A stretch of DNA of 64,000 nucleotides from Bacteroidia bacterium (GTDB taxonomy: Bacteria > Bacteroidota > Bacteroidia > UKL13-3). Shown piece by piece: positions 1-64,000 of the stretch (its first letter is position 1; each line of letters starts with the position of its first letter). The notes under the pieces are model-generated. The model made no database searches and was not told the origin of the DNA. It saw nothing but the letters and a program-made list of their open reading frames with translations. The translations under genes were made by a program, and so were the position numbers. The stretch lies in the NCBI GenBank assembly GCA_014376805.1, contig JACMQU010000117.1, positions 11,940 through 75,939 of the forward strand, read 5' to 3'.

Positions 1-1589
1 CAGGCACGTATTACACCCGGTTTAAATTCCTTGGTTATCGGCGCATTGTTAGCGGCTTCAATACCCATGCTAATCCATTTGCGGGTATCAACCGGGTCAA
101 TAATAGCATCAACCCAAAGCCTGGCAGCAGCATAATATGGCGATGTTTGTTTAGTATAACGATCTGTAATATTTTTAAGGAGGGCAGCTTTATCTTCGGC
201 CGTAATAATTTTACCTTTTGCTTTTAACGATGCTTCTTCAATCTGCAATAAAACTTTTGCGGCTTGTGAGCCTCCCATAACAGCAATGTTAGCGTTAGGC
301 CATGCTGCTATTAAACGCGGGTCGTAAGCCTTGCCACACATCGCATAATTACCTGCACCGTAACTATTACCTGTTATGATAGTAAATTTTGGCACTATCG
401 AATTGGCTTGGGCATTAACCATTTTAGCACCGTCTTTTATAATGCCGCCTTGTTCACTTCTTGAACCCACCATAAAACCGGTAACATCTTGTAAAAACAC
501 TAAAGGAATTTTTTTCTGATTGCAGTTCATTATAAAGTGTGCTGCTTTATCGGCACTGTCGGAGTAAATAACACCGCCAATCTGCATCTCACCTTTTTTT
601 GTTTTTACTACCATTCTGTTATTGGCAACTATGCCCACTGCCCATCCGTTAACACGTGCATAACCACATAAAATTGTTTTGCCATACAGTTCTTTATATT
701 GGTCAAACGAACCTGCATCAACAATGCGTTCAATTATTTCAACAACATCAAATGGTTTGGCTGATCCTATTATATCTGTTACAGTAGACATTTCTTTAGC
801 AGGCTCAACCGGATCAATGTGATTAAAACCTGCCTTTTCAAAATATCCTATCTTATCCATGATGCTTCTAATGCGGTCAAGGCAGGCTGCATCGTTTTCA
901 AATTTATAATCAGTAACACCCGAGATCTCGCAATGCGTAGTGGCACCACCTAATGTTTCATTGTCTACATCTTCACCAATGGCTGCTTTAACAAGGTAAC
1001 TGCCGGCTAAAAATATCGAGCCTGTTTTGTCTACAATCATTGCCTCATCACTCATAATGGGAAGGTATGCGCCACCTGCAACGCAGCTTCCCATTACCGC
1101 CGCAATTTGGGTTATGCCCATACTGCTCATCACGGCATTGTTTCTAAAAATTCTTCCGAAATGTTCTTTGTCGGGGAAAATTTCATCTTGCATTGGTAAA
1201 AATACACCTGCACTATCCACCAGGTAAATAATCGGCAACCTGTTTTCCATAGAAATTTCCTGCGCACGTAAATTTTTCTTGCCGGTAATGGGGAACCATG
1301 CTCCGGCTTTTACCGTAGCATCATTGGCAACTACAATGCATTGTCTGCCGCTAACATAGCCCATCACCACTACTACCCCGCCGCCCGGGCAACCTCCGTG
1401 TTCCTCATACATCTCATAGCCTGCAAGGGCTCCTATTTCAATGCGTGGCGCATCTTTATCAAGCAAATAATCTACCCTTTCTCGGGCCAGCATTTTGCCT
1501 TTTTCTTTTTGTTTACCTGCAGCTTTTTTGCCACCACCTTCATAAATTTTTTCAAGTCTCTGTTTCAGTTCTGCTAAAAGATTTTCCAT
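1..1589 (-). CDS. Acyl-CoA carboxylase carboxyltransferase (methylcrotonyl-CoA carboxylase beta-like); stop codon cut by the window edge
   Basis: Absent from the ORF track because the stop is off-window. Manual translation from ATG at 1589: MENLLAELKQRLEKIYEGGGKKA...GKMLARERV, ANDATVKAGAWFP, YLVDSAG, GSCVAGGAY, QDVTGFMVG, GNSYGAGNYAMCG, ending EFKPGVIRA followed by TG at bases 2-1. Confidence 0.92.
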   Translation of the reverse strand, partial: MENLLAELKQRLEKIYEGGGKKAAGKQKEKGKMLARERVDYLLDKDAPRIEIGALAGYEMYEEHGGCPGGGVVVVMGYVSGRQCIVVANDATVKAGAWFPITGKKNLRAQEISMENRLPIIYLVDSAGVFLPMQDEIFPDKEHFGRIFRNNAVMSSMGITQIAAVMGSCVAGGAYLPIMSDEAMIVDKTGSIFLAGSYLVKAAIGEDVDNETLGGATTHCEISGVTDYKFENDAACLDRIRSIMDKIGYFEKAGFNHIDPVEPAKEMSTVTDIIGSAKPFDVVEIIERIVDAGSFDQYKELYGKTILCGYARVNGWAVGIVANNRMVVKTKKGEMQIGGVIYSDSADKAAHFIMNCNQKKIPLVFLQDVTGFMVGSRSEQGGIIKDGAKMVNAQANSIVPKFTIITGNSYGAGNYAMCGKAYDPRLIAAWPNANIAVMGGSQAAKVLLQIEEASLKAKGKIITAEDKAALLKNITDRYTKQTSPYYAAARLWVDAIIDPVDTRKWISMGIEAANNAPITKEFKPGVIRA

Positions 1590-1701
1590 GTAAGGATTTT
1601 TATTTTATAATTATTTTTTTAGTTGATAAGCTATATGCCAAGGGCAAAAGCCAAAAGCATTTGCTGCAAAACTATTATTCGTAAACGAATTTCAAAGTAT
1701 G

Positions 1702-1733
1702 TTTGCAAGGTTGTGAAGAAAAACCTACTTTTG
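1702..1733 (+). promoter_or_regulatory. Bacteroidota primary-sigma promoter for the SRP RNA
   Basis: TTTG at 1702-1705 and TACTTTTG (TAnnTTTG) at 1726-1733, immediately before the RNA 5' end. Confidence 0.7.
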
Positions 1734-1737
1734 ACCC

Positions 1738-1833
1738 GGGTGAGCCCTGTACGACCAGCTCCCTCTAATCCCCCAGGTCAGGAATGAAGCAAGGGCGTGA
1801 GGTTTGTAGCGGTGCGATGCAGTAAGCTTGCCC
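1738..1833 (+). ncRNA. ffs: Signal recognition particle RNA (small bacterial SRP, 4.5S)
   Basis: GC-rich 96-nt hairpin. 5' GGGTGAGC pairs with 3' GCTTGCCC, the core CCAGGTCAGGAATGAAGCAAGG carries the GGAA tetraloop and the Ffh-binding loop, and a T-tract follows. Confidence 0.92.
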
Positions 1834-2232
1834 ATTTTTTTTTATTTGGATTGTTTATTTTTCTTACTTCATCCCCATGTTTTTTGGTAATTTTAATTTG
1901 ATAAGCAGTTGCACAGATTTATACGAAGTTGGCAACAGTGCTTATGCGTAATTCTTGCAAGCAATTAAGCTAAACCACTATTTTTCCCCATTTGTAAAAC
2001 TCAATTCCCGCCCGATTCTGATCTGGTAGTTGCATTTTTTTTCCGGTTGTTTTATAGTATGAAATTATTTTATCTATTTTTTCCTCTCTTCAGTGATTAA
2101 AGGTGTTGGATCAACTGCGAAGTTTACTCCGGCAGGCACTTTAATGTATCCAATTGTCTATTATTTAATTTAATTAAGGCCCTAAATGCAAACTTAAAAC
2201 AGGTGATTTGAAGATTATCGATTTACATAAAA

Positions 2233-4758
2233 TTACTTTATAACTTTCCTCCTTATTAAGTGCTTATTCCCAAACTCAATTTCCACAATATACATTCCCG
2301 TTGCTATTTGATCTGTTTGAATAGTCTGATTTGATTCAACCGAAACAGGCACCAGTTTCCCATTTATATCAAACATATTTATTTTTGAGATCTGAAGATT
2401 CAATGGGTTAGTAATGTTGATCTGATTTGTAAACGGATTAGGATAAATATTTATTCCATCAAATGCCGCATCAAACTTTAAAACACCTGTTGAAGTATTC
2501 AGCAATCCCATCTTCATGCCATTACCAAAACTGCTTACCCACATTTCATTTTTGTTATTGGGATTAAAATATACCCTTTCTGGTTGGCGAAATGGATAGC
2601 TTGTAACAAGTGTCCATGTTGGTGTTACTGCATTCATATTGCTGCTCACCCACAAGCCCTGTGTTTCGGTAGTAAGATAAGCTTCTGTTAATTTCTGCGG
2701 ATTGAAAGTAACAGAGGTAACTCTTTCAAATTGTGCGCCTGATAATTTTGTCCAGGAGGTGCCGCGGTTACTTGTTTTATATAAACCACCCAGTCCATTT
2801 GCCGGCCCGCCCCAGCCACTAAACACACAGGCATACCAGGTGCTTTGTGTGCTGTCATTCGGATCAATTACTATGTCTTTTGTCCAGTATTTCATTCCTG
2901 CATCGCTTAAGTCTGCCCAGGTTGAAGTTACCGGATCAAACATAAATACGCCCGAACTTGCAGTAAATGCACCTGCCGCGGTTCTTCTGCCCGAAAAGGA
3001 GCACAGCACTTTACCATTATTTAAAACTTCAATACTGGCCGGATGACCTTCTGTTCTGGGTGGGTTTGCAAGCTTTATCCAGGTTGAACCCACACCTGCC
3101 GATAAATTATCAGTCATATAAATTCCACCTGTTTGCGCGCCTGCAGTGCCTCCAAAATGAATCACCGAAGCAAACATGCGTTCCGGGTTATTCAAATCAG
3201 CAGCGAGCCAGAAAACGGGGTGATTAAAGGTGTGTAGTGTAGACCAGTTCGCCCCTTTATCAACTGAAAAAACTATTTTGCCGTTTGCATCTGTTGTGTC
3301 TAATTGTGCATCTGCTAAGCGGGTACTTTGGTACATATCATGAATATTAGAACAAGCACCATAAAGATTTCCATTTTTTGCCTGTGCTATTCTGTATAAT
3401 GAGTTTACAGAAAATCCATTGTAGGAAAACCCCCAGCTATTACCTCCATTTATACTTCTTATTCCGCCTATGTCACTAAAACATCCTATAATGCTATTGG
3501 TATCCTGCCAATGAATTTGCCAGCAGGTAGTATTTTCCAGCCCAGTGCTTTGATAGGTTTGTTTTATTGGTGTGGCTGCACCTGCATGATGTTGTCCGGA
3601 TGCCTTAACATAAGCCTGTTTCCAGTTTGCGCCCCCATCAGCACTTGCCTGCACATTGCTGTAGTTTGAAAACATTACTTTGTTTGCATTATTTGGTGCA
3701 ACAGTTATACCAAAACAAGTCTCACTCCAACTCCAGTTTTTATCTCCGCCAGCTCCTTCCCAACCGGTGGTAATATTACTGTTGTTGTTGGTGTTAAATA
3801 CTTTATTCCAGTCGCTGCCGCTGTTAATTGATTTATAAACGAGTGGCCCGCCCGTAGCATTATCATGCCCTCCAAGGTAAATGGTATTAATATCATTTTT
3901 AGCCATGGCAGCATACATAATAAAATCGCTCGAAAAATTAATTCCTACAGATTGGTTTATCCAGGTATTGTTTGCATTATCCATGGTATAAACCCCTTTA
4001 GCGAAGTTGTTATAATTCCATGGCATCACGCTATTGTTAGTAAGTGCTGCATTAGAGGTGATGCAAACAAAACGGGTATTGGTTCCGTACTTTGCTCCGG
4101 CAAAACTCCAGATAACCTGACCAGCAGGAATGGAGATAGTGGTTTGAACCGAAAATGAATTTCCACCGTTTACAGAACTAATCAGCCCGTCATTGGTTCC
4201 AATATAAATGTTATTGCCATTCCAAAAAGTGCCTCCCATACTAATGCCGGAACCACTACTTGCCGCATGTTTAACAAGCGTAAAAGTGGCACCCCCGTTT
4301 TTCGAATAAAGAATATCTCCATAGGCAGCAATTAATAGTTGCTGTGGGTTATCATAGTTAGCCGAAATTTTATTTACTTGTCCGTACGTTGAACTGTTAT
4401 AACCAGTCATTCTAAGCCATGTAATCCCGCCATCAGTTGTTTTAACAGGGTATCCGATATTGCCATCATTGTGGTTGCAATAGGCTATTTTAGGATCATT
4501 GGTAAACTCATAAGTGGATGTGTTAAACACCTGCAATTTTAAAAAATGAATCTGAGAATAGGACAATCCATAATTAGTACTATGAAACAATTCACTCATA
4601 TCACAGCTCACATAAAACTCACTGTCGTTTGCCGGGTTAATTGTTGGAAAAAAAAGCGCACCGCCGCCGCCAATGCCTTTTGTGGCAAAGCTTGTGGGTT
4701 GTGCATTTGTATTGATTAAATTAGTGAGTAAAGCTAAAACGAATATTATATTTTTCAT
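2233..4758 (-). CDS. T9SS-secreted BNR/Asp-box beta-propeller protein (GH74/sortilin-like fold) with type A C-terminal domain
   Basis: Signal peptide MKNIIFVLALL...NAQ, so the likely start is 4758 rather than 4839. Repeated SxDGGxTW Asp-boxes; C-terminal IYPNP...GMYIV...KVIK. Confidence 0.8.
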   Translation of the reverse strand: MKNIIFVLALLTNLINTNAQPTSFATKGIGGGGALFFPTINPANDSEFYVSCDMSELFHSTNYGLSYSQIHFLKLQVFNTSTYEFTNDPKIAYCNHNDGNIGYPVKTTDGGITWLRMTGYNSSTYGQVNKISANYDNPQQLLIAAYGDILYSKNGGATFTLVKHAASSGSGISMGGTFWNGNNIYIGTNDGLISSVNGGNSFSVQTTISIPAGQVIWSFAGAKYGTNTRFVCITSNAALTNNSVMPWNYNNFAKGVYTMDNANNTWINQSVGINFSSDFIMYAAMAKNDINTIYLGGHDNATGGPLVYKSINSGSDWNKVFNTNNNSNITTGWEGAGGDKNWSWSETCFGITVAPNNANKVMFSNYSNVQASADGGANWKQAYVKASGQHHAGAATPIKQTYQSTGLENTTCWQIHWQDTNSIIGCFSDIGGIRSINGGNSWGFSYNGFSVNSLYRIAQAKNGNLYGACSNIHDMYQSTRLADAQLDTTDANGKIVFSVDKGANWSTLHTFNHPVFWLAADLNNPERMFASVIHFGGTAGAQTGGIYMTDNLSAGVGSTWIKLANPPRTEGHPASIEVLNNGKVLCSFSGRRTAAGAFTASSGVFMFDPVTSTWADLSDAGMKYWTKDIVIDPNDSTQSTWYACVFSGWGGPANGLGGLYKTSNRGTSWTKLSGAQFERVTSVTFNPQKLTEAYLTTETQGLWVSSNMNAVTPTWTLVTSYPFRQPERVYFNPNNKNEMWVSSFGNGMKMGLLNTSTGVLKFDAAFDGINIYPNPFTNQINITNPLNLQISKINMFDINGKLVPVSVESNQTIQTDQIATGMYIVEIEFGNKHLIRRKVIK

Positions 4759-5051
4759 ATCAACATCTTTAAGAATATATAAACCTACAAAATTTGTAAC
4801 TGAACTGCAAATCATATTCAAAAGGTTCAAACAGGTCACTCATTTTTTTATACGATATATTATTTGCTTTTAATACCTTGACTCATCTTTTAACAATTAA
4901 AGAATTATCTATGACAAACAATAGTACCTCACTGAATTCCTCAACCATTCCCGGGAAGCGTTTACTTTTTATGAGCAGGGTTTTTTAAGAAAATTTCAAA
5001 TGCATGATTTAATGTTCATCAATTTTAAAGAATGATTTTAGAGAATAATAA

Positions 5052-7137
5052 ATGAATAAGAAAACATTATCTGAAAGAGATATTTGCACCAAGTTTATTA
5101 CCCCTGCTTTAGAGAAAGCAGGTTGGAACAAACTCACCCAGGTATTGGAAGAAGTGAGTTTTACAGATGGTAAAATAATTGTTCGTGGCAAGTTGACGGC
5201 AAGAGGGCAAAAAAGCGGGCCGATTACATTCTCTATCACAAACCCAATATCGCAATTGCCATCATTGAAGCCAAAGACAATAAACATATTGTTGGCGCTG
5301 GTATACAGCAAGCATTGGACTATGCCGAAAGCCTCGACCTGCTTTTTGTTTTTAGCAGCAACGGAGATGGCTTTTTATTTCACGACAAAACAGCAACAGA
5401 CGGAAATATTGAAACCGAAATCGCTTTAGAAGATTTTCCATCACCCGAACAACTCTGGCAAAAATATTTAATCTATAAAGACATCCCGAAAAATACAGAT
5501 GTTGAAAAAGTTATTTCCCAGGATTATTATTATGATGGCTCCGGAAGAAAACCACGGTACTATCAACAAATTGCCATTAACCGAACCGTTGAAGCGATTG
5601 CCAAAGGTGATAAGAGTGTTGCTTGTGATGGCCACCGGCACAGGTAAAACGTATACAGCCTTTCAAATCATTCACCGTCTTTGGAAGTCGGGCGCTAAAA
5701 AAAGAATCTTGTTTTTAGCTGATAGAAATAACCTGATTGATCAGACAAGAGGAGGCGATTTTAAATATTTTAAAGACAAAATGACCATCATTAAAAAGAA
5801 AGTGGTGGAAGAAAACGGGAAAGAAAAATTAGTTAGTAATAAAAAACGAGGCATAGACAGCAGTGACAAAGCGTATGAAATATTTTTAGGCATTTACCAG
5901 GGTTTAACAAACAATGATATAGGAATTGAAGATGCGTACAAAGATTTTAGCGCTGATTTTTTTGATCTGATCATTATTGATGAGTGTCACAGGGGAAGCG
6001 CAAAAGAAGACAGTGCATGGCGTTCAATTTTAGATTATTTTAAAAATGCAACGCAAATTGGCTTAACTGCCACGCCCAAAGAAGACAACGTAACAAGCAA
6101 TTCAGACTATTTTGGTAAGGCTATTTATACTTACTCACTCAAGCAGGGTATTGATGATGGATTTTTAGCGCCTTACCGGGTGATCCGTGTAGGACTAAAT
6201 GTTGACCTGGAAGGCTGGCGCCCTTCAAAAGGGTTTTTAGATAAAGAGGGAAATGTTGTTGAAGACAGAGTTTACAACCGCAGAGATTTTGATAAGTAAA
6301 TTGTAATTGCGGAACGTAGAAAAATGGTTGCGAAAAAAATTACGGAGTTGCTAAAAGGTACCGACCGGTTTGCTAAAACAATTGTATTTTGTTGTGATAT
6401 TGAACATGCCAATGGAATGCGCACTGGCATTGCAAATGAAAATGCTGATTTAGTTGCATCAAACCACAAATATGTAATGCAGATAACAGGCGATAATGAG
6501 GAAGGCAAAATGGAATTAGACAATTTTATTAACCCCGAAGAAGCCTGATGGAAGCTGGGTGGCTCATGAGCCACGACAAAAGATTTATGTAAACGGAATT
6601 GATGTTGCCATACTTTCTGAAAGAGAAATGTATTACGACAAAAACGGTCAGTTAATTACTGTAAGTTTAAAAGATCATACCAAACAAATTATAAAAGGAA
6701 AGTATGCCTCACTTGATGATTTTTTAAACAAATGGAACAGTACTGTTAGAAAAGAAGCCATCATTACAGAATTGCAGGAACAAGGAATTCTGGTTGATGC
6801 GATAATGGCAGCAGTTGATAAAAATTTAGACTTGTTTGATTTAATTTGTCATATCGTTTACGATCAGCCAACACTTACAAGAACAGAAAGAGCAAACAAT
6901 GTGAAGAAGCGAAACTATTTTACGAAGTATGGAGATCAAAGCCGCAAAGTATTAGAAGCATTGCTTGATAAATACGCAGATGAAGGAATTGAAAACATTG
7001 AAAGCATTGAAGTATTAAGGATAAAACCATTTGACGAATTTGGTTCTCCAACAGAAATAATTAGAGAGTTTGGAAGCAAGGAAAATTATCTTATAGCAAT
7101 TAAGGAGTTAGAAATTGAATTATACAAAACGGCTTAA
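5052..7137 (+). pseudogene. hsdR: Type I restriction enzyme R subunit (EcoAI/EcoEI type), pseudogene
   Basis: LSERDICTKFITPAL, ADY..IAIIEAK nuclease motif, [23 protein letters not shown] and EcoEI_R_C-like tail are spread over five ORF fragments. Frameshifts at ~5212 and ~5615, in-frame TAA at 6297-6299, internal deletion at ~6543. Confidence 0.92.
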
Positions 7138-7164
7138 AGATGTTTATAAAATAGGAAAATAAAA

Positions 7165-7195
7165 TTTGGAACCATTAACCATAAATATATATTTG
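7165..7195 (+). promoter_or_regulatory. Bacteroidota promoter upstream of the hairpin/abiF unit
   Basis: TTTG at 7165-7168, 19-nt spacer, TATATTTG at 7188-7195. Confidence 0.65.
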
Positions 7196-7199
7196 CAAT

Positions 7200-7251
7200 T
7201 AACATGCTCACCCCGCTTCCCGATGATCAGCGCGCTTAGGGTGGGCTTTTT
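7200..7251 (+). ncRNA. Candidate AbiF-associated structured RNA (antitoxin or leader)
   Basis: GC-rich island in AT-rich DNA. GCTCACCC (7206-7213) pairs with GGGTGGGC (7239-7246), followed by TTTTT; it lies between a promoter and the abi start codon. Confidence 0.55.
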
Positions 7252-7265
7252 ATGTTTTTAGAGGT

Positions 7266-8154
7266 ATGAGTAAAATTAACTACAACAAGCCTCCACTTAG
7301 TTATTCCCAACAACTTGTTCAACTCAAACTAAGAGGATTGATTATTGAAAATGAGCAAAAAGCACTTCATTTATTAGAAAATATTAGTTATTACAGGTTA
7401 AGCGGATATTGGTTTCCATTACTAATTAATAAAGAAACCCATCAATTCAAACCAAATAGAAACTGCGTTTAATTTATATTGTTTTGATAGAGAATTGAGA
7501 CAATTAGTTTTAGCTGAAACGGAAAAGATAGAAGTAGCCATTCGCGCAAAAATGATCTATATCTTTTCTCATATACACGGACCTTTTTGGTTTCAGGATG
7601 CTGCAAATCTTTCAAAGCCTGATAAACATGCTATGTCTTTTTCTAAAATAGGCGAAGAATTTAAACGAAGTGATGAAGAGTTTATTAAGGCCTTTAAAAG
7701 TAAATATACTAACCCAATTCCGCCAAGTTGGATGACGCTTAAAATTACTTCATTCGGAACATTATCCCTTTTATATAAAAACCTTAAACCTTCAACACAA
7801 AAAAGAGAAATAGCAAATTATTTTGGTCTATCAGATGTTGTATTTGAAACATGGATACACAGCATTGTTTACCTTAGAAATGTTTGTGCACACCATACTC
7901 GCTTATGGAACCGTGCAATGAGTATACAGCCCCAAATACCAAGGGCGCCAAGAAATCAGTGGTTAAATAATACAAAAGTAGCTAACAACAGAACTTATTT
8001 TATTTTGAGTATGGTAGCTTATTTATTGCAAATCATCAATCCTCACAATAAATTTACAGATAAATTCAAATCACTATTGGAAAAATATCCAAATGTAGAT
8101 ACCAAAGCTTTAGGGTTTCCGAATGATTGGGAAAATGAACCACTATGGCAATAA
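7266..8154 (+). pseudogene. Abi family (AbiD/AbiF, Abi_2) HEPN abortive-infection protein, frameshifted
   Basis: KPPLSYSQQLVQLKLRGL, ISYYRLSGYW, LYCFDRELRQL, IEVAIR, P.WM..SFGTLS, HEPN motif RNVCAHH, LGFPNDW. Frameshift at ~7458. Confidence 0.88.
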
Positions 8155-8165
8155 AATAATAATAA

Positions 8166-8405
8166 ATGAGCAATATTTCAGGAATAATAGCAAGCATCAG
8201 AACAATCATGTGGCAAGACACCGGTTTGAATGGAGATGCACAACGTATTGAACAATTAGGGTGGATGCTGTTCTTAAAAATATTTTCCGACAAAGACCTT
8301 GAACTAGAGTTGATGGACGCTGATTATAAATCTCCAATCCCTGCCGAATTTCATTGGATAAAAGAAAAAGGAAACTGGGCTGGCGATAATGAAGGAATAA
8401 CCGGC
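8166..8405 (+). pseudogene. hsdM: Type I R-M methyltransferase M subunit, N-terminal stub
   Basis: IRTIMWQDTGLNGDAQRIEQLGWMLFLKIFSD...WAGDNEGITG matches the EcoAI-type HsdM N-terminus. The sequence switches to IS DNA after ITG. Confidence 0.88.
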
Positions 8406-8730
8406 TTTAGCTTTTCTCCCATTGCCAACAGGCCATCGCATACATGCCGAAGGCCTGTAACATCAGCTAATACTGAATAGCACATCGTATATAGATGGTT
8501 AAGCGTACTGAATTTTTTAACGGCAAAGTCGCTGTCCGTCTGCTTAACTGCTTTAGTTATTATTGAGCCCGGTATTAGCTTTAAAACCTGACCCAACGTG
8601 TTCTGTCCGAAAAAATATTTACTTTTGTTCATGGTGTTTGGTTGTGCAAAAAACAAAATACCATAAAAAAATGGGAGATTACTACTTGTTGGTAACTCCC
8701 TTTATCATAAATTTATTTCGGACACTAATG
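8405..8730 (-). mobile_element. IS4-family insertion sequence remnant (left end plus DUF4372 N-terminus of the transposase)
   Basis: MNKSKYFFGQNTLGQVLKLI...SDFAVKKFSTLNHLYTM...GLRHVC on the minus strand (ATG ~8632). Terminus CATTAGTGTCCGAAATAAATTT ends at 8730; internal hairpin at 8673-8700. The DDE domain is absent. Confidence 0.82.
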
Positions 8731-8740
8731 ATAAATAATA

Positions 8741-10296
8741 ATGAATTCAGAATTTTTTGATCATTTAAAAAATTTAATACTAACCCATATTTGTTTATTG
8801 GTTCAGGTTTATCACGTCGATATTTGAATTTGCCAACCTGGGAAGAATTGCTCATCAAATTTTTCAACAACTCCAATATTATTGGTGATTTTGAATATTA
8901 TCAATCAAAAAGTAACAACAATCTACCAGCCTTAACAAGCGCATTAGCAAATGAATTTCATGAGGTTTGGTGGAAGGACATTAAATTTGAAGATGCAAGA
9001 ACCACTTATAAAACTTTTGCTAAAGAGAAAATAAATCTTCCATTAAAGATTGAAATTGCAAACCTAATTCAGAATATTCAAAAACAGGAAAAGCAATTTG
9101 ATAAGGAAATAAGTTTACTAAAGGAAAGTGTAATAGATGGTATTATAACAACCAATTGGGACACCTTTCTTGAAACTGTCTTTTCAGATTACAATGTATT
9201 TATCGGACAACAAGAACTATTATTTTCAGAATCAATTTCAATCGGGGAGATTTATAAAATACACGGATGTGTTACAACGCCGCAATCTTTAATCATAACA
9301 GAAGAAGATTACAATGACTTTAATAACAGAAACGCTTATTTGGCCGCTAAACTTCTGACAATTTTTGTTGAACATCCGATAATTTTCATCGGTTATTCGT
9401 TGTCAGACCAAAATATTCAACAAATAATTGATTCAATTGTAAAATGCGTTGACACACAAAATTTGGATAAACTTAAAGACAGATTGATATTCGTTGAGTG
9501 GAAAAAAGGTTCAGAGTTTGAAATAAAGGATAGCAGTATAAAATTACTTGACAATAAAGTATTACCTATCAAGCTAATTAAAACAGATTCTTTTGAACCG
9601 ATATTTGAAACATTGTCAACTCTTAAAAGACAAATTCCAGTTAAAATATTAAGGAAATTAAAAAATTCTGTTGTGGAGTTCGTAAAATCAAGCACGCCAT
9701 CTACTCAAATATATGTTAAAGATATTGAATCAATTAATGACGATACAAAGATTGAATATGCTATTGGTGTGGGTGTGGCAACTCACCTTATTTCTTCCAT
9801 GGGTTACAAAAGTATTGAAACAATAGATTTAATTGAAGATGTTTTATATCAAAATAAAAACTATGATACGATTCAATTGATTGAAAATGCTTTTCCAAAA
9901 ATGTTAAAGGGAAACGGCTATATCCCTATTTACAAATACCTCAGAGAAGGAAACTTACTCACTAAAAATGCTGGGTTAACCTTATTAGCGGTTGCAAAGT
10001 TTAAAGGGAAATTTGAATTAAAATTTGATGCGCCAAATTGCTATTTACCTGCTGCTTCTTATCAAAAAAAACAAACGGAAATAAGAAGAAACCATCCTGA
10101 TGTTAACTCCATTATCAAGGCCTTCGATAAAAGTCACACTTTAAATTTTATTCCACTTTTAGATCCGAAGTCTATTGACCCCAGTCAGCTGGTAAATTTT
10201 CTACGAACATGTTTTCATGATAATACAGTAAATAAAACAACACCATTTAGAAAAATAGTATGCTTATACGACTATTTAAAAAGTGGTTTAGCTTAG
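8741..10296 (+). CDS. SIR2-like (SIR2_2) domain protein, probable anti-phage NADase; N-terminal -1 frameshift in an A-tract (possible pseudogene, or TTG start at 8791)
   Basis: PYLFIGSGLSRRY..PTWEELL, IITTNWD, IYKIHG, LIITEEDY, PIIFIGYSLSDQNI. ATG at 8741 is one A short of being in frame (A6 at 8767-8772). Confidence 0.85.
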
Positions 10297-10335
10297 TTCA
10301 TTAAATGAATTAAGAACATATTGAGAACTTAGAAT

Positions 10336-10431
10336 CTTCGTGACGAATTAAAAACAACCATAGCCAATAATAACCAACACTACAGCAACCAACTTTTGCA
10401 GGCGGCATTAAAAGATGCTTTGCAGGTGTGA
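10336..10431 (+). pseudogene. hsdS: Type I R-M specificity subunit, C-terminal remnant
   Basis: Manual translation LRDELKTTIANNNQHYSNQLLQAALKDALQV* resembles the terminal coiled-coil of EcoAI-type HsdS and sits where hsdS is expected. Confidence 0.6.
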
Positions 10432-10456
10432 AGGTTAAAGTAATAAATTAAAAAAG

Positions 10457-10762
10457 ATGGATTCAAAAATACTTTTAAAAAAAATACTCGAACGCTTTAA
10501 AGAAAAGGGGATCGCCCGGGTTGATGGTTATAATTCTTTTGGCTATATAAGGGAAACTGAAAATGCTGTATTTGTTACAAGGGAAACAGGTAAAGATACA
10601 CCTATTCCATTTAAAAAAATTATGATCGGGATTGATGCTTACAAAGCCAATGCATCAATGTATCAAACTACACCTACTGCATTAAGAGAGGTTGGCATTA
10701 CACACGTAACAAGTCCCATTTTTGCTTTGTTACATTTGTTAGATGCAGAAGATTACAATTAA
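10457..10762 (+). CDS. Hypothetical protein (101 aa) at the end of the defence island
   Basis: Intact ORF with ATG and an A-rich upstream region; no motif recognised. Confidence 0.7.
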   Translation: MDSKILLKKILERFKEKGIARVDGYNSFGYIRETENAVFVTRETGKDTPIPFKKIMIGIDAYKANASMYQTTPTALREVGITHVTSPIFALLHLLDAEDYN

Positions 10763-10794
10763 CTTCATACCTACAATCCTACCGCATCCTCACC

Positions 10795-11541
10795 TTAATA
10801 AACATGCTGTCCGCCATTAATACTATAATTGGCCCCTGTAATAAAGCTGGTTGCTTCCGATGCTAAAAACGAAACAAGATGTGCCACTTCATGCGTGCCG
10901 CCAAGCCTGCCCACAGGTATTTGAGATACAATCATATCACGCACTTTTTCGGGCACAGCCATAACCATGTCTGTGCCAATATAACCGGGTGAAATGGTAT
11001 TTACAGTGATGCCATATTTAGCTACTTCCATGGCAAGTGTTTTGGTAAAGCCATGCATGCCTGCTTTAGCCGCGCTATAATTGGTTTGGCCAAACTGCCC
11101 GCGTTGTCCGTTTACTGAGGAGATGTTAATGATACGTCCGAATTTGCGTTCAATCATACCATTGATAACATGGCGTGTGCAGTTAAAAACGCTGGTAAGG
11201 TTTGAGTTGATCACTTCATTCCATTGTTGCGGACTCATATTAGCAAGCCTGGTGTCACGGGTAATGCCGGCATTGTTAACGAGGGTGTCAATGGGGCCAA
11301 GTTCCGATTCTATTTTGGTTATCATATTGCCTACAGATTCAAAGTCAGTAACATCACCTTCATAAATGTCAATATCAAAACCCTCTTTTTGCATAGCTAT
11401 TTTCCATTCATCGGCTTTCTGTTTATTGCGGTAGTTAGCAATTACATGAAATCCATCTTTATATAATTCTTTACACATAGCAGTGCCTAAGCCGCCTGTT
11501 GCACCTGTTACCACAACAAGGCGTTTATTAAGTTTATCCAT
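10795..11541 (-). CDS. phbB: Acetoacetyl-CoA reductase (SDR)
   Basis: TGATGGLG, NNAGITRD, ISSVNGQRGQFGQTNYSAAKAGMHGFTK, PGYIGTDMV, INGG: the PhaB/PhbB signature. Confidence 0.85.
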   Translation of the reverse strand: MDKLNKRLVVVTGATGGLGTAMCKELYKDGFHVIANYRNKQKADEWKIAMQKEGFDIDIYEGDVTDFESVGNMITKIESELGPIDTLVNNAGITRDTRLANMSPQQWNEVINSNLTSVFNCTRHVINGMIERKFGRIINISSVNGQRGQFGQTNYSAAKAGMHGFTKTLAMEVAKYGITVNTISPGYIGTDMVMAVPEKVRDMIVSQIPVGRLGGTHEVAHLVSFLASEATSFITGANYSINGGQHVY

Positions 11542-11988
11542 TATATTTTTTTTATTAGGGTGTAAACGAATGTAATAAAAAATAATAAGGATGGAGAAAA
11601 TTTTACTTTCTAAATTAGGGCACTATTAAGCATAGGCAAACAGGATACTGTTAGGCGGATTTAATTGCTAAACCATTGGAGTTATTTTTTAAAACACGCA
11701 GGCACATAAGTTCACATAGCAGCACTTAGAAGTTTATATTGCTTAAAGGCTATATTGGGCCGGGGGGTTAGATTGTTAAGATAAATATATGAAGATCAAT
11801 TTATAAACATACCCAATTATAGTTTTAAAATCGAATGTGCCTGGGTTTAAAAATTGAAATTATTGAATCATCTGTGAACAAACAATTTAAGAATAAACAC
11901 ATTGGTAGCACCTTTCATAAGGAAGCAAATCAGCAAATATATCTTCCTGTAAAATAATAAAATTGCTTACGAATGAATACAGCAAATG

Positions 11989-12744
11989 CTATTTCATTTT
12001 TATATAAACCTGCTTCAGGTTATTTTTACCTATGCGTTCATCAACCTGCAGTTTATCTATACTTTTTATAAATGGAAGCATTTTGGTAAAGCCGTAGTTT
12101 CTCGGGTCAAAATCGGGTTGTTTTTTTAACAGGCTGTTGCCTAAGTCACCCAGGTATGCCCAGCCATTCTCATCGGCAAGGTCGCTTATAGAGTCGCGTA
12201 TTAGTCGGATAAATTTTTTATCAATAATATTTAAGGCTATAACTTCTTTCGGAATTTCTTTGGTGGTTTTACCGCTTGTTTTTACAAGTAATTCAACCTC
12301 TGAAGGTTTTAAAATTTCTATATAAATAAATTTTTCGCATGCAGCTATAAATGATCCCGGGGTTTTCTTTTCACCAATCCCTATCACCTTCATGCCGGCC
12401 TCTCTTAAACGTGTTGCAAGCCTTGTAAAATCGCTATCGCTTGATACAATACAAAAGCCATCCACCTTGCTCGAGTAAAGTATATCCATGGCATCAATAA
12501 TCATTGCACTGTCTGTTGCGTTTTTGCCCGAAGTATAGCTGTACTGCTGCACAGGTGTAATCGCATTCTCCAACAGTACTGTCTTCCATCCTGATACCGT
12601 AGGTTTCGTCCAGTCGGCATATATACGCTTAAACGTTGGTGTGCCGTATTTGGTAATCTCTTCAAGCATTTCCCTTACATTGGCATAAGGCACATTATCT
12701 GCATCAATAAGTACTGCTAGTCTAAGATCTTTTGTCGTTTCCAT
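11989..12744 (-). CDS. NYN (LabA/DUF88) domain protein with C-terminal OST-HTH/LOTUS domain
   Basis: LAVLIDADN, KRIYADW, GKNATD, VSSDSDFTRLA, PDFDPRNYG. Confidence 0.9.
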   Translation of the reverse strand: METTKDLRLAVLIDADNVPYANVREMLEEITKYGTPTFKRIYADWTKPTVSGWKTVLLENAITPVQQYSYTSGKNATDSAMIIDAMDILYSSKVDGFCIVSSDSDFTRLATRLREAGMKVIGIGEKKTPGSFIAACEKFIYIEILKPSEVELLVKTSGKTTKEIPKEVIALNIIDKKFIRLIRDSISDLADENGWAYLGDLGNSLLKKQPDFDPRNYGFTKMLPFIKSIDKLQVDERIGKNNLKQVYIKMK

Positions 12745-12759
12745 TTGCCTGAACCTGCT

Positions 12760-14181
12760 TTATTGTTTGATGATTTTTTTAATAATGCTTTGATTATTTA
12801 CTGCGCGAAAAACGGTGATATATAATCCTTTATTTAATCCTGTAAGATCAATATAACTGATATCGGAATCCGACTGAATCAATACTTCTTTGCCAAGCAA
12901 GTCATACATCCGTACTTCAATAATATTTTTTTCTGCTTTCAGATAAAGATAATCACTTGTAGGATTTGGGTACACTGTTAAATTGTTTTGGTTGTCTTCC
13001 TCCAGAATGCCTGCAGGCCATTTGGCAAACATCCCAAAAAATTGAATCACCTGGTACACTTCATCACTATGAAAACGATCTTCTGTATAACAAATAAATA
13101 CCTGGTTCGCAATTTCAATTGCCATGGCTTTTGTAATAGTTGTATCTGCCAATTGAAAAAGGATTGTCCATGAAGTATCTGCTGCAGGGTTAAAATTTAA
13201 AAAACTTTTTGAATCAAAATATCCCTGTGACAGCAACAGTGAATATATGCGAACAGAAGTTGCACTGTCTATACCGGCAATTCTTGTAAACCTATTTGGG
13301 GTTACCGGAAATGGTTCATGCACTTTTAAAACACCCGAAATCCCCCGGTCTGTAAGAATTTTATAATTGAGTTTACATTTGGAAAGTTTAAGTGAGTCTT
13401 CAAACACATCATTACGTGAAGGTATCCAGTATGTAGGTGTGGTTGTTACATTAATAGCAGTTGTTGAACCCGGTGTGTTAAGGAGACAGGTGCCGCTAAA
13501 TTTTTTTATGGCAGATAGAATAGAAGCAAAATTACCGCTTTGAGAATAGCCAACGGCATAAATATGAGTTGCATAATTTATCAGTCCCCGGTTGGTTAAA
13601 GTATCTAAAATTTTTCCTACATTTTTAATATCCGGATTGGTTGCTACCGTAAAATTATTATTCCATTGAAAAGGTGCTGTACCTCCTAAAATTCTATCGG
13701 TACTTTCAGTAGCCAGAACTCCATAACCTTTCGCTACAGAATAGTTAAGAAAATTTCTCCCTTCAACACTTTGAAACCATTCTTTGGCATTACCGTTTTT
13801 GCCATGAAAAAAAATTATTACACCCCTTAACTTGTCTGCTGGCCCCGGGAAATAGTGATACACTACACTGCCATTTATAGAATCAAGAACCGCTGTCCAG
13901 GCTGTTGCTGGCGTGTATATAGGTGTAAGGGTAACATCAGCACTCAGGTTTTTTAACAAGGTGCCTGTTGAAAACGAATCAGACAGGATAGCTCCATTTG
14001 TTGTCCAGCCATCAAAAATTGTATTTGCAGGCCCCGGGTTTGCCAGTATGTAAACACTATCACCAATATTGTATGTGCCCGAGCCAAAGCCATTTTTAAC
14101 AGTTACATTAAAAGTTTGAGCTCCGGAGCGAACAACAGTAATAAGGAGAATGTAGGTGAATAGTAAATATATTTTTCTCAT
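12760..14181 (-). CDS. T9SS-secreted alpha/beta-hydrolase-like protein
   Basis: Signal peptide ...SGAQ, InlB-like repeat, FFHGKNG, GYSQSG elbow, C-terminal VYPNP...GLY...KIIK. Confidence 0.75.
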   Translation of the reverse strand: MRKIYLLFTYILLITVVRSGAQTFNVTVKNGFGSGTYNIGDSVYILANPGPANTIFDGWTTNGAILSDSFSTGTLLKNLSADVTLTPIYTPATAWTAVLDSINGSVVYHYFPGPADKLRGVIIFFHGKNGNAKEWFQSVEGRNFLNYSVAKGYGVLATESTDRILGGTAPFQWNNNFTVATNPDIKNVGKILDTLTNRGLINYATHIYAVGYSQSGNFASILSAIKKFSGTCLLNTPGSTTAINVTTTPTYWIPSRNDVFEDSLKLSKCKLNYKILTDRGISGVLKVHEPFPVTPNRFTRIAGIDSATSVRIYSLLLSQGYFDSKSFLNFNPAADTSWTILFQLADTTITKAMAIEIANQVFICYTEDRFHSDEVYQVIQFFGMFAKWPAGILEEDNQNNLTVYPNPTSDYLYLKAEKNIIEVRMYDLLGKEVLIQSDSDISYIDLTGLNKGLYITVFRAVNNQSIIKKIIKQ

Positions 14182-14706
14182 ATGGATTTATAAAAATAGT
14201 TGATATATACTGAAACACAAATTAAGTTTAAACCGAGCAAATGATCTATACATATTATAAGCTGTAAGGTGTTAATAAGCGAAATTATAGGATTTATGGA
14301 ATAAACCATATAGTACTAAATAATTTCTCTTTTACTGTCACTTACGTATCAACCAATTTAATCAGTAATTTTATATCAGGCACTCATTTTTTTCAAACCC
14401 ACCGTGCAGTATGCTATTGTTAAAGCAGCTTTCATCATATTTTTTCTTGCCATTGAAAGCTCGTTAAATGAGGCTTTTTTTAACCTCGTTTATTGGTCAC
14501 TGGGTGTATTCTGCTATGGTTGAAAGCGGAATGAACAGATTGGTTTATTAAGACAATTTTACACAAACGCTATGAGTAAACGCGTCAACAGTGGCAAAAA
14601 TTCTTTTTTTATTCTGAAAGAAATTATTCTGAAATGTAATAATTCAATAACATTCCCAAATGATAATGCGTATGCACTTACAGTTTTTATTTCTGCCATT
14701 GAATAA

Positions 14707-14934
14707 TTAGTTAGATTCTTTAGGACCTCGTAAATGAATGACCAAACCATTTAAAAAGTTGCGTAAAATCTGATCTCCGCATTCTTTATAATTGGGGTGA
14801 TCTTCTTTTCTGAACAAGGCACTTAATTCACCTGCAGATATTTTAAAATCAACGAGTGAAAGAATTTTAATAATTTCATCATCCCTTAATTTAAGTGCTA
14901 CTCTAAGCTTTTTAAGAATGTCGTTGTTGGTCAT
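14707..14934 (-). CDS. DUF1456 (YehS-like) protein
   Basis: MTNNDILKKLRVAL...YKECGDQILRNFLNGL. TATATTTG promoter box on the minus strand at 14954-14961. Confidence 0.88.
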   Translation of the reverse strand: MTNNDILKKLRVALKLRDDEIIKILSLVDFKISAGELSALFRKEDHPNYKECGDQILRNFLNGLVIHLRGPKESN

Positions 14935-15187
14935 TGGTTATACTGGATTAGGGCAAATATAACAGTTATTACCGATTGACAGTTTTATTAACGCAGACAA
15001 TATTATTCGCCAAACGCAACAGTTACTGTTAGTATTAAAAACTTTCCGCTTTTCCGCTTCATCGGATTGTTTAATATTTCCAGGTTGAAAATGAACAATT
15101 GGAAAAAATGACAATAAGATTAAATTCGCTAAGTTTTTATATATAGATTTTTTTTGAATGATTTAAATCCATACCCCTATTAATAAG

Positions 15188-17362
15188 ATGAACAAGGTAA
15201 TTGAGTTATTGAATGAGGCTTATACTTGCAGAGTTAATAATCTTAACCGAAGTACCGAACTTGCAAATGAGGCACTGATCATTAGCCGCAACATGGATGA
15301 TAAGGCTTTAATTGGTAAGAGTCTATGTCGGCTTGCGCTGTTTGCCATGATTAAAGGTGAATACAAAGAGTCGATGCGTATGTCTGAAGAGGCAATGGTT
15401 TATTTCGAAGAACTCCACGATGAAAAGGGCATTGCAGATGCCAAATACAATATAGCCGGTATTTATTATAAAACGAATAACTATCATCTTGGATTGGTTT
15501 ACCTGATAGATTGTCTTTCAATTTACCGTAAGTATAATGACTATCATAATCAGGCAAGGGTTCAAAAATCATTAGGTACCATTTATGAATATTTTGGTGA
15601 TCAGAAAAACGCAGTAAAATCTTATGAAAGTGCGATAGAAGCTGCACGTGAAGCGGGGGATCTAAACCTTGAATCGAATGTATATAATCCTCTTTCCGGA
15701 ATTTTTCTGAACCAGGATAATATAAGCAGGGCTATGGACATGATTGAGCGTTCTATAGAAATGAAAAAGCATTCAGGTGATATAAGAGGTCTGGCATTTG
15801 CGCTTTATGGAAGAGGAAAAGTTTATACCAGAACGAAAAGATTTGCGGAAGCTGAAGTGGATTTTAAAGAAACACTTGCCATCCATAAAGCAATGGGAGA
15901 GAGGCTCGGAATGGCTATGGCTTACTATAAGTTGGGTGCTCTTTATGTGGAGATGAATGTAATTGAAAAAGCAAAATACACACTGGAAGAAGCGCTAAGA
16001 TTTAGTGAAGAATATAATATTGTGATTATTAAATTTAAGTGTTATTATCTTTTGTATCAGATTTATAAAAAAGAAAACAATGCGGAAACATCACTAAGTT
16101 ATCTTGAACAATACCTATGTGAGAAAGAGGGTGTAATTAATACACAAACATTAAAAATTATTGAAAATTATGAGTTGATTACTAAAATGGAATCTCTCGA
16201 AATGGAAGCTCAGTCGCAGAAAGAAAAGGCTGAGATTACCGAGAAAAAAAACAGGGCCGAACATGCTGCCCGTGTAAAACAGGAATTCCTTTCTACCATG
16301 AGTCATGAAATAAGAACGCCCCTGAATGCAGTTATAACCATTGCCTCCTTGTTAAAAGATAAATCTAATGAAGAAGATAAGCAACTTCTTGATGCCATCA
16401 AATTTGCAGGAAACAATTTGCTTTTGATTATAAATGATATCCTTGATTTTACAAAACTTGAATCTGGTAAGGTGCTGCTGGAAACGCGTCCGTCTGATTT
16501 TAAATCATTAATCGAAAACATAAAAAATACCTATGTAAGCCTTGCCATTGAGAAAGGTTTAGATTTGCATTTGAATATAGATCCTTCCCTCTTTGTAATC
16601 TATGAATTGGATGAGACAAAAATCTCCCAGATTCTCGGTAACCTGATCACCAATTCCATAAAATTCACAGATTATGGTTGGGTTACTATAGAAATTGAAA
16701 AATTAAATAGTGAAGAGAACAGTGATACGCTGAGGTTTAAAATTAATGATACGGGTGTTGGTATAAATAATAAACATTTGGATGAAATATTCGAAAGTTT
16801 CTTTCAACCAAAAACTGTTACCACCAGAAAGCATGGTGGATCTGGATTAGGTTTAGCCATTGTTAAACGACTTGTTGAACTCCATGGCAGCAAGGTGTTA
16901 GTTAATAGTATCGTTGGTGAAGGTTCAACATTTTATTTTGATATAAAACTTGAAAGATCTGACAGGCCATTAAGAGAGGCCGTTAAATATTCAAATAAGT
17001 TAAAAGAAAAAACAGTTTTGCTGGCTGAAGATAACATGGTAAATGCAATGGTGGCTATAAAGCTTCTTTCTAATTGGGAGATAAAAACGGTACATGCAAA
17101 AAATGGAAGGGAAGCAATTGAAAAATCTAAACAAACAACTTTTGATTTTATATTAATGGATATTCATATGCCTGAAATGGATGGTTTTGAGGCAACGAAA
17201 CATATTCGTAAATATAAGAACATGAATATGACTACACCTATATTCGCATTAACAGCAGATATTACCGCAGAGTTTCAGGAAGAATATAATCCGTATTTTA
17301 ATGGCTTCTTACATAAGCCAATTGAAATTGATAAATTGTATGAAGCATTGATGAATGCATAA
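15188..17362 (+). CDS. TPR-repeat hybrid sensor histidine kinase / response regulator
   Basis: N-terminal TPRs, FLSTMSHEIRTPLN H-box, NLITNSIKFT, DTGVG, GGSGLGL, receiver domain LAEDN...ILMD..MP.MDG...KP. Confidence 0.93.
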   Translation: MNKVIELLNEAYTCRVNNLNRSTELANEALIISRNMDDKALIGKSLCRLALFAMIKGEYKESMRMSEEAMVYFEELHDEKGIADAKYNIAGIYYKTNNYHLGLVYLIDCLSIYRKYNDYHNQARVQKSLGTIYEYFGDQKNAVKSYESAIEAAREAGDLNLESNVYNPLSGIFLNQDNISRAMDMIERSIEMKKHSGDIRGLAFALYGRGKVYTRTKRFAEAEVDFKETLAIHKAMGERLGMAMAYYKLGALYVEMNVIEKAKYTLEEALRFSEEYNIVIIKFKCYYLLYQIYKKENNAETSLSYLEQYLCEKEGVINTQTLKIIENYELITKMESLEMEAQSQKEKAEITEKKNRAEHAARVKQEFLSTMSHEIRTPLNAVITIASLLKDKSNEEDKQLLDAIKFAGNNLLLIINDILDFTKLESGKVLLETRPSDFKSLIENIKNTYVSLAIEKGLDLHLNIDPSLFVIYELDETKISQILGNLITNSIKFTDYGWVTIEIEKLNSEENSDTLRFKINDTGVGINNKHLDEIFESFFQPKTVTTRKHGGSGLGLAIVKRLVELHGSKVLVNSIVGEGSTFYFDIKLERSDRPLREAVKYSNKLKEKTVLLAEDNMVNAMVAIKLLSNWEIKTVHAKNGREAIEKSKQTTFDFILMDIHMPEMDGFEATKHIRKYKNMNMTTPIFALTADITAEFQEEYNPYFNGFLHKPIEIDKLYEALMNA

Positions 17363-17744
17363 GAAAACGACTTATTACCGGGCTCATCTGAAAATGTTCG
17401 GATTTAAGTAATTTATCTTTAAAGTATACATGCGGGTTTCCTGTTAATATCTATATCGTTGCGTTCAGGTCAAATGTCTGCAGCCTGTAAAGTCGTTTTA
17501 AAGATAATTGTAATTCTCTGTGCTATTCTTACTGCCGCAAATGTTTGGTGTGGGAAGGATGGTAAAACGGTTGAACTTAAATTTATGGTAAAAACGAACA
17601 TCGATATATCAGATTTAAACATCGGATTATTTTTTATTAAATGGATGATTCGATGGAAAGATCACCATATCCAAGTTCCTAAAGCAGGAAGGAAATGTAA
17701 GAGGTTGTTTTTATGATTGGTGTTAATGCAGGCGTAAATTCTGG

Positions 17745-19532
17745 TTATATTGGTTGAGTAAATAACCCTTCCCCCGATAAAACAAACTGATGGTCATATA
17801 AATTTTTATAAAACCCGCCTTTAGCTAACAACTCCGCATGGTTTCCCTGCTCAACAATTATTCCTTTATCCATTACAAGTATCTGATCGGCATCCATTAT
17901 GGTACTTAACCGATGTGCAATAACAATACAACTCCTTCCTTTTCTCATTTTTTCAATAGCACTTTGTATCACTACTTCTGTTTCATGATCAATAGAGGAA
18001 GTGGCTTCATCGAGAACAAGAATAGCGGGGTTAGTAACCATTGCCCGCACAAAAGAAATTAATTGCCGTTGCCCCACCGATAAACTTGCACCCCGCTCAT
18101 ATACCTGCTGATAATAACCATCAGGCAGTTGTTCAATAAAAGGGTGTGCACCCAGTAATCTGGAAATAGCTATAATTTCCTCTTCCCCGATTTGTTTGTT
18201 AAATAAGCGGATATTATCTATGATGGTACCACTGAATAAAAACACATCCTGCAACACTACGCTGATATATCTGCGCAGACTTTGATTGGAATAGTTGCAG
18301 ATGGGCACCTCATCAATCAGAATCAATCCCTTGTCAATTTCATAAAATCGATTCAGTAAATTGATGATACTCGATTTACCTGCACCTGTTGCCCCCACCA
18401 ATGCAATGGTTTGTCCATTTTTTACTTTAAAACTGATGTCTTTTAAAACTGTTTCACCGGGTGTATAACCGAACCATACATTTTTAAATTCTATATTACC
18501 TTCAGGTCTTTGCATCAATAAAGTTCCAGAGGGTTCTAAGTCTTCCTGTTTCTCCAGTAACCTGAAAATACGGTCACTGGCTACCATGCCCATTTGCAGG
18601 TTATTAAAACGGTCTGCCAGTTGTCTGATTGGTCTGAAAAATAAATTGATATACATAATAAATGCAATGATGGTTCCTATAGATAAGTGTTGATCCATTG
18701 CACCTTTGGCGCCATACCAGACTATAAGTCCTATAGAAATTGCTGACAACACTTCTACAACAGGAAAGAACACAGAATAATAAAACACTGATCTAATATT
18801 GGCATCCCGGTGATCTTTGTTGATAGCTTTAAACGCATCATACTCGCGTTGCTCTCTATTAAACAACTGTACAATGTGCATGCCCGAAATATGCTCTTGT
18901 ACAAATGTATTGAGCCTTGCCACCTGGTTTCTTACCTCTTCAAAACTCTCTTTAACTTTTTCTTTAAACAGATAGCCACTGTAAAACAACACGGGTATAA
19001 CAGAAAGGCTTACCAGTGAAAGTTTCACATCAGTAATGAACATCAGGATCAGAATAAATATGATTTGAAAAATATCACCAACAATATTGATCATTCCCTC
19101 ACTGAACACTTCGCTGATTGTTTCTATATCACTTATGCTGCGTGTTACAAGTGTGCCCACGGGTGTCCTGTCAAAAAACCTTAATTGTAACCCGAGTAAA
19201 TGTCTGTAAATTTTATTGCGCAGGTCCATTATAATTTGCTGACCAAGGAAATTGGCAAGAATAGTACTCCATAATTGTATGGCTGCATGAACAATCAATA
19301 ATCCAAAAATGACCAGGCTCATTCGCAACAAACCTTCTTCATTGCCGGATGCCACATAATGATCGAGTGTATATTGGATCAGGTATGGACGAAAAGGTCC
19401 TAAAAAGGACATTGCGAGTGTTAAGACAACTGCTGAATAAAATTGTTTTTTAAATGGAAGGGCCAAGGAAAAGATTTTTCCAAATAAAGTCCAGTCAAAG
19501 GCTTTTCCTATCTTGATTTTTTTTGTCGACAT
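17745..19532 (-). CDS. ABC exporter, fused permease/ATPase (MdlB/MsbA-like)
   Basis: Six-TM N-terminal half, GATGAGKS, LSVGQRQ, LVLDEATS, IAHRLST. TATTTTTG promoter box at 19543-19550 on the minus strand. Confidence 0.93.
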   Translation of the reverse strand: MSTKKIKIGKAFDWTLFGKIFSLALPFKKQFYSAVVLTLAMSFLGPFRPYLIQYTLDHYVASGNEEGLLRMSLVIFGLLIVHAAIQLWSTILANFLGQQIIMDLRNKIYRHLLGLQLRFFDRTPVGTLVTRSISDIETISEVFSEGMINIVGDIFQIIFILILMFITDVKLSLVSLSVIPVLFYSGYLFKEKVKESFEEVRNQVARLNTFVQEHISGMHIVQLFNREQREYDAFKAINKDHRDANIRSVFYYSVFFPVVEVLSAISIGLIVWYGAKGAMDQHLSIGTIIAFIMYINLFFRPIRQLADRFNNLQMGMVASDRIFRLLEKQEDLEPSGTLLMQRPEGNIEFKNVWFGYTPGETVLKDISFKVKNGQTIALVGATGAGKSSIINLLNRFYEIDKGLILIDEVPICNYSNQSLRRYISVVLQDVFLFSGTIIDNIRLFNKQIGEEEIIAISRLLGAHPFIEQLPDGYYQQVYERGASLSVGQRQLISFVRAMVTNPAILVLDEATSSIDHETEVVIQSAIEKMRKGRSCIVIAHRLSTIMDADQILVMDKGIIVEQGNHAELLAKGGFYKNLYDHQFVLSGEGLFTQPI

Positions 19533-19701
19533 TAATTAGGGTCAAAAATAAGATGTTAAAAGCATAAATAATTAAATAAGCAGCAGATCTTATACTAAAT
19601 ATTATTATTAGCTAAAATTTTAATTTCAGGTGTGAAAAAATAATACCGGAGAGACCGCATTACTCATTTTTTTGAGTATGTTCGTAACATAAAGACCTTA
19701 T

Positions 19702-20901
19702 ATGATTCGAATAATACTATTTCTTGCCCAAAGTCTCATTATTTTTTATTTATTGGTTCCGTTTGTTTCTTATGTTTTAGTAACTATTCAAAGGCTCTTG
19801 GGCATGGGCATAACCAAAGATGTTCCTATTACAAAAAAATACAGTTTCGCAGCAATTGTTTGTGCACACCAACAATATACTTTTATAGAACCGCTTGTTG
19901 ATTCTCTCAAAAAGCAAGTTTATAAAAATGTACATATATATGTGGTGGCTGATAAAATCCGGGAAGACTTAAGTCATTTGAATGGTCCGGGAATAACTAT
20001 CCTGAAACCTACAGAAGATCTGAATGCAAAAACGAAGTCTATATACTTTGCAATTGAAAATTTTGTAGAACCACACGATGCCCTCTCGGTTTTTGATGCA
20101 GATAACCTGGTTCACCCAGAATATTTTAGTTTAATGAACCAGCATTTTAACCGTGGGTTTAAAGTGGTTCAAGGCAGAATTGCTCCTAAAAACCTGAACA
20201 CCGACGCAGCTTGCATGGATGCGGCCAATGAAACATATTATACCTTCATTGATAAATTCAGCAGGCCAAAACTTGGCTTGTCATCAGGTATCTGGGGCTT
20301 AGGGTTTGCTATGGATGTAGAGATTTTCAAAAAAGTTGAATTCGATGTGTATTTGTCGGGCTTTGATAAAAAACTGCAAGCTACAGTAATCACCCTCGTT
20401 GATAAAATATGGTATGAACCACAAGCCATTGTATTTGATGAAAAAACATCCACAGGAGAGGGTTTAATCCAACAAAGATCAAAATGGTTGTATGGGTATT
20501 TCAGATACGCCAGGTTAGGCCTTAATGTGATTGCAAATGGCATTGCTAAATTTAGTTTTGATAAGATTTATTATGGTATCAACCACATGCGTCCCCCGCT
20601 GGTAATTAAATTTCCTGCTGTGGCTATTTTCCTGTTACTGGATTTCATCTTTTACCCGCCATTAGGAATATTTTTACTCTGTTGTGTTGCTGCCTTTTTT
20701 GTATCATTCATACTGATAATACTTACTTATGCTAATGACAAACGTGTTGTACGGGTTTTGCCTAAAATTCCGCAGTTTGTTATGCTGCAGTTATTGGCTA
20801 TCTTAAAGGTTCGTAAGGCTGCTAAACATACTCATACGCAACACACGCATGCTGTTTTTATAGAAGAGGTAATGGCTGAAATTAAACCCTATGAGCAATA
20901 A
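19702..20901 (+). CDS. Glycosyltransferase family 2, membrane-anchored
   Basis: FDADN DxD motif, QQRSKW (QxxRW-like) motif, N- and C-terminal TM helices. Confidence 0.87.
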   Translation: MIRIILFLAQSLIIFYLLVPFVSYVLVTIQRLLGMGITKDVPITKKYSFAAIVCAHQQYTFIEPLVDSLKKQVYKNVHIYVVADKIREDLSHLNGPGITILKPTEDLNAKTKSIYFAIENFVEPHDALSVFDADNLVHPEYFSLMNQHFNRGFKVVQGRIAPKNLNTDAACMDAANETYYTFIDKFSRPKLGLSSGIWGLGFAMDVEIFKKVEFDVYLSGFDKKLQATVITLVDKIWYEPQAIVFDEKTSTGEGLIQQRSKWLYGYFRYARLGLNVIANGIAKFSFDKIYYGINHMRPPLVIKFPAVAIFLLLDFIFYPPLGIFLLCCVAAFFVSFILIILTYANDKRVVRVLPKIPQFVMLQLLAILKVRKAAKHTHTQHTHAVFIEEVMAEIKPYEQ

Positions 20902-21925
20902 AAAAGCACTTTTTTTTAAAGCATGTTCTCTTCTCCCAATGGCCCCTTTAATGGCTCTCAATAAGCACTCAGGCTTGTTTATTCCTATCTATCACGCCAT
21001 AACCAATGAAAGGTTGATTCATCTGGAACATATACTTCCTTATGGTTCAAAAAACAGTAAGCAGTTTGAAAATGATCTTGATCTGTTGCTTAAAAATTTA
21101 AACCCGGTTAGTTACGCTGATTTATATGCCTGTATCCGCGATGGCAAGCCTGTTCCACCGAAAAGTTTTATTATTACTTTTGATGATGGTCTTAGACAAA
21201 CGTATGAAAATGCAACTGATCTTATGGTGAAAAAGGGAGTGCCGGCTATCTTTTTTTTAAACACCGGTGTGTTGGATAATAAGGCATTATTACATAGGTA
21301 TAAGGCGAGTATTTTACTTGAATTTATCAAACAACAAAATAACCATAACCTTGAGCATAAAGTTGAAGCTATCTTAAAGTTAAATGGAATTATGATGCCC
21401 GGATATGCTGCTGGAATAAAAGCCATCAATTACAAAAATAAACAGGTTTTTGATATCCTGGCAAATGAAATAAATTATTCATTTGATGATTACCTGAAAA
21501 AGCATAAACCTTATATGAGTAGTGAGCAGGTGAAGGATCTGAAAAAAAAGGGCTTTATTTTAGGAAGCCATAGCACCTGGCACCCAGAATACTGGAATAT
21601 CGATATCAATGAACAGGTAAATCAAACCCAATCGGCTATGCAGTATTTGAAGGAACATTTTAATGAAACAAACCGCACTTTTTCTTTTCCGTTTACAGAT
21701 ATAAAAACCCCTGTGAGTTTCTTTGATGCATTAAAAAAGGAAGCTCCTTTTGAATTGCTTTTTGGATCACAAAAACTAAAAAAAGATATAATCCCAAATA
21801 TGATTCATCGATTTGACGGGGATAATAATTTGAGTGATATGGAAACTTATTTAAAAACCTTATTGGTATTTCAATCACTTAATAAAATGCGCGGTCAAAC
21901 TATAGTAAACCGGTCAGCTAATTAA
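20891..21925 (+). CDS. Polysaccharide deacetylase (CE4/NodB)
   Basis: ITFDDG, GSHSTWH, FSFPF. Overlaps the GT2 stop, suggesting an operon. Confidence 0.87.
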   Translation: MSNKKALFFKACSLLPMAPLMALNKHSGLFIPIYHAITNERLIHLEHILPYGSKNSKQFENDLDLLLKNLNPVSYADLYACIRDGKPVPPKSFIITFDDGLRQTYENATDLMVKKGVPAIFFLNTGVLDNKALLHRYKASILLEFIKQQNNHNLEHKVEAILKLNGIMMPGYAAGIKAINYKNKQVFDILANEINYSFDDYLKKHKPYMSSEQVKDLKKKGFILGSHSTWHPEYWNIDINEQVNQTQSAMQYLKEHFNETNRTFSFPFTDIKTPVSFFDALKKEAPFELLFGSQKLKKDIIPNMIHRFDGDNNLSDMETYLKTLLVFQSLNKMRGQTIVNRSAN

Positions 21926-21941
21926 AAAAAAACAATCGTAT

Positions 21942-23018
21942 TTAAGCAGCTACACCAATATTTTTTAGGTGTAATAAGTGTGAACGCAAAGCACTAATCA
22001 CAGTAGGGAATTCATTGTAAGCCACACCAAAATCTTTACAGGTTTGCATAAGGATTTTATTTACTTGTGGATAATGCACATGGCTTATTCTTGGAAATAA
22101 ATGATGTTCTACCTGAAAGTTAAGCCCACCCAATAACCAGCTTACAGATTTACTGCCAGTGGCAAAATTGAAAGTTGTGTTTAACTGATGAATGGCCCAT
22201 TCTGTATCTATTTTTGTGCTTTCTCCTTTAGTATCAATAAAAGGGGCATCTTCCACTACATGTGCAAGTTGAAAAACTACAGCAATTACTAAACCGCAAA
22301 CAAAAACGGTAAGGGCATATCCGATAAGTGTATTAACTACACCGGCGAAGATAAAAGGGACAATTAAAAACAATCCAACATAGCCAATTTTTGTACCCCA
22401 GAAAATTAAATGTTCGGCGATGCTCATTTTACGCAACGGCGTATGCTCAGAAATTTTACCACCAAAATACTTGGTGAAATCATTCATAAACACCCAGAAC
22501 AAATAAGTCATTCCATATAGTAACATGCCATACACATGCTGAAAACGATGAAACCAGTGTTTGGGTTGGCTGGCATGAACACGAATCCATGGTTTAATAT
22601 CTATATCATCATCCATACCTTCAATATTGGTATATGAGTGATGATTGATATTATGTTTTTGTTTCCACATATAACTGCTTCCACCCATAATATTTAAGGA
22701 GTAGCTCATAATTTCATTAACCCATTTTTTGCTTGAATAACTGCCGTGTGCGCCATCATGCATTACATTAAAGCCAATGGCTGCCATGTCAAATCCCATA
22801 ATAGCACAAATCCCTAAGCTGATCCATCCCGATTCCGGAGTAAAAAAAACCAATACTGTATAACATACTGCCAGGATGGTAAGTAAAATACCTGTTTTGA
22901 GGAACAACCTGAAATTTCCAGTGGACTTTATGTTTTTTATAATGAAATAATCATCAACACGCTGACGTAATGTATTAAAAAACTGTGCATTGCTATTATC
23001 AAATTTTATTTTGGCCAT
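21942..23018 (-). CDS. Membrane fatty acyl-CoA desaturase
   Basis: Three His boxes: HDGAH, HNINHH, QVEHH. Confidence 0.92.
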   Translation of the reverse strand: MAKIKFDNSNAQFFNTLRQRVDDYFIIKNIKSTGNFRLFLKTGILLTILAVCYTVLVFFTPESGWISLGICAIMGFDMAAIGFNVMHDGAHGSYSSKKWVNEIMSYSLNIMGGSSYMWKQKHNINHHSYTNIEGMDDDIDIKPWIRVHASQPKHWFHRFQHVYGMLLYGMTYLFWVFMNDFTKYFGGKISEHTPLRKMSIAEHLIFWGTKIGYVGLFLIVPFIFAGVVNTLIGYALTVFVCGLVIAVVFQLAHVVEDAPFIDTKGESTKIDTEWAIHQLNTTFNFATGSKSVSWLLGGLNFQVEHHLFPRISHVHYPQVNKILMQTCKDFGVAYNEFPTVISALRSHLLHLKNIGVAA

Positions 23019-23149
23019 ATTTACATATTAAGGATGGCAAGATACTTAAAAACTTACAGCCATTTTAATGACTTTAAACATTTTTCCCCACATCTTGTAA
23101 TAAGCCGGTAAATTTAATCATATTTGTGGTCTTGCAAACCTTTCCCACA

Positions 23150-23440
23150 ATGCGTCGAGATAATGAATTAAGTATGAAAGAAATGATCAATAAGTTTGTT
23201 GATCAGAACAAATTGAAGCCTAAATTACTGGAGGCACAATTAATAGAATTATGGCCTAAAATTGTTGGGGATCTTATTTCAAAAAATACAGACAAAATTC
23301 AGGTTTATAAAGGGCAGCTTATCTTATATATAAATTCTCCGGCTATGCGCAATGAATTACAATACCAGCGTAAAATACTTGCCGATTTGGTAAATAAGGA
23401 ATTGAATTGTGATTTTATAAATGATGTTTTGATCAGGTAA
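23150..23440 (+). CDS. DUF721 / DciA family protein
   Basis: MRRDNELSM...WPKIVG..I...L.L.I.SPAMRNEL. ATG at 23150 is preferred over GTG at 23126. Confidence 0.82.
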   Translation: MRRDNELSMKEMINKFVDQNKLKPKLLEAQLIELWPKIVGDLISKNTDKIQVYKGQLILYINSPAMRNELQYQRKILADLVNKELNCDFINDVLIR

Positions 23441-23448
23441 GATATAGA

Positions 23449-24204
23449 TTAAAAAGGTTTCAGTTTCCCCCTTTTTAATTTTATTTTTAAATTGTCAATT
23501 GTGTCGAATCCTGAAATATGAATTCGCTTAATTTCATACAGATCTTTAACTGGTAATTTTTGAACGCTATTGCCAACTCTGAATGCAGCTTTTAAACCAA
23601 TGTTTTTAAATATGGTTTTCATCTCATTTAATTGCTTTTTGCTGCCTGGTCTGCTTCCATAAGGATAGGCAAAATATGGCAGGAATGGTAACTTAAATTT
23701 ATTACATAACGAGATGTTTTTTAAAATTTCATTTTCCATATCCTTAGAAGAAAGTTTTGAAAACGGAGAGTGAGTTGTGCTGTGTAATCCAATTTCCATC
23801 ACTTCGGGGTCAAGGTTGCGTAAGTCTGAGCAATCTGCGTACTGATGTTCTTCGTCGCCAGTTTGTTCATCACTTTTTTCCTTTAATTTATCGCCTATAA
23901 TGTACACTGAACCTTTAAATCCGTATTTGCGTAACAGCGGGTAAGCATATTTAATCTGGCTAAGGTAACCATCATCGAAAGTAAAGTAAATCGCTCTTTC
24001 CAGTTTCGGAATTTCTCCCGTAACAATTTTACCTAACTGAGAAAGGGATACCGGCTGATAACCCTCTCCTTTGAGGAATGATAAATAACTTTCGAATAGT
24101 TCTGGCGGAGTATTCATCACACTTGGATCTTTAGGTAAGATTTGATGAAAAAGCAAGATTGGAATTCCCTTTTGTGGAGGTATTAAAAAATGCAAATAAG
24201 ACAT
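23449..24204 (-). CDS. Polysaccharide deacetylase
   Basis: IPILLFHQI, TFDDGY, HSTTH, FAYPYG. Confidence 0.88.
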   Translation of the reverse strand: MSYLHFLIPPQKGIPILLFHQILPKDPSVMNTPPELFESYLSFLKGEGYQPVSLSQLGKIVTGEIPKLERAIYFTFDDGYLSQIKYAYPLLRKYGFKGSVYIIGDKLKEKSDEQTGDEEHQYADCSDLRNLDPEVMEIGLHSTTHSPFSKLSSKDMENEILKNISLCNKFKLPFLPYFAYPYGSRPGSKKQLNEMKTIFKNIGLKAAFRVGNSVQKLPVKDLYEIKRIHISGFDTIDNLKIKLKRGKLKPF

Positions 24205-24326
24205 GCTTCAAAGAACGTTAAAATATGGCGAAAATCTACTTTAAAGCAGATTATATTTTTTATTTTAATTTCTGTTCCTACCTGATTTTTTTATTAGTTT
24301 CGTTGCTTACTTATAATAATAAAAAA

Positions 24327-26009
24327 ATGAGGTTAATAGAATGTGTGCCTAATTTTAGTGAAGGTAATGATATGCAGATTATTAAGCAAATTACGGATGT
24401 TATAGAAAGTGTTCAGGGCGTGATGTTACTGGATGTAGATGCAGGTAAAGGCACTAACCGAACTGTTGTTACCTTTGTAGGCGGGCCGGAAGCCGTTATT
24501 GAAGCAGCTTTTCTTGCTATCAGTAAAGCCGCTGAACTCATTGATATGCGTAAACATAAAGGGGAGCATTCCCGTATGGGGGCTACCGATGTTTGTCCAT
24601 TGATTCCTATAAGCGGGATTAGTATGGAAGAGACTGTTTTATTTGCGCAAAAACTAGGAAAAAGAGTAGGAGAAACTTTAGCTATTCCTGTTTATTTATA
24701 CGAGTATGCACAACCTGATCAGGAAAGGAATAATCTTTCTGTGATTCGGGCGGGTGAGTATGAGGGTTTTTTTGATAAAATAAAATTACCGGATTGGAGG
24801 CCAGATTATGGGACTGCCGTTTTTAATGTAAAAGCCGGTGGAACTGTTATAGGAGCACGTGATTTTTTAATTGCCTATAATATTAACCTCAATTCAAAAT
24901 CAGTGCGACTAGCAAATTCAATTGCTTTTGATGTAAGAGAAGCAGGAAGGGTTAAAAGAGAAGGAAATCCTGTTACAGGTAAAGTGGTAAAGGATAGTGA
25001 AGGGAATGATGTCAGGGTTCCAGGAACTTTGAAATCATGTAAAGCGATTGGCTGGTATATTGAAGAGTATGGTATTGCACAGATAAGCATGAACCTCACA
25101 AATTATAAAGTTACTTCTGTGCATAATGCTTTTGAAGAAGTGTGTAAAAGTGCTGACAGCCGTGGCATACGAATAACTGGCAGCGAACTGGTTGGTCTGA
25201 TACCCTTACAAGCTATGATAGATGCGGGAAAATATTTCTTACAAAAACAAAAAAGATCAACAGGTGTAAGTGAACAAGAGTTGATACAAATGGCTATTAC
25301 ATCATTGGGGCTGGATCAGTTAAGTAAATTTGATCCGGAACAGAAAATAATAGAATATAAATTACGCAACACCACAAAAGAACGTTTAATAAAGATGGAT
25401 CTGCTTGCTTTTGCTAATGAAACTGCAAGTGAAAGTCCGGCACCGGGCGGGGGCTCTATTAGCGCATACGTGGGAAGTTTAGGTGTGGCCTTAGGAACGA
25501 TGGTAGCTAATCTGAGTGCGGGTAAAAAAGGCTGGGAAGATCAGCTTGCTTTTTTTAGTGATATGGCTGCTTCGGGCCAGCTTATAAAAGATGCTTTGTT
25601 GAAAGCCGTTGATGAAGATACCGCCGCATTCACTGAAATAATGATGGCCTTTGCTCTTTCTAAAAACAATGAACAAGAAAAAGCAAACAGGATAGCGGCT
25701 ATTGAAATTGCTACCAAATATGCCTGCGAAATTCCGCTAAAAGTGATGCGAATTGCTAACAGCAGTTTGCCGTTATTACGCGCTATGATAGAAAAAGGAA
25801 ATCAAAATTCTGTTACCGATGCCGGGGTGGGTGTTTTATGCGTGAAAGCCGCAGTGAAAGGTGCTTATTTTAATGTAATGGTTAATGCTAAAGGATTAAA
25901 AGATAAAGTGTTTGCCGATAAAATAATTGCCGATTCTAAAATATTACTTGCCCACAATGAACAAGAGGCAGATGCTTTGATTGAAGTGATTGAAAAGGCT
26001 GTGGCTTAA
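24327..26009 (+). CDS. ftcD: Bifunctional glutamate formimidoyltransferase / formiminotetrahydrofolate cyclodeaminase
   Basis: LIECVPNFSEG, HKGEHSRMGATDVCP, GARDFLIAYN, SPAPGGGS cyclodeaminase domain. The true start is likely 24327. Confidence 0.93.
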   Translation: MRLIECVPNFSEGNDMQIIKQITDVIESVQGVMLLDVDAGKGTNRTVVTFVGGPEAVIEAAFLAISKAAELIDMRKHKGEHSRMGATDVCPLIPISGISMEETVLFAQKLGKRVGETLAIPVYLYEYAQPDQERNNLSVIRAGEYEGFFDKIKLPDWRPDYGTAVFNVKAGGTVIGARDFLIAYNINLNSKSVRLANSIAFDVREAGRVKREGNPVTGKVVKDSEGNDVRVPGTLKSCKAIGWYIEEYGIAQISMNLTNYKVTSVHNAFEEVCKSADSRGIRITGSELVGLIPLQAMIDAGKYFLQKQKRSTGVSEQELIQMAITSLGLDQLSKFDPEQKIIEYKLRNTTKERLIKMDLLAFANETASESPAPGGGSISAYVGSLGVALGTMVANLSAGKKGWEDQLAFFSDMAASGQLIKDALLKAVDEDTAAFTEIMMAFALSKNNEQEKANRIAAIEIATKYACEIPLKVMRIANSSLPLLRAMIEKGNQNSVTDAGVGVLCVKAAVKGAYFNVMVNAKGLKDKVFADKIIADSKILLAHNEQEADALIEVIEKAVA

Positions 26010-26434
26010 TTGCCAATTACCTGAATTAAACTACTGGATTATTATAAGAATTTTAACCTTCGGGTATATTTTGTTTTTATGGTTTAAATAATGAAGAAGT
26101 AAATTTTAACTTATAAAAAAATCTATGGTAGTTGATAAAATCGATTCAAAGATTATATCGTTTTATTGAAAAAAAACTACTGATACTTTTAAGGTTTAAT
26201 TATTTTTACCAGCGAACCTTATCTATAGAGATCACGGTTAAAACAAGCTACTATTTCCTCCTGCAATCCGGTTGAAAATTAAATCCTATTTATAGGATTT
26301 AGTTGCAATCAGTTATTAGGGTATTCATTTTATTCGTGTTTAATTTGAGCCGTTCAATTTACAAAAATAATAAAGCTGAATGTAATGAAATTTGGTTAGA
26401 TATTTAAAAAAATTGTCAGTTAAAAATTAATGCA

Positions 26435-26860
26435 ATGGAGCAAAAATTTTCAAAAAAAATTATACATTTGATGTTTTCAACCGATAAAGGAGAGGCCCTC
26501 ATCTTAGAAGATAAGGAAAGTATTATATATGATTACTTATCGATGCAATTAAAGGAACAGCATTGCACTCCTAAAGCAATCAATGGCATGCCGGATCATA
26601 TTCATTTGTTATTTGAATTGAATCAACCAAAACCCATTCATGAAATTGTAAGTAAGGTGAAAGAAAACAGCAGATACTGGATAAATAAACAAGGATTATT
26701 GTGTGAGAATTTTACCTGGCAAAAAGGCTCTGGCGTTTTCAATATTCATGAACGTGATGCAAAAAGTCTGAGTACCTATATTCTTAACCAGAAAGGGATT
26801 CATCAAACCATTAGTTTTAAGGAAGAATATATGTCATATCTTAAATTAAATTTATTGTAA
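26435..26860 (+). mobile_element. tnpA: IS200/IS605-family Y1 HUH transposase-like protein (solitary, divergent)
   Basis: IHLMFS, AINGMPDHIHLL (HUH), FTWQKG, YILNQ (catalytic Tyr), SFKEEY. No tnpB nearby. Confidence 0.8.
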
Positions 26861-28020
26861 TTTTACGGTTTATTTATAAAGCCGGATGTTATATAATATA
26901 AAAGTTTTTTCTGATTGGTTTATTGGATCAAAATTGCGTTTTGTTATGCACAAAAGACCTTAAATACAATTTGTAAACAGGTAAATTTTATACCTTTAGC
27001 AGGTATGTGGTAGCTAATTGTACGTAACTGATTGCTATTCGCTTTCCTGTATTTTTTTTTAAAATTCTTCTGTTTAAAATTTTAAATTGAATTGCAGTTG
27101 CAATAGGGCTTCCGGTGCAACTGCAATATGGTAACTTTTAATTAATGGCAGTACAATTATGTTCCAATTTATTTTATTTGGGTAACTTTTTTAAAGCCTT
27201 AGTTTTGGCTTAACAGGCTAAAACGGAGCTTTAAAATGAATTAACAACCCATACGGATTTTAGCATAACTCCGGAGGGCATTTTTTTCGGGTATCCATAG
27301 GTATTATAATTTATGATTTTTAACCCGTGTAAAAATCTATCGTGAAATTGTGGTTCTTTATTATTTATATCCATACCTATATCTTGGTAAAAATCATATT
27401 TTGTTGTGTCAAAGGTGTGGAAATTCAGATTTTTAATCAATACCTATTTATAGGTATTTTTGAGTCTGAATAAAATTGCCTGCATGTTCCTGTTATATCC
27501 TTTAAACTAACAACAATTTAAATGTATGGGTAAGGTTCCTTTTTAAACGCAAGTATTCTGGTAGGTTTGTGCTTTCTTATAAATAATGTAACAGTACCAT
27601 GTAACTGCTGTTACTTTATAAGAACTGTGGTAGAATTTGAATTTAGTTTCACGTACATTTAATTCAAACTGGCTGTTTGTTTAAATGATTTCCATAGGTA
27701 TGTCTAAGTCATCCTGATTGTAGTCGCTCATAAAGTTGGGTTTAACCACTATCCTCCAATGTGAGCGAGTACAAGTGCAAAGAAAATACCTACGGAGAGG
27801 GTGTTTTTAATAAGTAAAAAGCACCAAATAATACCTAAAAATTTTCTGTCTGTTACCCACGCGTAAATGGTAAATAAGTAAATTATTTAAAGTTGTAGTA
27901 GCCTAATCTATCAGGCAATTCCATTAGCTATATTGCACGTAACAATTTATTTGGGATGACATGATTTTGAATGATAATAAAATGCAATTTTTATAGGGGG
28001 ATTTTTTGGTTTGTGCACCA

Positions 28021-29451
28021 CTAATTTTTTACTTCAGCAATTTTATTGATCATCCCTTTAAAAATAAAACCATGAAATGGAAATACCGAATACCAGTATA
28101 ATCTGCCTAATAAGCCCAATGGTCTGAATGTTGCGGTTTGCGTTAGAATATTATTTTTGTCAATTTTAAATTCCAGCCATGCTTCGCCCGGCAGTTTCAT
28201 TTCTGCATATAACAATAATCGTTTCTCTTCTTTATCTGCAAAAAGAACACGCCAAAAATCAAGGGCGTCACCCGATACTATTTCTGTCTCACTTTTTCTT
28301 CCTCTTCTCATTCCTACTCCACCGGAAAGCTGATCTAAAAAGCCTCTTATTTTCCAAAGCCAGTTGCCGTAATACCAACCGGTTTTACCACCAATAGACC
28401 AAATTTTTTCAAGCGAGGTGTGACCTGTTTTAAGCTGAAGTACACGAATATCTTTATAGCATCCGTTAACCGGTACTTCAATAAGTTTAGAAAAACCTTT
28501 GCTGAATATTTGACTTGTTTGCGCATCTTTCCAGCTTGAGAGCACTTGGTTTTGTTCAATTTTATCAAAGGCAAGTTTTATGGAGGTGTTATAATCCAAT
28601 AATTTTATACCCAGCAACGAAGTTAAATTGTTGGGTTTGCAGGTCACTTCAATTTTCATGCTATTTACTAAATTCTTTGCAAGCGCAAAAGATGTGGCCG
28701 TTACAAAATATAACCAGTAGGAAGAAATTTTTGGTGTCATTATCGGTACGATAATTATATGCCTTTTCAACCCACGTATTTTTGCAAAACGTAAAAGCAT
28801 CTCCTTATAACTTAAAATGTCGGGACCACCAATGTCATAACTTTTATTATAAGTTTCTACATTACCAATAACACCACTTAAAAATTCTACAACGTTGCGA
28901 ATAGCAATAGGCTGACATTTTGTTTTTATCCAGCGCGGAGCAATCATGATAGGTAATTTCTCCACTAAATCGCGAATGATTTCAAAAGAGGCACTTCCTG
29001 AACCTACTATGATACCGGCTTTTAAAGTTGTAAGTGCGAACCTGGCTTCTGATAAAATTGATTCCACATTTTTTCTGGAAGATAAATGCTTGGATAACTC
29101 AGCAGCATTGCTAATTCCACTTAAATAAATAACCTGTTTAGTATTAGTTTGTTCAATTCGTTCTTTAAAATTTAAAGCACATATTTCCTCCATGTTTTCA
29201 AAGTCACCTGTTTGTGTAGACATGGAATGGATAAGGTAATAAGCTAAATCAATATCCTCCGGAATAAGCTCTAAACTTTTTTTGTTCAAAAAATCGGACT
29301 CTATTACACAGAGATTTGGAGACATAAACTTTTTCTTGTTAAATCTGTTTTTGTCTCTTACGCAACAAATCACTTCATGACCATTTTGCAATAAAACAGG
29401 CAATAACCTTTGTGCTATATATCCGGTTACTCCGGTAAGAAGAATTTTCAT
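28021..29451 (-). CDS. NAD(P)-binding SDR-like oxidoreductase with DUF2867 (YbjT-like)
   Basis: LTGVTGYIA, IIVGSGSASFE, GDALDFWRV, AEMKLPGEAWLEF. Confidence 0.9.
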   Translation of the reverse strand: MKILLTGVTGYIAQRLLPVLLQNGHEVICCVRDKNRFNKKKFMSPNLCVIESDFLNKKSLELIPEDIDLAYYLIHSMSTQTGDFENMEEICALNFKERIEQTNTKQVIYLSGISNAAELSKHLSSRKNVESILSEARFALTTLKAGIIVGSGSASFEIIRDLVEKLPIMIAPRWIKTKCQPIAIRNVVEFLSGVIGNVETYNKSYDIGGPDILSYKEMLLRFAKIRGLKRHIIIVPIMTPKISSYWLYFVTATSFALAKNLVNSMKIEVTCKPNNLTSLLGIKLLDYNTSIKLAFDKIEQNQVLSSWKDAQTSQIFSKGFSKLIEVPVNGCYKDIRVLQLKTGHTSLEKIWSIGGKTGWYYGNWLWKIRGFLDQLSGGVGMRRGRKSETEIVSGDALDFWRVLFADKEEKRLLLYAEMKLPGEAWLEFKIDKNNILTQTATFRPLGLLGRLYWYSVFPFHGFIFKGMINKIAEVKN

Positions 29452-29613
29452 AAACTAATAGAAATTATTTTCCGATTTGTAATGACAATTTAAATTTATT
29501 GATTTTTTTATCAAAAACATCCTTTTTTAAAAATGTTTTTTCTTGAAGAATTTTTTCATATTACAAGTAAGTTTTCTATTAGTTTATTTAATTAATTGTG
29601 TGGCATAAAATAT

Positions 29614-30312
29614 CTATGTGTTTAAAGAAGACATGCCACCATCAATATGCATTATCTGCCCGGTAATCCAATTTGCTTTATCCGAAAGTAGAAATGCGGA
29701 CATATCAGCGATATCGTTTGGGGTACCAATTCTTTTTAAAGGATTGTGTTGTTTATTTGCTTCCAGTTTTTGATCAGTATTAATAAGAGAAGCTGCAAGT
29801 GGCGTATTGGTTAAGGAAGGTGCTATACAATTAACTCTTATTTTGGGAGCTAATTCAGCAGCCAGTGCTTTTGTCAGTCCTTCAATTGCCCCTTTAGAAG
29901 CAGAGACTTGTGAATGAAAAGGAAAGCCTATTTGAACGGCTACGGTAGAAAATAAAAGAATGGATGAATTTTCAGCATTTTTTAATTTTGGCAACACAGC
30001 TTGTATAATTTTAATTGCTCCTATCACCTGAATGTTGAAATCAATTAAAAATTCTGAAGGTGGAATTCTGCTAAAAGGTTTAAGATTGATAGTGCCAGGA
30101 CAATACACCACTGCATTTATCGTATCCGGCAAATAGTCTAAATTTAAACTTTCGTCTAACACATTCAAATAATGGTACTCAATTAAACTATTATTTGAAA
30201 TTAATTTATTTTTATTATATGTTCCATACACCTGATGACCGGATTCACATAATTGTTCAGCAAGTTTTTTCCCAATTCCCGAGGATGCGCCAATGATTAA
30301 ATAGTTTGCCAT
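29614..30312 (-). CDS. Short-chain dehydrogenase/reductase
   Basis: GASSGIG, ASKGAIEGLTKALAAE, RVNCIAPS, ITGQ..DGG. Confidence 0.9.
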   Translation of the reverse strand: MANYLIIGASSGIGKKLAEQLCESGHQVYGTYNKNKLISNNSLIEYHYLNVLDESLNLDYLPDTINAVVYCPGTINLKPFSRIPPSEFLIDFNIQVIGAIKIIQAVLPKLKNAENSSILLFSTVAVQIGFPFHSQVSASKGAIEGLTKALAAELAPKIRVNCIAPSLTNTPLAASLINTDQKLEANKQHNPLKRIGTPNDIADMSAFLLSDKANWITGQIMHIDGGMSSLNT

Positions 30313-30682
30313 AATTGTAATACTATAATTTTATAGACTTATAACAAACGGATTGGTATTTTGTTGCGTTTTTATATAAACTTGATGATAAACAATAAGA
30401 ATCAACATTATAGTAAAAGCCTTAGAAGAGCTTTTAACTGTATAAATCCTGACAGTGATTAATTAACCTGTTTCTTCCTAAATCACATTTTTACCCGGTA
30501 AGATATAATATGTGAACTAGGGTTAACTTAATTTACTTTAATCAACAGCGTAGGCATAAAGTTTAATCGATAGATTTAGATTTTGTGAACAAAGCAATTT
30601 CGTCCATATAAAACTTGTGAGTATTACAATTTGTTTGCCTGATAACTTAATCCATTAAATTTATAAGTTTCCCGGGTTAAAA

Positions 30683-30949
30683 TTAACCATTTAAATAGTC
30701 ATTTAGTTTTCCTTCAATTGCTTTGCAACTTACTAAGAATGGTTTTTTTGAAATTGTTATATGGATAGGTGATGAATCATTCAGCATATAATTTCCTATA
30801 ATCTCCCCAAGGGGAGTTGGGGTGCTAAAATTACCCGATGAAGTATCACCGTTAAATACACCGCCTGCTCCATTTATAGCTTCAGAAACTTTTGTGATCA
30901 GGCTATTAGCATCCCCGTTAAATTCTATAGAAAATGAACAATGTGACAT
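30683..30949 (-). CDS. Hypothetical protein (88 aa)
   Basis: Clean ORF with TAAATTTG promoter box at 30972-30979 on the minus strand. Confidence 0.7.
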   Translation of the reverse strand: MSHCSFSIEFNGDANSLITKVSEAINGAGGVFNGDTSSGNFSTPTPLGEIIGNYMLNDSSPIHITISKKPFLVSCKAIEGKLNDYLNG

Positions 30950-30995
30950 CTTAGTTTTTTTAATTGTAATACAAATTTATACTTACCCAAATATC

Positions 30996-33551
30996 TTATT
31001 TACCATACTCCACCAGGTTCACAAATAATCTATATGCACCAGGCACGCCTGCCGGTAATTCCCTAAAGAAAGCAAGACCTGTATAAATATAAGTTCCTTT
31101 GCCATATTTGGCAATTATGAGGCTTCCCTTGTTAGGCTTTTCATTAGGGTCGTTCATGAGCAGCGGGCATTGAAAATTTGAGTCCAGGTCGCTCGCAAAA
31201 TATATTCCTCTTTCCTGTATCCATCCATCAAAATCTTTACCGGTAATTTTATTTGGTTTGTTCAGGAGAGCATGATCAGGAATCGCAAAAGTTACAGGGG
31301 CCTCTTCAATGGTTACACGTTCTCTGCTAAGCTTAAATGGAACCGGCGAAATCTGCTCTTTTAACGGGCCTGCAAAACTGTTGGTATTGTATTGCACCAC
31401 CAGGTTCCCTCCATTCTTTACATAATCAAACACGCGCTGCTTAAATTGTTGTAGTTTTTCATTGGTATTAAATGCACGCACCCCAACAACTATTGATGGA
31501 TAAATTGAAAGGTCGCCGTTTTGTAATTGCTGATCCGAAATTTTCACCACCTGATAGCCTACCTGTTCAAGTGAGTTAACAATTTCGTCACCTGCGCCTT
31601 CTATGTATCCAACGGTTTGCAGTTTCCTGTTCAGATTCATTTTAACAAGTTTTGCTTCTGCCACCGGGAACCATGTTTGAACGGGAATATGATCGTATTT
31701 TATTTCTTTGATCCCACGACCATACTCAACATTATTTACGGTAGCCGAAACTTTCATAGTTGATTCCATATCAAATGCGGGAGGAGTAAGCATAAAAGAC
31801 ATTACCAGTTCATCTCCTTTAACGGCTATTTCAAATGCCAGTCCTTTATCAGTGTTAGAATTAAATTCTTCATGTGGTTTATTGTCTTTCGAAGTCATCT
31901 TCCATCCATCAGGAATCTGAATATTCAACTGCCCCTTTACATTGTTGCGACCTGCCTTTAAGGTAATAAAAATTTCTTTGGATTTTTCAGCTGCAAACAC
32001 CACACTTTTTTGCTGAAGATTGATCATTACAGGAGGTGTAATTATTAAAGGCCGGTAAAGTTCCCCTTTTTCAGGATCAGACCATTTATACTGAAATTTT
32101 CTATATAAACTATAATTATAATAACCATCAATCTGAAATGCGAAATCTGATAAATAACCTTTAGAATTGTATGGGTTTTCAGTTAACATATTTTCGGTGA
32201 TTTGAAATGAATTATCCTTGATTGGATAAAATAACCAATAGGGCATGGTTAACGATGAATCTTTGTGCGGATCGCTATCTAAAGTTGCATGCAGGAATTT
32301 ATAAACTGAATCTTTTCTTAATATAATATCGTAATCAGGCAAACCACCTTCGCCATTGTAGCCACTATAAATAAAGCCGTTTAAAGAGATCCGGTTATTG
32401 CCTCTGTTAATGGCATTAAACGTCATCTTCAATGTATCATCAAGTGAATAGTTATAGGTATTAGACAGGGTTTCCACAAATAATCCGGCACATGCAGTAA
32501 TCAATTCATTCGCTTCATAAAACTTCATGGTTTCGGAAGTTATTTTTGTATGATCAATATTATTTATCTGATTAAGCTGATCGATAAAAGTTTTCAGATA
32601 GAAGATGGTGAGTTCAGGCTTTTGCGCATTAAATTTTTTAATGGCTTTGTTTAAATTTTTTTCAATTGCTTTTCCTCCTTTTACATGCTGCCAGGTAAAG
32701 TCTATTCCCTTAAATAGATCCTTTACCGTTGTGTCGCCTCTAACCGGTTTAAAGTATTCAAAGGATTCACCTCTTTGCTTGGCACTGCCAAAACCCTGAG
32801 ATTTATGCATGCTGCGACTTTCTGCTGCAAGTTCTCCACAGCTTTTGCCTAGTAAGGGATTATATGCACCTACATCTAATTTTATTAATTGGCTCAGATC
32901 TGCATTAGGGTTGAAAAAGCGTGCAGTACTGTTATGAAATAACCGCTTTGGTTGCCATGTATCTACAAACGCTAACTGCTCCGGAAAGCGGTTCTTATCA
33001 CCTGCTGCATCATATGCTTCTTCTGCCAGCAAAGCAGATGCTGTATGATGTCCATGGCCGCCGCTGCCATCAGTTGAAAAGCGGGTGATAATAATATCTG
33101 GTCTGAAACTTCTAATGATCCATACCACATCTGCCAGTATGGAATCATGAGTCCATTTGGTAAAAGTTTCCTGTACATTTTTACTGTAACCAAAATCATA
33201 AGCGCGTGTAAAAAATTGTTCCGCACCATCAACCCGGCGTGCTGCCAAAAGCTCCTGGGTTCTGATCAGGCCTAATTCTATGCCTTGCTCTGAACCAATT
33301 AAATTCTGACCGCCATCGCCGCGTGTTAAACTCAGATAGCCTGTGCGCAAACATTTCTCATTTTCGAGATATGCCAGTAACCGGGTGTTTTCATCATCAG
33401 GATGTGCAGCTATATAAAGTACGGAGCCAACAGTATTTAGTTTCTTCAATTGCAGTAGTATTTCTGATGAAGTATAACTATGTGGTGCCTGGGCAATTGC
33501 AGCGGCTGCTATATAAAATAATAGCACAAGACTGAGTAAATTCTTATTCAT
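30996..33551 (-). CDS. PIG-L/LmbE family deacetylase with Ig-like and class I GAT-like C-terminal domains
   Basis: AAHPDDE, LTRGDGGQN, DFGYSK, GHGHH, SMHKSQGFG, FFRELPAGVPGAYRLF; signal peptide present. Confidence 0.9.
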   Translation of the reverse strand: MNKNLLSLVLLFYIAAAAIAQAPHSYTSSEILLQLKKLNTVGSVLYIAAHPDDENTRLLAYLENEKCLRTGYLSLTRGDGGQNLIGSEQGIELGLIRTQELLAARRVDGAEQFFTRAYDFGYSKNVQETFTKWTHDSILADVVWIIRSFRPDIIITRFSTDGSGGHGHHTASALLAEEAYDAAGDKNRFPEQLAFVDTWQPKRLFHNSTARFFNPNADLSQLIKLDVGAYNPLLGKSCGELAAESRSMHKSQGFGSAKQRGESFEYFKPVRGDTTVKDLFKGIDFTWQHVKGGKAIEKNLNKAIKKFNAQKPELTIFYLKTFIDQLNQINNIDHTKITSETMKFYEANELITACAGLFVETLSNTYNYSLDDTLKMTFNAINRGNNRISLNGFIYSGYNGEGGLPDYDIILRKDSVYKFLHATLDSDPHKDSSLTMPYWLFYPIKDNSFQITENMLTENPYNSKGYLSDFAFQIDGYYNYSLYRKFQYKWSDPEKGELYRPLIITPPVMINLQQKSVVFAAEKSKEIFITLKAGRNNVKGQLNIQIPDGWKMTSKDNKPHEEFNSNTDKGLAFEIAVKGDELVMSFMLTPPAFDMESTMKVSATVNNVEYGRGIKEIKYDHIPVQTWFPVAEAKLVKMNLNRKLQTVGYIEGAGDEIVNSLEQVGYQVVKISDQQLQNGDLSIYPSIVVGVRAFNTNEKLQQFKQRVFDYVKNGGNLVVQYNTNSFAGPLKEQISPVPFKLSRERVTIEEAPVTFAIPDHALLNKPNKITGKDFDGWIQERGIYFASDLDSNFQCPLLMNDPNEKPNKGSLIIAKYGKGTYIYTGLAFFRELPAGVPGAYRLFVNLVEYGK

Positions 33552-33839
33552 AATAATCTCTCAAAGTAAAATAAAACACCCCATAATTTTACACTAAAAA
33601 AAATAAACTTTGTTTTTACTAAGTTGCTTACAGTTAAATTATAGCTAAATGGTGCGAACTTATAACCCCTGCCCGCAAAATCCGAGTTAGCTGTGAGCTT
33701 TTATAGCATAGGTTTTCTGTAAGTAATTTAAGGAGGTTTTTTATAACTACATAACTTTTGCCAATGACATGCGGAAGGACCAAAATGCTTTAACGCCAAA
33801 TTTTAAACAGCCATAAAAATGCTTTACTTTGCAAGGATT

Positions 33840-35099
33840 ATGTCTACAATACTACTTAAAAATATCAGCTCATTAGTTGGTATGGAGGAAAGCGGAAAAC
33901 TTAAAAAATCCGGTAATGAAATGGCTGAACTGGCGATTATGGAAAATGCCTGGCTATTTATAAAAGATGGTTTGATTGCGGAATATGGATCTATGAAAGA
34001 TGAACAAACAGTTGGATCATATAGCGATGTGAATACAATTGATTGTACAGGTAAATTTGTGCTTCCGTGTTTTGTGGATTCTCATACACATCTGGTATTC
34101 GCAAATACCCGCGAAGAGGAATTTGTGATGCGCATAAAAGGAATGACTTATGAAGAAATTGCAGAAGCAGGCGGAGGTATTTTAAATTCAGCACGAAGGT
34201 TACAGGACATGAGTGAAGATGCCTTGTATGAAAATGCATTGAAACGTTTGCATGAAGTGATTGGATTTGGTACAGGTGCTCTTGAAATAAAAAGCGGTTA
34301 CGGTTTAACGGTTGCGGATGAGTTAAAAATGTTACGGGTTATTAAACGGTTAAAGGTGGTTTCTCCAGTCATTATAAAAGCAACATTTCTTGGTGCTCAC
34401 GCATTTCCCTTGGCATATAAAAATGATCACAAGGCTTATATAGATTTAATTATTAATGAAATGTTGCCTAAGGTTGTAGAAGAAAACCTGGCCGATTATA
34501 TTGATGTATTTTGTGACACCGGGTTTTTTAATCCTGCTGAAACTACTCAAATATTACAAGCCGCCGCAAAGTATGGTTTGAAGCCAAAAATACACGGAAA
34601 TGAATTGGGTTATACTGGTGGTGTACAGACCGCAGTTGAAAATAATGCCCTAAGTGTTGATCATCTTGAATATACCGGCGATGAGGAAATTTCCTGCTTA
34701 TTAAAAAGTTCAACAATGCCAGTAGCTTTGCCGGGTTGTTCGTTTTTTTTAGGAATTCCATATGCACCCTTCAGAAAAATGATTGATGCCGGTTTGCCTG
34801 TATGTCTGGCCAGTGATTATAACCCGGGAAGCACCCCCAATGGGCGCATGGGCTTTGTAGTTTCGCTAGCTTGTACCCAAATGAAATTAACACCTGAAGA
34901 AGCAATTAACGCAACAACAATTAATGGTGCCTATGCAATAGAACTTAGTGATAAAATGGGTTCCATTACAAAAGGCAAATATGGCAATGTTATCATCACA
35001 AAGGAGATGCCATCTCTGGCCTATATGCCTTATAGCTTTGGTGTTGATATGGTGTGGAAGACTATTATTATGGGTAAGGTTTTCGAGAAGCCGCAGTGA
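33840..35099 (+). CDS. hutI: Imidazolonepropionase
   Basis: DSHTHLVFA, GGGILNS, EIKSGYGL, LGAHA, KIHGNE, DHLE, ASDYNPGS. Confidence 0.95.
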   Translation: MSTILLKNISSLVGMEESGKLKKSGNEMAELAIMENAWLFIKDGLIAEYGSMKDEQTVGSYSDVNTIDCTGKFVLPCFVDSHTHLVFANTREEEFVMRIKGMTYEEIAEAGGGILNSARRLQDMSEDALYENALKRLHEVIGFGTGALEIKSGYGLTVADELKMLRVIKRLKVVSPVIIKATFLGAHAFPLAYKNDHKAYIDLIINEMLPKVVEENLADYIDVFCDTGFFNPAETTQILQAAAKYGLKPKIHGNELGYTGGVQTAVENNALSVDHLEYTGDEEISCLLKSSTMPVALPGCSFFLGIPYAPFRKMIDAGLPVCLASDYNPGSTPNGRMGFVVSLACTQMKLTPEEAINATTINGAYAIELSDKMGSITKGKYGNVIITKEMPSLAYMPYSFGVDMVWKTIIMGKVFEKPQ

Positions 35100-35540
35100 T
35101 ATTTATTATTGGATAAAAGCGCCGGTAACTTTAATAAGAAATATATTGCTATTACTGGTTTTTAGAAATTTCAAACTTTTTTTCAATTTCCTGCTTTTTA
35201 AATGTTTTTTCTTCGTGGTGAAATACAACTTAATTTTTCTCAAAAGTTTCGGGCTTCAAAACCATTCTTACCCATATCCATTTAACTACTCACAATATGC
35301 AATTAGGTTCAACTCATTCAATTGTTTTTTTTTAATTAAAAATAAATTAGATTTTGTATTGCAAGCCTTAAAATACTTTTAATTAACATTTCCATTATTA
35401 AAATACACAATGAATTTAGCCGGTTAAAATCTGTACAGGAAAAATTGCGCTCCTCTATAAAACCATTAATTTGCAATTGCATTAAGCCAGTTGAAACACA
35501 ACATAAAATAACTTAGGATAATGAGATTCTTAAGAAAAAA

Positions 35541-36236
35541 TTACTTCTCCATTACAATCATTCTTTGCAATTCTTCTCTAGTATGGGTGTCTAAAAACCT
35601 GCCTGTATACTCTGCTGTGATGGTACTGCTGGTCAAATCCTGCACACCGCGCATGGCTACACACAAATGATCTGCTTCAATGATTACTGCAACATCATTC
35701 GTATGCAATACTTCTTTTAGCATATTCGAAATTTGTATGGTCATTCGCTCCTGAACTTGCGGGCGTTGGGCAAAGTATCTTACAATACGGTTTAGCTTAG
35801 ACAGGCCAACTACTTTACCGTTTGGGATATAGGCCACATGAGCTTTGCCAATGATAGGAACAAAATGATGCTCGCAAACACTGTGAAAAGAAATATTCTT
35901 TTCGATGAGCATATTTTTGTAGTTGTACTTGTTCTCAAATAATTTGGCAACAGGCATGTTTTTGGGATCAAGTCCTTTAAACATTTCCAGTACATACATT
36001 TTAGCTACCCGGTTAGGGGTTCCTTTTAAGCTGTCATCATTTAAATCTAAGCCAAGAATGAGCATGATCTCTTTAAAATGCTTTTCTATTAGTTCGATTT
36101 TTAATTCATCGTCTAATGCAAAAGCATCTTCGCGAAGTGGTGTTTCCATTGAAAAACCTGCATGATCATCGCCTTTTTCTTCGTGGCGAAGGTTTTTAAT
36201 TTCCGTTGTATTCAACGAAGTTTCTTTCTGTTTCAT
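35541..36236 (-). CDS. folE: GTP cyclohydrolase I
   Basis: TPNRVAKMY, CEHHFVP, GLSKLNR, PQVQER, HLCVAMRGV. Confidence 0.95.
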   Translation of the reverse strand: MKQKETSLNTTEIKNLRHEEKGDDHAGFSMETPLREDAFALDDELKIELIEKHFKEIMLILGLDLNDDSLKGTPNRVAKMYVLEMFKGLDPKNMPVAKLFENKYNYKNMLIEKNISFHSVCEHHFVPIIGKAHVAYIPNGKVVGLSKLNRIVRYFAQRPQVQERMTIQISNMLKEVLHTNDVAVIIEADHLCVAMRGVQDLTSSTITAEYTGRFLDTHTREELQRMIVMEK

Positions 36237-36606
36237 AAAGAGTCACTTTCAGTTTTAAGTGGTTATTTAATCTGCTTCTTAATAATTTCCAGATCACCAC
36301 TGCAATGTTTTCTGCTGTTGGATTAATTGTTTTAAATTCTTCACAATCCAAATTTAAGTTTTTGTGATCAAACCTGTTTTCAACCTGTTCCTGAATAAGC
36401 TGGCCGAGCCATTTCATGTCAACCAAAAATCCACTAACAGGATCTATTTCTCCGGTAACAGTAACTATCAGATCATAATTGTGACCGTGATAATTTATAT
36501 TATTACAATTTCCGAAAAACGATTTGTTCTTCTCATCAGTCCACTCTTTTATATGCAACCTGTGTGCAGCATTAAAATGGGCCTTTCTTGATACAGCTAT
36601 TTCCAT
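36196..36606 (-). CDS. 6-pyruvoyl tetrahydropterin synthase (PTPS/QueD family, PTPS-II motif)
   Basis: FNAAHRL, CNNINYHGHNY, FDHKNLN, PTAENIA, LYET. Confidence 0.9.
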   Translation of the reverse strand: MEIAVSRKAHFNAAHRLHIKEWTDEKNKSFFGNCNNINYHGHNYDLIVTVTGEIDPVSGFLVDMKWLGQLIQEQVENRFDHKNLNLDCEEFKTINPTAENIAVVIWKLLRSRLNNHLKLKVTLYETERNFVEYNGN

Positions 36607-36908
36607 TGAGGGGATAAAGATAATATACCGGATTTAACTTTTATAGTTTGTGTTTACTATATCATAAAATCCAGATACAAGTATAAAGCTATATTAAGTT
36701 AAATTGTTTAATTTTTTTTTAAAAAAGTTCTATTAATTGTGAATTAAAATTCTAATTTTTGATGGAAATCATAATTTTAATGTACTGATTTTCATAGAAA
36801 ATATTGGCTTTTATTGTTTTGTATAATGTGCCTTTATTAATTTAATTGTTTTATAATCAAGCTACTAATGCTAAATATAGATTAAATGACAATAATCAGA
36901 GAATAATA

Positions 36909-36941
36909 TTTGGAAGTATAAATAGAAGATCATTAACTTTG
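36909..36941 (+). promoter_or_regulatory. Bacteroidota promoter for the ECF sigma gene
   Basis: TTTG at 36909-36912, 21-nt spacer, TAACTTTG at 36934-36941. Supports ATG 36972 as the start. Confidence 0.6.
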
Positions 36942-36971
36942 TTTAACAAAATCATTAATAAGTTAAACAAA

Positions 36972-37532
36972 ATGACCTCCATAGCATTTAAACAAATGGT
37001 TCAGAAAGAAGCCAGGCCGCTGAAACATTATGCCTATCAACTTACCCGTAATGTTGAAGATTCGAATGATTTAGTTCAGGAGACGATGTTAAAAGCATTT
37101 ACGTACCAGAATAAATTTGAAGCAGGGACAAATTTGAAGGGTTGGTTATATACCATCATGAAAAACACCTTTATCAATAATTACAGGCGTATGGTTAAGC
37201 GCAATACTTTTATTGATCAGACCGACAATGATTATTACCTTGATTCTGTTTCCCCACTAGTTAAAAATGAAGGTGAACAGAAGTTTATCAGACAGGATAT
37301 TGAAAGTGCCATTAATAAACTTCCTATGAACCTAAGTAAGCCATTTACTATGAATTTTAAAGGGTTTAAATACCATGAGATAGCAGATATACTTCACATT
37401 CCAATTGGAACGGTTAAAACAAGGATTTTTGTAGCCAGAAGGCAATTAAGAGAGAACTTACATACCTATGGCAAAATGTATGGTATGGATTCCGCTTCGC
37501 TGAGTGAACGTAAAGATTTGTGCAATAGTTAA
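36972..37532 (+). CDS. ECF-type RNA polymerase sigma-70 factor
   Basis: DSNDLVQETMLKA, WLYTIMKNTFIN (region 2), YHEIADILHIPIGTVKTRIFVAR (region 4). Confidence 0.92.
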   Translation: MTSIAFKQMVQKEARPLKHYAYQLTRNVEDSNDLVQETMLKAFTYQNKFEAGTNLKGWLYTIMKNTFINNYRRMVKRNTFIDQTDNDYYLDSVSPLVKNEGEQKFIRQDIESAINKLPMNLSKPFTMNFKGFKYHEIADILHIPIGTVKTRIFVARRQLRENLHTYGKMYGMDSASLSERKDLCNS

Positions 37533-37622
37533 CCACATTTAAACTACCGGGTTTTTCTGATCTGGTTATTTTAAAAGGTGAATTTTATCTAAAGTAAATT
37601 ATTTTAACAATAAAAGTTTAAT

Positions 37623-37659
37623 AAACGGCAGTTTGATTTTCATACTGCCGTTTTATTTT
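37623..37659 (+). terminator. Rho-independent terminator after the sigma gene
   Basis: AAACGGCAGT...ACTGCCGTTT stem followed by a T-rich tail. Confidence 0.7.
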
Positions 37660-37731
37660 GTATGATTGCGTTGAAAAAAATTCTGGAAGAAGATTTGTTT
37701 TATTCTATTATTTTTTATAATTATTTTCCTG

Positions 37732-38595
37732 ATGAAAAAATTTACGCTATTAAGTTGTTTATGTTTCCTGGGTTTTAACCTGTTTGCTCAGTTTGGGAAT
37801 TTTAAAAAAAGAGCAGATTTGGAAACTTTTAAGGATACAAAACTCATTGTTGTATTGTTTCCGGATAGTGCATACAGTTATTCACTGATGGCTGCCATAG
37901 AAAAATACTGGACGTTTACCGGTTTTGAATTTGCAGAGGATACTGCCATGCAACGGTACCGCAAAGGCGATTATGCGTTTATGTATTTCAGCAAATCAAA
38001 AGGATCAAAGAATAAATCGAAAGTAGCCAGTTCAGAACAAGATTTTAATGGTCTTGTAATCACTCGTAAATTTAGCAGGAGAGTATTGCCTGATAATTTA
38101 CTGGCTTATGCGTATTGTGGCAATAAAATTGATACAGGCGATTGGGAAATTGAAATGATTCGTGCGGTGCAGTTGATGAATAACTATTTTAATTATGCAA
38201 TTCAGGCTAAGAATGATGGCGAAATTGGTTCAACAAAAATGATGAATAACTATCCAACGGATAAAAATTTACTGGTTGATAAAAAATTATTAATTGAAAC
38301 CGGACAATTGGATATGAAAGGAAGTAAAGAAGATGCCATGACATCTTTTGATGGTGATGCAGAAGAAGTTGAAATGGAAGAAATTCACAAAGCAATTAAA
38401 AATCAGGATAATAGTTTCTTATACTATTATCATTCTAAGGATGAAAAATATTGTAATAAATTAGTTGTAAGTGCAGCTAATAGTGAGCTTATGTATTTTG
38501 AAAGTGCAGCCCCTGATAAATGTAAATGTACCTCAAAAGATTTAAAGGCTTTAAAGACTTTTAAAATTAAGGCAGCCAAATCTGTTGCAGACTAA
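37732..38595 (+). CDS. Hypothetical secreted protein
   Basis: Signal peptide ending LFAQ, 287-aa ORF, C-terminal Cys residues. Confidence 0.75.
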   Translation: MKKFTLLSCLCFLGFNLFAQFGNFKKRADLETFKDTKLIVVLFPDSAYSYSLMAAIEKYWTFTGFEFAEDTAMQRYRKGDYAFMYFSKSKGSKNKSKVASSEQDFNGLVITRKFSRRVLPDNLLAYAYCGNKIDTGDWEIEMIRAVQLMNNYFNYAIQAKNDGEIGSTKMMNNYPTDKNLLVDKKLLIETGQLDMKGSKEDAMTSFDGDAEEVEMEEIHKAIKNQDNSFLYYYHSKDEKYCNKLVVSAANSELMYFESAAPDKCKCTSKDLKALKTFKIKAAKSVAD

Positions 38596-38651
38596 GCATA
38601 ATTTGAAACGTATTCTATTGTTACTTACTTGATTATTTCTTATAAAGATAA

Positions 38652-38993
38652 CTAATCCAATCCCCACGTATCGTACAAGACGTTTATATAAGAGTCTTCT
38701 GCATTCTCCATTTTATTATCGGCCATTACAACTTTCATGGCAAATGCAATGAGTTTATTGCGTTCTTCAGACTTGCTGATTTTAAAAAATTGCTCAGCAG
38801 TTTCAATAAAATGTTCCATTAAATTTTCTTCCGGACAAGCACGTAAGAAAGCCTGTTCTTTTATTATCTCAATAGGTTCCTTATAGTTTTTTTCCAGGAA
38901 TTCCAGAATAACTGAACTTTCCGCCTTATGGATGGAACCATCAGCAAGACTTAAGGTCATCAAAAGATGAAAACCGGCTTCTGTTTTATTCAT
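38652..38993 (-). CDS. TerB-like family protein
   Basis: LSLADGSIHKAE...VVMADNKMENAE duplicated ADG/ADN-x-E motifs. Start MNKTEAG at 38993 (alternative 39020). Confidence 0.75.
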   Translation of the reverse strand: MNKTEAGFHLLMTLSLADGSIHKAESSVILEFLEKNYKEPIEIIKEQAFLRACPEENLMEHFIETAEQFFKISKSEERNKLIAFAMKVVMADNKMENAEDSYINVLYDTWGLD

Positions 38994-39248
38994 TTTGGTG
39001 ATGAATTGCGTTGTTGGCATAACTGTTTTTTTTGTTGGTTCAAGATAATTTTTAAAATGTATAATGCAAATTTTATTTTTAATTATAAATCAAACCTCAA
39101 TATATACAGTGAACTATATTGTAAGGATAACAACTTTTAGGAAAAACTAATGTTGAAATTCCTTCACAGAAAGTGTTAAATTGTATTAATATAATGTTGT
39201 ATAGTTTTTATGGATCAATGCCTTTAAGTTTGTTAAAATATTCTGATT

Positions 39249-40388
39249 ATGAAATTTGGTACGAAAGCCATCCATGCAGGCCAGGAGCCTGATCCAACCA
39301 CCGGTGCAGTTATGACTCCGATCTATCAAACAAGCACTTACTGGCAGGAAAGCCCGGGTAAGCACAAGGGTTATGCCTATGCCAGAGGAAAGAATCCAAC
39401 GCGCTCAGCACTTGAGAAATGTCTGGCTGCACTTGAGAATGGTAAACATGGCCTTTGCTTTTCTAGTGGTATGGGTGCCACTGATGCAGTAGCAAAACTT
39501 TTAAGGCCCGGCGATGAAGTTATAACCGGGAATGATTTGTATGGTGGTACCTATCGGATGTTTACGAAGGTTTTTGCACATTATGGAATTAAATTCCATT
39601 TTATTGATTTAAGTGACCCCGCCAATATTGTTCCTTATATTAATGAACATACAAAATTATTATGGGTTGAAACACCAACAAATCCAACGATGCAAATTGT
39701 GGATATTGAAGCCTGTGCAAAGATTACAAAACAATACAAAATCATCTATGCTGTAGATAATACTTTTGCATCTCCTTACCTGCAAAATCCATTAGATTTG
39801 GGCGCAGATATAGTGATGCACAGTGTAACCAAATACCTGGGCGGACATAGTGATGTGATAATGGGAGCACTGATCACAAATAATGATGACCTGCATGAAC
39901 AACTCGCATTTATTCATAACTCATGCGGCGCTACACCGGGTCCGATGGATAGTTTTTTAGTATTACGGGGTTTAAAAACACTGCACCTGCGAATGAAAGC
40001 ACATTGTGAAAATGGTGCTGCGATTGCTCATTATTTAAAAAAGCATCCTAAAATTGAAAAGGTTTATTGGCCTGGATTTACAGATCACCCTAACCATGAA
40101 GTTGCAAAAAAACAAATGCGCGATTTTGGTGGGATGATCTCTATTGTTTTAAAAGATGCTGACCTTGATGAAACATTCAGGATTGCCTCTTCTTTTAAAG
40201 TATTTACCCTGGCAGAAAGTTTGGGTGGTGTAGAAAGTTTAGTTAACCATCCGGTTACCATGACACATGCTTCTATACCAAAGGAACAAAGAGAGAAAGC
40301 CGGTGTTACCGATAATTTATTGAGATTAAGTGTAGGTGTGGAAGATATAGATGATCTAATGGAAGATTTAAAAATGGTACTTTCATAA
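39249..40388 (+). CDS. metB: Cystathionine gamma-synthase/gamma-lyase (Cys/Met PLP enzyme)
   Basis: PIYQTST, YARGKNPT, FSSGMGA, ETPTNP, DNTFASP, HSVTKYLGGHSD, AESLGGVESL. TAAGTTTG promoter box at 39225-39232. metB versus cystathionine gamma-lyase cannot be resolved from sequence. Confidence 0.85.
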   Translation: MKFGTKAIHAGQEPDPTTGAVMTPIYQTSTYWQESPGKHKGYAYARGKNPTRSALEKCLAALENGKHGLCFSSGMGATDAVAKLLRPGDEVITGNDLYGGTYRMFTKVFAHYGIKFHFIDLSDPANIVPYINEHTKLLWVETPTNPTMQIVDIEACAKITKQYKIIYAVDNTFASPYLQNPLDLGADIVMHSVTKYLGGHSDVIMGALITNNDDLHEQLAFIHNSCGATPGPMDSFLVLRGLKTLHLRMKAHCENGAAIAHYLKKHPKIEKVYWPGFTDHPNHEVAKKQMRDFGGMISIVLKDADLDETFRIASSFKVFTLAESLGGVESLVNHPVTMTHASIPKEQREKAGVTDNLLRLSVGVEDIDDLMEDLKMVLS

Positions 40389-40753
40389 ACAATAACTCTT
40401 AATTTTCACTTAATAATTTATCCATTAAAATATTTTATTGCTGAACACTAATTTTTATTGATCCTTTACAGGTGCCAATTTTATTGAGAAAAGTTAATAT
40501 TATATTAAAAACAGCTTATTGATCTATTCAGTTTGCTGTTTTTTTTATGCAAAATGCCTTGCAATTTCCGTTTTAATATTCTTATTTGAATTAAGTTTTA
40601 ATAAATAAAATACCTCGAAAGTTGGTATTGAAATGTTTTTTATTGCCATATTTTTTCTCATAACAGCCTATTTATTTTTTAAAAAATACTTAAGACTTCA
40701 TAGTCTTTTCATGTGTACTATTTTTTTATTTCCTAACTTATAAATTATCTCCT

Positions 40754-43700
40754 ATGAATACAAAACATTTACATTTAAGTACTAAAGGTAGCACAGTAAA
40801 AAATTTATTTAAAACAACTGATAAACGGGAATTAAAGTTAAAGTTTAACATATCTGCGAAAGGCTTACTCCTTTTTTGTTTTTATATGTTAAGTCTGTCT
40901 ATTTATATAGAAGTTCATGCACAATGTTATACATCTACATCCTATTGTGTTCCGGTTGTTACCAATATAAACAATTATAATATAGGCATACAAAATGTTA
41001 CATTAGGAAGTACTATTAATAATAGTTCGGTAGCTACCGGCAATTCACCATACTATTTTGATTATACAACCCAGTCTGTTACCAGTGCAGCAGCGGCCAC
41101 TATATCAGGCTCTGTAACCAACGGAAGTAGTAATTCAACGGGAGCAAGAATTTTTATAGATTATAACCAGGATGGAATCTATAGTACTTCAGCACCTGAA
41201 TTAGTATGGACATCACCTACAACAACTCCAAATGCAATTGTTGCGCTTTCATTTACTATTCCTGTTTCACAACCTGTAGGCGTTTACAGAATGCGGATCA
41301 CGGGAGATTTGGGTGGACAGGCAGCTAATCCGTGCACACTAGGTTATGGAGAAATAGAAGATTATACTTTACTGATCCCGTCAGGAAGTGTTGATGTGAT
41401 AAATGGAGGATATACATCCCCGAATTATTTTGTCAATGGTAATAATACTATTGGGTTCAGCTTCAAAAATATTTCAGGCACCACAATCACATCAGCCACT
41501 ATCGGTTATCAGTTAGGTTCAAATATTCCTATAACACAAATTTTAACTGGCTTAACAATTGGGGCAGGCGCATCATTTACAGCCAGTTTTACAACACCAT
41601 TAAATATTTCGGCTACCGGATCTTACAACTTAAAAACATGGGTAAGCAATCCAAACTCTGCAACCAATATTACGCCAGGTAATGATACCATTTGTCGTAC
41701 GTTTGTTACATATTGTTCAGCGGCTTTAAGCGGAACATATACAATTAATCCTGCGGGGAGTGGAACTACGAATTTTACCCGGTTTGGTGCAGCAGATTCT
41801 GCCTTATTGTCTTGTGGAGTTTTGGGGCCGGTTACTTTTAATGTGGCAGCAGGAACTTATAATGAACAAATTCTGTTTGGCACTGTGCCCGGAGTTTCAG
41901 CAGTTAATACGATAACATTTGATGGTGGAACAGGCGGAGCAAGTACACACATCATCAGTTATAATTTTCCGGGAACTCCAATAAATTATGGTGTTATTCA
42001 TTTAAACGGATCAGACTATTTCATATTTAAAAATCTTACCTTTCAATCAACCAGCACTAATTATGGTTATGGGGTTTTGCTGAGTAATGCAGCAGATAAT
42101 AATATCATTGACAATTGCACTATTGACTTAGGAACGATAACGAATGGATCTGCTTCTAATTCAGCAGGTATTAATTTCAGTAGCTCTTTTACCGGTACTT
42201 CCAGTTCAGCCAACCATGGTAACAATAATATTATCCGCAACTGTCAGATTATCGGAAGTGCATCGGGCGGGCCATACAGAGGAATTAATTTATACAGTAA
42301 TTCATCTGCCACAGGATCAAATGTAAACAATCAATTTATTAATAATAACATTACCAATTTTTTTGAGTCGGGTATCTATATGTATTATTATCTGGATGGC
42401 ACAGTGATTCGGGGTAACAATATTTCAAGGCCTGACAGAACCTCTTCCGGAACAGTATATGGAATAAATGCAAGCTTTTATTTTACTAATACAATTATAG
42501 AAGGAAATAAGATCTTTAATCCGTTTGGAGGAGCACTGACATCCGGTAACGGATTTTATGGAATAGCGGTTCAGTATGGTTATATATCAGGTGGAACGAA
42601 TGTTATTAGGAATAATGCCATTTTTAATATTAATGGCAATGGCACAGATTATGGTATTTATGATTATTATAATTATGCCGGAATGAGTATTTATAACAAT
42701 ACCATTTCGCTTGATTATGCCACCCCTAAAACAAATGCCAATCCCGACTATGGAATTTATCTTTATTATGGCAGCAACGGCTCCAGAGATTTACGTAACA
42801 ATATTGTTACTATGCGCAGAGGAGGAACAGCTAATGCATCCAGATTTGGTCTTTATCTTTCTGATTATTATTCAGGACTTGTATCCAACTATAATCTATA
42901 CCTGGTTAACGCACCTTTGGCGGGTAATATACCCTTTTACCAGGCAGGGATTAACTATCAGAGTCTGGCTGCATGGAAGGCTTCAAACAGTAATCAGTTT
43001 GATCAGAATAGCGTAAGTTTTGACCCAATCTATAACAATATTGTAAGCAATGTAACACCTACATCATGCGGTGTGAATAATTTGGGTACGCCATTAACAG
43101 GAGTAACAACTGATATCAGCGGTACAGCAAGAGGCAGCATACCAGATTTGGGTGCATATGAATTTACAACAGCCACCGGATTAAACAACGGCTCACTTAT
43201 TGGCCTTGATGCGGCAACGAGTTTGTTATGTGCGGGAGGTGTAAATGCCATAGTTACCTTAAAGAATGAAGGAACGGGAAACATCACTTCTGCCAAGTTA
43301 GACTGGACTGTTAATTCGGTTGCACAAACGCAATATGTTTGGAGTGGAAATCTTGCTCCTGGTGCTTCCATAAATGTGAATATCGGGATTGCAACATTTA
43401 CTGCAAATTCAGTAAATACGCTAAATGTATATATTACACAAACTAACGGTTCACCCGATGCCTGTTTTCTAAATGATACTGCTAAGTTATCCGGCACTTC
43501 CAGTATGAGTGGCAATTATACAATAGATGCTGCAGGTTCGGGGCTTACGAATTTCACCTCCTTTACGGCTGCGGTTACCGCACTTATTACAAGAGGTGTT
43601 TGTGGACCTGTAACCATGAATGCAGTTGCAGGAACTTATAATCAGCAAATCAATATAACAAGTATAGCAGGTTCTTCTGCCCTTAATACGATTACTTTTA

Positions 43701-46700
43701 CGGGGGCCGGATCAGCTACAGTTTTAACATACTCGGCAACAACTTTCGGTTCACCACATACGATTAGATTTGACAATGCGCAATGGATAAGGTTTAAAAA
43801 TATATCTGTTATCGGAACAGGTGTTAATTATTCGTGGCCGGTACATATTTATAATAACAGCAGTAATATCCAAATTAGAAATTGTATTATTAGCTCCACA
43901 GCTTCATTAAATATACAAACGAATACAAACTTTTGCGGTGTAGCAATAACTAATGCTACCACGTCTTTATCGGGTTCAATGGCTTCTTTCAATATTGATA
44001 TCGATAGTAATGTTATTCAGAATAACTGGTATGGAATAAGTATGTATGGTAGTTTTACAGCAGGGATAAATCTAAACATTTATATGCGCAACAATAAGAT
44101 TGACAGTGCAGGCTTTTATGGTATAAATGCCTACTATCTTTCGAATGTTAAAATAAATAACAATGCTATTAATATGCGGATGGGTAATGGTGCATCAACT
44201 ACCTCAACGGCCATCTCCTTAAATAACTGTTTAAGTACATCATCTGATAATATTCAGGTTAACAGAAATAAGATTATTAACAGTGCACAATTTGGGATTT
44301 ATCTGAGTACTTCAGGCGGCTCTTCTACAACACAAAGATGTCAGTTAATTAACAATGCTATTGGGGGTGGATTTACAAATGCAGCTTCTACCGGTATTTA
44401 TTTTACTTCAGCTAATTATTGGGATGTATGGCATAACAGTGTAAACATTGATAATGCAGCAACAGGTATATCACAAGCAATTTATCTGGCAGGTAGCGGG
44501 TCTACTTATAATGATATCAGGAATAATAATTTTTCTATTACACATATCAATGCCTCAGGTGCGATTGCTTTCAGATCTGTTTCGGGTGCAACCACAAATG
44601 TGCTTAACTATAATAATTACTATAAGGAAGGCGCAGGTTCAGGTACTACCTTAATAGTAGTAAGCGGAAGTAATTATACTCCATTAAATTACAATACTGC
44701 CACCTCCGGTGGAACTGGTTCCTTTAACAATAATTCTAATTTTACTTTTTCAACAAATCTGTTACCTACTTTTTCAGCAGGCAAAGGCTTTCTTCTCTCA
44801 CAGGTATCAACAGATATTACAGATTTTGTTAGAAACAACCCGCCCGATCTAGGGGCATATGAATTGTCTTCCAACTCAGTTATTGATGCAGGGCTTATTA
44901 CCCTTATTTCTCCGGATACTACTTTATCATTAGGTTCTCAAAATGTATCTGTTGTAGTTCGTAATTTTGGTTCAACTACAATTACCTCATTTCGGATACG
45001 GCATACGGTAAATGGATTGAATTTACAGGATACGCTGGTAACCGGAATTTCACTTGCACAGAATAGTTCCATTACTGTTAATATGGGAATTAGTAAACAG
45101 GCTGTTTTTGCTATAGCAGCCAATACATTTAAAGTTTATTTGCATTTGCCCAATGGCAGTAATGATAACAATCAGTTAAATGATACAATTTCAATTGGTC
45201 CCCGATTCCCAGCTATGAGTGGTGTGTTTACAATCAATCCGGTTGGAAGCGGAGCAAATAACTTTATTAGTTTTACGAATGCAGTAACTGCATTAAACGG
45301 AGGAGGGGTAAGCGGACCTGTAAAATTTAATGTGAGTGCCGCAACTTATACAGAACAGATTGACATTACTGGTATATCCGGTTCATCTGCTATAAATACC
45401 GTAACCTTTGATGGTGGGGCAGGTAACGCAGCGTCACGCTTTTTACAATATACAGCTCCATTGGTTACAGATGCTCACACGGTACGATTTACAGGTAGCA
45501 GTTATGTTACGTTTAGAAATATTACCATAAAGGCATTAGGAACTTCATATGGCCTGGCGGTTCATTTTATGGGTGCAGCTTCTTTTATTAATATTCAAAA
45601 ATGCAGTTTGATTGTTGCTACGAGCACCAACCAGTCTGTAAGACCTGTACAACTGAATAACTCCAATAATTCTCTGAATGGCGGGCAATGCGGTGGAACA
45701 TCAGGGGCCGTGCACGATATCAGTATTGATTCAAACTATATATCAGGTGGCTATGAAGGGGTTTATCTTACGAGTAATTATACTGTTTTAAGTAGTACTC
45801 CATTATTTAATTTCAGGTGGAACATAATGGAGAACATGTATAATTATGCATTTAATATTGCCCAAACATCAGGTTACAATATACAAAGCAATCTGATAAA
45901 ATTGTCTGCAGGTAACTCAAACAGTTCTGGGATTTATCATTGCAATGGTGGTGGCGGAAGTCCAAAAATTTATATTGTTGGAAATACGCTGGAAAATATT
46001 GGAAATAATGGAGTGCAGTTTCTAACAGCAAATATTCCTGCAGGATCTATTATTGCCACCAATTATTTTAAACCTACTTTCAGCAGTGCTGCACCTGCCG
46101 CAATTGTTATGACTTATACTTCTGGTTTGTTAGTATATCATAATACTATACTAATGAATATAGCCGGAGGAAATGGAATAACTGTACAAGGAATTAGTGG
46201 CTATACCGGTAATGATGTAAGAAATAACCTTATTATTTTACAATCACCTGTTGCAACCGGTCTTGGTCTGTCGTTTGAAACAGGTGAACTAGCAGTGTGT
46301 AATACCAACACCATAGTTAAAAGTAATCCTGTAAGTGCCGATGTGGCGCGAATAAACGGAGTGAATTACCAAAACAGTAATTTTATTGGTGGGGGTGGGT
46401 TCAATACAAATTCTTTTACAGATAATCCAATACTTGTTTCTATAGCTGATCCAAGACCCAACAGTGTTTGTCAGAAAGGTGTTCCAATAACATTTGCGAT
46501 ACCGGGTTTCGGAAATATTTCGAGGGATATTTTAGGGATTATCAGAAATAATCCGCCACAGGTTGGCGCTGCTGAACCTGCAGGAGGCTTTTCAATTGAT
46601 GCGAATCTGGTGAGTTTTATCTCTCCTGTTTCTTATCCGGTAGTGCCAGGTGCACAGGATGTAAAAGTAGTGGTAAAGAATGCCGGTAACACCTCATTAA

Positions 46701-49700
46701 CTTCGTATTCTGTATCGGTTACTTTAGGTGCTGTTACCAGAACTATTGTAAGGTCTGCTGTAAGTTTAATTACCTGTGCAGTTGATACGGTTGTATTTAC
46801 CGGAGCAAACCAGCTTACCTTGATTAGCGGTGTTAATGTAATTACCGCTAGGGTTTCTAGTCCTAATGGAGGTACCGACTTCAATCCAGCCAACGATACC
46901 TTATCCAGAATATTTGTTACGCCACTTAATGGTACTTATACCATAAATTCCGGAGCGGCAGTAAGTGCTACTAACTTTCAGTCTGTTGTTGATTTTGCGT
47001 ATTCATTAAATAACGGAGGTATGAGTGGTGCGGTAGTAGCTAATGTTGTAACAGGTAGTGGGCCTTATACAGGGCAGGTTGAGTTTAGAAGAACAACAGG
47101 AATGAGTGTTGTTAATACAGTTACAATTAATGGGAACAATAATATTATACAAGCCAGTCCTGATGCCACCAATTGTTATATTATCTTTTTAAATGGTGCA
47201 GATTATATGCGGTTCAACAATCTTACCATACGCACATTAAATGTTTCCTATGGTATTGGTTATTTATTTCAGAACAGAGCTGATTCAAATATTATTGATA
47301 ACAATACGATAGATTTTGGAAATATACTTACAAATTCAACAGCGTTTATTGCTTTTTCAGCGTCAACAAATTCTCCAACTGGCACAGGCGGTACTTATAA
47401 CGGGATTAATAATGTAATTAAAAATTGTACGATGCTAGGAAATGGAACGGGAGGGCCAACTTATGGCATCACAGTTATGGGTGGCACTACTGATTATACA
47501 TCTACCACTTTAGCTCAGTATAATCAATTCATAAATAATGATATGAGAGACCCTTCTCAATTTGGGTTTTATATAAACTTTGGAAACCGAAACCTGATAA
47601 AAGGTAACAAAATAAGCATGCCAACACGCACAACTTTAACTTCATTTTATGGCATTTATTCTAGTACAAATTATATAGGAGATACCATTGATGGAAATCA
47701 GATTTTTGATATTTATAAATCAGTTCCAACCAATACAAGCCAGTTTTATGGTATGTATAATACAAGCGCTGCGTTTGGTAATTCTGCTTATCCTCAACTG
47801 ATCAGAAATAATATTATTTACAATATAAAAGGGCAGGGGGGACATTATGGATTCTATAACGCAAACAGTTATTATTATAATTTGTATCATAATACTGTAG
47901 TACTGGATGATCCATCAACTACAACAAATGCAAGTTATGCTTATTATTTAAGTGCCTTTTCTACTACCTATAATTCATCTGTGAAGAACAATATTTTTTA
48001 CATAAACAGGGGTGGTACCGGTGTCAAATATTGTATATATATACCATCGGCTTTTACACCTAGTGGTACATTTACAATAAACAACAATGCATTTTATGTT
48101 AATAACAATTCTGTTTCGGGATATGTAGGTTATTATGCCGCCAACTTTCCAACCCTGACCAATTGGAAAACAGCCAATAGCAGTGCTTTTGATCAGTTAA
48201 GTGTTTTTGCGAACCCTAATTTCAGAACCTACATTGCGGCTAATTATTTTCAGCCCGCCAATGACACTCTCAATAATATTGGTAGCAACCTGCAAAGTAT
48301 TGTACCTGTTGATATAACGGGATTACCACGCAGCAATACACCTGACCCCGGCATCTATGAGTTCTCATTGCCTTCGGTTGATGTAGGTCTTACCCGCATT
48401 ACTGCACCTGTAAGTCCAATCTCCGTTGGCTTTCAGAATGTAAATGTAACCGTTAAGAATTTCTCCCCTACACCTTTAACAAGCACTACTGTGGGATGGT
48501 CAGTTAATGATACAGTTCAGACACCAAATATTTGGTCGGGCTACCTGGTAAATGGCGACTCAAATTCATTTACCGTTGGTGGTAATAATTTTACGTATTC
48601 TGGCTTATACAAAATAAAAGCCTGGTCAAGTTTACCAAATAATATCATGGATAGCTTTACATATAATGATACGGTGATAGCTACTGTTTGTACACCACTT
48701 TCCGGAACGTTAACTGTTAATGCCACTTTACCTGCAACATCAACTAATTTTCAAAGTATAACTGCGTTAGCACAATTGTTGCAGTTGTGTGGTATAACAG
48801 GTGCCGTTCAGGTAAATATTGCTCCTGGTACTTACAATGGTCAGGTTACTTTCAACAATATTCCGGGATCATCGGCAACCAATACTATAACATTTGCCGG
48901 AGGAGATTCGGCAATATGTAATATCACACATAACGGTACAGTACAACGTGCAACCCTGTTACTCAACGGTGCAAAAAATCTTGTTTTCAGAAATATTACA
49001 TTTGACGCTACCGGTTCTGCCAGCGCTACGGCAGTGCAGTTAATAAATTCAGCAGATAGTAATACCTTTGTGAGATGCACATTCAGAACTCCTGTTACTA
49101 CTTCCGGCTCTGTTAATTCATTTGTTGCATCTGGATCGCTAATCACGGCTTTAGCAGCGGGTAACAGTGCAAACTATTTGCTTGTTGATAGTTGTACTTC
49201 AACAGGAGGTTATTATGGCATGGTACTATATGGAAACACTTCTCCAAAAGGAATTGCTAATATCATAAGAAATTCAACTATTACTAATTCCTATAATTAT
49301 GGTGTGTATCTGAATAATCAGAATAGTGTTCAGGTTATTAAAAATAATATCAACAATACAGGCCTTGTTCAGAACAATACGTTTCCATTTGGGCTCTCCC
49401 TATTGTTTTGCGACAATGCGAATAAGATTATTGGAAATTCTATTTCAGGGACATTGGGGGGCTATGGTATTTATCTCTCACAAACTTTAGGAACTTCAAC
49501 CATTAGAACAGTTATAGCTAATAACATGATACAGATTGGAGCGGGTGTAAATGTTACTTATGGAATATACGAAACCAGTAACGCATATACAGATATTGTA
49601 TTTAATACAGTAAAATTAAATACGGCTGAATCCGGTTATACAGGTGCGGCTCTATATACCAATGCCTCTTCACCTTCCGTATTTAACAATGTTAACATTG

Positions 49701-52700
49701 TTAACAATATTTTTCTTTCTCCGTTTGGTTCACTAGCTGTATATACCGTAACACCAGCAAATCTTGGTACCGCTTCTTATACCATAGATAACAATGTTTA
49801 TTATTCTACCGCAACTTATCCATTCAGAGGTGCCAATACAATATTTGGTTCTCTGGCAAATTACAGGGCCGCAGGTATAAATTCATTAGGAAGTTATATC
49901 CCTTCTAATAACAGCCATAGTCAGTACTTCATGCCCACTTTCTTTTCGGCAGCCAACTTAAGATCTATTTCCACTAATCTGAATGATTCGGGTGTGGCAG
50001 TAGCCTCCATCTTAACTGATATAGATGGGTCTGCGAGGAGTAGTACGCCGGATATAGGCATTCTCGAATTCTCCCAGCCTGCCAATGATGCAGGTGCAGT
50101 TGCAATTCTTACACCTGTTCAGCCTTTAATTCCTGGATTAAGTGATATTTATGTGCTTATCACCAACTTTGGCACCTCTTCGCTTACATCTGTAAATGTT
50201 ACTTACCAGATTGATACTGCTATCAGAACGCTCACCTACAGCGGAACAATTTTACCCGGCGCATCTGATACTGCCCGTTTCAATTCAATAAGCGGTTTGG
50301 GAGGTACAAGTCAGCGATACAATTTCCTGGGTGGGTTAAAAGTGATCAGAGCCTGGACTTCCATGCCAAACGCTTCAACTGATTCTATAACTATTAATGA
50401 TACTACACAAACCACTATTTGTGGCGCATTAGGTGGTGCCTATACTATTAATCCATTGGGTTCAGGCAGTACTAACTTTGTTTCTATACAGGCAGCAGTT
50501 GATAAACTAATTTGTGGCGGGGTGTATGCACCAGTAATATTTAATATTGCTTCGGGTACTTATAATGGTCAAATCACCATTCCGGTTATCACAGGAACAA
50601 ATGCTACAAATACGATTCTGTTTAAATCTGCAAATAACAATGCCACAAGTGTTATGATAACTTCAAATACTTCCGGATTAACTTCTAATTACACGTTAAA
50701 TGCAGTTGGTTTGCAGTATGTTACTTTCCGGTACTTGAGTTTCCAGAATTTGAATACAAGCTATTCACGTGTGGTTAGCATTAATAAATTTACTGCCGCC
50801 AACACTAATTCAAGTGAATTAGAGTTCAGGGATTGTATTTTTAACGGCCAGGCTATCAATAATACGGCTGATCAGTACTGTATAATTTATGGTCCAACAG
50901 GTGAGTTTGCAACCAATCTTCGTTTTATAAACAATACATTTAACAATGGTTCCTCAGCCATTGTGCTGGGCGGACAGAATATAGTAAATAATTTCACACC
51001 AGGCTTAACAGTTGATTCATGTACATTCATGAATCAATACTATGCTGCGTTGTTTTTAACCAACAGAGGAGCAAACTCCATCAGGCAGAATATAATCAAT
51101 CTATCTGCTGCTTATACAGGTGCTATAGGTATTTACCTGGCAGGCTCACAGAATGAAAGTTTTATTTTAAGGAATAACATTCAGAATCCTTCTGGAAACT
51201 TTGGTATCTATTTGGTCAACCATGCTTATTATGCAGCAACAGGAATTCTGAATATTGCACATAATGTTATCAATATGCAAAGTTCTTCAGCTACCGAATA
51301 TGGCGTTTATATTGTCAGTTCATCACAGATAAGTTGTTATAACAATACGATCAGAACGAATGCCTCATCATCTTTTGGATTTTATGTTTCAGGCAATCCT
51401 TCGTTTGTAAATGGTACCACTTTCCCTGCTACCAATAATTTGAAATTCTTCAATAACCTTATTGTTTTAACAGGAGGGGTACCCCTGTTTCTTGATTTGC
51501 TTGCCAAAGCAGGAACGAATCTGAATGATTATAATTTATACTATACCTCAGGAACCAATATGGCAACACTTGCAGGTGTAAATTATTCTACCATTCAATC
51601 TATTAGAAATGTGATTTACATGGGGAGTGATGCTAACTCATTAAACAGAAATGTGGCCTTTACCAGTGCAACTAATCTAAGGCCCGATACAACTTCTGCA
51701 AATGCATGGAATGTAAATGGAAGGGGTAATTTTAACAACAGCATTTCATACACTGCTTATGATATAACAGGAAGGTCAAAAAGTAATACGGTAGAAACAG
51801 GTGTACCCGATATTGGAGCTTATGAAATTACACCTTCATCAATGCCTTTCCCAATAACTATAACGGGCAGTATTGGTTATGGGAATACTCAATTTATAGT
51901 TGAAGATGCGGATACATTGGGTAATGTGCTTTGGGGTTTTACGGGAACGCTTCCTTCCACAGTTGCCGCAAGGTATTTCCCGGGTTCATTAATCAGTAAC
52001 CCTGCTGCATACCGGATATTGTTCCCTGCAAAATATCTTGATATGCATTATAGAATTGATGCTACAGGTGGAAGTAGTTATACTTATGATGTGAACTGGA
52101 AATATAAACCAAATATGCTGGGTACGGTAACAAGTGAGAGTGCTATTAAATTTGCAAAAAGAGATACAGGAGCAACAGGTGTCTGGAGCTATTTTTCTTT
52201 TAGTACAGTATTAGATACTTTAAATAAATATGTTGGTGCCACCAATTTAACCTCAATGTCTGATTTTACAGGTACTGATGATATCAGTCCGCTTCCTGTA
52301 ATATTAAATGGTTTTAATGCACTAAGAACTAAAGACAATGCTGAATTGTTTTGGCAAACAGCTTCTGAAATAAACAGTAATAAATTTATAATTGAACGCA
52401 GTGAAAAGATTAGTGAAGGCTTTGTTAAAATTGCCGAAATAAAGGCTGCAGGTAATAGTAAATTGATCCGAAACTATGAATATACAGATGTTAATGCCGC
52501 TAAGTTTTTCTCAGACAAAACAGTTTATTACCGGTTAAAAATTGTTGATAGGGATGGTAGTTTTGATTACTCAACGATTAAATCTGTCTTCTTTGGCGAT
52601 ACAGAAAGCGCAACTCTTCAGGTATATCCGAATCCATTTATCAGTGAACTTACTTTACAGGTGAATGTTTTAGAAAATACAAGTGCAAACATTTTGATTT

Positions 52701-52861
52701 ATGATATAATGGGCAAAGTGGTTTATACAGAGTTAAAGCAAGTAAGTAAAGGAATTAGCAATTTTACCATTGATAAATTTGCCGGATTCCCCGCTGGTTT
52801 ATACATAGTAAAATTGTCGGTAAGCCAAATAGTGATTACACAAAAACTGATCAAACATTAA
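40754..52861 (+). CDS. Giant T9SS-secreted surface protein: GEVED domain, six beta-helix/CARDB-like modules, type A CTD
   Basis: YRMRI..GEIEDY (GEVED), repeated L/MSGxYTIN...TNF, GxYxEQ, Asn-rich beta-helix ladders, PD(L/I)GAYE, PLPV, VYPNP...GLYIV..KLIK. Confidence 0.9.
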   Translation: MNTKHLHLSTKGSTVKNLFKTTDKRELKLKFNISAKGLLLFCFYMLSLSIYIEVHAQCYTSTSYCVPVVTNINNYNIGIQNVTLGSTINNSSVATGNSPYYFDYTTQSVTSAAAATISGSVTNGSSNSTGARIFIDYNQDGIYSTSAPELVWTSPTTTPNAIVALSFTIPVSQPVGVYRMRITGDLGGQAANPCTLGYGEIEDYTLLIPSGSVDVINGGYTSPNYFVNGNNTIGFSFKNISGTTITSATIGYQLGSNIPITQILTGLTIGAGASFTASFTTPLNISATGSYNLKTWVSNPNSATNITPGNDTICRTFVTYCSAALSGTYTINPAGSGTTNFTRFGAADSALLSCGVLGPVTFNVAAGTYNEQILFGTVPGVSAVNTITFDGGTGGASTHIISYNFPGTPINYGVIHLNGSDYFIFKNLTFQSTSTNYGYGVLLSNAADNNIIDNCTIDLGTITNGSASNSAGINFSSSFTGTSSSANHGNNNIIRNCQIIGSASGGPYRGINLYSNSSATGSNVNNQFINNNITNFFESGIYMYYYLDGTVIRGNNISRPDRTSSGTVYGINASFYFTNTIIEGNKIFNPFGGALTSGNGFYGIAVQYGYISGGTNVIRNNAIFNINGNGTDYGIYDYYNYAGMSIYNNTISLDYATPKTNANPDYGIYLYYGSNGSRDLRNNIVTMRRGGTANASRFGLYLSDYYSGLVSNYNLYLVNAPLAGNIPFYQAGINYQSLAAWKASNSNQFDQNSVSFDPIYNNIVSNVTPTSCGVNNLGTPLTGVTTDISGTARGSIPDLGAYEFTTATGLNNGSLIGLDAATSLLCAGGVNAIVTLKNEGTGNITSAKLDWTVNSVAQTQYVWSGNLAPGASINVNIGIATFTANSVNTLNVYITQTNGSPDACFLNDTAKLSGTSSMSGNYTIDAAGSGLTNFTSFTAAVTALITRGVCGPVTMNAVAGTYNQQINITSIAGSSALNTITFTGAGSATVLTYSATTFGSPHTIRFDNAQWIRFKNISVIGTGVNYSWPVHIYNNSSNIQIRNCIISSTASLNIQTNTNFCGVAITNATTSLSGSMASFNIDIDSNVIQNNWYGISMYGSFTAGINLNIYMRNNKIDSAGFYGINAYYLSNVKINNNAINMRMGNGASTTSTAISLNNCLSTSSDNIQVNRNKIINSAQFGIYLSTSGGSSTTQRCQLINNAIGGGFTNAASTGIYFTSANYWDVWHNSVNIDNAATGISQAIYLAGSGSTYNDIRNNNFSITHINASGAIAFRSVSGATTNVLNYNNYYKEGAGSGTTLIVVSGSNYTPLNYNTATSGGTGSFNNNSNFTFSTNLLPTFSAGKGFLLSQVSTDITDFVRNNPPDLGAYELSSNSVIDAGLITLISPDTTLSLGSQNVSVVVRNFGSTTITSFRIRHTVNGLNLQDTLVTGISLAQNSSITVNMGISKQAVFAIAANTFKVYLHLPNGSNDNNQLNDTISIGPRFPAMSGVFTINPVGSGANNFISFTNAVTALNGGGVSGPVKFNVSAATYTEQIDITGISGSSAINTVTFDGGAGNAASRFLQYTAPLVTDAHTVRFTGSSYVTFRNITIKALGTSYGLAVHFMGAASFINIQKCSLIVATSTNQSVRPVQLNNSNNSLNGGQCGGTSGAVHDISIDSNYISGGYEGVYLTSNYTVLSSTPLFNFRWNIMENMYNYAFNIAQTSGYNIQSNLIKLSAGNSNSSGIYHCNGGGGSPKIYIVGNTLENIGNNGVQFLTANIPAGSIIATNYFKPTFSSAAPAAIVMTYTSGLLVYHNTILMNIAGGNGITVQGISGYTGNDVRNNLIILQSPVATGLGLSFETGELAVCNTNTIVKSNPVSADVARINGVNYQNSNFIGGGGFNTNSFTDNPILVSIADPRPNSVCQKGVPITFAIPGFGNISRDILGIIRNNPPQVGAAEPAGGFSIDANLVSFISPVSYPVVPGAQDVKVVVKNAGNTSLTSYSVSVTLGAVTRTIVRSAVSLITCAVDTVVFTGANQLTLISGVNVITARVSSPNGGTDFNPANDTLSRIFVTPLNGTYTINSGAAVSATNFQSVVDFAYSLNNGGMSGAVVANVVTGSGPYTGQVEFRRTTGMSVVNTVTINGNNNIIQASPDATNCYIIFLNGADYMRFNNLTIRTLNVSYGIGYLFQNRADSNIIDNNTIDFGNILTNSTAFIAFSASTNSPTGTGGTYNGINNVIKNCTMLGNGTGGPTYGITVMGGTTDYTSTTLAQYNQFINNDMRDPSQFGFYINFGNRNLIKGNKISMPTRTTLTSFYGIYSSTNYIGDTIDGNQIFDIYKSVPTNTSQFYGMYNTSAAFGNSAYPQLIRNNIIYNIKGQGGHYGFYNANSYYYNLYHNTVVLDDPSTTTNASYAYYLSAFSTTYNSSVKNNIFYINRGGTGVKYCIYIPSAFTPSGTFTINNNAFYVNNNSVSGYVGYYAANFPTLTNWKTANSSAFDQLSVFANPNFRTYIAANYFQPANDTLNNIGSNLQSIVPVDITGLPRSNTPDPGIYEFSLPSVDVGLTRITAPVSPISVGFQNVNVTVKNFSPTPLTSTTVGWSVNDTVQTPNIWSGYLVNGDSNSFTVGGNNFTYSGLYKIKAWSSLPNNIMDSFTYNDTVIATVCTPLSGTLTVNATLPATSTNFQSITALAQLLQLCGITGAVQVNIAPGTYNGQVTFNNIPGSSATNTITFAGGDSAICNITHNGTVQRATLLLNGAKNLVFRNITFDATGSASATAVQLINSADSNTFVRCTFRTPVTTSGSVNSFVASGSLITALAAGNSANYLLVDSCTSTGGYYGMVLYGNTSPKGIANIIRNSTITNSYNYGVYLNNQNSVQVIKNNINNTGLVQNNTFPFGLSLLFCDNANKIIGNSISGTLGGYGIYLSQTLGTSTIRTVIANNMIQIGAGVNVTYGIYETSNAYTDIVFNTVKLNTAESGYTGAALYTNASSPSVFNNVNIVNNIFLSPFGSLAVYTVTPANLGTASYTIDNNVYYSTATYPFRGANTIFGSLANYRAAGINSLGSYIPSNNSHSQYFMPTFFSAANLRSISTNLNDSGVAVASILTDIDGSARSSTPDIGILEFSQPANDAGAVAILTPVQPLIPGLSDIYVLITNFGTSSLTSVNVTYQIDTAIRTLTYSGTILPGASDTARFNSISGLGGTSQRYNFLGGLKVIRAWTSMPNASTDSITINDTTQTTICGALGGAYTINPLGSGSTNFVSIQAAVDKLICGGVYAPVIFNIASGTYNGQITIPVITGTNATNTILFKSANNNATSVMITSNTSGLTSNYTLNAVGLQYVTFRYLSFQNLNTSYSRVVSINKFTAANTNSSELEFRDCIFNGQAINNTADQYCIIYGPTGEFATNLRFINNTFNNGSSAIVLGGQNIVNNFTPGLTVDSCTFMNQYYAALFLTNRGANSIRQNIINLSAAYTGAIGIYLAGSQNESFILRNNIQNPSGNFGIYLVNHAYYAATGILNIAHNVINMQSSSATEYGVYIVSSSQISCYNNTIRTNASSSFGFYVSGNPSFVNGTTFPATNNLKFFNNLIVLTGGVPLFLDLLAKAGTNLNDYNLYYTSGTNMATLAGVNYSTIQSIRNVIYMGSDANSLNRNVAFTSATNLRPDTTSANAWNVNGRGNFNNSISYTAYDITGRSKSNTVETGVPDIGAYEITPSSMPFPITITGSIGYGNTQFIVEDADTLGNVLWGFTGTLPSTVAARYFPGSLISNPAAYRILFPAKYLDMHYRIDATGGSSYTYDVNWKYKPNMLGTVTSESAIKFAKRDTGATGVWSYFSFSTVLDTLNKYVGATNLTSMSDFTGTDDISPLPVILNGFNALRTKDNAELFWQTASEINSNKFIIERSEKISEGFVKIAEIKAAGNSKLIRNYEYTDVNAAKFFSDKTVYYRLKIVDRDGSFDYSTIKSVFFGDTESATLQVYPNPFISELTLQVNVLENTSANILIYDIMGKVVYTELKQVSKGISNFTIDKFAGFPAGLYIVKLSVSQIVITQKLIKH

Positions 52862-52878
52862 TTGTTAAATTTAGTTTG

Positions 52879-52909
52879 AAAAAGCCTCTGCATTTGTAGG
52901 GGCTTTTTT
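52879..52909 (+). terminator. Rho-independent (bidirectional-type) terminator
   Basis: AAAAGCCTCTGC-ATTT-GTAGGGGCTTTTT directly after the giant gene. Confidence 0.8.
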
Positions 52910-53086
52910 GATTTGCATTGTACAACGGTAAAATCAAACAGATATGAAATGATATTGAAAATGTGTGTTGATTTTTTAGAAAAACTCTTCTATGGTTAAA
53001 TCCTAATTTAGTTTTTTTTTGCAAATATCATTTATTTGGTGTTTAGTGACTAATTTTGAATTAATGAATACATTAATTACAAAATC

Positions 53087-53470
53087 ATGAACAGAGAAAT
53101 TTTCTTAAAAGTAATAACTTTGGGAATTACATCGCCGGTTATTTTATTAAGTGCTTGTGGGGATAATACATCAAAATCACCAATTGGTACAACATCGCTT
53201 GATACTTCCTCTTCAGATGCAATGCTTCCTTCATCTAATAATTCCGGAACTCCATCTAACTGTAATGATATAAGTGGTTTAAGCAATACCGATCTTGCAC
53301 CCCGGTTAGCACTAGCGTATATTCCTGTTTCAATTGAGCCTGATAAAAATTGTGGTAATTGTCGTTTTATCAAACTGGTGTCTGAACCAAATGGCTGTGC
53401 GGGTTGCCAGTTATTTAAAGGTCCGGTTAACACGATAGGATATTGCAAATCATGGTTCATAAAAGGATAG
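53087..53470 (+). CDS. High-potential iron-sulfur protein (HiPIP)-type lipoprotein
   Basis: Lipobox LLSAC, R.AL.Y, CxxC..C..GC..F..V...G.C..W pattern (NCGNCRF...GCQLFKGPVNTIGYCKSW). TAATTTTG promoter box at 53051. Confidence 0.8.
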   Translation: MNREIFLKVITLGITSPVILLSACGDNTSKSPIGTTSLDTSSSDAMLPSSNNSGTPSNCNDISGLSNTDLAPRLALAYIPVSIEPDKNCGNCRFIKLVSEPNGCAGCQLFKGPVNTIGYCKSWFIKG

Positions 53471-53738
53471 AAGGTGAGTTGTAGATTTGCTGCAAATTTA
53501 TTAAGATACATGATGATAAAGTGACTTGCTATTAAACCGCCAGGTAGCATTGTTGAAATGGAATAAAAAGCCGGATTAAAATTGTATCGCAGTTGTGAGA
53601 TATGATTATTGATAACGTGCAGTTTGTTTTTGTGCATACAGATTGAAATTTAATAGCCGTGTCATATTTAAGTAAGGAAGCAGACAGAAGGCAATTTGAG
53701 GAATACAGGAAGAGTTAACAGGGTATAAAAATAAAACT

Positions 53739-54542
53739 ATGAACCTGTTTAACACTTTCAAAAATAACCTCGATGAGGTTGTTTTTGAACAACGTAACAA
53801 AGCATATGGAGCTTATGCAATTCGTAAAGCCTATCCGGATCATGTTAACAGGAGCATGTTGCTTACTTTAGCACCCATGCTATTTATTGTGGCAGGAAGT
53901 ATTCTCTGGAATTATATACGACCTGTTCCTCCACATTTATTAAATGCACTTTCACCAAACGGTCTTGTTAAACCATTTGATGAACGCCTTGTTGTATTAA
54001 CAGATTTTATATTTAAAATGCCCGCAAAGGCAAGTTCTGTTCCTGTTTATCAGATCAAAAAAGATAATCTTGTTCACCCTAAAATTGAAAGGTCTTATCC
54101 ACTGAAAACAAGAGCTGGAATTGATAATGGCGAGCAAGCAGGGATATTAATAACGGGAATGCCTGGTATTGGTGCATTACCCAACCTTCCCGGAGGAGAG
54201 CATCTTGTAAGGGAACTAACTTTTTCTGTTGTAAATTATGTAGAGAATATGCCAGAGTATCCGGGCGGACAAGATGAAATGTTTGAATTTATCAGGCAAA
54301 ATATTCAATATCCTAAATATGCATTGGAGAATAATGTGGGTGGAAAGATTTTGCTTTCTTTTGTTATTATGCCCGATGGAAGTATTCAAATGGCAAAAAT
54401 TGAAAAAGGTATCGGCTTTGGATGTGATGATGAAGCCTTACGTGTGTTGAAAGCTATGCCATTATGGATAGCTGGTTCGCAAAACGGAAATAAGGTTGCC
54501 GTACGATTGATATTGCCTATAAAATTTCAGACACCATATTAA
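53739..54542 (+). CDS. tonB: Energy transducer TonB
   Basis: FEQRNKAYGAY, TM helix, MPEYPGG, YPKYA..GG..F.I..DG, DEALRV C-terminal domain. Confidence 0.9.
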   Translation: MNLFNTFKNNLDEVVFEQRNKAYGAYAIRKAYPDHVNRSMLLTLAPMLFIVAGSILWNYIRPVPPHLLNALSPNGLVKPFDERLVVLTDFIFKMPAKASSVPVYQIKKDNLVHPKIERSYPLKTRAGIDNGEQAGILITGMPGIGALPNLPGGEHLVRELTFSVVNYVENMPEYPGGQDEMFEFIRQNIQYPKYALENNVGGKILLSFVIMPDGSIQMAKIEKGIGFGCDDEALRVLKAMPLWIAGSQNGNKVAVRLILPIKFQTPY

Positions 54543-54678
54543 AATACTGTTTAAGCTAATTATATTTTGACCAAAGAAATTGGTTTAAGATAATTCCATT
54601 TACTACAGTTTTATGAAAAATGGTTTTATCTTTTAAAGGGGTGTAAATAATAGCTATAAAACATACTTTGCTTTTCGG

Positions 54679-56760
54679 TTAATAGTTAAACACTTCAAAA
54701 TTTTTCCATTCGTTTAGCGGTGGATTAATAGAGAAAGATAAACTATGATTAATATAATGTTGAAGTACGCCATCATATAAATTGCTATGCTTCAGTTTTT
54801 CAAATATTACAGAAGCTTCCAAAAACTTTTGTTCATAAAAATAAAGTATGGCTTTGTCAAAATCTTCGAGCAATTCCAACTCATATTGATGATTTAAAAA
54901 AACCTTATATAATTTAGTAGAAATAGATTTTCCTTTAACTTTTACCTCACCAATAAATCTTATGTAAATGCTTATTGAAGGGTCAAGTTTTTTATAGGTT
55001 TCTTCACTGATAATGACAGCGGTTTTATAAAATTTTGTAAGGGATTCAATTCTTGCTGCTAAATTTACTGCATCGGCAATAACGGTTGTATCCATGCGCA
55101 GTGGTTCACCCACTGTTCCCAAAATACAAATGCCTGTATGCAATCCAATCCCAATTTCAATTGAGGGCTTTCCATGGTGTATGTTCTCTGCATTAAATGC
55201 ATCCAGTGCCATCATCATTGATCTTGCCGCAAGTACCGCATCACTGGCATTATCAGGAAATATGGCCATGATTCCGTCTCCCATGTATTTATCAATGAAC
55301 CCACCATGCTTAGTTATTACAGGTGCCATTTTTTGCAGGTAGTCATTAATGAATCCAAACGCACCGGCCGGACTAAGAGATTCGGAAATTGTTGTGAATG
55401 ATCGGATATCACTGAACATAATAGTCATTTCGCGTTCCGCATTATTCCCCAGGCTTACCTCGATAATGTTTTTTTTATTAAGTAGCCGGACAAAATCAGT
55501 AGGCACAAACCGGGATAAAGACTGGTTCAATTCATTTAAATTGAGCGATAGTTTAATGATCTTTCTATGATCGCGGGCACTCTTAAATGCAAGGAATAAT
55601 CCCTGACAGATAATAAAGCCAACTATTCCGAAAATGATATAGTTATCTGTATTAATAATATTTTGTACATGCAGAATATCATTTACCAGTGCAGCCATAA
55701 AAATAAGAAATCCTGCAAAAATTATCTTACCGCCTTCCTCATTTTTTCTGAGGGCTTTTCTGAGTCCGTTTATTACTATAATAATATAGGCAAGTAATAT
55801 TATATGATAAAAATCGAGGGTATAGCTAAACGTACCTGTATCTGTAAATAATATAAGCAGGATTAATGCCAATGAAATAGAAATAGAAACGATTTTAGAA
55901 ATTCTTTTATATTGCCGGGGAAAAGAGCGGTAGAAAAAAATATAAAATAAAGGAAGACTTAAATAAAGGGCAATGTATTCAATTTTGTTTCCAAGGTTCC
56001 AGTCAAAGTCCTTAAAGAAATAATAAATTGTTCTTGTTCTGAATACCAGAAAGATGAATATGTCAAAACTAAACAGGCCAAAGTTTAATGCAGGCAAATC
56101 TTTGTTATTTAATAAATACAGAACTATATGATAAAGTCCCATAATAAAAATGATGCCTAAGCAAAAATAGTTCCTTAACGATTCCCGTTCATGTTGTAAA
56201 TTTATTTGGTCTGTTTTAATTAAACTGACATAGTTTTTTATTCCGCCTTTATGTTGGTTAAAATTAGCAACCTCGATTACAATTTCATAAAAGTTGGTAT
56301 CACTACGCAGTATAATTGTAGATTTTTCATATATAGGTTTAACCAGCGTGGCCAGTGTATCTGTTATACCGGTTGCATTTCTCAGTTCATTATTGATCCA
56401 TATTTTATAACTGCTTGCAACATCCTGAATCATCAAGGTAAAAAATGCTGAACTTTCTATACGAAGATGCAACCGATAAGAGCCATAACCATATCCATCA
56501 ACTCCTTTTTTATTACCTACATAATTATTCCAACTCCCGGGCACTTTAAGGAGAATAGGATCAGACAATATTTTTTGCGGATAAGTTTTGATTAGTTGTC
56601 CTTCAAAAAACTCCCACTCACCATTTAGTTTAATCATTGCCTCTTTACTAATATCACTGTCTTTAAGATAGAGCTCACCTTTAATTACCACAGGGGTAGT
56701 AGCCTTGATAAAAAAGGGAGTGCCGGAAAGAAGTAGAATAAGAAAACATAAGGTCCTCAT
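54679..56760 (-). CDS. 7TM-DISM sensor-linked class III adenylate cyclase
   Basis: LNGEWEF..VPGSW..GYGSYRL extracellular domain, seven TM helices, MFSDIRSFT, DKYMGD, IGIGLHTG, DAVNLAARIE. Confidence 0.9.
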   Translation of the reverse strand: MRTLCFLILLLSGTPFFIKATTPVVIKGELYLKDSDISKEAMIKLNGEWEFFEGQLIKTYPQKILSDPILLKVPGSWNNYVGNKKGVDGYGYGSYRLHLRIESSAFFTLMIQDVASSYKIWINNELRNATGITDTLATLVKPIYEKSTIILRSDTNFYEIVIEVANFNQHKGGIKNYVSLIKTDQINLQHERESLRNYFCLGIIFIMGLYHIVLYLLNNKDLPALNFGLFSFDIFIFLVFRTRTIYYFFKDFDWNLGNKIEYIALYLSLPLFYIFFYRSFPRQYKRISKIVSISISLALILLILFTDTGTFSYTLDFYHIILLAYIIIVINGLRKALRKNEEGGKIIFAGFLIFMAALVNDILHVQNIINTDNYIIFGIVGFIICQGLFLAFKSARDHRKIIKLSLNLNELNQSLSRFVPTDFVRLLNKKNIIEVSLGNNAEREMTIMFSDIRSFTTISESLSPAGAFGFINDYLQKMAPVITKHGGFIDKYMGDGIMAIFPDNASDAVLAARSMMMALDAFNAENIHHGKPSIEIGIGLHTGICILGTVGEPLRMDTTVIADAVNLAARIESLTKFYKTAVIISEETYKKLDPSISIYIRFIGEVKVKGKSISTKLYKVFLNHQYELELLEDFDKAILYFYEQKFLEASVIFEKLKHSNLYDGVLQHYINHSLSFSINPPLNEWKNFEVFNY

Positions 56761-56925
56761 TATAAAAAAAGATATTAGGGGTAAAAGTAAATTTTGCGAT
56801 GATGATTACTAATTATTTAATCTGTTTATTTTGCAAAAGGAGATGTTTTTATTTTGCATCCAATGCAAAAAGCAGCATCTTTTTACATGAATAGATTTTG
56901 GAATTTTGTTTGTTATCTTGCGCAC

Positions 56926-59772
56926 ATGTCGGAAAAAAAATTATTTTTATTAGATGGGATGGCTCTGGTTTACCGCGCTTATTTTGCGTTCAGCCAAAAC
57001 CCGCGTGTAACGAGCTATGGCTTTAATACTTCTGCGGTTTTTGGATATGTTACCACCTTGCTTGATGTACTTAAAAGAGAAAAACCAACACATATAGGCG
57101 TTTCATTTGACACCTCTGAACCAACAGCCAGACATATAGAATTTGAGGCCTATAAGGCACACCGGGAGGAAATGCCTGAGGATATTAGTAAAGCGTTACC
57201 TTATATCAGAAAGATTACAGAAGCATTGCATATTCCATTACTGATAATGCCGGGATATGAAGCAGATGATATAATAGGCACCTTAGCCAAAAAAGCAGCG
57301 GCGCAAGGATTTACCGTTTACATGATGACACCAGATAAAGATTTTGGACAGTTGGTGGAAGAAAAGATTTTCATCTATAAGCCAGCGCGTTTGGGTAACG
57401 AAATTGAGATTATGGGGGTGCCCGAAGTTTTGAAAAAATGGGAGATTACGGATGTTAAACAAGTGATTGATATTTTGGGTTTATGGGGTGATGCGGTAGA
57501 TAACATTCCGGGGGTTCCCGGAGTGGGTGAAAAAACCGCAAAATTATTGGTTCAGAAATACGGTAGTATGGAAAATTTATATGAGCATACCCATGAGTTA
57601 AAAGGAAAGCAAAAAGAAAATGTTGAGAATAACCGGGATCAGGCATTCCTTTCAAAACGATTGGCCACTATAGATTTGAACGTACCTGTTGAATTTGATG
57701 AACGAAGCTTATTACTCGATCCTCCGGATAAGGAAGCCACAGAAAAAATATTTATAGAACTGGAGTTCAAAACTTTGCTTAAAAGGGTGTTTGGTGAGCC
57801 AGTTCAGGCTACGGCACAAGCTTCCTTTAATCAAGCTCCGGCAGGTTATGATCTTTTTAACCAAGGTGCTGCTACAGTATCTGCTGTAGTAACTTCCATC
57901 TCTGAACAAACAAATTTGGTTGATCCGTTAAGTGAAGAAACGCCTGCTCCTATGCTTACCATACATACAGTTGACCATACCTATGAATTAATAGATACCC
58001 CCGAAAAACGGGCTAAATTATTAAGTGTTTTATTGGAACAAACGGAGATATGTTTTGATACCGAAACATCGCAACTGGAAAGTACAGAAGCGGATATAGT
58101 GGGACTCTCATTTGCTTATGAAGCCACGCATGCTTTTTATATTCCATTTCCGCAAACTTTTGATGAAGCATCTGCTATATTAAATGAATTCAGGCCATTA
58201 TTTGAGCACGAGGGAATAACTAAGATAGGACAGAATATTAAGTATGATTTAAACATTATTAAAAACTATGGATTAACTTTAAAAGGGCCGATATTTGATA
58301 CTATGCTTGCTCATTATATTATTGAGCCAGACTTAAGGCATGGCATGGATTTTTTATCCGGCATTTACCTTAATTATGAGCCGGTAAGTATTGAAACACT
58401 GATAGGCAAAAGAGGCAAAAATCAGTTGAGTATGCGTGATGTACCTGTTGAAAAAATAAAGGAATATGCCGCTGAAGATGCTGATATTACCTGGCAGCTC
58501 AAACAAAAACTTTTACCGGAACTGAAAGAAAAAAACGGAGACGATCTTTTATATAAACTTGAATTGCCTTTAATTGATGTATTAAGTGATATGGAAATGG
58601 CGGGCATCAGAATTAATGAACCTTTTTTAAATGATTATTCGAAAGAGTTAGAAATTGAATTAGTAGCACTTGAAAAAAAAATTCTGGAATTAGCCGGTGT
58701 TAAATTTAATATTTCGTCGCCAAAGCAATTAGGTGAAGTTTTATTTGACCACTTAAAACTTGATCCAAAAGCTAAAAAAACAAAAACCGGACAATACCAG
58801 ACTGGTGAAGATGTTTTATTAAATCTAAGCGGGCATGAAATAATAGGTTGCATTTTACAAGTAAGACAGTTCCAGAAATTAAAGTCAACGTATGTTGATG
58901 CCTTGCCAGCGATAATTAATAAAAAGACAGGGCGGGTGCATACTTCTTTTAACCAGGCGGTAGCCGCTACCGGGCGTTTAAGCTCAACCAGTCCTAATTT
59001 ACAAAATATTCCTATTCGTACAGATAAAGGTAAAGAAGTACGCAAGGCTTTTATACCGCGTGATGAAAACTATGTCTTATTAAGCGCAGATTATTCGCAG
59101 ATTGAGTTAAGAATTATCGCATCCATTGCCAGAGAAGATGCCATGATAGAAGCCTTTAAAAGTGACCTGGATATACATGCTGCTACTGCTGCCAAAGTTT
59201 ATGGTAAAAAATTAGAAGATGTAAGCAGTGATGAAAGAAGAAATGCAAAAGCTGTTAATTTCGGCATTATTTATGGCCAGTCTGCTTTTGGACTAAGCCA
59301 GAGTTTAGGTATTTCACGTAAGGAAGCGGCACAGATTATAGAAGAATATTTTAAGCAATATCCACGCATTAAAAACTATATGAATGATACCATAAATTTT
59401 GCAAAAGAGAATGGATATGTTGAAACCTTATTAGGACGAAGAAGGTATTTGAGGGATATTAATTCTGCTAACTTTACTGTAAGGGGGTTTGCAGAACGAA
59501 ATGCCATTAATGCGCCAATACAGGGCAGTGCGGCTGATATGATAAAAGTGGCGATGATTAATATTCATAAACAAATAAAAGATGCTGCCAATGGGATCAC
59601 GCGTTCAAAAATGGTTTTACAGGTTCATGATGAATTATTATTTGATGCGCACAAAGATGAAGTGGATGTTTTAAAAAAACTGGTAGTACAAACAATGGAA
59701 ACTGCCATGCCTTTATTGGTACCTGTTAAGGCGGAGGCAGGTATAGGGAATAACTGGCTGGAAGCACATTAA
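56926..59772 (+). CDS. polA: DNA polymerase I
   Basis: LLDGMAL.YRAY, EADDIIGT, DAVDNIPGV, FDTET, PNLQNIP, ADYSQIELR, AKAVNFG, QVHDEL. Start MSEKK at 56926. Confidence 0.97.
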   Translation: MSEKKLFLLDGMALVYRAYFAFSQNPRVTSYGFNTSAVFGYVTTLLDVLKREKPTHIGVSFDTSEPTARHIEFEAYKAHREEMPEDISKALPYIRKITEALHIPLLIMPGYEADDIIGTLAKKAAAQGFTVYMMTPDKDFGQLVEEKIFIYKPARLGNEIEIMGVPEVLKKWEITDVKQVIDILGLWGDAVDNIPGVPGVGEKTAKLLVQKYGSMENLYEHTHELKGKQKENVENNRDQAFLSKRLATIDLNVPVEFDERSLLLDPPDKEATEKIFIELEFKTLLKRVFGEPVQATAQASFNQAPAGYDLFNQGAATVSAVVTSISEQTNLVDPLSEETPAPMLTIHTVDHTYELIDTPEKRAKLLSVLLEQTEICFDTETSQLESTEADIVGLSFAYEATHAFYIPFPQTFDEASAILNEFRPLFEHEGITKIGQNIKYDLNIIKNYGLTLKGPIFDTMLAHYIIEPDLRHGMDFLSGIYLNYEPVSIETLIGKRGKNQLSMRDVPVEKIKEYAAEDADITWQLKQKLLPELKEKNGDDLLYKLELPLIDVLSDMEMAGIRINEPFLNDYSKELEIELVALEKKILELAGVKFNISSPKQLGEVLFDHLKLDPKAKKTKTGQYQTGEDVLLNLSGHEIIGCILQVRQFQKLKSTYVDALPAIINKKTGRVHTSFNQAVAATGRLSSTSPNLQNIPIRTDKGKEVRKAFIPRDENYVLLSADYSQIELRIIASIAREDAMIEAFKSDLDIHAATAAKVYGKKLEDVSSDERRNAKAVNFGIIYGQSAFGLSQSLGISRKEAAQIIEEYFKQYPRIKNYMNDTINFAKENGYVETLLGRRRYLRDINSANFTVRGFAERNAINAPIQGSAADMIKVAMINIHKQIKDAANGITRSKMVLQVHDELLFDAHKDEVDVLKKLVVQTMETAMPLLVPVKAEAGIGNNWLEAH

Positions 59773-59919
59773 AATAAATACGCAGTTTTTTTTTAACTTA
59801 CATTTTGTGAGGATTAAGCCATGAAGATATAAAGATGAAGTAATAAACTTCCGGAAAAATTATCCCGGGTGTTAATTCAAATACAATCTCTAAAACAAGA
59901 AGTATAAATAGAATAAGGA

Positions 59920-60450
59920 ATGAAAAATATATTAATCACAAGCATTTTAGTGTTTGTTATGGCATGCTCCGGTGAACCGGGAAACAATACCGCATCAGAA
60001 CGGGTAAAAGTTATAAAAGAACAGGCTTCTGCAATGGGAGGGATTTTAGTAAGGAAAGACTATAGCGCTTTTGTAAAATGTACCTACCCTAAAATTGTAG
60101 AATTGATGGGTGGTGAAAAAAAAATGATAGACATAATGGAAAAAGGTGCCATGGAAATGGAAAAGGAAGGCAGTGCTTTTCTTGAAACTAAAATAGGGGA
60201 GCCTTCTGTTGTAATTAAAGCCGGCAATCAACTTCAATGTACCGTGCCAATTACACTGGAGATGAAAGTTCCTCATGGCCATTTAACAAACCATTCCACA
60301 TTGATCGCAATTTCTGAAGACGATGGGAAATCCTGGTATTTCGTGGATAATTCAGGTAAAAGTCTGGAAGTAATGAGAAAAGTTTTACCCGAGCTAAGTG
60401 CGCAGTTAATTATTCCGGAAAAACAGGAGCCCCGGTTTTATAAAGACTAA
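59920..60450 (+). CDS. Hypothetical lipoprotein
   Basis: Lipobox VMAC; SEDDGKSWYF motif. Confidence 0.75.
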   Translation: MKNILITSILVFVMACSGEPGNNTASERVKVIKEQASAMGGILVRKDYSAFVKCTYPKIVELMGGEKKMIDIMEKGAMEMEKEGSAFLETKIGEPSVVIKAGNQLQCTVPITLEMKVPHGHLTNHSTLIAISEDDGKSWYFVDNSGKSLEVMRKVLPELSAQLIIPEKQEPRFYKD

Positions 60451-60524
60451 ATATGATTGAATGAAATTCGGAATTATTGTTTTTCTGAAAATAATTAATA
60501 TTACCTAAATCTATCTAAACAAAC

Positions 60525-61073
60525 ATGCAAACCTATATTTCTATTCTTAGAGGCATAAATGTAAGCGGACATAAAATGATGAAAATGGAAGCATTAAATG
60601 CCCTGTTTGCAGAGCTCGGTTTTAAGAATATTAAAACCTATATTCAAAGTGGAAATGTTGTTTTTCAGTTTAAAGAAACCCCTACCGATGTCCTTGAAAA
60701 AAAGATAGCTAAAAAAATAATTGAAGCGTTTTTTTTTGAAGTTCCGGTTATCGTAAAAAAGTTTATTGAAGTTGAAACTATATTAATAAATAACCCTTTT
60801 TTAAATTCACGCAAGGAGGATCCAAAATTGCTTCACTTAACATTTTTAGCAGCAAAGCCTGAGGAGGCCGAATTAGATAAAATAAAGAGAGGAAACTATG
60901 GTGCTGATGAATTTATAGTTACAGATAAAAGTATTTATTTGTTTTGTCCAGAAGGATATGGAAACACTAAATTAAGCAATAACTTTTTTGAACGTAAATT
61001 AAAACTTACCGCTACCACAAGAAACTGGAAAACTTTAAATGAATTGGTAAAGATAGCAAAAGAAATGGCGTAA
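60525..61073 (+). CDS. DUF1697 domain protein
   Basis: LRGINVSG, TYIQSGNVVF, TTRNWKT. Confidence 0.9.
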   Translation: MQTYISILRGINVSGHKMMKMEALNALFAELGFKNIKTYIQSGNVVFQFKETPTDVLEKKIAKKIIEAFFFEVPVIVKKFIEVETILINNPFLNSRKEDPKLLHLTFLAAKPEEAELDKIKRGNYGADEFIVTDKSIYLFCPEGYGNTKLSNNFFERKLKLTATTRNWKTLNELVKIAKEMA

Positions 61074-61487
61074 GAATTTTCTTTTTAATAATGGATATTT
61101 TCATTACACTTACTGGCATGCCTGTAAGGTGATATTAAATTTATTTTAAAAAATATCAGTCGAAGCTTTTACCGATCTGGTTTTTCTGCTTTACTTTTTT
61201 TCTAACAGTTTTAGTACTTTTACAGCTTCTTTTATTCTGTATAATTCTGCTACTTTATAAGTGCTTTAAATTTCTAAATATTTATTTTGCAGATAACGAA
61301 TTTTCATTTATTGATAGATATTTAAACCTCTTCTTTAGTTATACTTGAAGTCTTAAGATATTTACAATTTTCGATCTTTTTTTTTAAATTTCTTTTGAAG
61401 AGTTCAAAGAAGAGCTAGCCAAATTTGAGGTTAGAAAAATGATTCGTTAAGTGCCTTATTATTTATTATAAATACAGGTAAAATATT

Positions 61488-62108
61488 TTAGAATTGGTGA
61501 AGTAGAATTAGTGGTTTAAAACGGCTTTCAGTATGGATAGAAAATTCAGAAAGTATAATCCGGCTTTTACTTAAACTATTTATCTGCAAAGGCATTTTGA
61601 TGGATTCTATCATCATGCTCATGCCCTCACTGAGCAAATACTCTTGCTGGTTTAGCGTTAAATTTATACTGCCTTTATAAATATATAAATGTAAAAAATA
61701 AAATTCTTCTGAACCTATCTCTGCTGTTTGATTTGTTTCAAGAATAAGTACACGTAAACGGGAGTTGACATTTTGGGTGGTCATGATATTAAAATCGGTA
61801 CCGGTGCCCTTGCTTTCAGTATTCCAAGCGCCATTAAAAGTATCTGTTTCAAATGGAAGTAAAAGAGTTGAATAATGTCCGGGATGTTTGATAAGCAACG
61901 CACCTTCAAGTAAAATTAATTTACGGTGAATTTCTGGCAGTAAGGTAAAAACAGAATGGTATTGGGTAATAATAGCAGTACTGATGCGGAACAAAAAATT
62001 ACGGTCTGAAAAAGTTGCGGTTTCAGGATAAATATAAAGTTGTTTTGAGGTTCCTCCAGCCCATTGAATAATGTTAAATTGATCAGAATTGAACAAGGAT
62101 ACCTTCAT
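61488..62108 (-). CDS. HutD/Ves family bicupin protein
   Basis: WAGGTSKQL, FLFRISTA, SVFT.LP..R.L.LLEG, DFNIM. Confidence 0.8.
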   Translation of the reverse strand: MKVSLFNSDQFNIIQWAGGTSKQLYIYPETATFSDRNFLFRISTAIITQYHSVFTLLPEIHRKLILLEGALLIKHPGHYSTLLLPFETDTFNGAWNTESKGTGTDFNIMTTQNVNSRLRVLILETNQTAEIGSEEFYFLHLYIYKGSINLTLNQQEYLLSEGMSMMIESIKMPLQINSLSKSRIILSEFSIHTESRFKPLILLHQF

Positions 62109-62109
62109 G

Positions 62110-63216
62110 TTACCGAATATTTTTATGTGTTAACAATCTTAAATATTTTTCATCAATAGAGGCCCCTGATCCAATTGAAACCGGCATTTCAATAAGTCCG
62201 CCTTTACTATAAGTAATGCCACCGGTAACCAGGTCTTCTTCAAACATTAACGGGGTGTCAAAATCATAATAAATAATATGCTCATTTGAAAAAGCTAAAT
62301 GTGCCGCCGTTGTAAAACCCAGTCGTGATTCCAGAAAGCCCCCTAACTGCATATAAATATTTGCCTCAGCGGCCATTTTAATTATTTGCAGTGCTTTAAA
62401 AATGCCTCCTGCTTTACTTAATTTAATATTGAACAAATCTACCGCTTTCAATTGTATTAAACGATAGGCATCATGCGGGTCACAACAAGATTCATCAGCC
62501 ATAATCTTTACCGGACTTGCTCGGCTGATAGCAGGTAATTCCATGTAATTCCATCGGGCAATGGGTTCTTCGCAGTGCTGAATATTTTCATCTTTTAAGT
62601 CGTTTAAAATTTCAATAACATCTTCTGCCTGCCATCCCTGATTTGCATCAATGCGCAATGGAATGTCGTAACCAATAGCTTTTCGAATAGCTTTAATTCG
62701 CGCAATATCCATGTTCTTGCTTCCGCCTAATTTTACTTTTATTATTTTAAAACCTTTTTGTTTTATAATAATTGCATCGCTAACCATTTTCTCAAATTTG
62801 TCGTAACTGATGGTATAATCGGTAAACAATTGTTTGTTTAACTGCCCACCTAAGAACTGGTATAAGGGCTGTGCTGCATGTTGAGATGCAATATCATAAA
62901 GGGCCATGTCGAAGGCACTTTTGATGCAGTTATTGCCATAAATGGTTGTGTCCATTCTTATAACTGCATCCTGTATGGCTAATGGGTTTAACCCAATTAA
63001 AACCCTGGCCAGGTAAGAAGCCACTATATAACAAGTTTCCATACTTTCACCATGAATAGTTTTAAACGGACTACATTCCCCGAATCCCTTAAGACCATTG
63101 GAGCAATTAATTTCTATAACAATATTTTCAGCATGTGTAAACTGGCCTAAGGAGATAATGAAAGGCTCTTTCAGTTTTACCGGAACCTGATAAATTAATA
63201 TGTTTTCTATATGCAT
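62110..63216 (-). CDS. Dipeptide (L-Ala-D/L-Glu) epimerase, enolase superfamily
   Basis: PFIISLG, GFGEC, KVKLG, RIDANQGW, EEP, ADES, NIKLSK, D.D motif. Confidence 0.88.
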   Translation of the reverse strand: MHIENILIYQVPVKLKEPFIISLGQFTHAENIVIEINCSNGLKGFGECSPFKTIHGESMETCYIVASYLARVLIGLNPLAIQDAVIRMDTTIYGNNCIKSAFDMALYDIASQHAAQPLYQFLGGQLNKQLFTDYTISYDKFEKMVSDAIIIKQKGFKIIKVKLGGSKNMDIARIKAIRKAIGYDIPLRIDANQGWQAEDVIEILNDLKDENIQHCEEPIARWNYMELPAISRASPVKIMADESCCDPHDAYRLIQLKAVDLFNIKLSKAGGIFKALQIIKMAAEANIYMQLGGFLESRLGFTTAAHLAFSNEHIIYYDFDTPLMFEEDLVTGGITYSKGGLIEMPVSIGSGASIDEKYLRLLTHKNIR

Positions 63217-63349
63217 TACCTCTAAAATTATAGGGCAACATACTGTAAAAAATTAATGCTTTTTAACTGTTGAGGAATAATGTTAAGGTACTTGCCCTTA
63301 TTATCATTTGAACTTATCCAATAATTCAGAACCAGATCAGATTCGTTTT

Positions 63350-64000
63350 TTAGAAATAGATTCTGTAAAAAGGCACCGGGAAAAATCCTATCTGATAATC
63401 TGTCTGTAATTTTTGTGTTTGTGGATTCCAGTTTTGTTGTAAGATATTTTGTGTATTAAATATGTTCTGAATATCCAGGGCAAATTCCTGTGTAAAATGT
63501 TTGCTGTTTTTTTTGAAACTAAATTTCAGGTCGGTTCTAAAAAAATCTTTTTGCCTGTTTTGATAAGCATGGTAAAAATCATACACAACTACCCCTGTTT
63601 GAGCAGAGGCATTAATATCAATTGGAATATATCTTCTGCCACCTGCGTAAGTAACTTTTAAATTTAAGGCAAGTGTATTGTTTTTTGTTCTCCCTACTTT
63701 CCATTCTTTACCTGCGAGGGCATTAATTACAAAGTTACCATTAAAGGCGGTGTTTCGCCAATGTAAATCACTTGCCTGGTATTTGCTTTCATAAAAAGAG
63801 CCTGTAAATAAATAATAAAATCCTTTACTAAAAATTCTTTCTAATGTGATTTCTATACCATAGTTTTTACCTTTACCATTATTCACAAGACTATCTACAA
63901 ATACCGGTATAAAATCTGCTCCAAAATTTACTGTTGAAAAAAATGACGGATTTTGAGTAACCGGTAAATTATACAAATATTGATAATATGTTTCTGCTTT
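63350..64000 (-). CDS. TonB-dependent receptor, C-terminal part (runs off the window)
   Basis: Frame is open to base 64000 (KAETYYQYLYNLP...). G.G.NYGIE.T, alternating beta strands, DIQNIFN, C-terminal YRIYF. Confidence 0.85.
   Translation of the reverse strand, partial: KAETYYQYLYNLPVTQNPSFFSTVNFGADFIPVFVDSLVNNGKGKNYGIEITLERIFSKGFYYLFTGSFYESKYQASDLHWRNTAFNGNFVINALAGKEWKVGRTKNNTLALNLKVTYAGGRRYIPIDINASAQTGVVVYDFYHAYQNRQKDFFRTDLKFSFKKNSKHFTQEFALDIQNIFNTQNILQQNWNPQTQKLQTDYQIGFFPVPFYRIYF

Follow-up and report, generated by a model that had tools for sequence, protein, structure and literature searches.

Organization of the locus

The window analyzed, a stretch of 64,000 nt from the genome of a Bacteroidia bacterium, contains a decayed defence island in which an RNA element and a broken abiF gene lie between the remnants of hsdR and hsdM (Table 1).

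Table 1 Features of the defence island, in window coordinates
Feature	Position	Strand	Basis
hsdR pseudogene, EcoEI/EcoAI-like type I restriction endonuclease	5052..7137	+	comparison with L001
Bacteroidota-type promoter-like site, TTTG...TATATTTG	7165..7195	+	conserved in position in homologues; no chance excess alone
AbiF antitoxin-type RNA, subtype A (predicted)	7203..7251	+	sequence and comparison with homologues
5' piece of abiF (orthologue residues 1-64 of 298)	7266..7457	+	comparison with L001
abiF 3' piece, other frame, Abi_2/AbiD HEPN	7459..8154	+	Pfam, PADLOC, 8VZ6 alignment
hsdM 5' remnant, 80 codons	8166..8405	+	comparison with L001, PADLOC
DUF4372 remnant (transposase N-terminus) truncating hsdM	8351..8656	-	Pfam
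SIR2-domain candidate defence gene, PADLOC PDC-S25	8791..10296	+	same defence island, outside the module

The EcoEI-like type I restriction-modification (R-M) system of the window is incomplete. The hsdR gene is in pieces, with frame changes, internal stops and about 126 codons missing relative to L001, hsdM is cut after its 80th codon, and no match to hsdS was found within the window. The truncating DUF4372 remnant is presumably of the IS4 type. In the same-genus genome L001 (= G010), hsdR, RNA, abiF, hsdM and hsdS are all intact. Among the defence genes seen in the decayed island, only that of the SIR2-domain protein (501 aa; PDC-S25, E 8e-168) appears to be intact; 3' of it lies a 101-aa ORF (10457–10762, +) with no Pfam or PADLOC match, and an NYN plus OST-HTH/LOTUS protein, a predicted RNase, is encoded close to the island (11989–12744, -). 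Elsewhere in the window, RF04183, the Bacteroidales small SRP RNA, was found at 1731–1837 (+; 91.7 bits), with a TTTG...TAnnTTTG site (1702–1733) directly 5' of it.

The window abiF measures 889 nt as compared to 897 nt in the intact L001 orthologue; 8 nt are missing, and the gene is split into two frames. The frameshift is real DNA. A Logan contig spanning 6885–7497 crosses the break without a gap, but it probably originates from the source sample and is thus not independent evidence. The Abi_2 profile PF07751 matched the protein with 159 bits, PADLOC labels it AbiD, and its sole match in the PDB is 8VZ6, the PbAbiF-RNA complex (E 1.4e-54); RNVCAH, from the RNVCAHH motif at 7876–7896, aligns to RNSCCH, R210–H215 of PbAbiF, which holds the catalytic R and H. 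A sequence-only reading of this DNA had proposed an Abi_2 gene with an RxxxxH HEPN motif; the comparisons uphold it and confirm the gene as coding for a predicted Abi_2/AbiF HEPN RNase, a broken relative of PbAbiF. Since the toxin frame is broken, the cassette is classed as a decayed copy and not as a working system.

The RNA upstream of abiF and its subtypes

The promoter-like site consists of TTTG (7165–7168), a 19-nt spacer and TATATTTG (7188–7195), in keeping with the Bacteroidota-type consensus. The RNA, located 70 nt past the hsdR stop, has an outer stem of 8 pairs including one U-G, formed by GCTCACCC (7206–7213) and GGGTGGGC (7239–7246), and a U-tract of five T residues (7247–7251). 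It had been described as a GC-rich element of about 45 nt; the stem and the U-tract stand, but the supposedly plain 25-nt interior is made up of a 4-bp helix (7214–7217/7229–7232), a loop of 11 nt and, on the 3' side, a bulge of 6 nt. The end of the T-run is separated from the abiF start codon (ATG 7266) by 14 nt, not by the 15 nt given before. Re-reading of the sequence bore out the positions that had been assigned to TTTG (7165), TATATTTG (7188), the stem, the U-tract and RNVCAHH.

The window contains the promoter pattern 7 times versus 5.7 times expected, i.e. without enrichment, and single-sequence folding of the RNA gave non-significant z-scores of -0.9 to -1.3. Because neither feature beats chance alone, the support for both is comparative; what had been called a complete Bacteroidota promoter is present as a pattern and conserved 5' of homologues, but is not above chance by itself. 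An Rfam scan of 7000–7400, which the sequence-only reading had suggested, gave no match to the abiF motif (RF03085) even at E ≤ 10, and as it stays below the gathering threshold the RNA is not classed as RF03085. A scan of the locus for sigma-70 promoters and terminators likewise missed the element, because its interior is long. No RNA holder is listed for the locus, which has no bearing on expression.

A near-identical element was found directly 5' of abiF in nine of ten loci retrieved by protein similarity. We aligned 23 abiF-linked copies, collected with a loose motif from loci that had been selected by protein. The alignment has two helices with 11 pairs in total, which were paired in 100% of cells; none of 500 shuffles reached as high a value, and slid registers were 28–47% paired. 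Double changes occurred in five pairs (33 cells), counts that are inflated by related sequences and that to a large extent reflect the difference between subtypes A and B, as defined below. Applied to another 33 abiF loci from Bacteroidales, two of which repeat loci fetched earlier, the covariance model R1, built only from abiF-linked copies, matched 29 at E ≤ 0.1; it found one copy of the RNA in the genome of the window. Swaps in the inner helix are seen in L423, L426 and L038. Among abiF-linked copies, a T-run of at least four is present in 45/45 and TAnnTTTG directly upstream in 28/45, and the sequence of loop and bulge is kept across 46–86% protein identity. L009, an abiF relative with 41% identity, has no recognisable upstream RNA, and R1 finds none in its genome. 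The comparison of upstream regions that had been proposed for this element thus turned out in its favor, both in conservation and in covariation, and the data confirm the ~45-nt element as a conserved, covarying RNA with a predicted structure.

Several loci deviate from the simple arrangement. In L028, a subtype B RNA 5' of abiF (about 2490–2549, -) carries a longer hairpin in place of the loop, and a second hairpin lies between this RNA and abiF. L440 has two tandem R1 matches and, like L028, recalls the two-motif RCd22 of C. difficile. G893 contains two tandem copies with equal scores, and L562 (285–345, -) an RF03085 copy upstream of abiF with a duplicated 5' AAGCCTCT segment.

Three sequence subtypes can be distinguished, namely A (that of the window), B, and C, which equals Rfam abiF RF03085. 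The RF03085 consensus shares the geometry of the window RNA, with its stem, a short inner helix, a loop of 11 nt and a bulge of 6 nt on the 3' side. A quick tree of AbiF proteins (75 rows) places the 31 rows with subtype A together on a single side of one branch (SH-aLRT 98); L027, which carries RF03085, adjoins this clade, and L436 is placed beside it too, on a long branch. L436 was nearest to PbAbiF among six proteins tested (309 bits vs 224–271). The PbAbiF locus itself had no match among the fetched proteins, L436 being the best relative, and one candidate for it was rejected as a chance hit within a tail-like gene. Judging by L436 and by the spacing reported for the C32/U38 bulge, PbAbiFr probably belongs to the RF03085 type. 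Owing to the shared geometry and the neighboring AbiF clades, we regard the window RNA as a putative sister subtype, invisible to Rfam, of the known antitoxin; by sequence comparison it is a Bacteroidota subtype with RF03085 geometry and a different sequence, tied to one AbiF clade. Because RF03085 does not match it, the antitoxin function of subtype A is a putative one. Subtypes A and B are not found by Rfam; model R1 detects them.

The subtype A pattern gave at least 119 matches in metagenomes, redundant gut strains among them. In the 119 matches listed, abiF was intact in 32, broken or partial in 16, and truncated in 28 where the fetched DNA ends, some of these being short remnants. No abiF was present in the locus in 25, none lay within 300 nt in 11, and the remaining 7 were of insufficient length for a call. 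RNA without a working toxin is a common end state in cells, and across the RNA family the RNA often outlives the toxin.

Solo copies in viral records

Copies of the RNA also occur in phages, outside the window, which the sequence-only reading had not foreseen. Pattern scans of IMG/VR yielded 93 contigs that carry the RNA in its A or B subtype; in 16 of these abiF adjoins the RNA, in the other 77 it does not. Chance matches were removed before counting (43/66, 2/41, 26/49, 14/64 and 3/4 new matches); L302, L358, L378 and L381, filtered by pattern as chance, were retained as members on other evidence. All 77 solo A/B copies matched R1 at E ≤ 2.1e-7, and they represent 43 flank clusters and 56 distinct cores. 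A PHROG match was present nearby in 17/17 subtype A viral loci checked, mostly to structural, packaging and lysis genes. A protein scan of viral contigs with query P0001 gave no confirmed relative. Two further observations concern single records: in L212, a weaker second R1 match (2462–2518, +; 27 bits) lies about 570 nt 5' of the solo RNA of the same phage, and the gut prophage-like record L236/G505 contains two Abi_2 genes about 4 kb apart.

The scan for subtype C gave at least 120 matches, with a 7-nt spacer in 67 of those listed. Of the listed matches, 52 passed a flank-pairing filter (68/120 dropped), which also removes some real bulged copies such as the abiF-like L460, L482 and L503; these 52 comprise 4 abiF-linked copies, one that was too short, and 47 solo copies in 42 clusters. 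The RF03085 gathering score was reached by 34 of the 47 listed solo copies (9/11, 15/20 and 10/16). Solo RNAs are thus found in at least 124 IMG/VR records (77 A/B and at least 47 C; the sets may overlap). In cultured phages, intergenic RF03085 copies are present in the T4-like Acinetobacter phage Acj61 (58 bits) and the T7-like Roseobacter phage CRP-143 (51 bits). By blastn, the RF03085-type subtype weakly matched C. difficile phage phiC2, which carries RCd22 according to the Saunier preprint, and subtype A and B RNAs matched no GenBank phage.

A Pfam search for Abi_2 found none in the 77 whole solo A/B records, 20 of which are at least 90% complete, and none in the 47 listed solo subtype C records, 16 of them at least 90% complete. 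With the two cultured GenBank phages included, Abi_2 is missing from all 124 listed solo records (36 IMG/VR records at least 90% complete) and both phages; the same search detected it in 8/8 abiF-linked control records.

A tRNA gene on the same strand lies within 25 nt of 32 of the 77 solo A/B copies (13/43 clusters), versus 0/45 abiF-linked copies, and 6 of 47 solo subtype C copies are next to a tRNA gene among the matches listed. In L192, the solo RNA is located between tRNA-Ile and tRNA-Ser in an array of 23 tRNAs. At least six of seven outer pairs are formed in 30 of the 32 tRNA-adjacent copies, a T-run of four being present in 12; these phage copies have retained the fold and mostly lost the terminator signal. 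The alignment of solo A/B copies (68 distinct rows), which was fitted to the model, showed 98.9% pairing and 94 double-change cells. Scans anchored on the 3' half recovered member copies with intact 5' halves. In the A5 alignment with the Rfam structure, the control slid by +1 was still 51% paired. Taken together, the fold of the solo viral copies is kept under selection. In addition to the solo RNA, the phage RNA clusters of L192, L254, L268 and L470 contain tmRNA or permuted tmRNA genes; in L470, the permuted tmRNA starts 6 nt past the solo RNA.

Interpretation and comparison with known systems

At this locus, a type III toxin-antitoxin cassette (AbiF/AbiFr) was very probably inserted between hsdR and hsdM and is now decayed. 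By analogy to PbAbiF and AbiF-Cd, one promoter in the intact form (L001) would drive an RNA of ~50 nt, most of it ending at the U-tract; read-through would yield the HEPN RNase, and the abundant RNA would bind the toxin dimer and block it until infection tips the balance. In the window the toxin is frameshifted, which leaves the antitoxin unit as the one part that can still be produced. The toxin/ncRNA pair of type III character that had been suggested before thus agrees with the AbiF HEPN gene, the covarying RNA, the promoter-like site and the U-tract, but not with the state of the toxin. Taken alone, the window locus is a decayed and unremarkable representative of a system solved recently.

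The same reading had placed the cassette as a back-up abortive-infection arm of the R-M system. The intact hsdR-RNA-abiF-hsdM-hsdS operon of L001/G010, and hsdM close to one locus in a genome and two in metagenomes, would fit a working arm coupled to type I R-M; however, toxin, hsdR and hsdM are all broken in this genome, the cassette comes with a promoter-like site of its own, and a contig of the same run joins the end of hsdR straight to the start of hsdM, with no cassette between. Type I R-M genes occur near the cassette in only 1/10, 2/29 and 1/32 related loci (flanks of 1.5–5 kb), and since the link is so rare among relatives this coupling is weak and, in our view, very improbable. Little more probable is that the element is solely an intrinsic terminator or attenuator, belonging to hsdR or the abiF leader and never an antitoxin, with the phage copies as borrowed terminators. 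The stem followed by a U-tract in all abiF-linked copies, the position shortly after the hsdR stop and the T-run kept in 27/37 solo copies lacking a tRNA in the locus are in line with it, and attenuation forms part of the action of RCd22 (10.1101/2025.04.15.648962). A terminator, however, does not require a loop and bulge sequence conserved at 46–86% protein identity; moreover, the upstream neighbors of RNA-abiF cassettes differ among related loci, the tRNA-adjacent phage copies keep the stem and mostly not the T-run, and intact 5' halves were recovered by scans anchored on the 3' half alone.

For the phage copies, the occurrence of the RNA without the toxin in many phages, often among tRNA genes, suggests a decoy that silences defence. 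We consider it fairly likely that the solo RNAs are antitoxin decoys against host AbiF, in which case phage-made RNA would keep host AbiF bound once host transcription fails. The main rival, which we judge doubtful, is that they are neutral remnants of prophage abiF morons, or anti-addiction elements by which a temperate phage protects its host from resident AbiF. In prophages, abiF cassettes are known to sit near lysis genes (Saunier preprint), a lysis-type gene lies within the fetched 4–8 kb in 9/17 subtype A loci checked, and RNA and abiF occur together in 16 A/B and at least 4 C viral loci; metagenome contigs of cellular origin often contain orphan copies or copies with a broken toxin, L191 and L196 resemble such cellular-type remnants, and many viral records are fragments. 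Against remnants or anti-addiction stand the pairing and double changes of the solo copies (in an alignment fitted to the model), the lack of any Abi_2 remnant in the 124 listed records, the separate units inside tRNA arrays in 13 of the 43 flank clusters, and the copies in T4-like and T7-like phages. We favor the decoy. On this evidence, phages probably carry stand-alone AbiF antitoxin RNAs widely, in at least three subtypes matched to AbiF clades, often as units co-transcribed within tRNA arrays or near late genes, and these would keep host HEPN RNases shut as a widespread, RNA-only class of anti-defence. If they are decoys, mimicry of type III antitoxin RNA would be a common natural counter-defence and not the curiosity of one phage, unannotated units in phage tRNA arrays would gain a function, and protection by AbiF against only some phages would in part be explained; the target would be a toxin family proposed as the ancestor of Cas13.

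PbAbiF/AbiFr from a Prevotellaceae bacterium (8VZ6; PMC12737573, PMC13064643) belongs to the toxin-antitoxin systems of type III (Zilberzwige-Tal et al. 2025, via these two sources and the Saunier preprint). It resembles the window cassette in its full-length homologous HEPN RNase of ~300 aa with RxxxxH, in its origin from Bacteroidota, and in the single short structured RNA directly 5' of the toxin; in the window, however, the toxin is broken and the RNA is of subtype A, while PbAbiFr is probably of the RF03085 type. RF03085 and RCd22 of C. difficile share the outer stem, inner helix, 11-nt loop, 6-nt 3' bulge and location 5' of abiF; RCd22 acts as a terminator of transcription and neutralises in trans (10.1101/2025.04.15.648962). 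The window RNA differs in having no sequence match to either, and from RCd22 in having one motif, not two, and in that its outer stem itself precedes the U-tract.

In the literature searched (including PMC12804078, PMC12283969 and PMC12165695), the accessible texts contained no report of widespread solo phage copies, of the absence of the toxin gene or of subtypes A and B, although Zilberzwige-Tal et al. 2025 (Cell) or its supplements may mention phage copies; the term abiF was not found in the accessible main text of Weinberg 2017. An abiF sRNA has been annotated in cyanophage S-CREM1, and Rfam is noted to contain the RNA from three phage genomes (PMC9964418); these are likewise abiF-type RNAs in phages, but in the accessible text that of S-CREM1 is given no anti-AbiF role. 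The cos hairpin of phage sk1 also is a phage sequence that inhibits AbiF, but does not resemble the AbiF ncRNA (PMC13064643). Further parallels are the orphan DarG-like antitoxins of T-even phages, which are co-opted host inhibitors but proteins, and rAcrVIA1, an RNA anti-CRISPR against the HEPN effector Cas13, which mimics crRNA and not AbiF ncRNA (PMC13728456, PMC12948488). The occurrence of abiF RNA in phages and the inhibition of AbiF by phage RNA are thus already known; what appears to be new from the present sequence comparisons is the breadth, the absence of the toxin, and subtypes A and B. A close precedent is pseudo-ToxI, with which phage PhiTE encodes a copy of a type III antitoxin RNA while lacking the toxin; it belongs to the ToxIN family, is reported from one phage and is effective after repeat expansion in escape mutants (PMC3475682). 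The solo AbiF RNAs, by comparison, are present in many unrelated phages as single copies with full conservation, often within tRNA arrays, and their function is a putative one.
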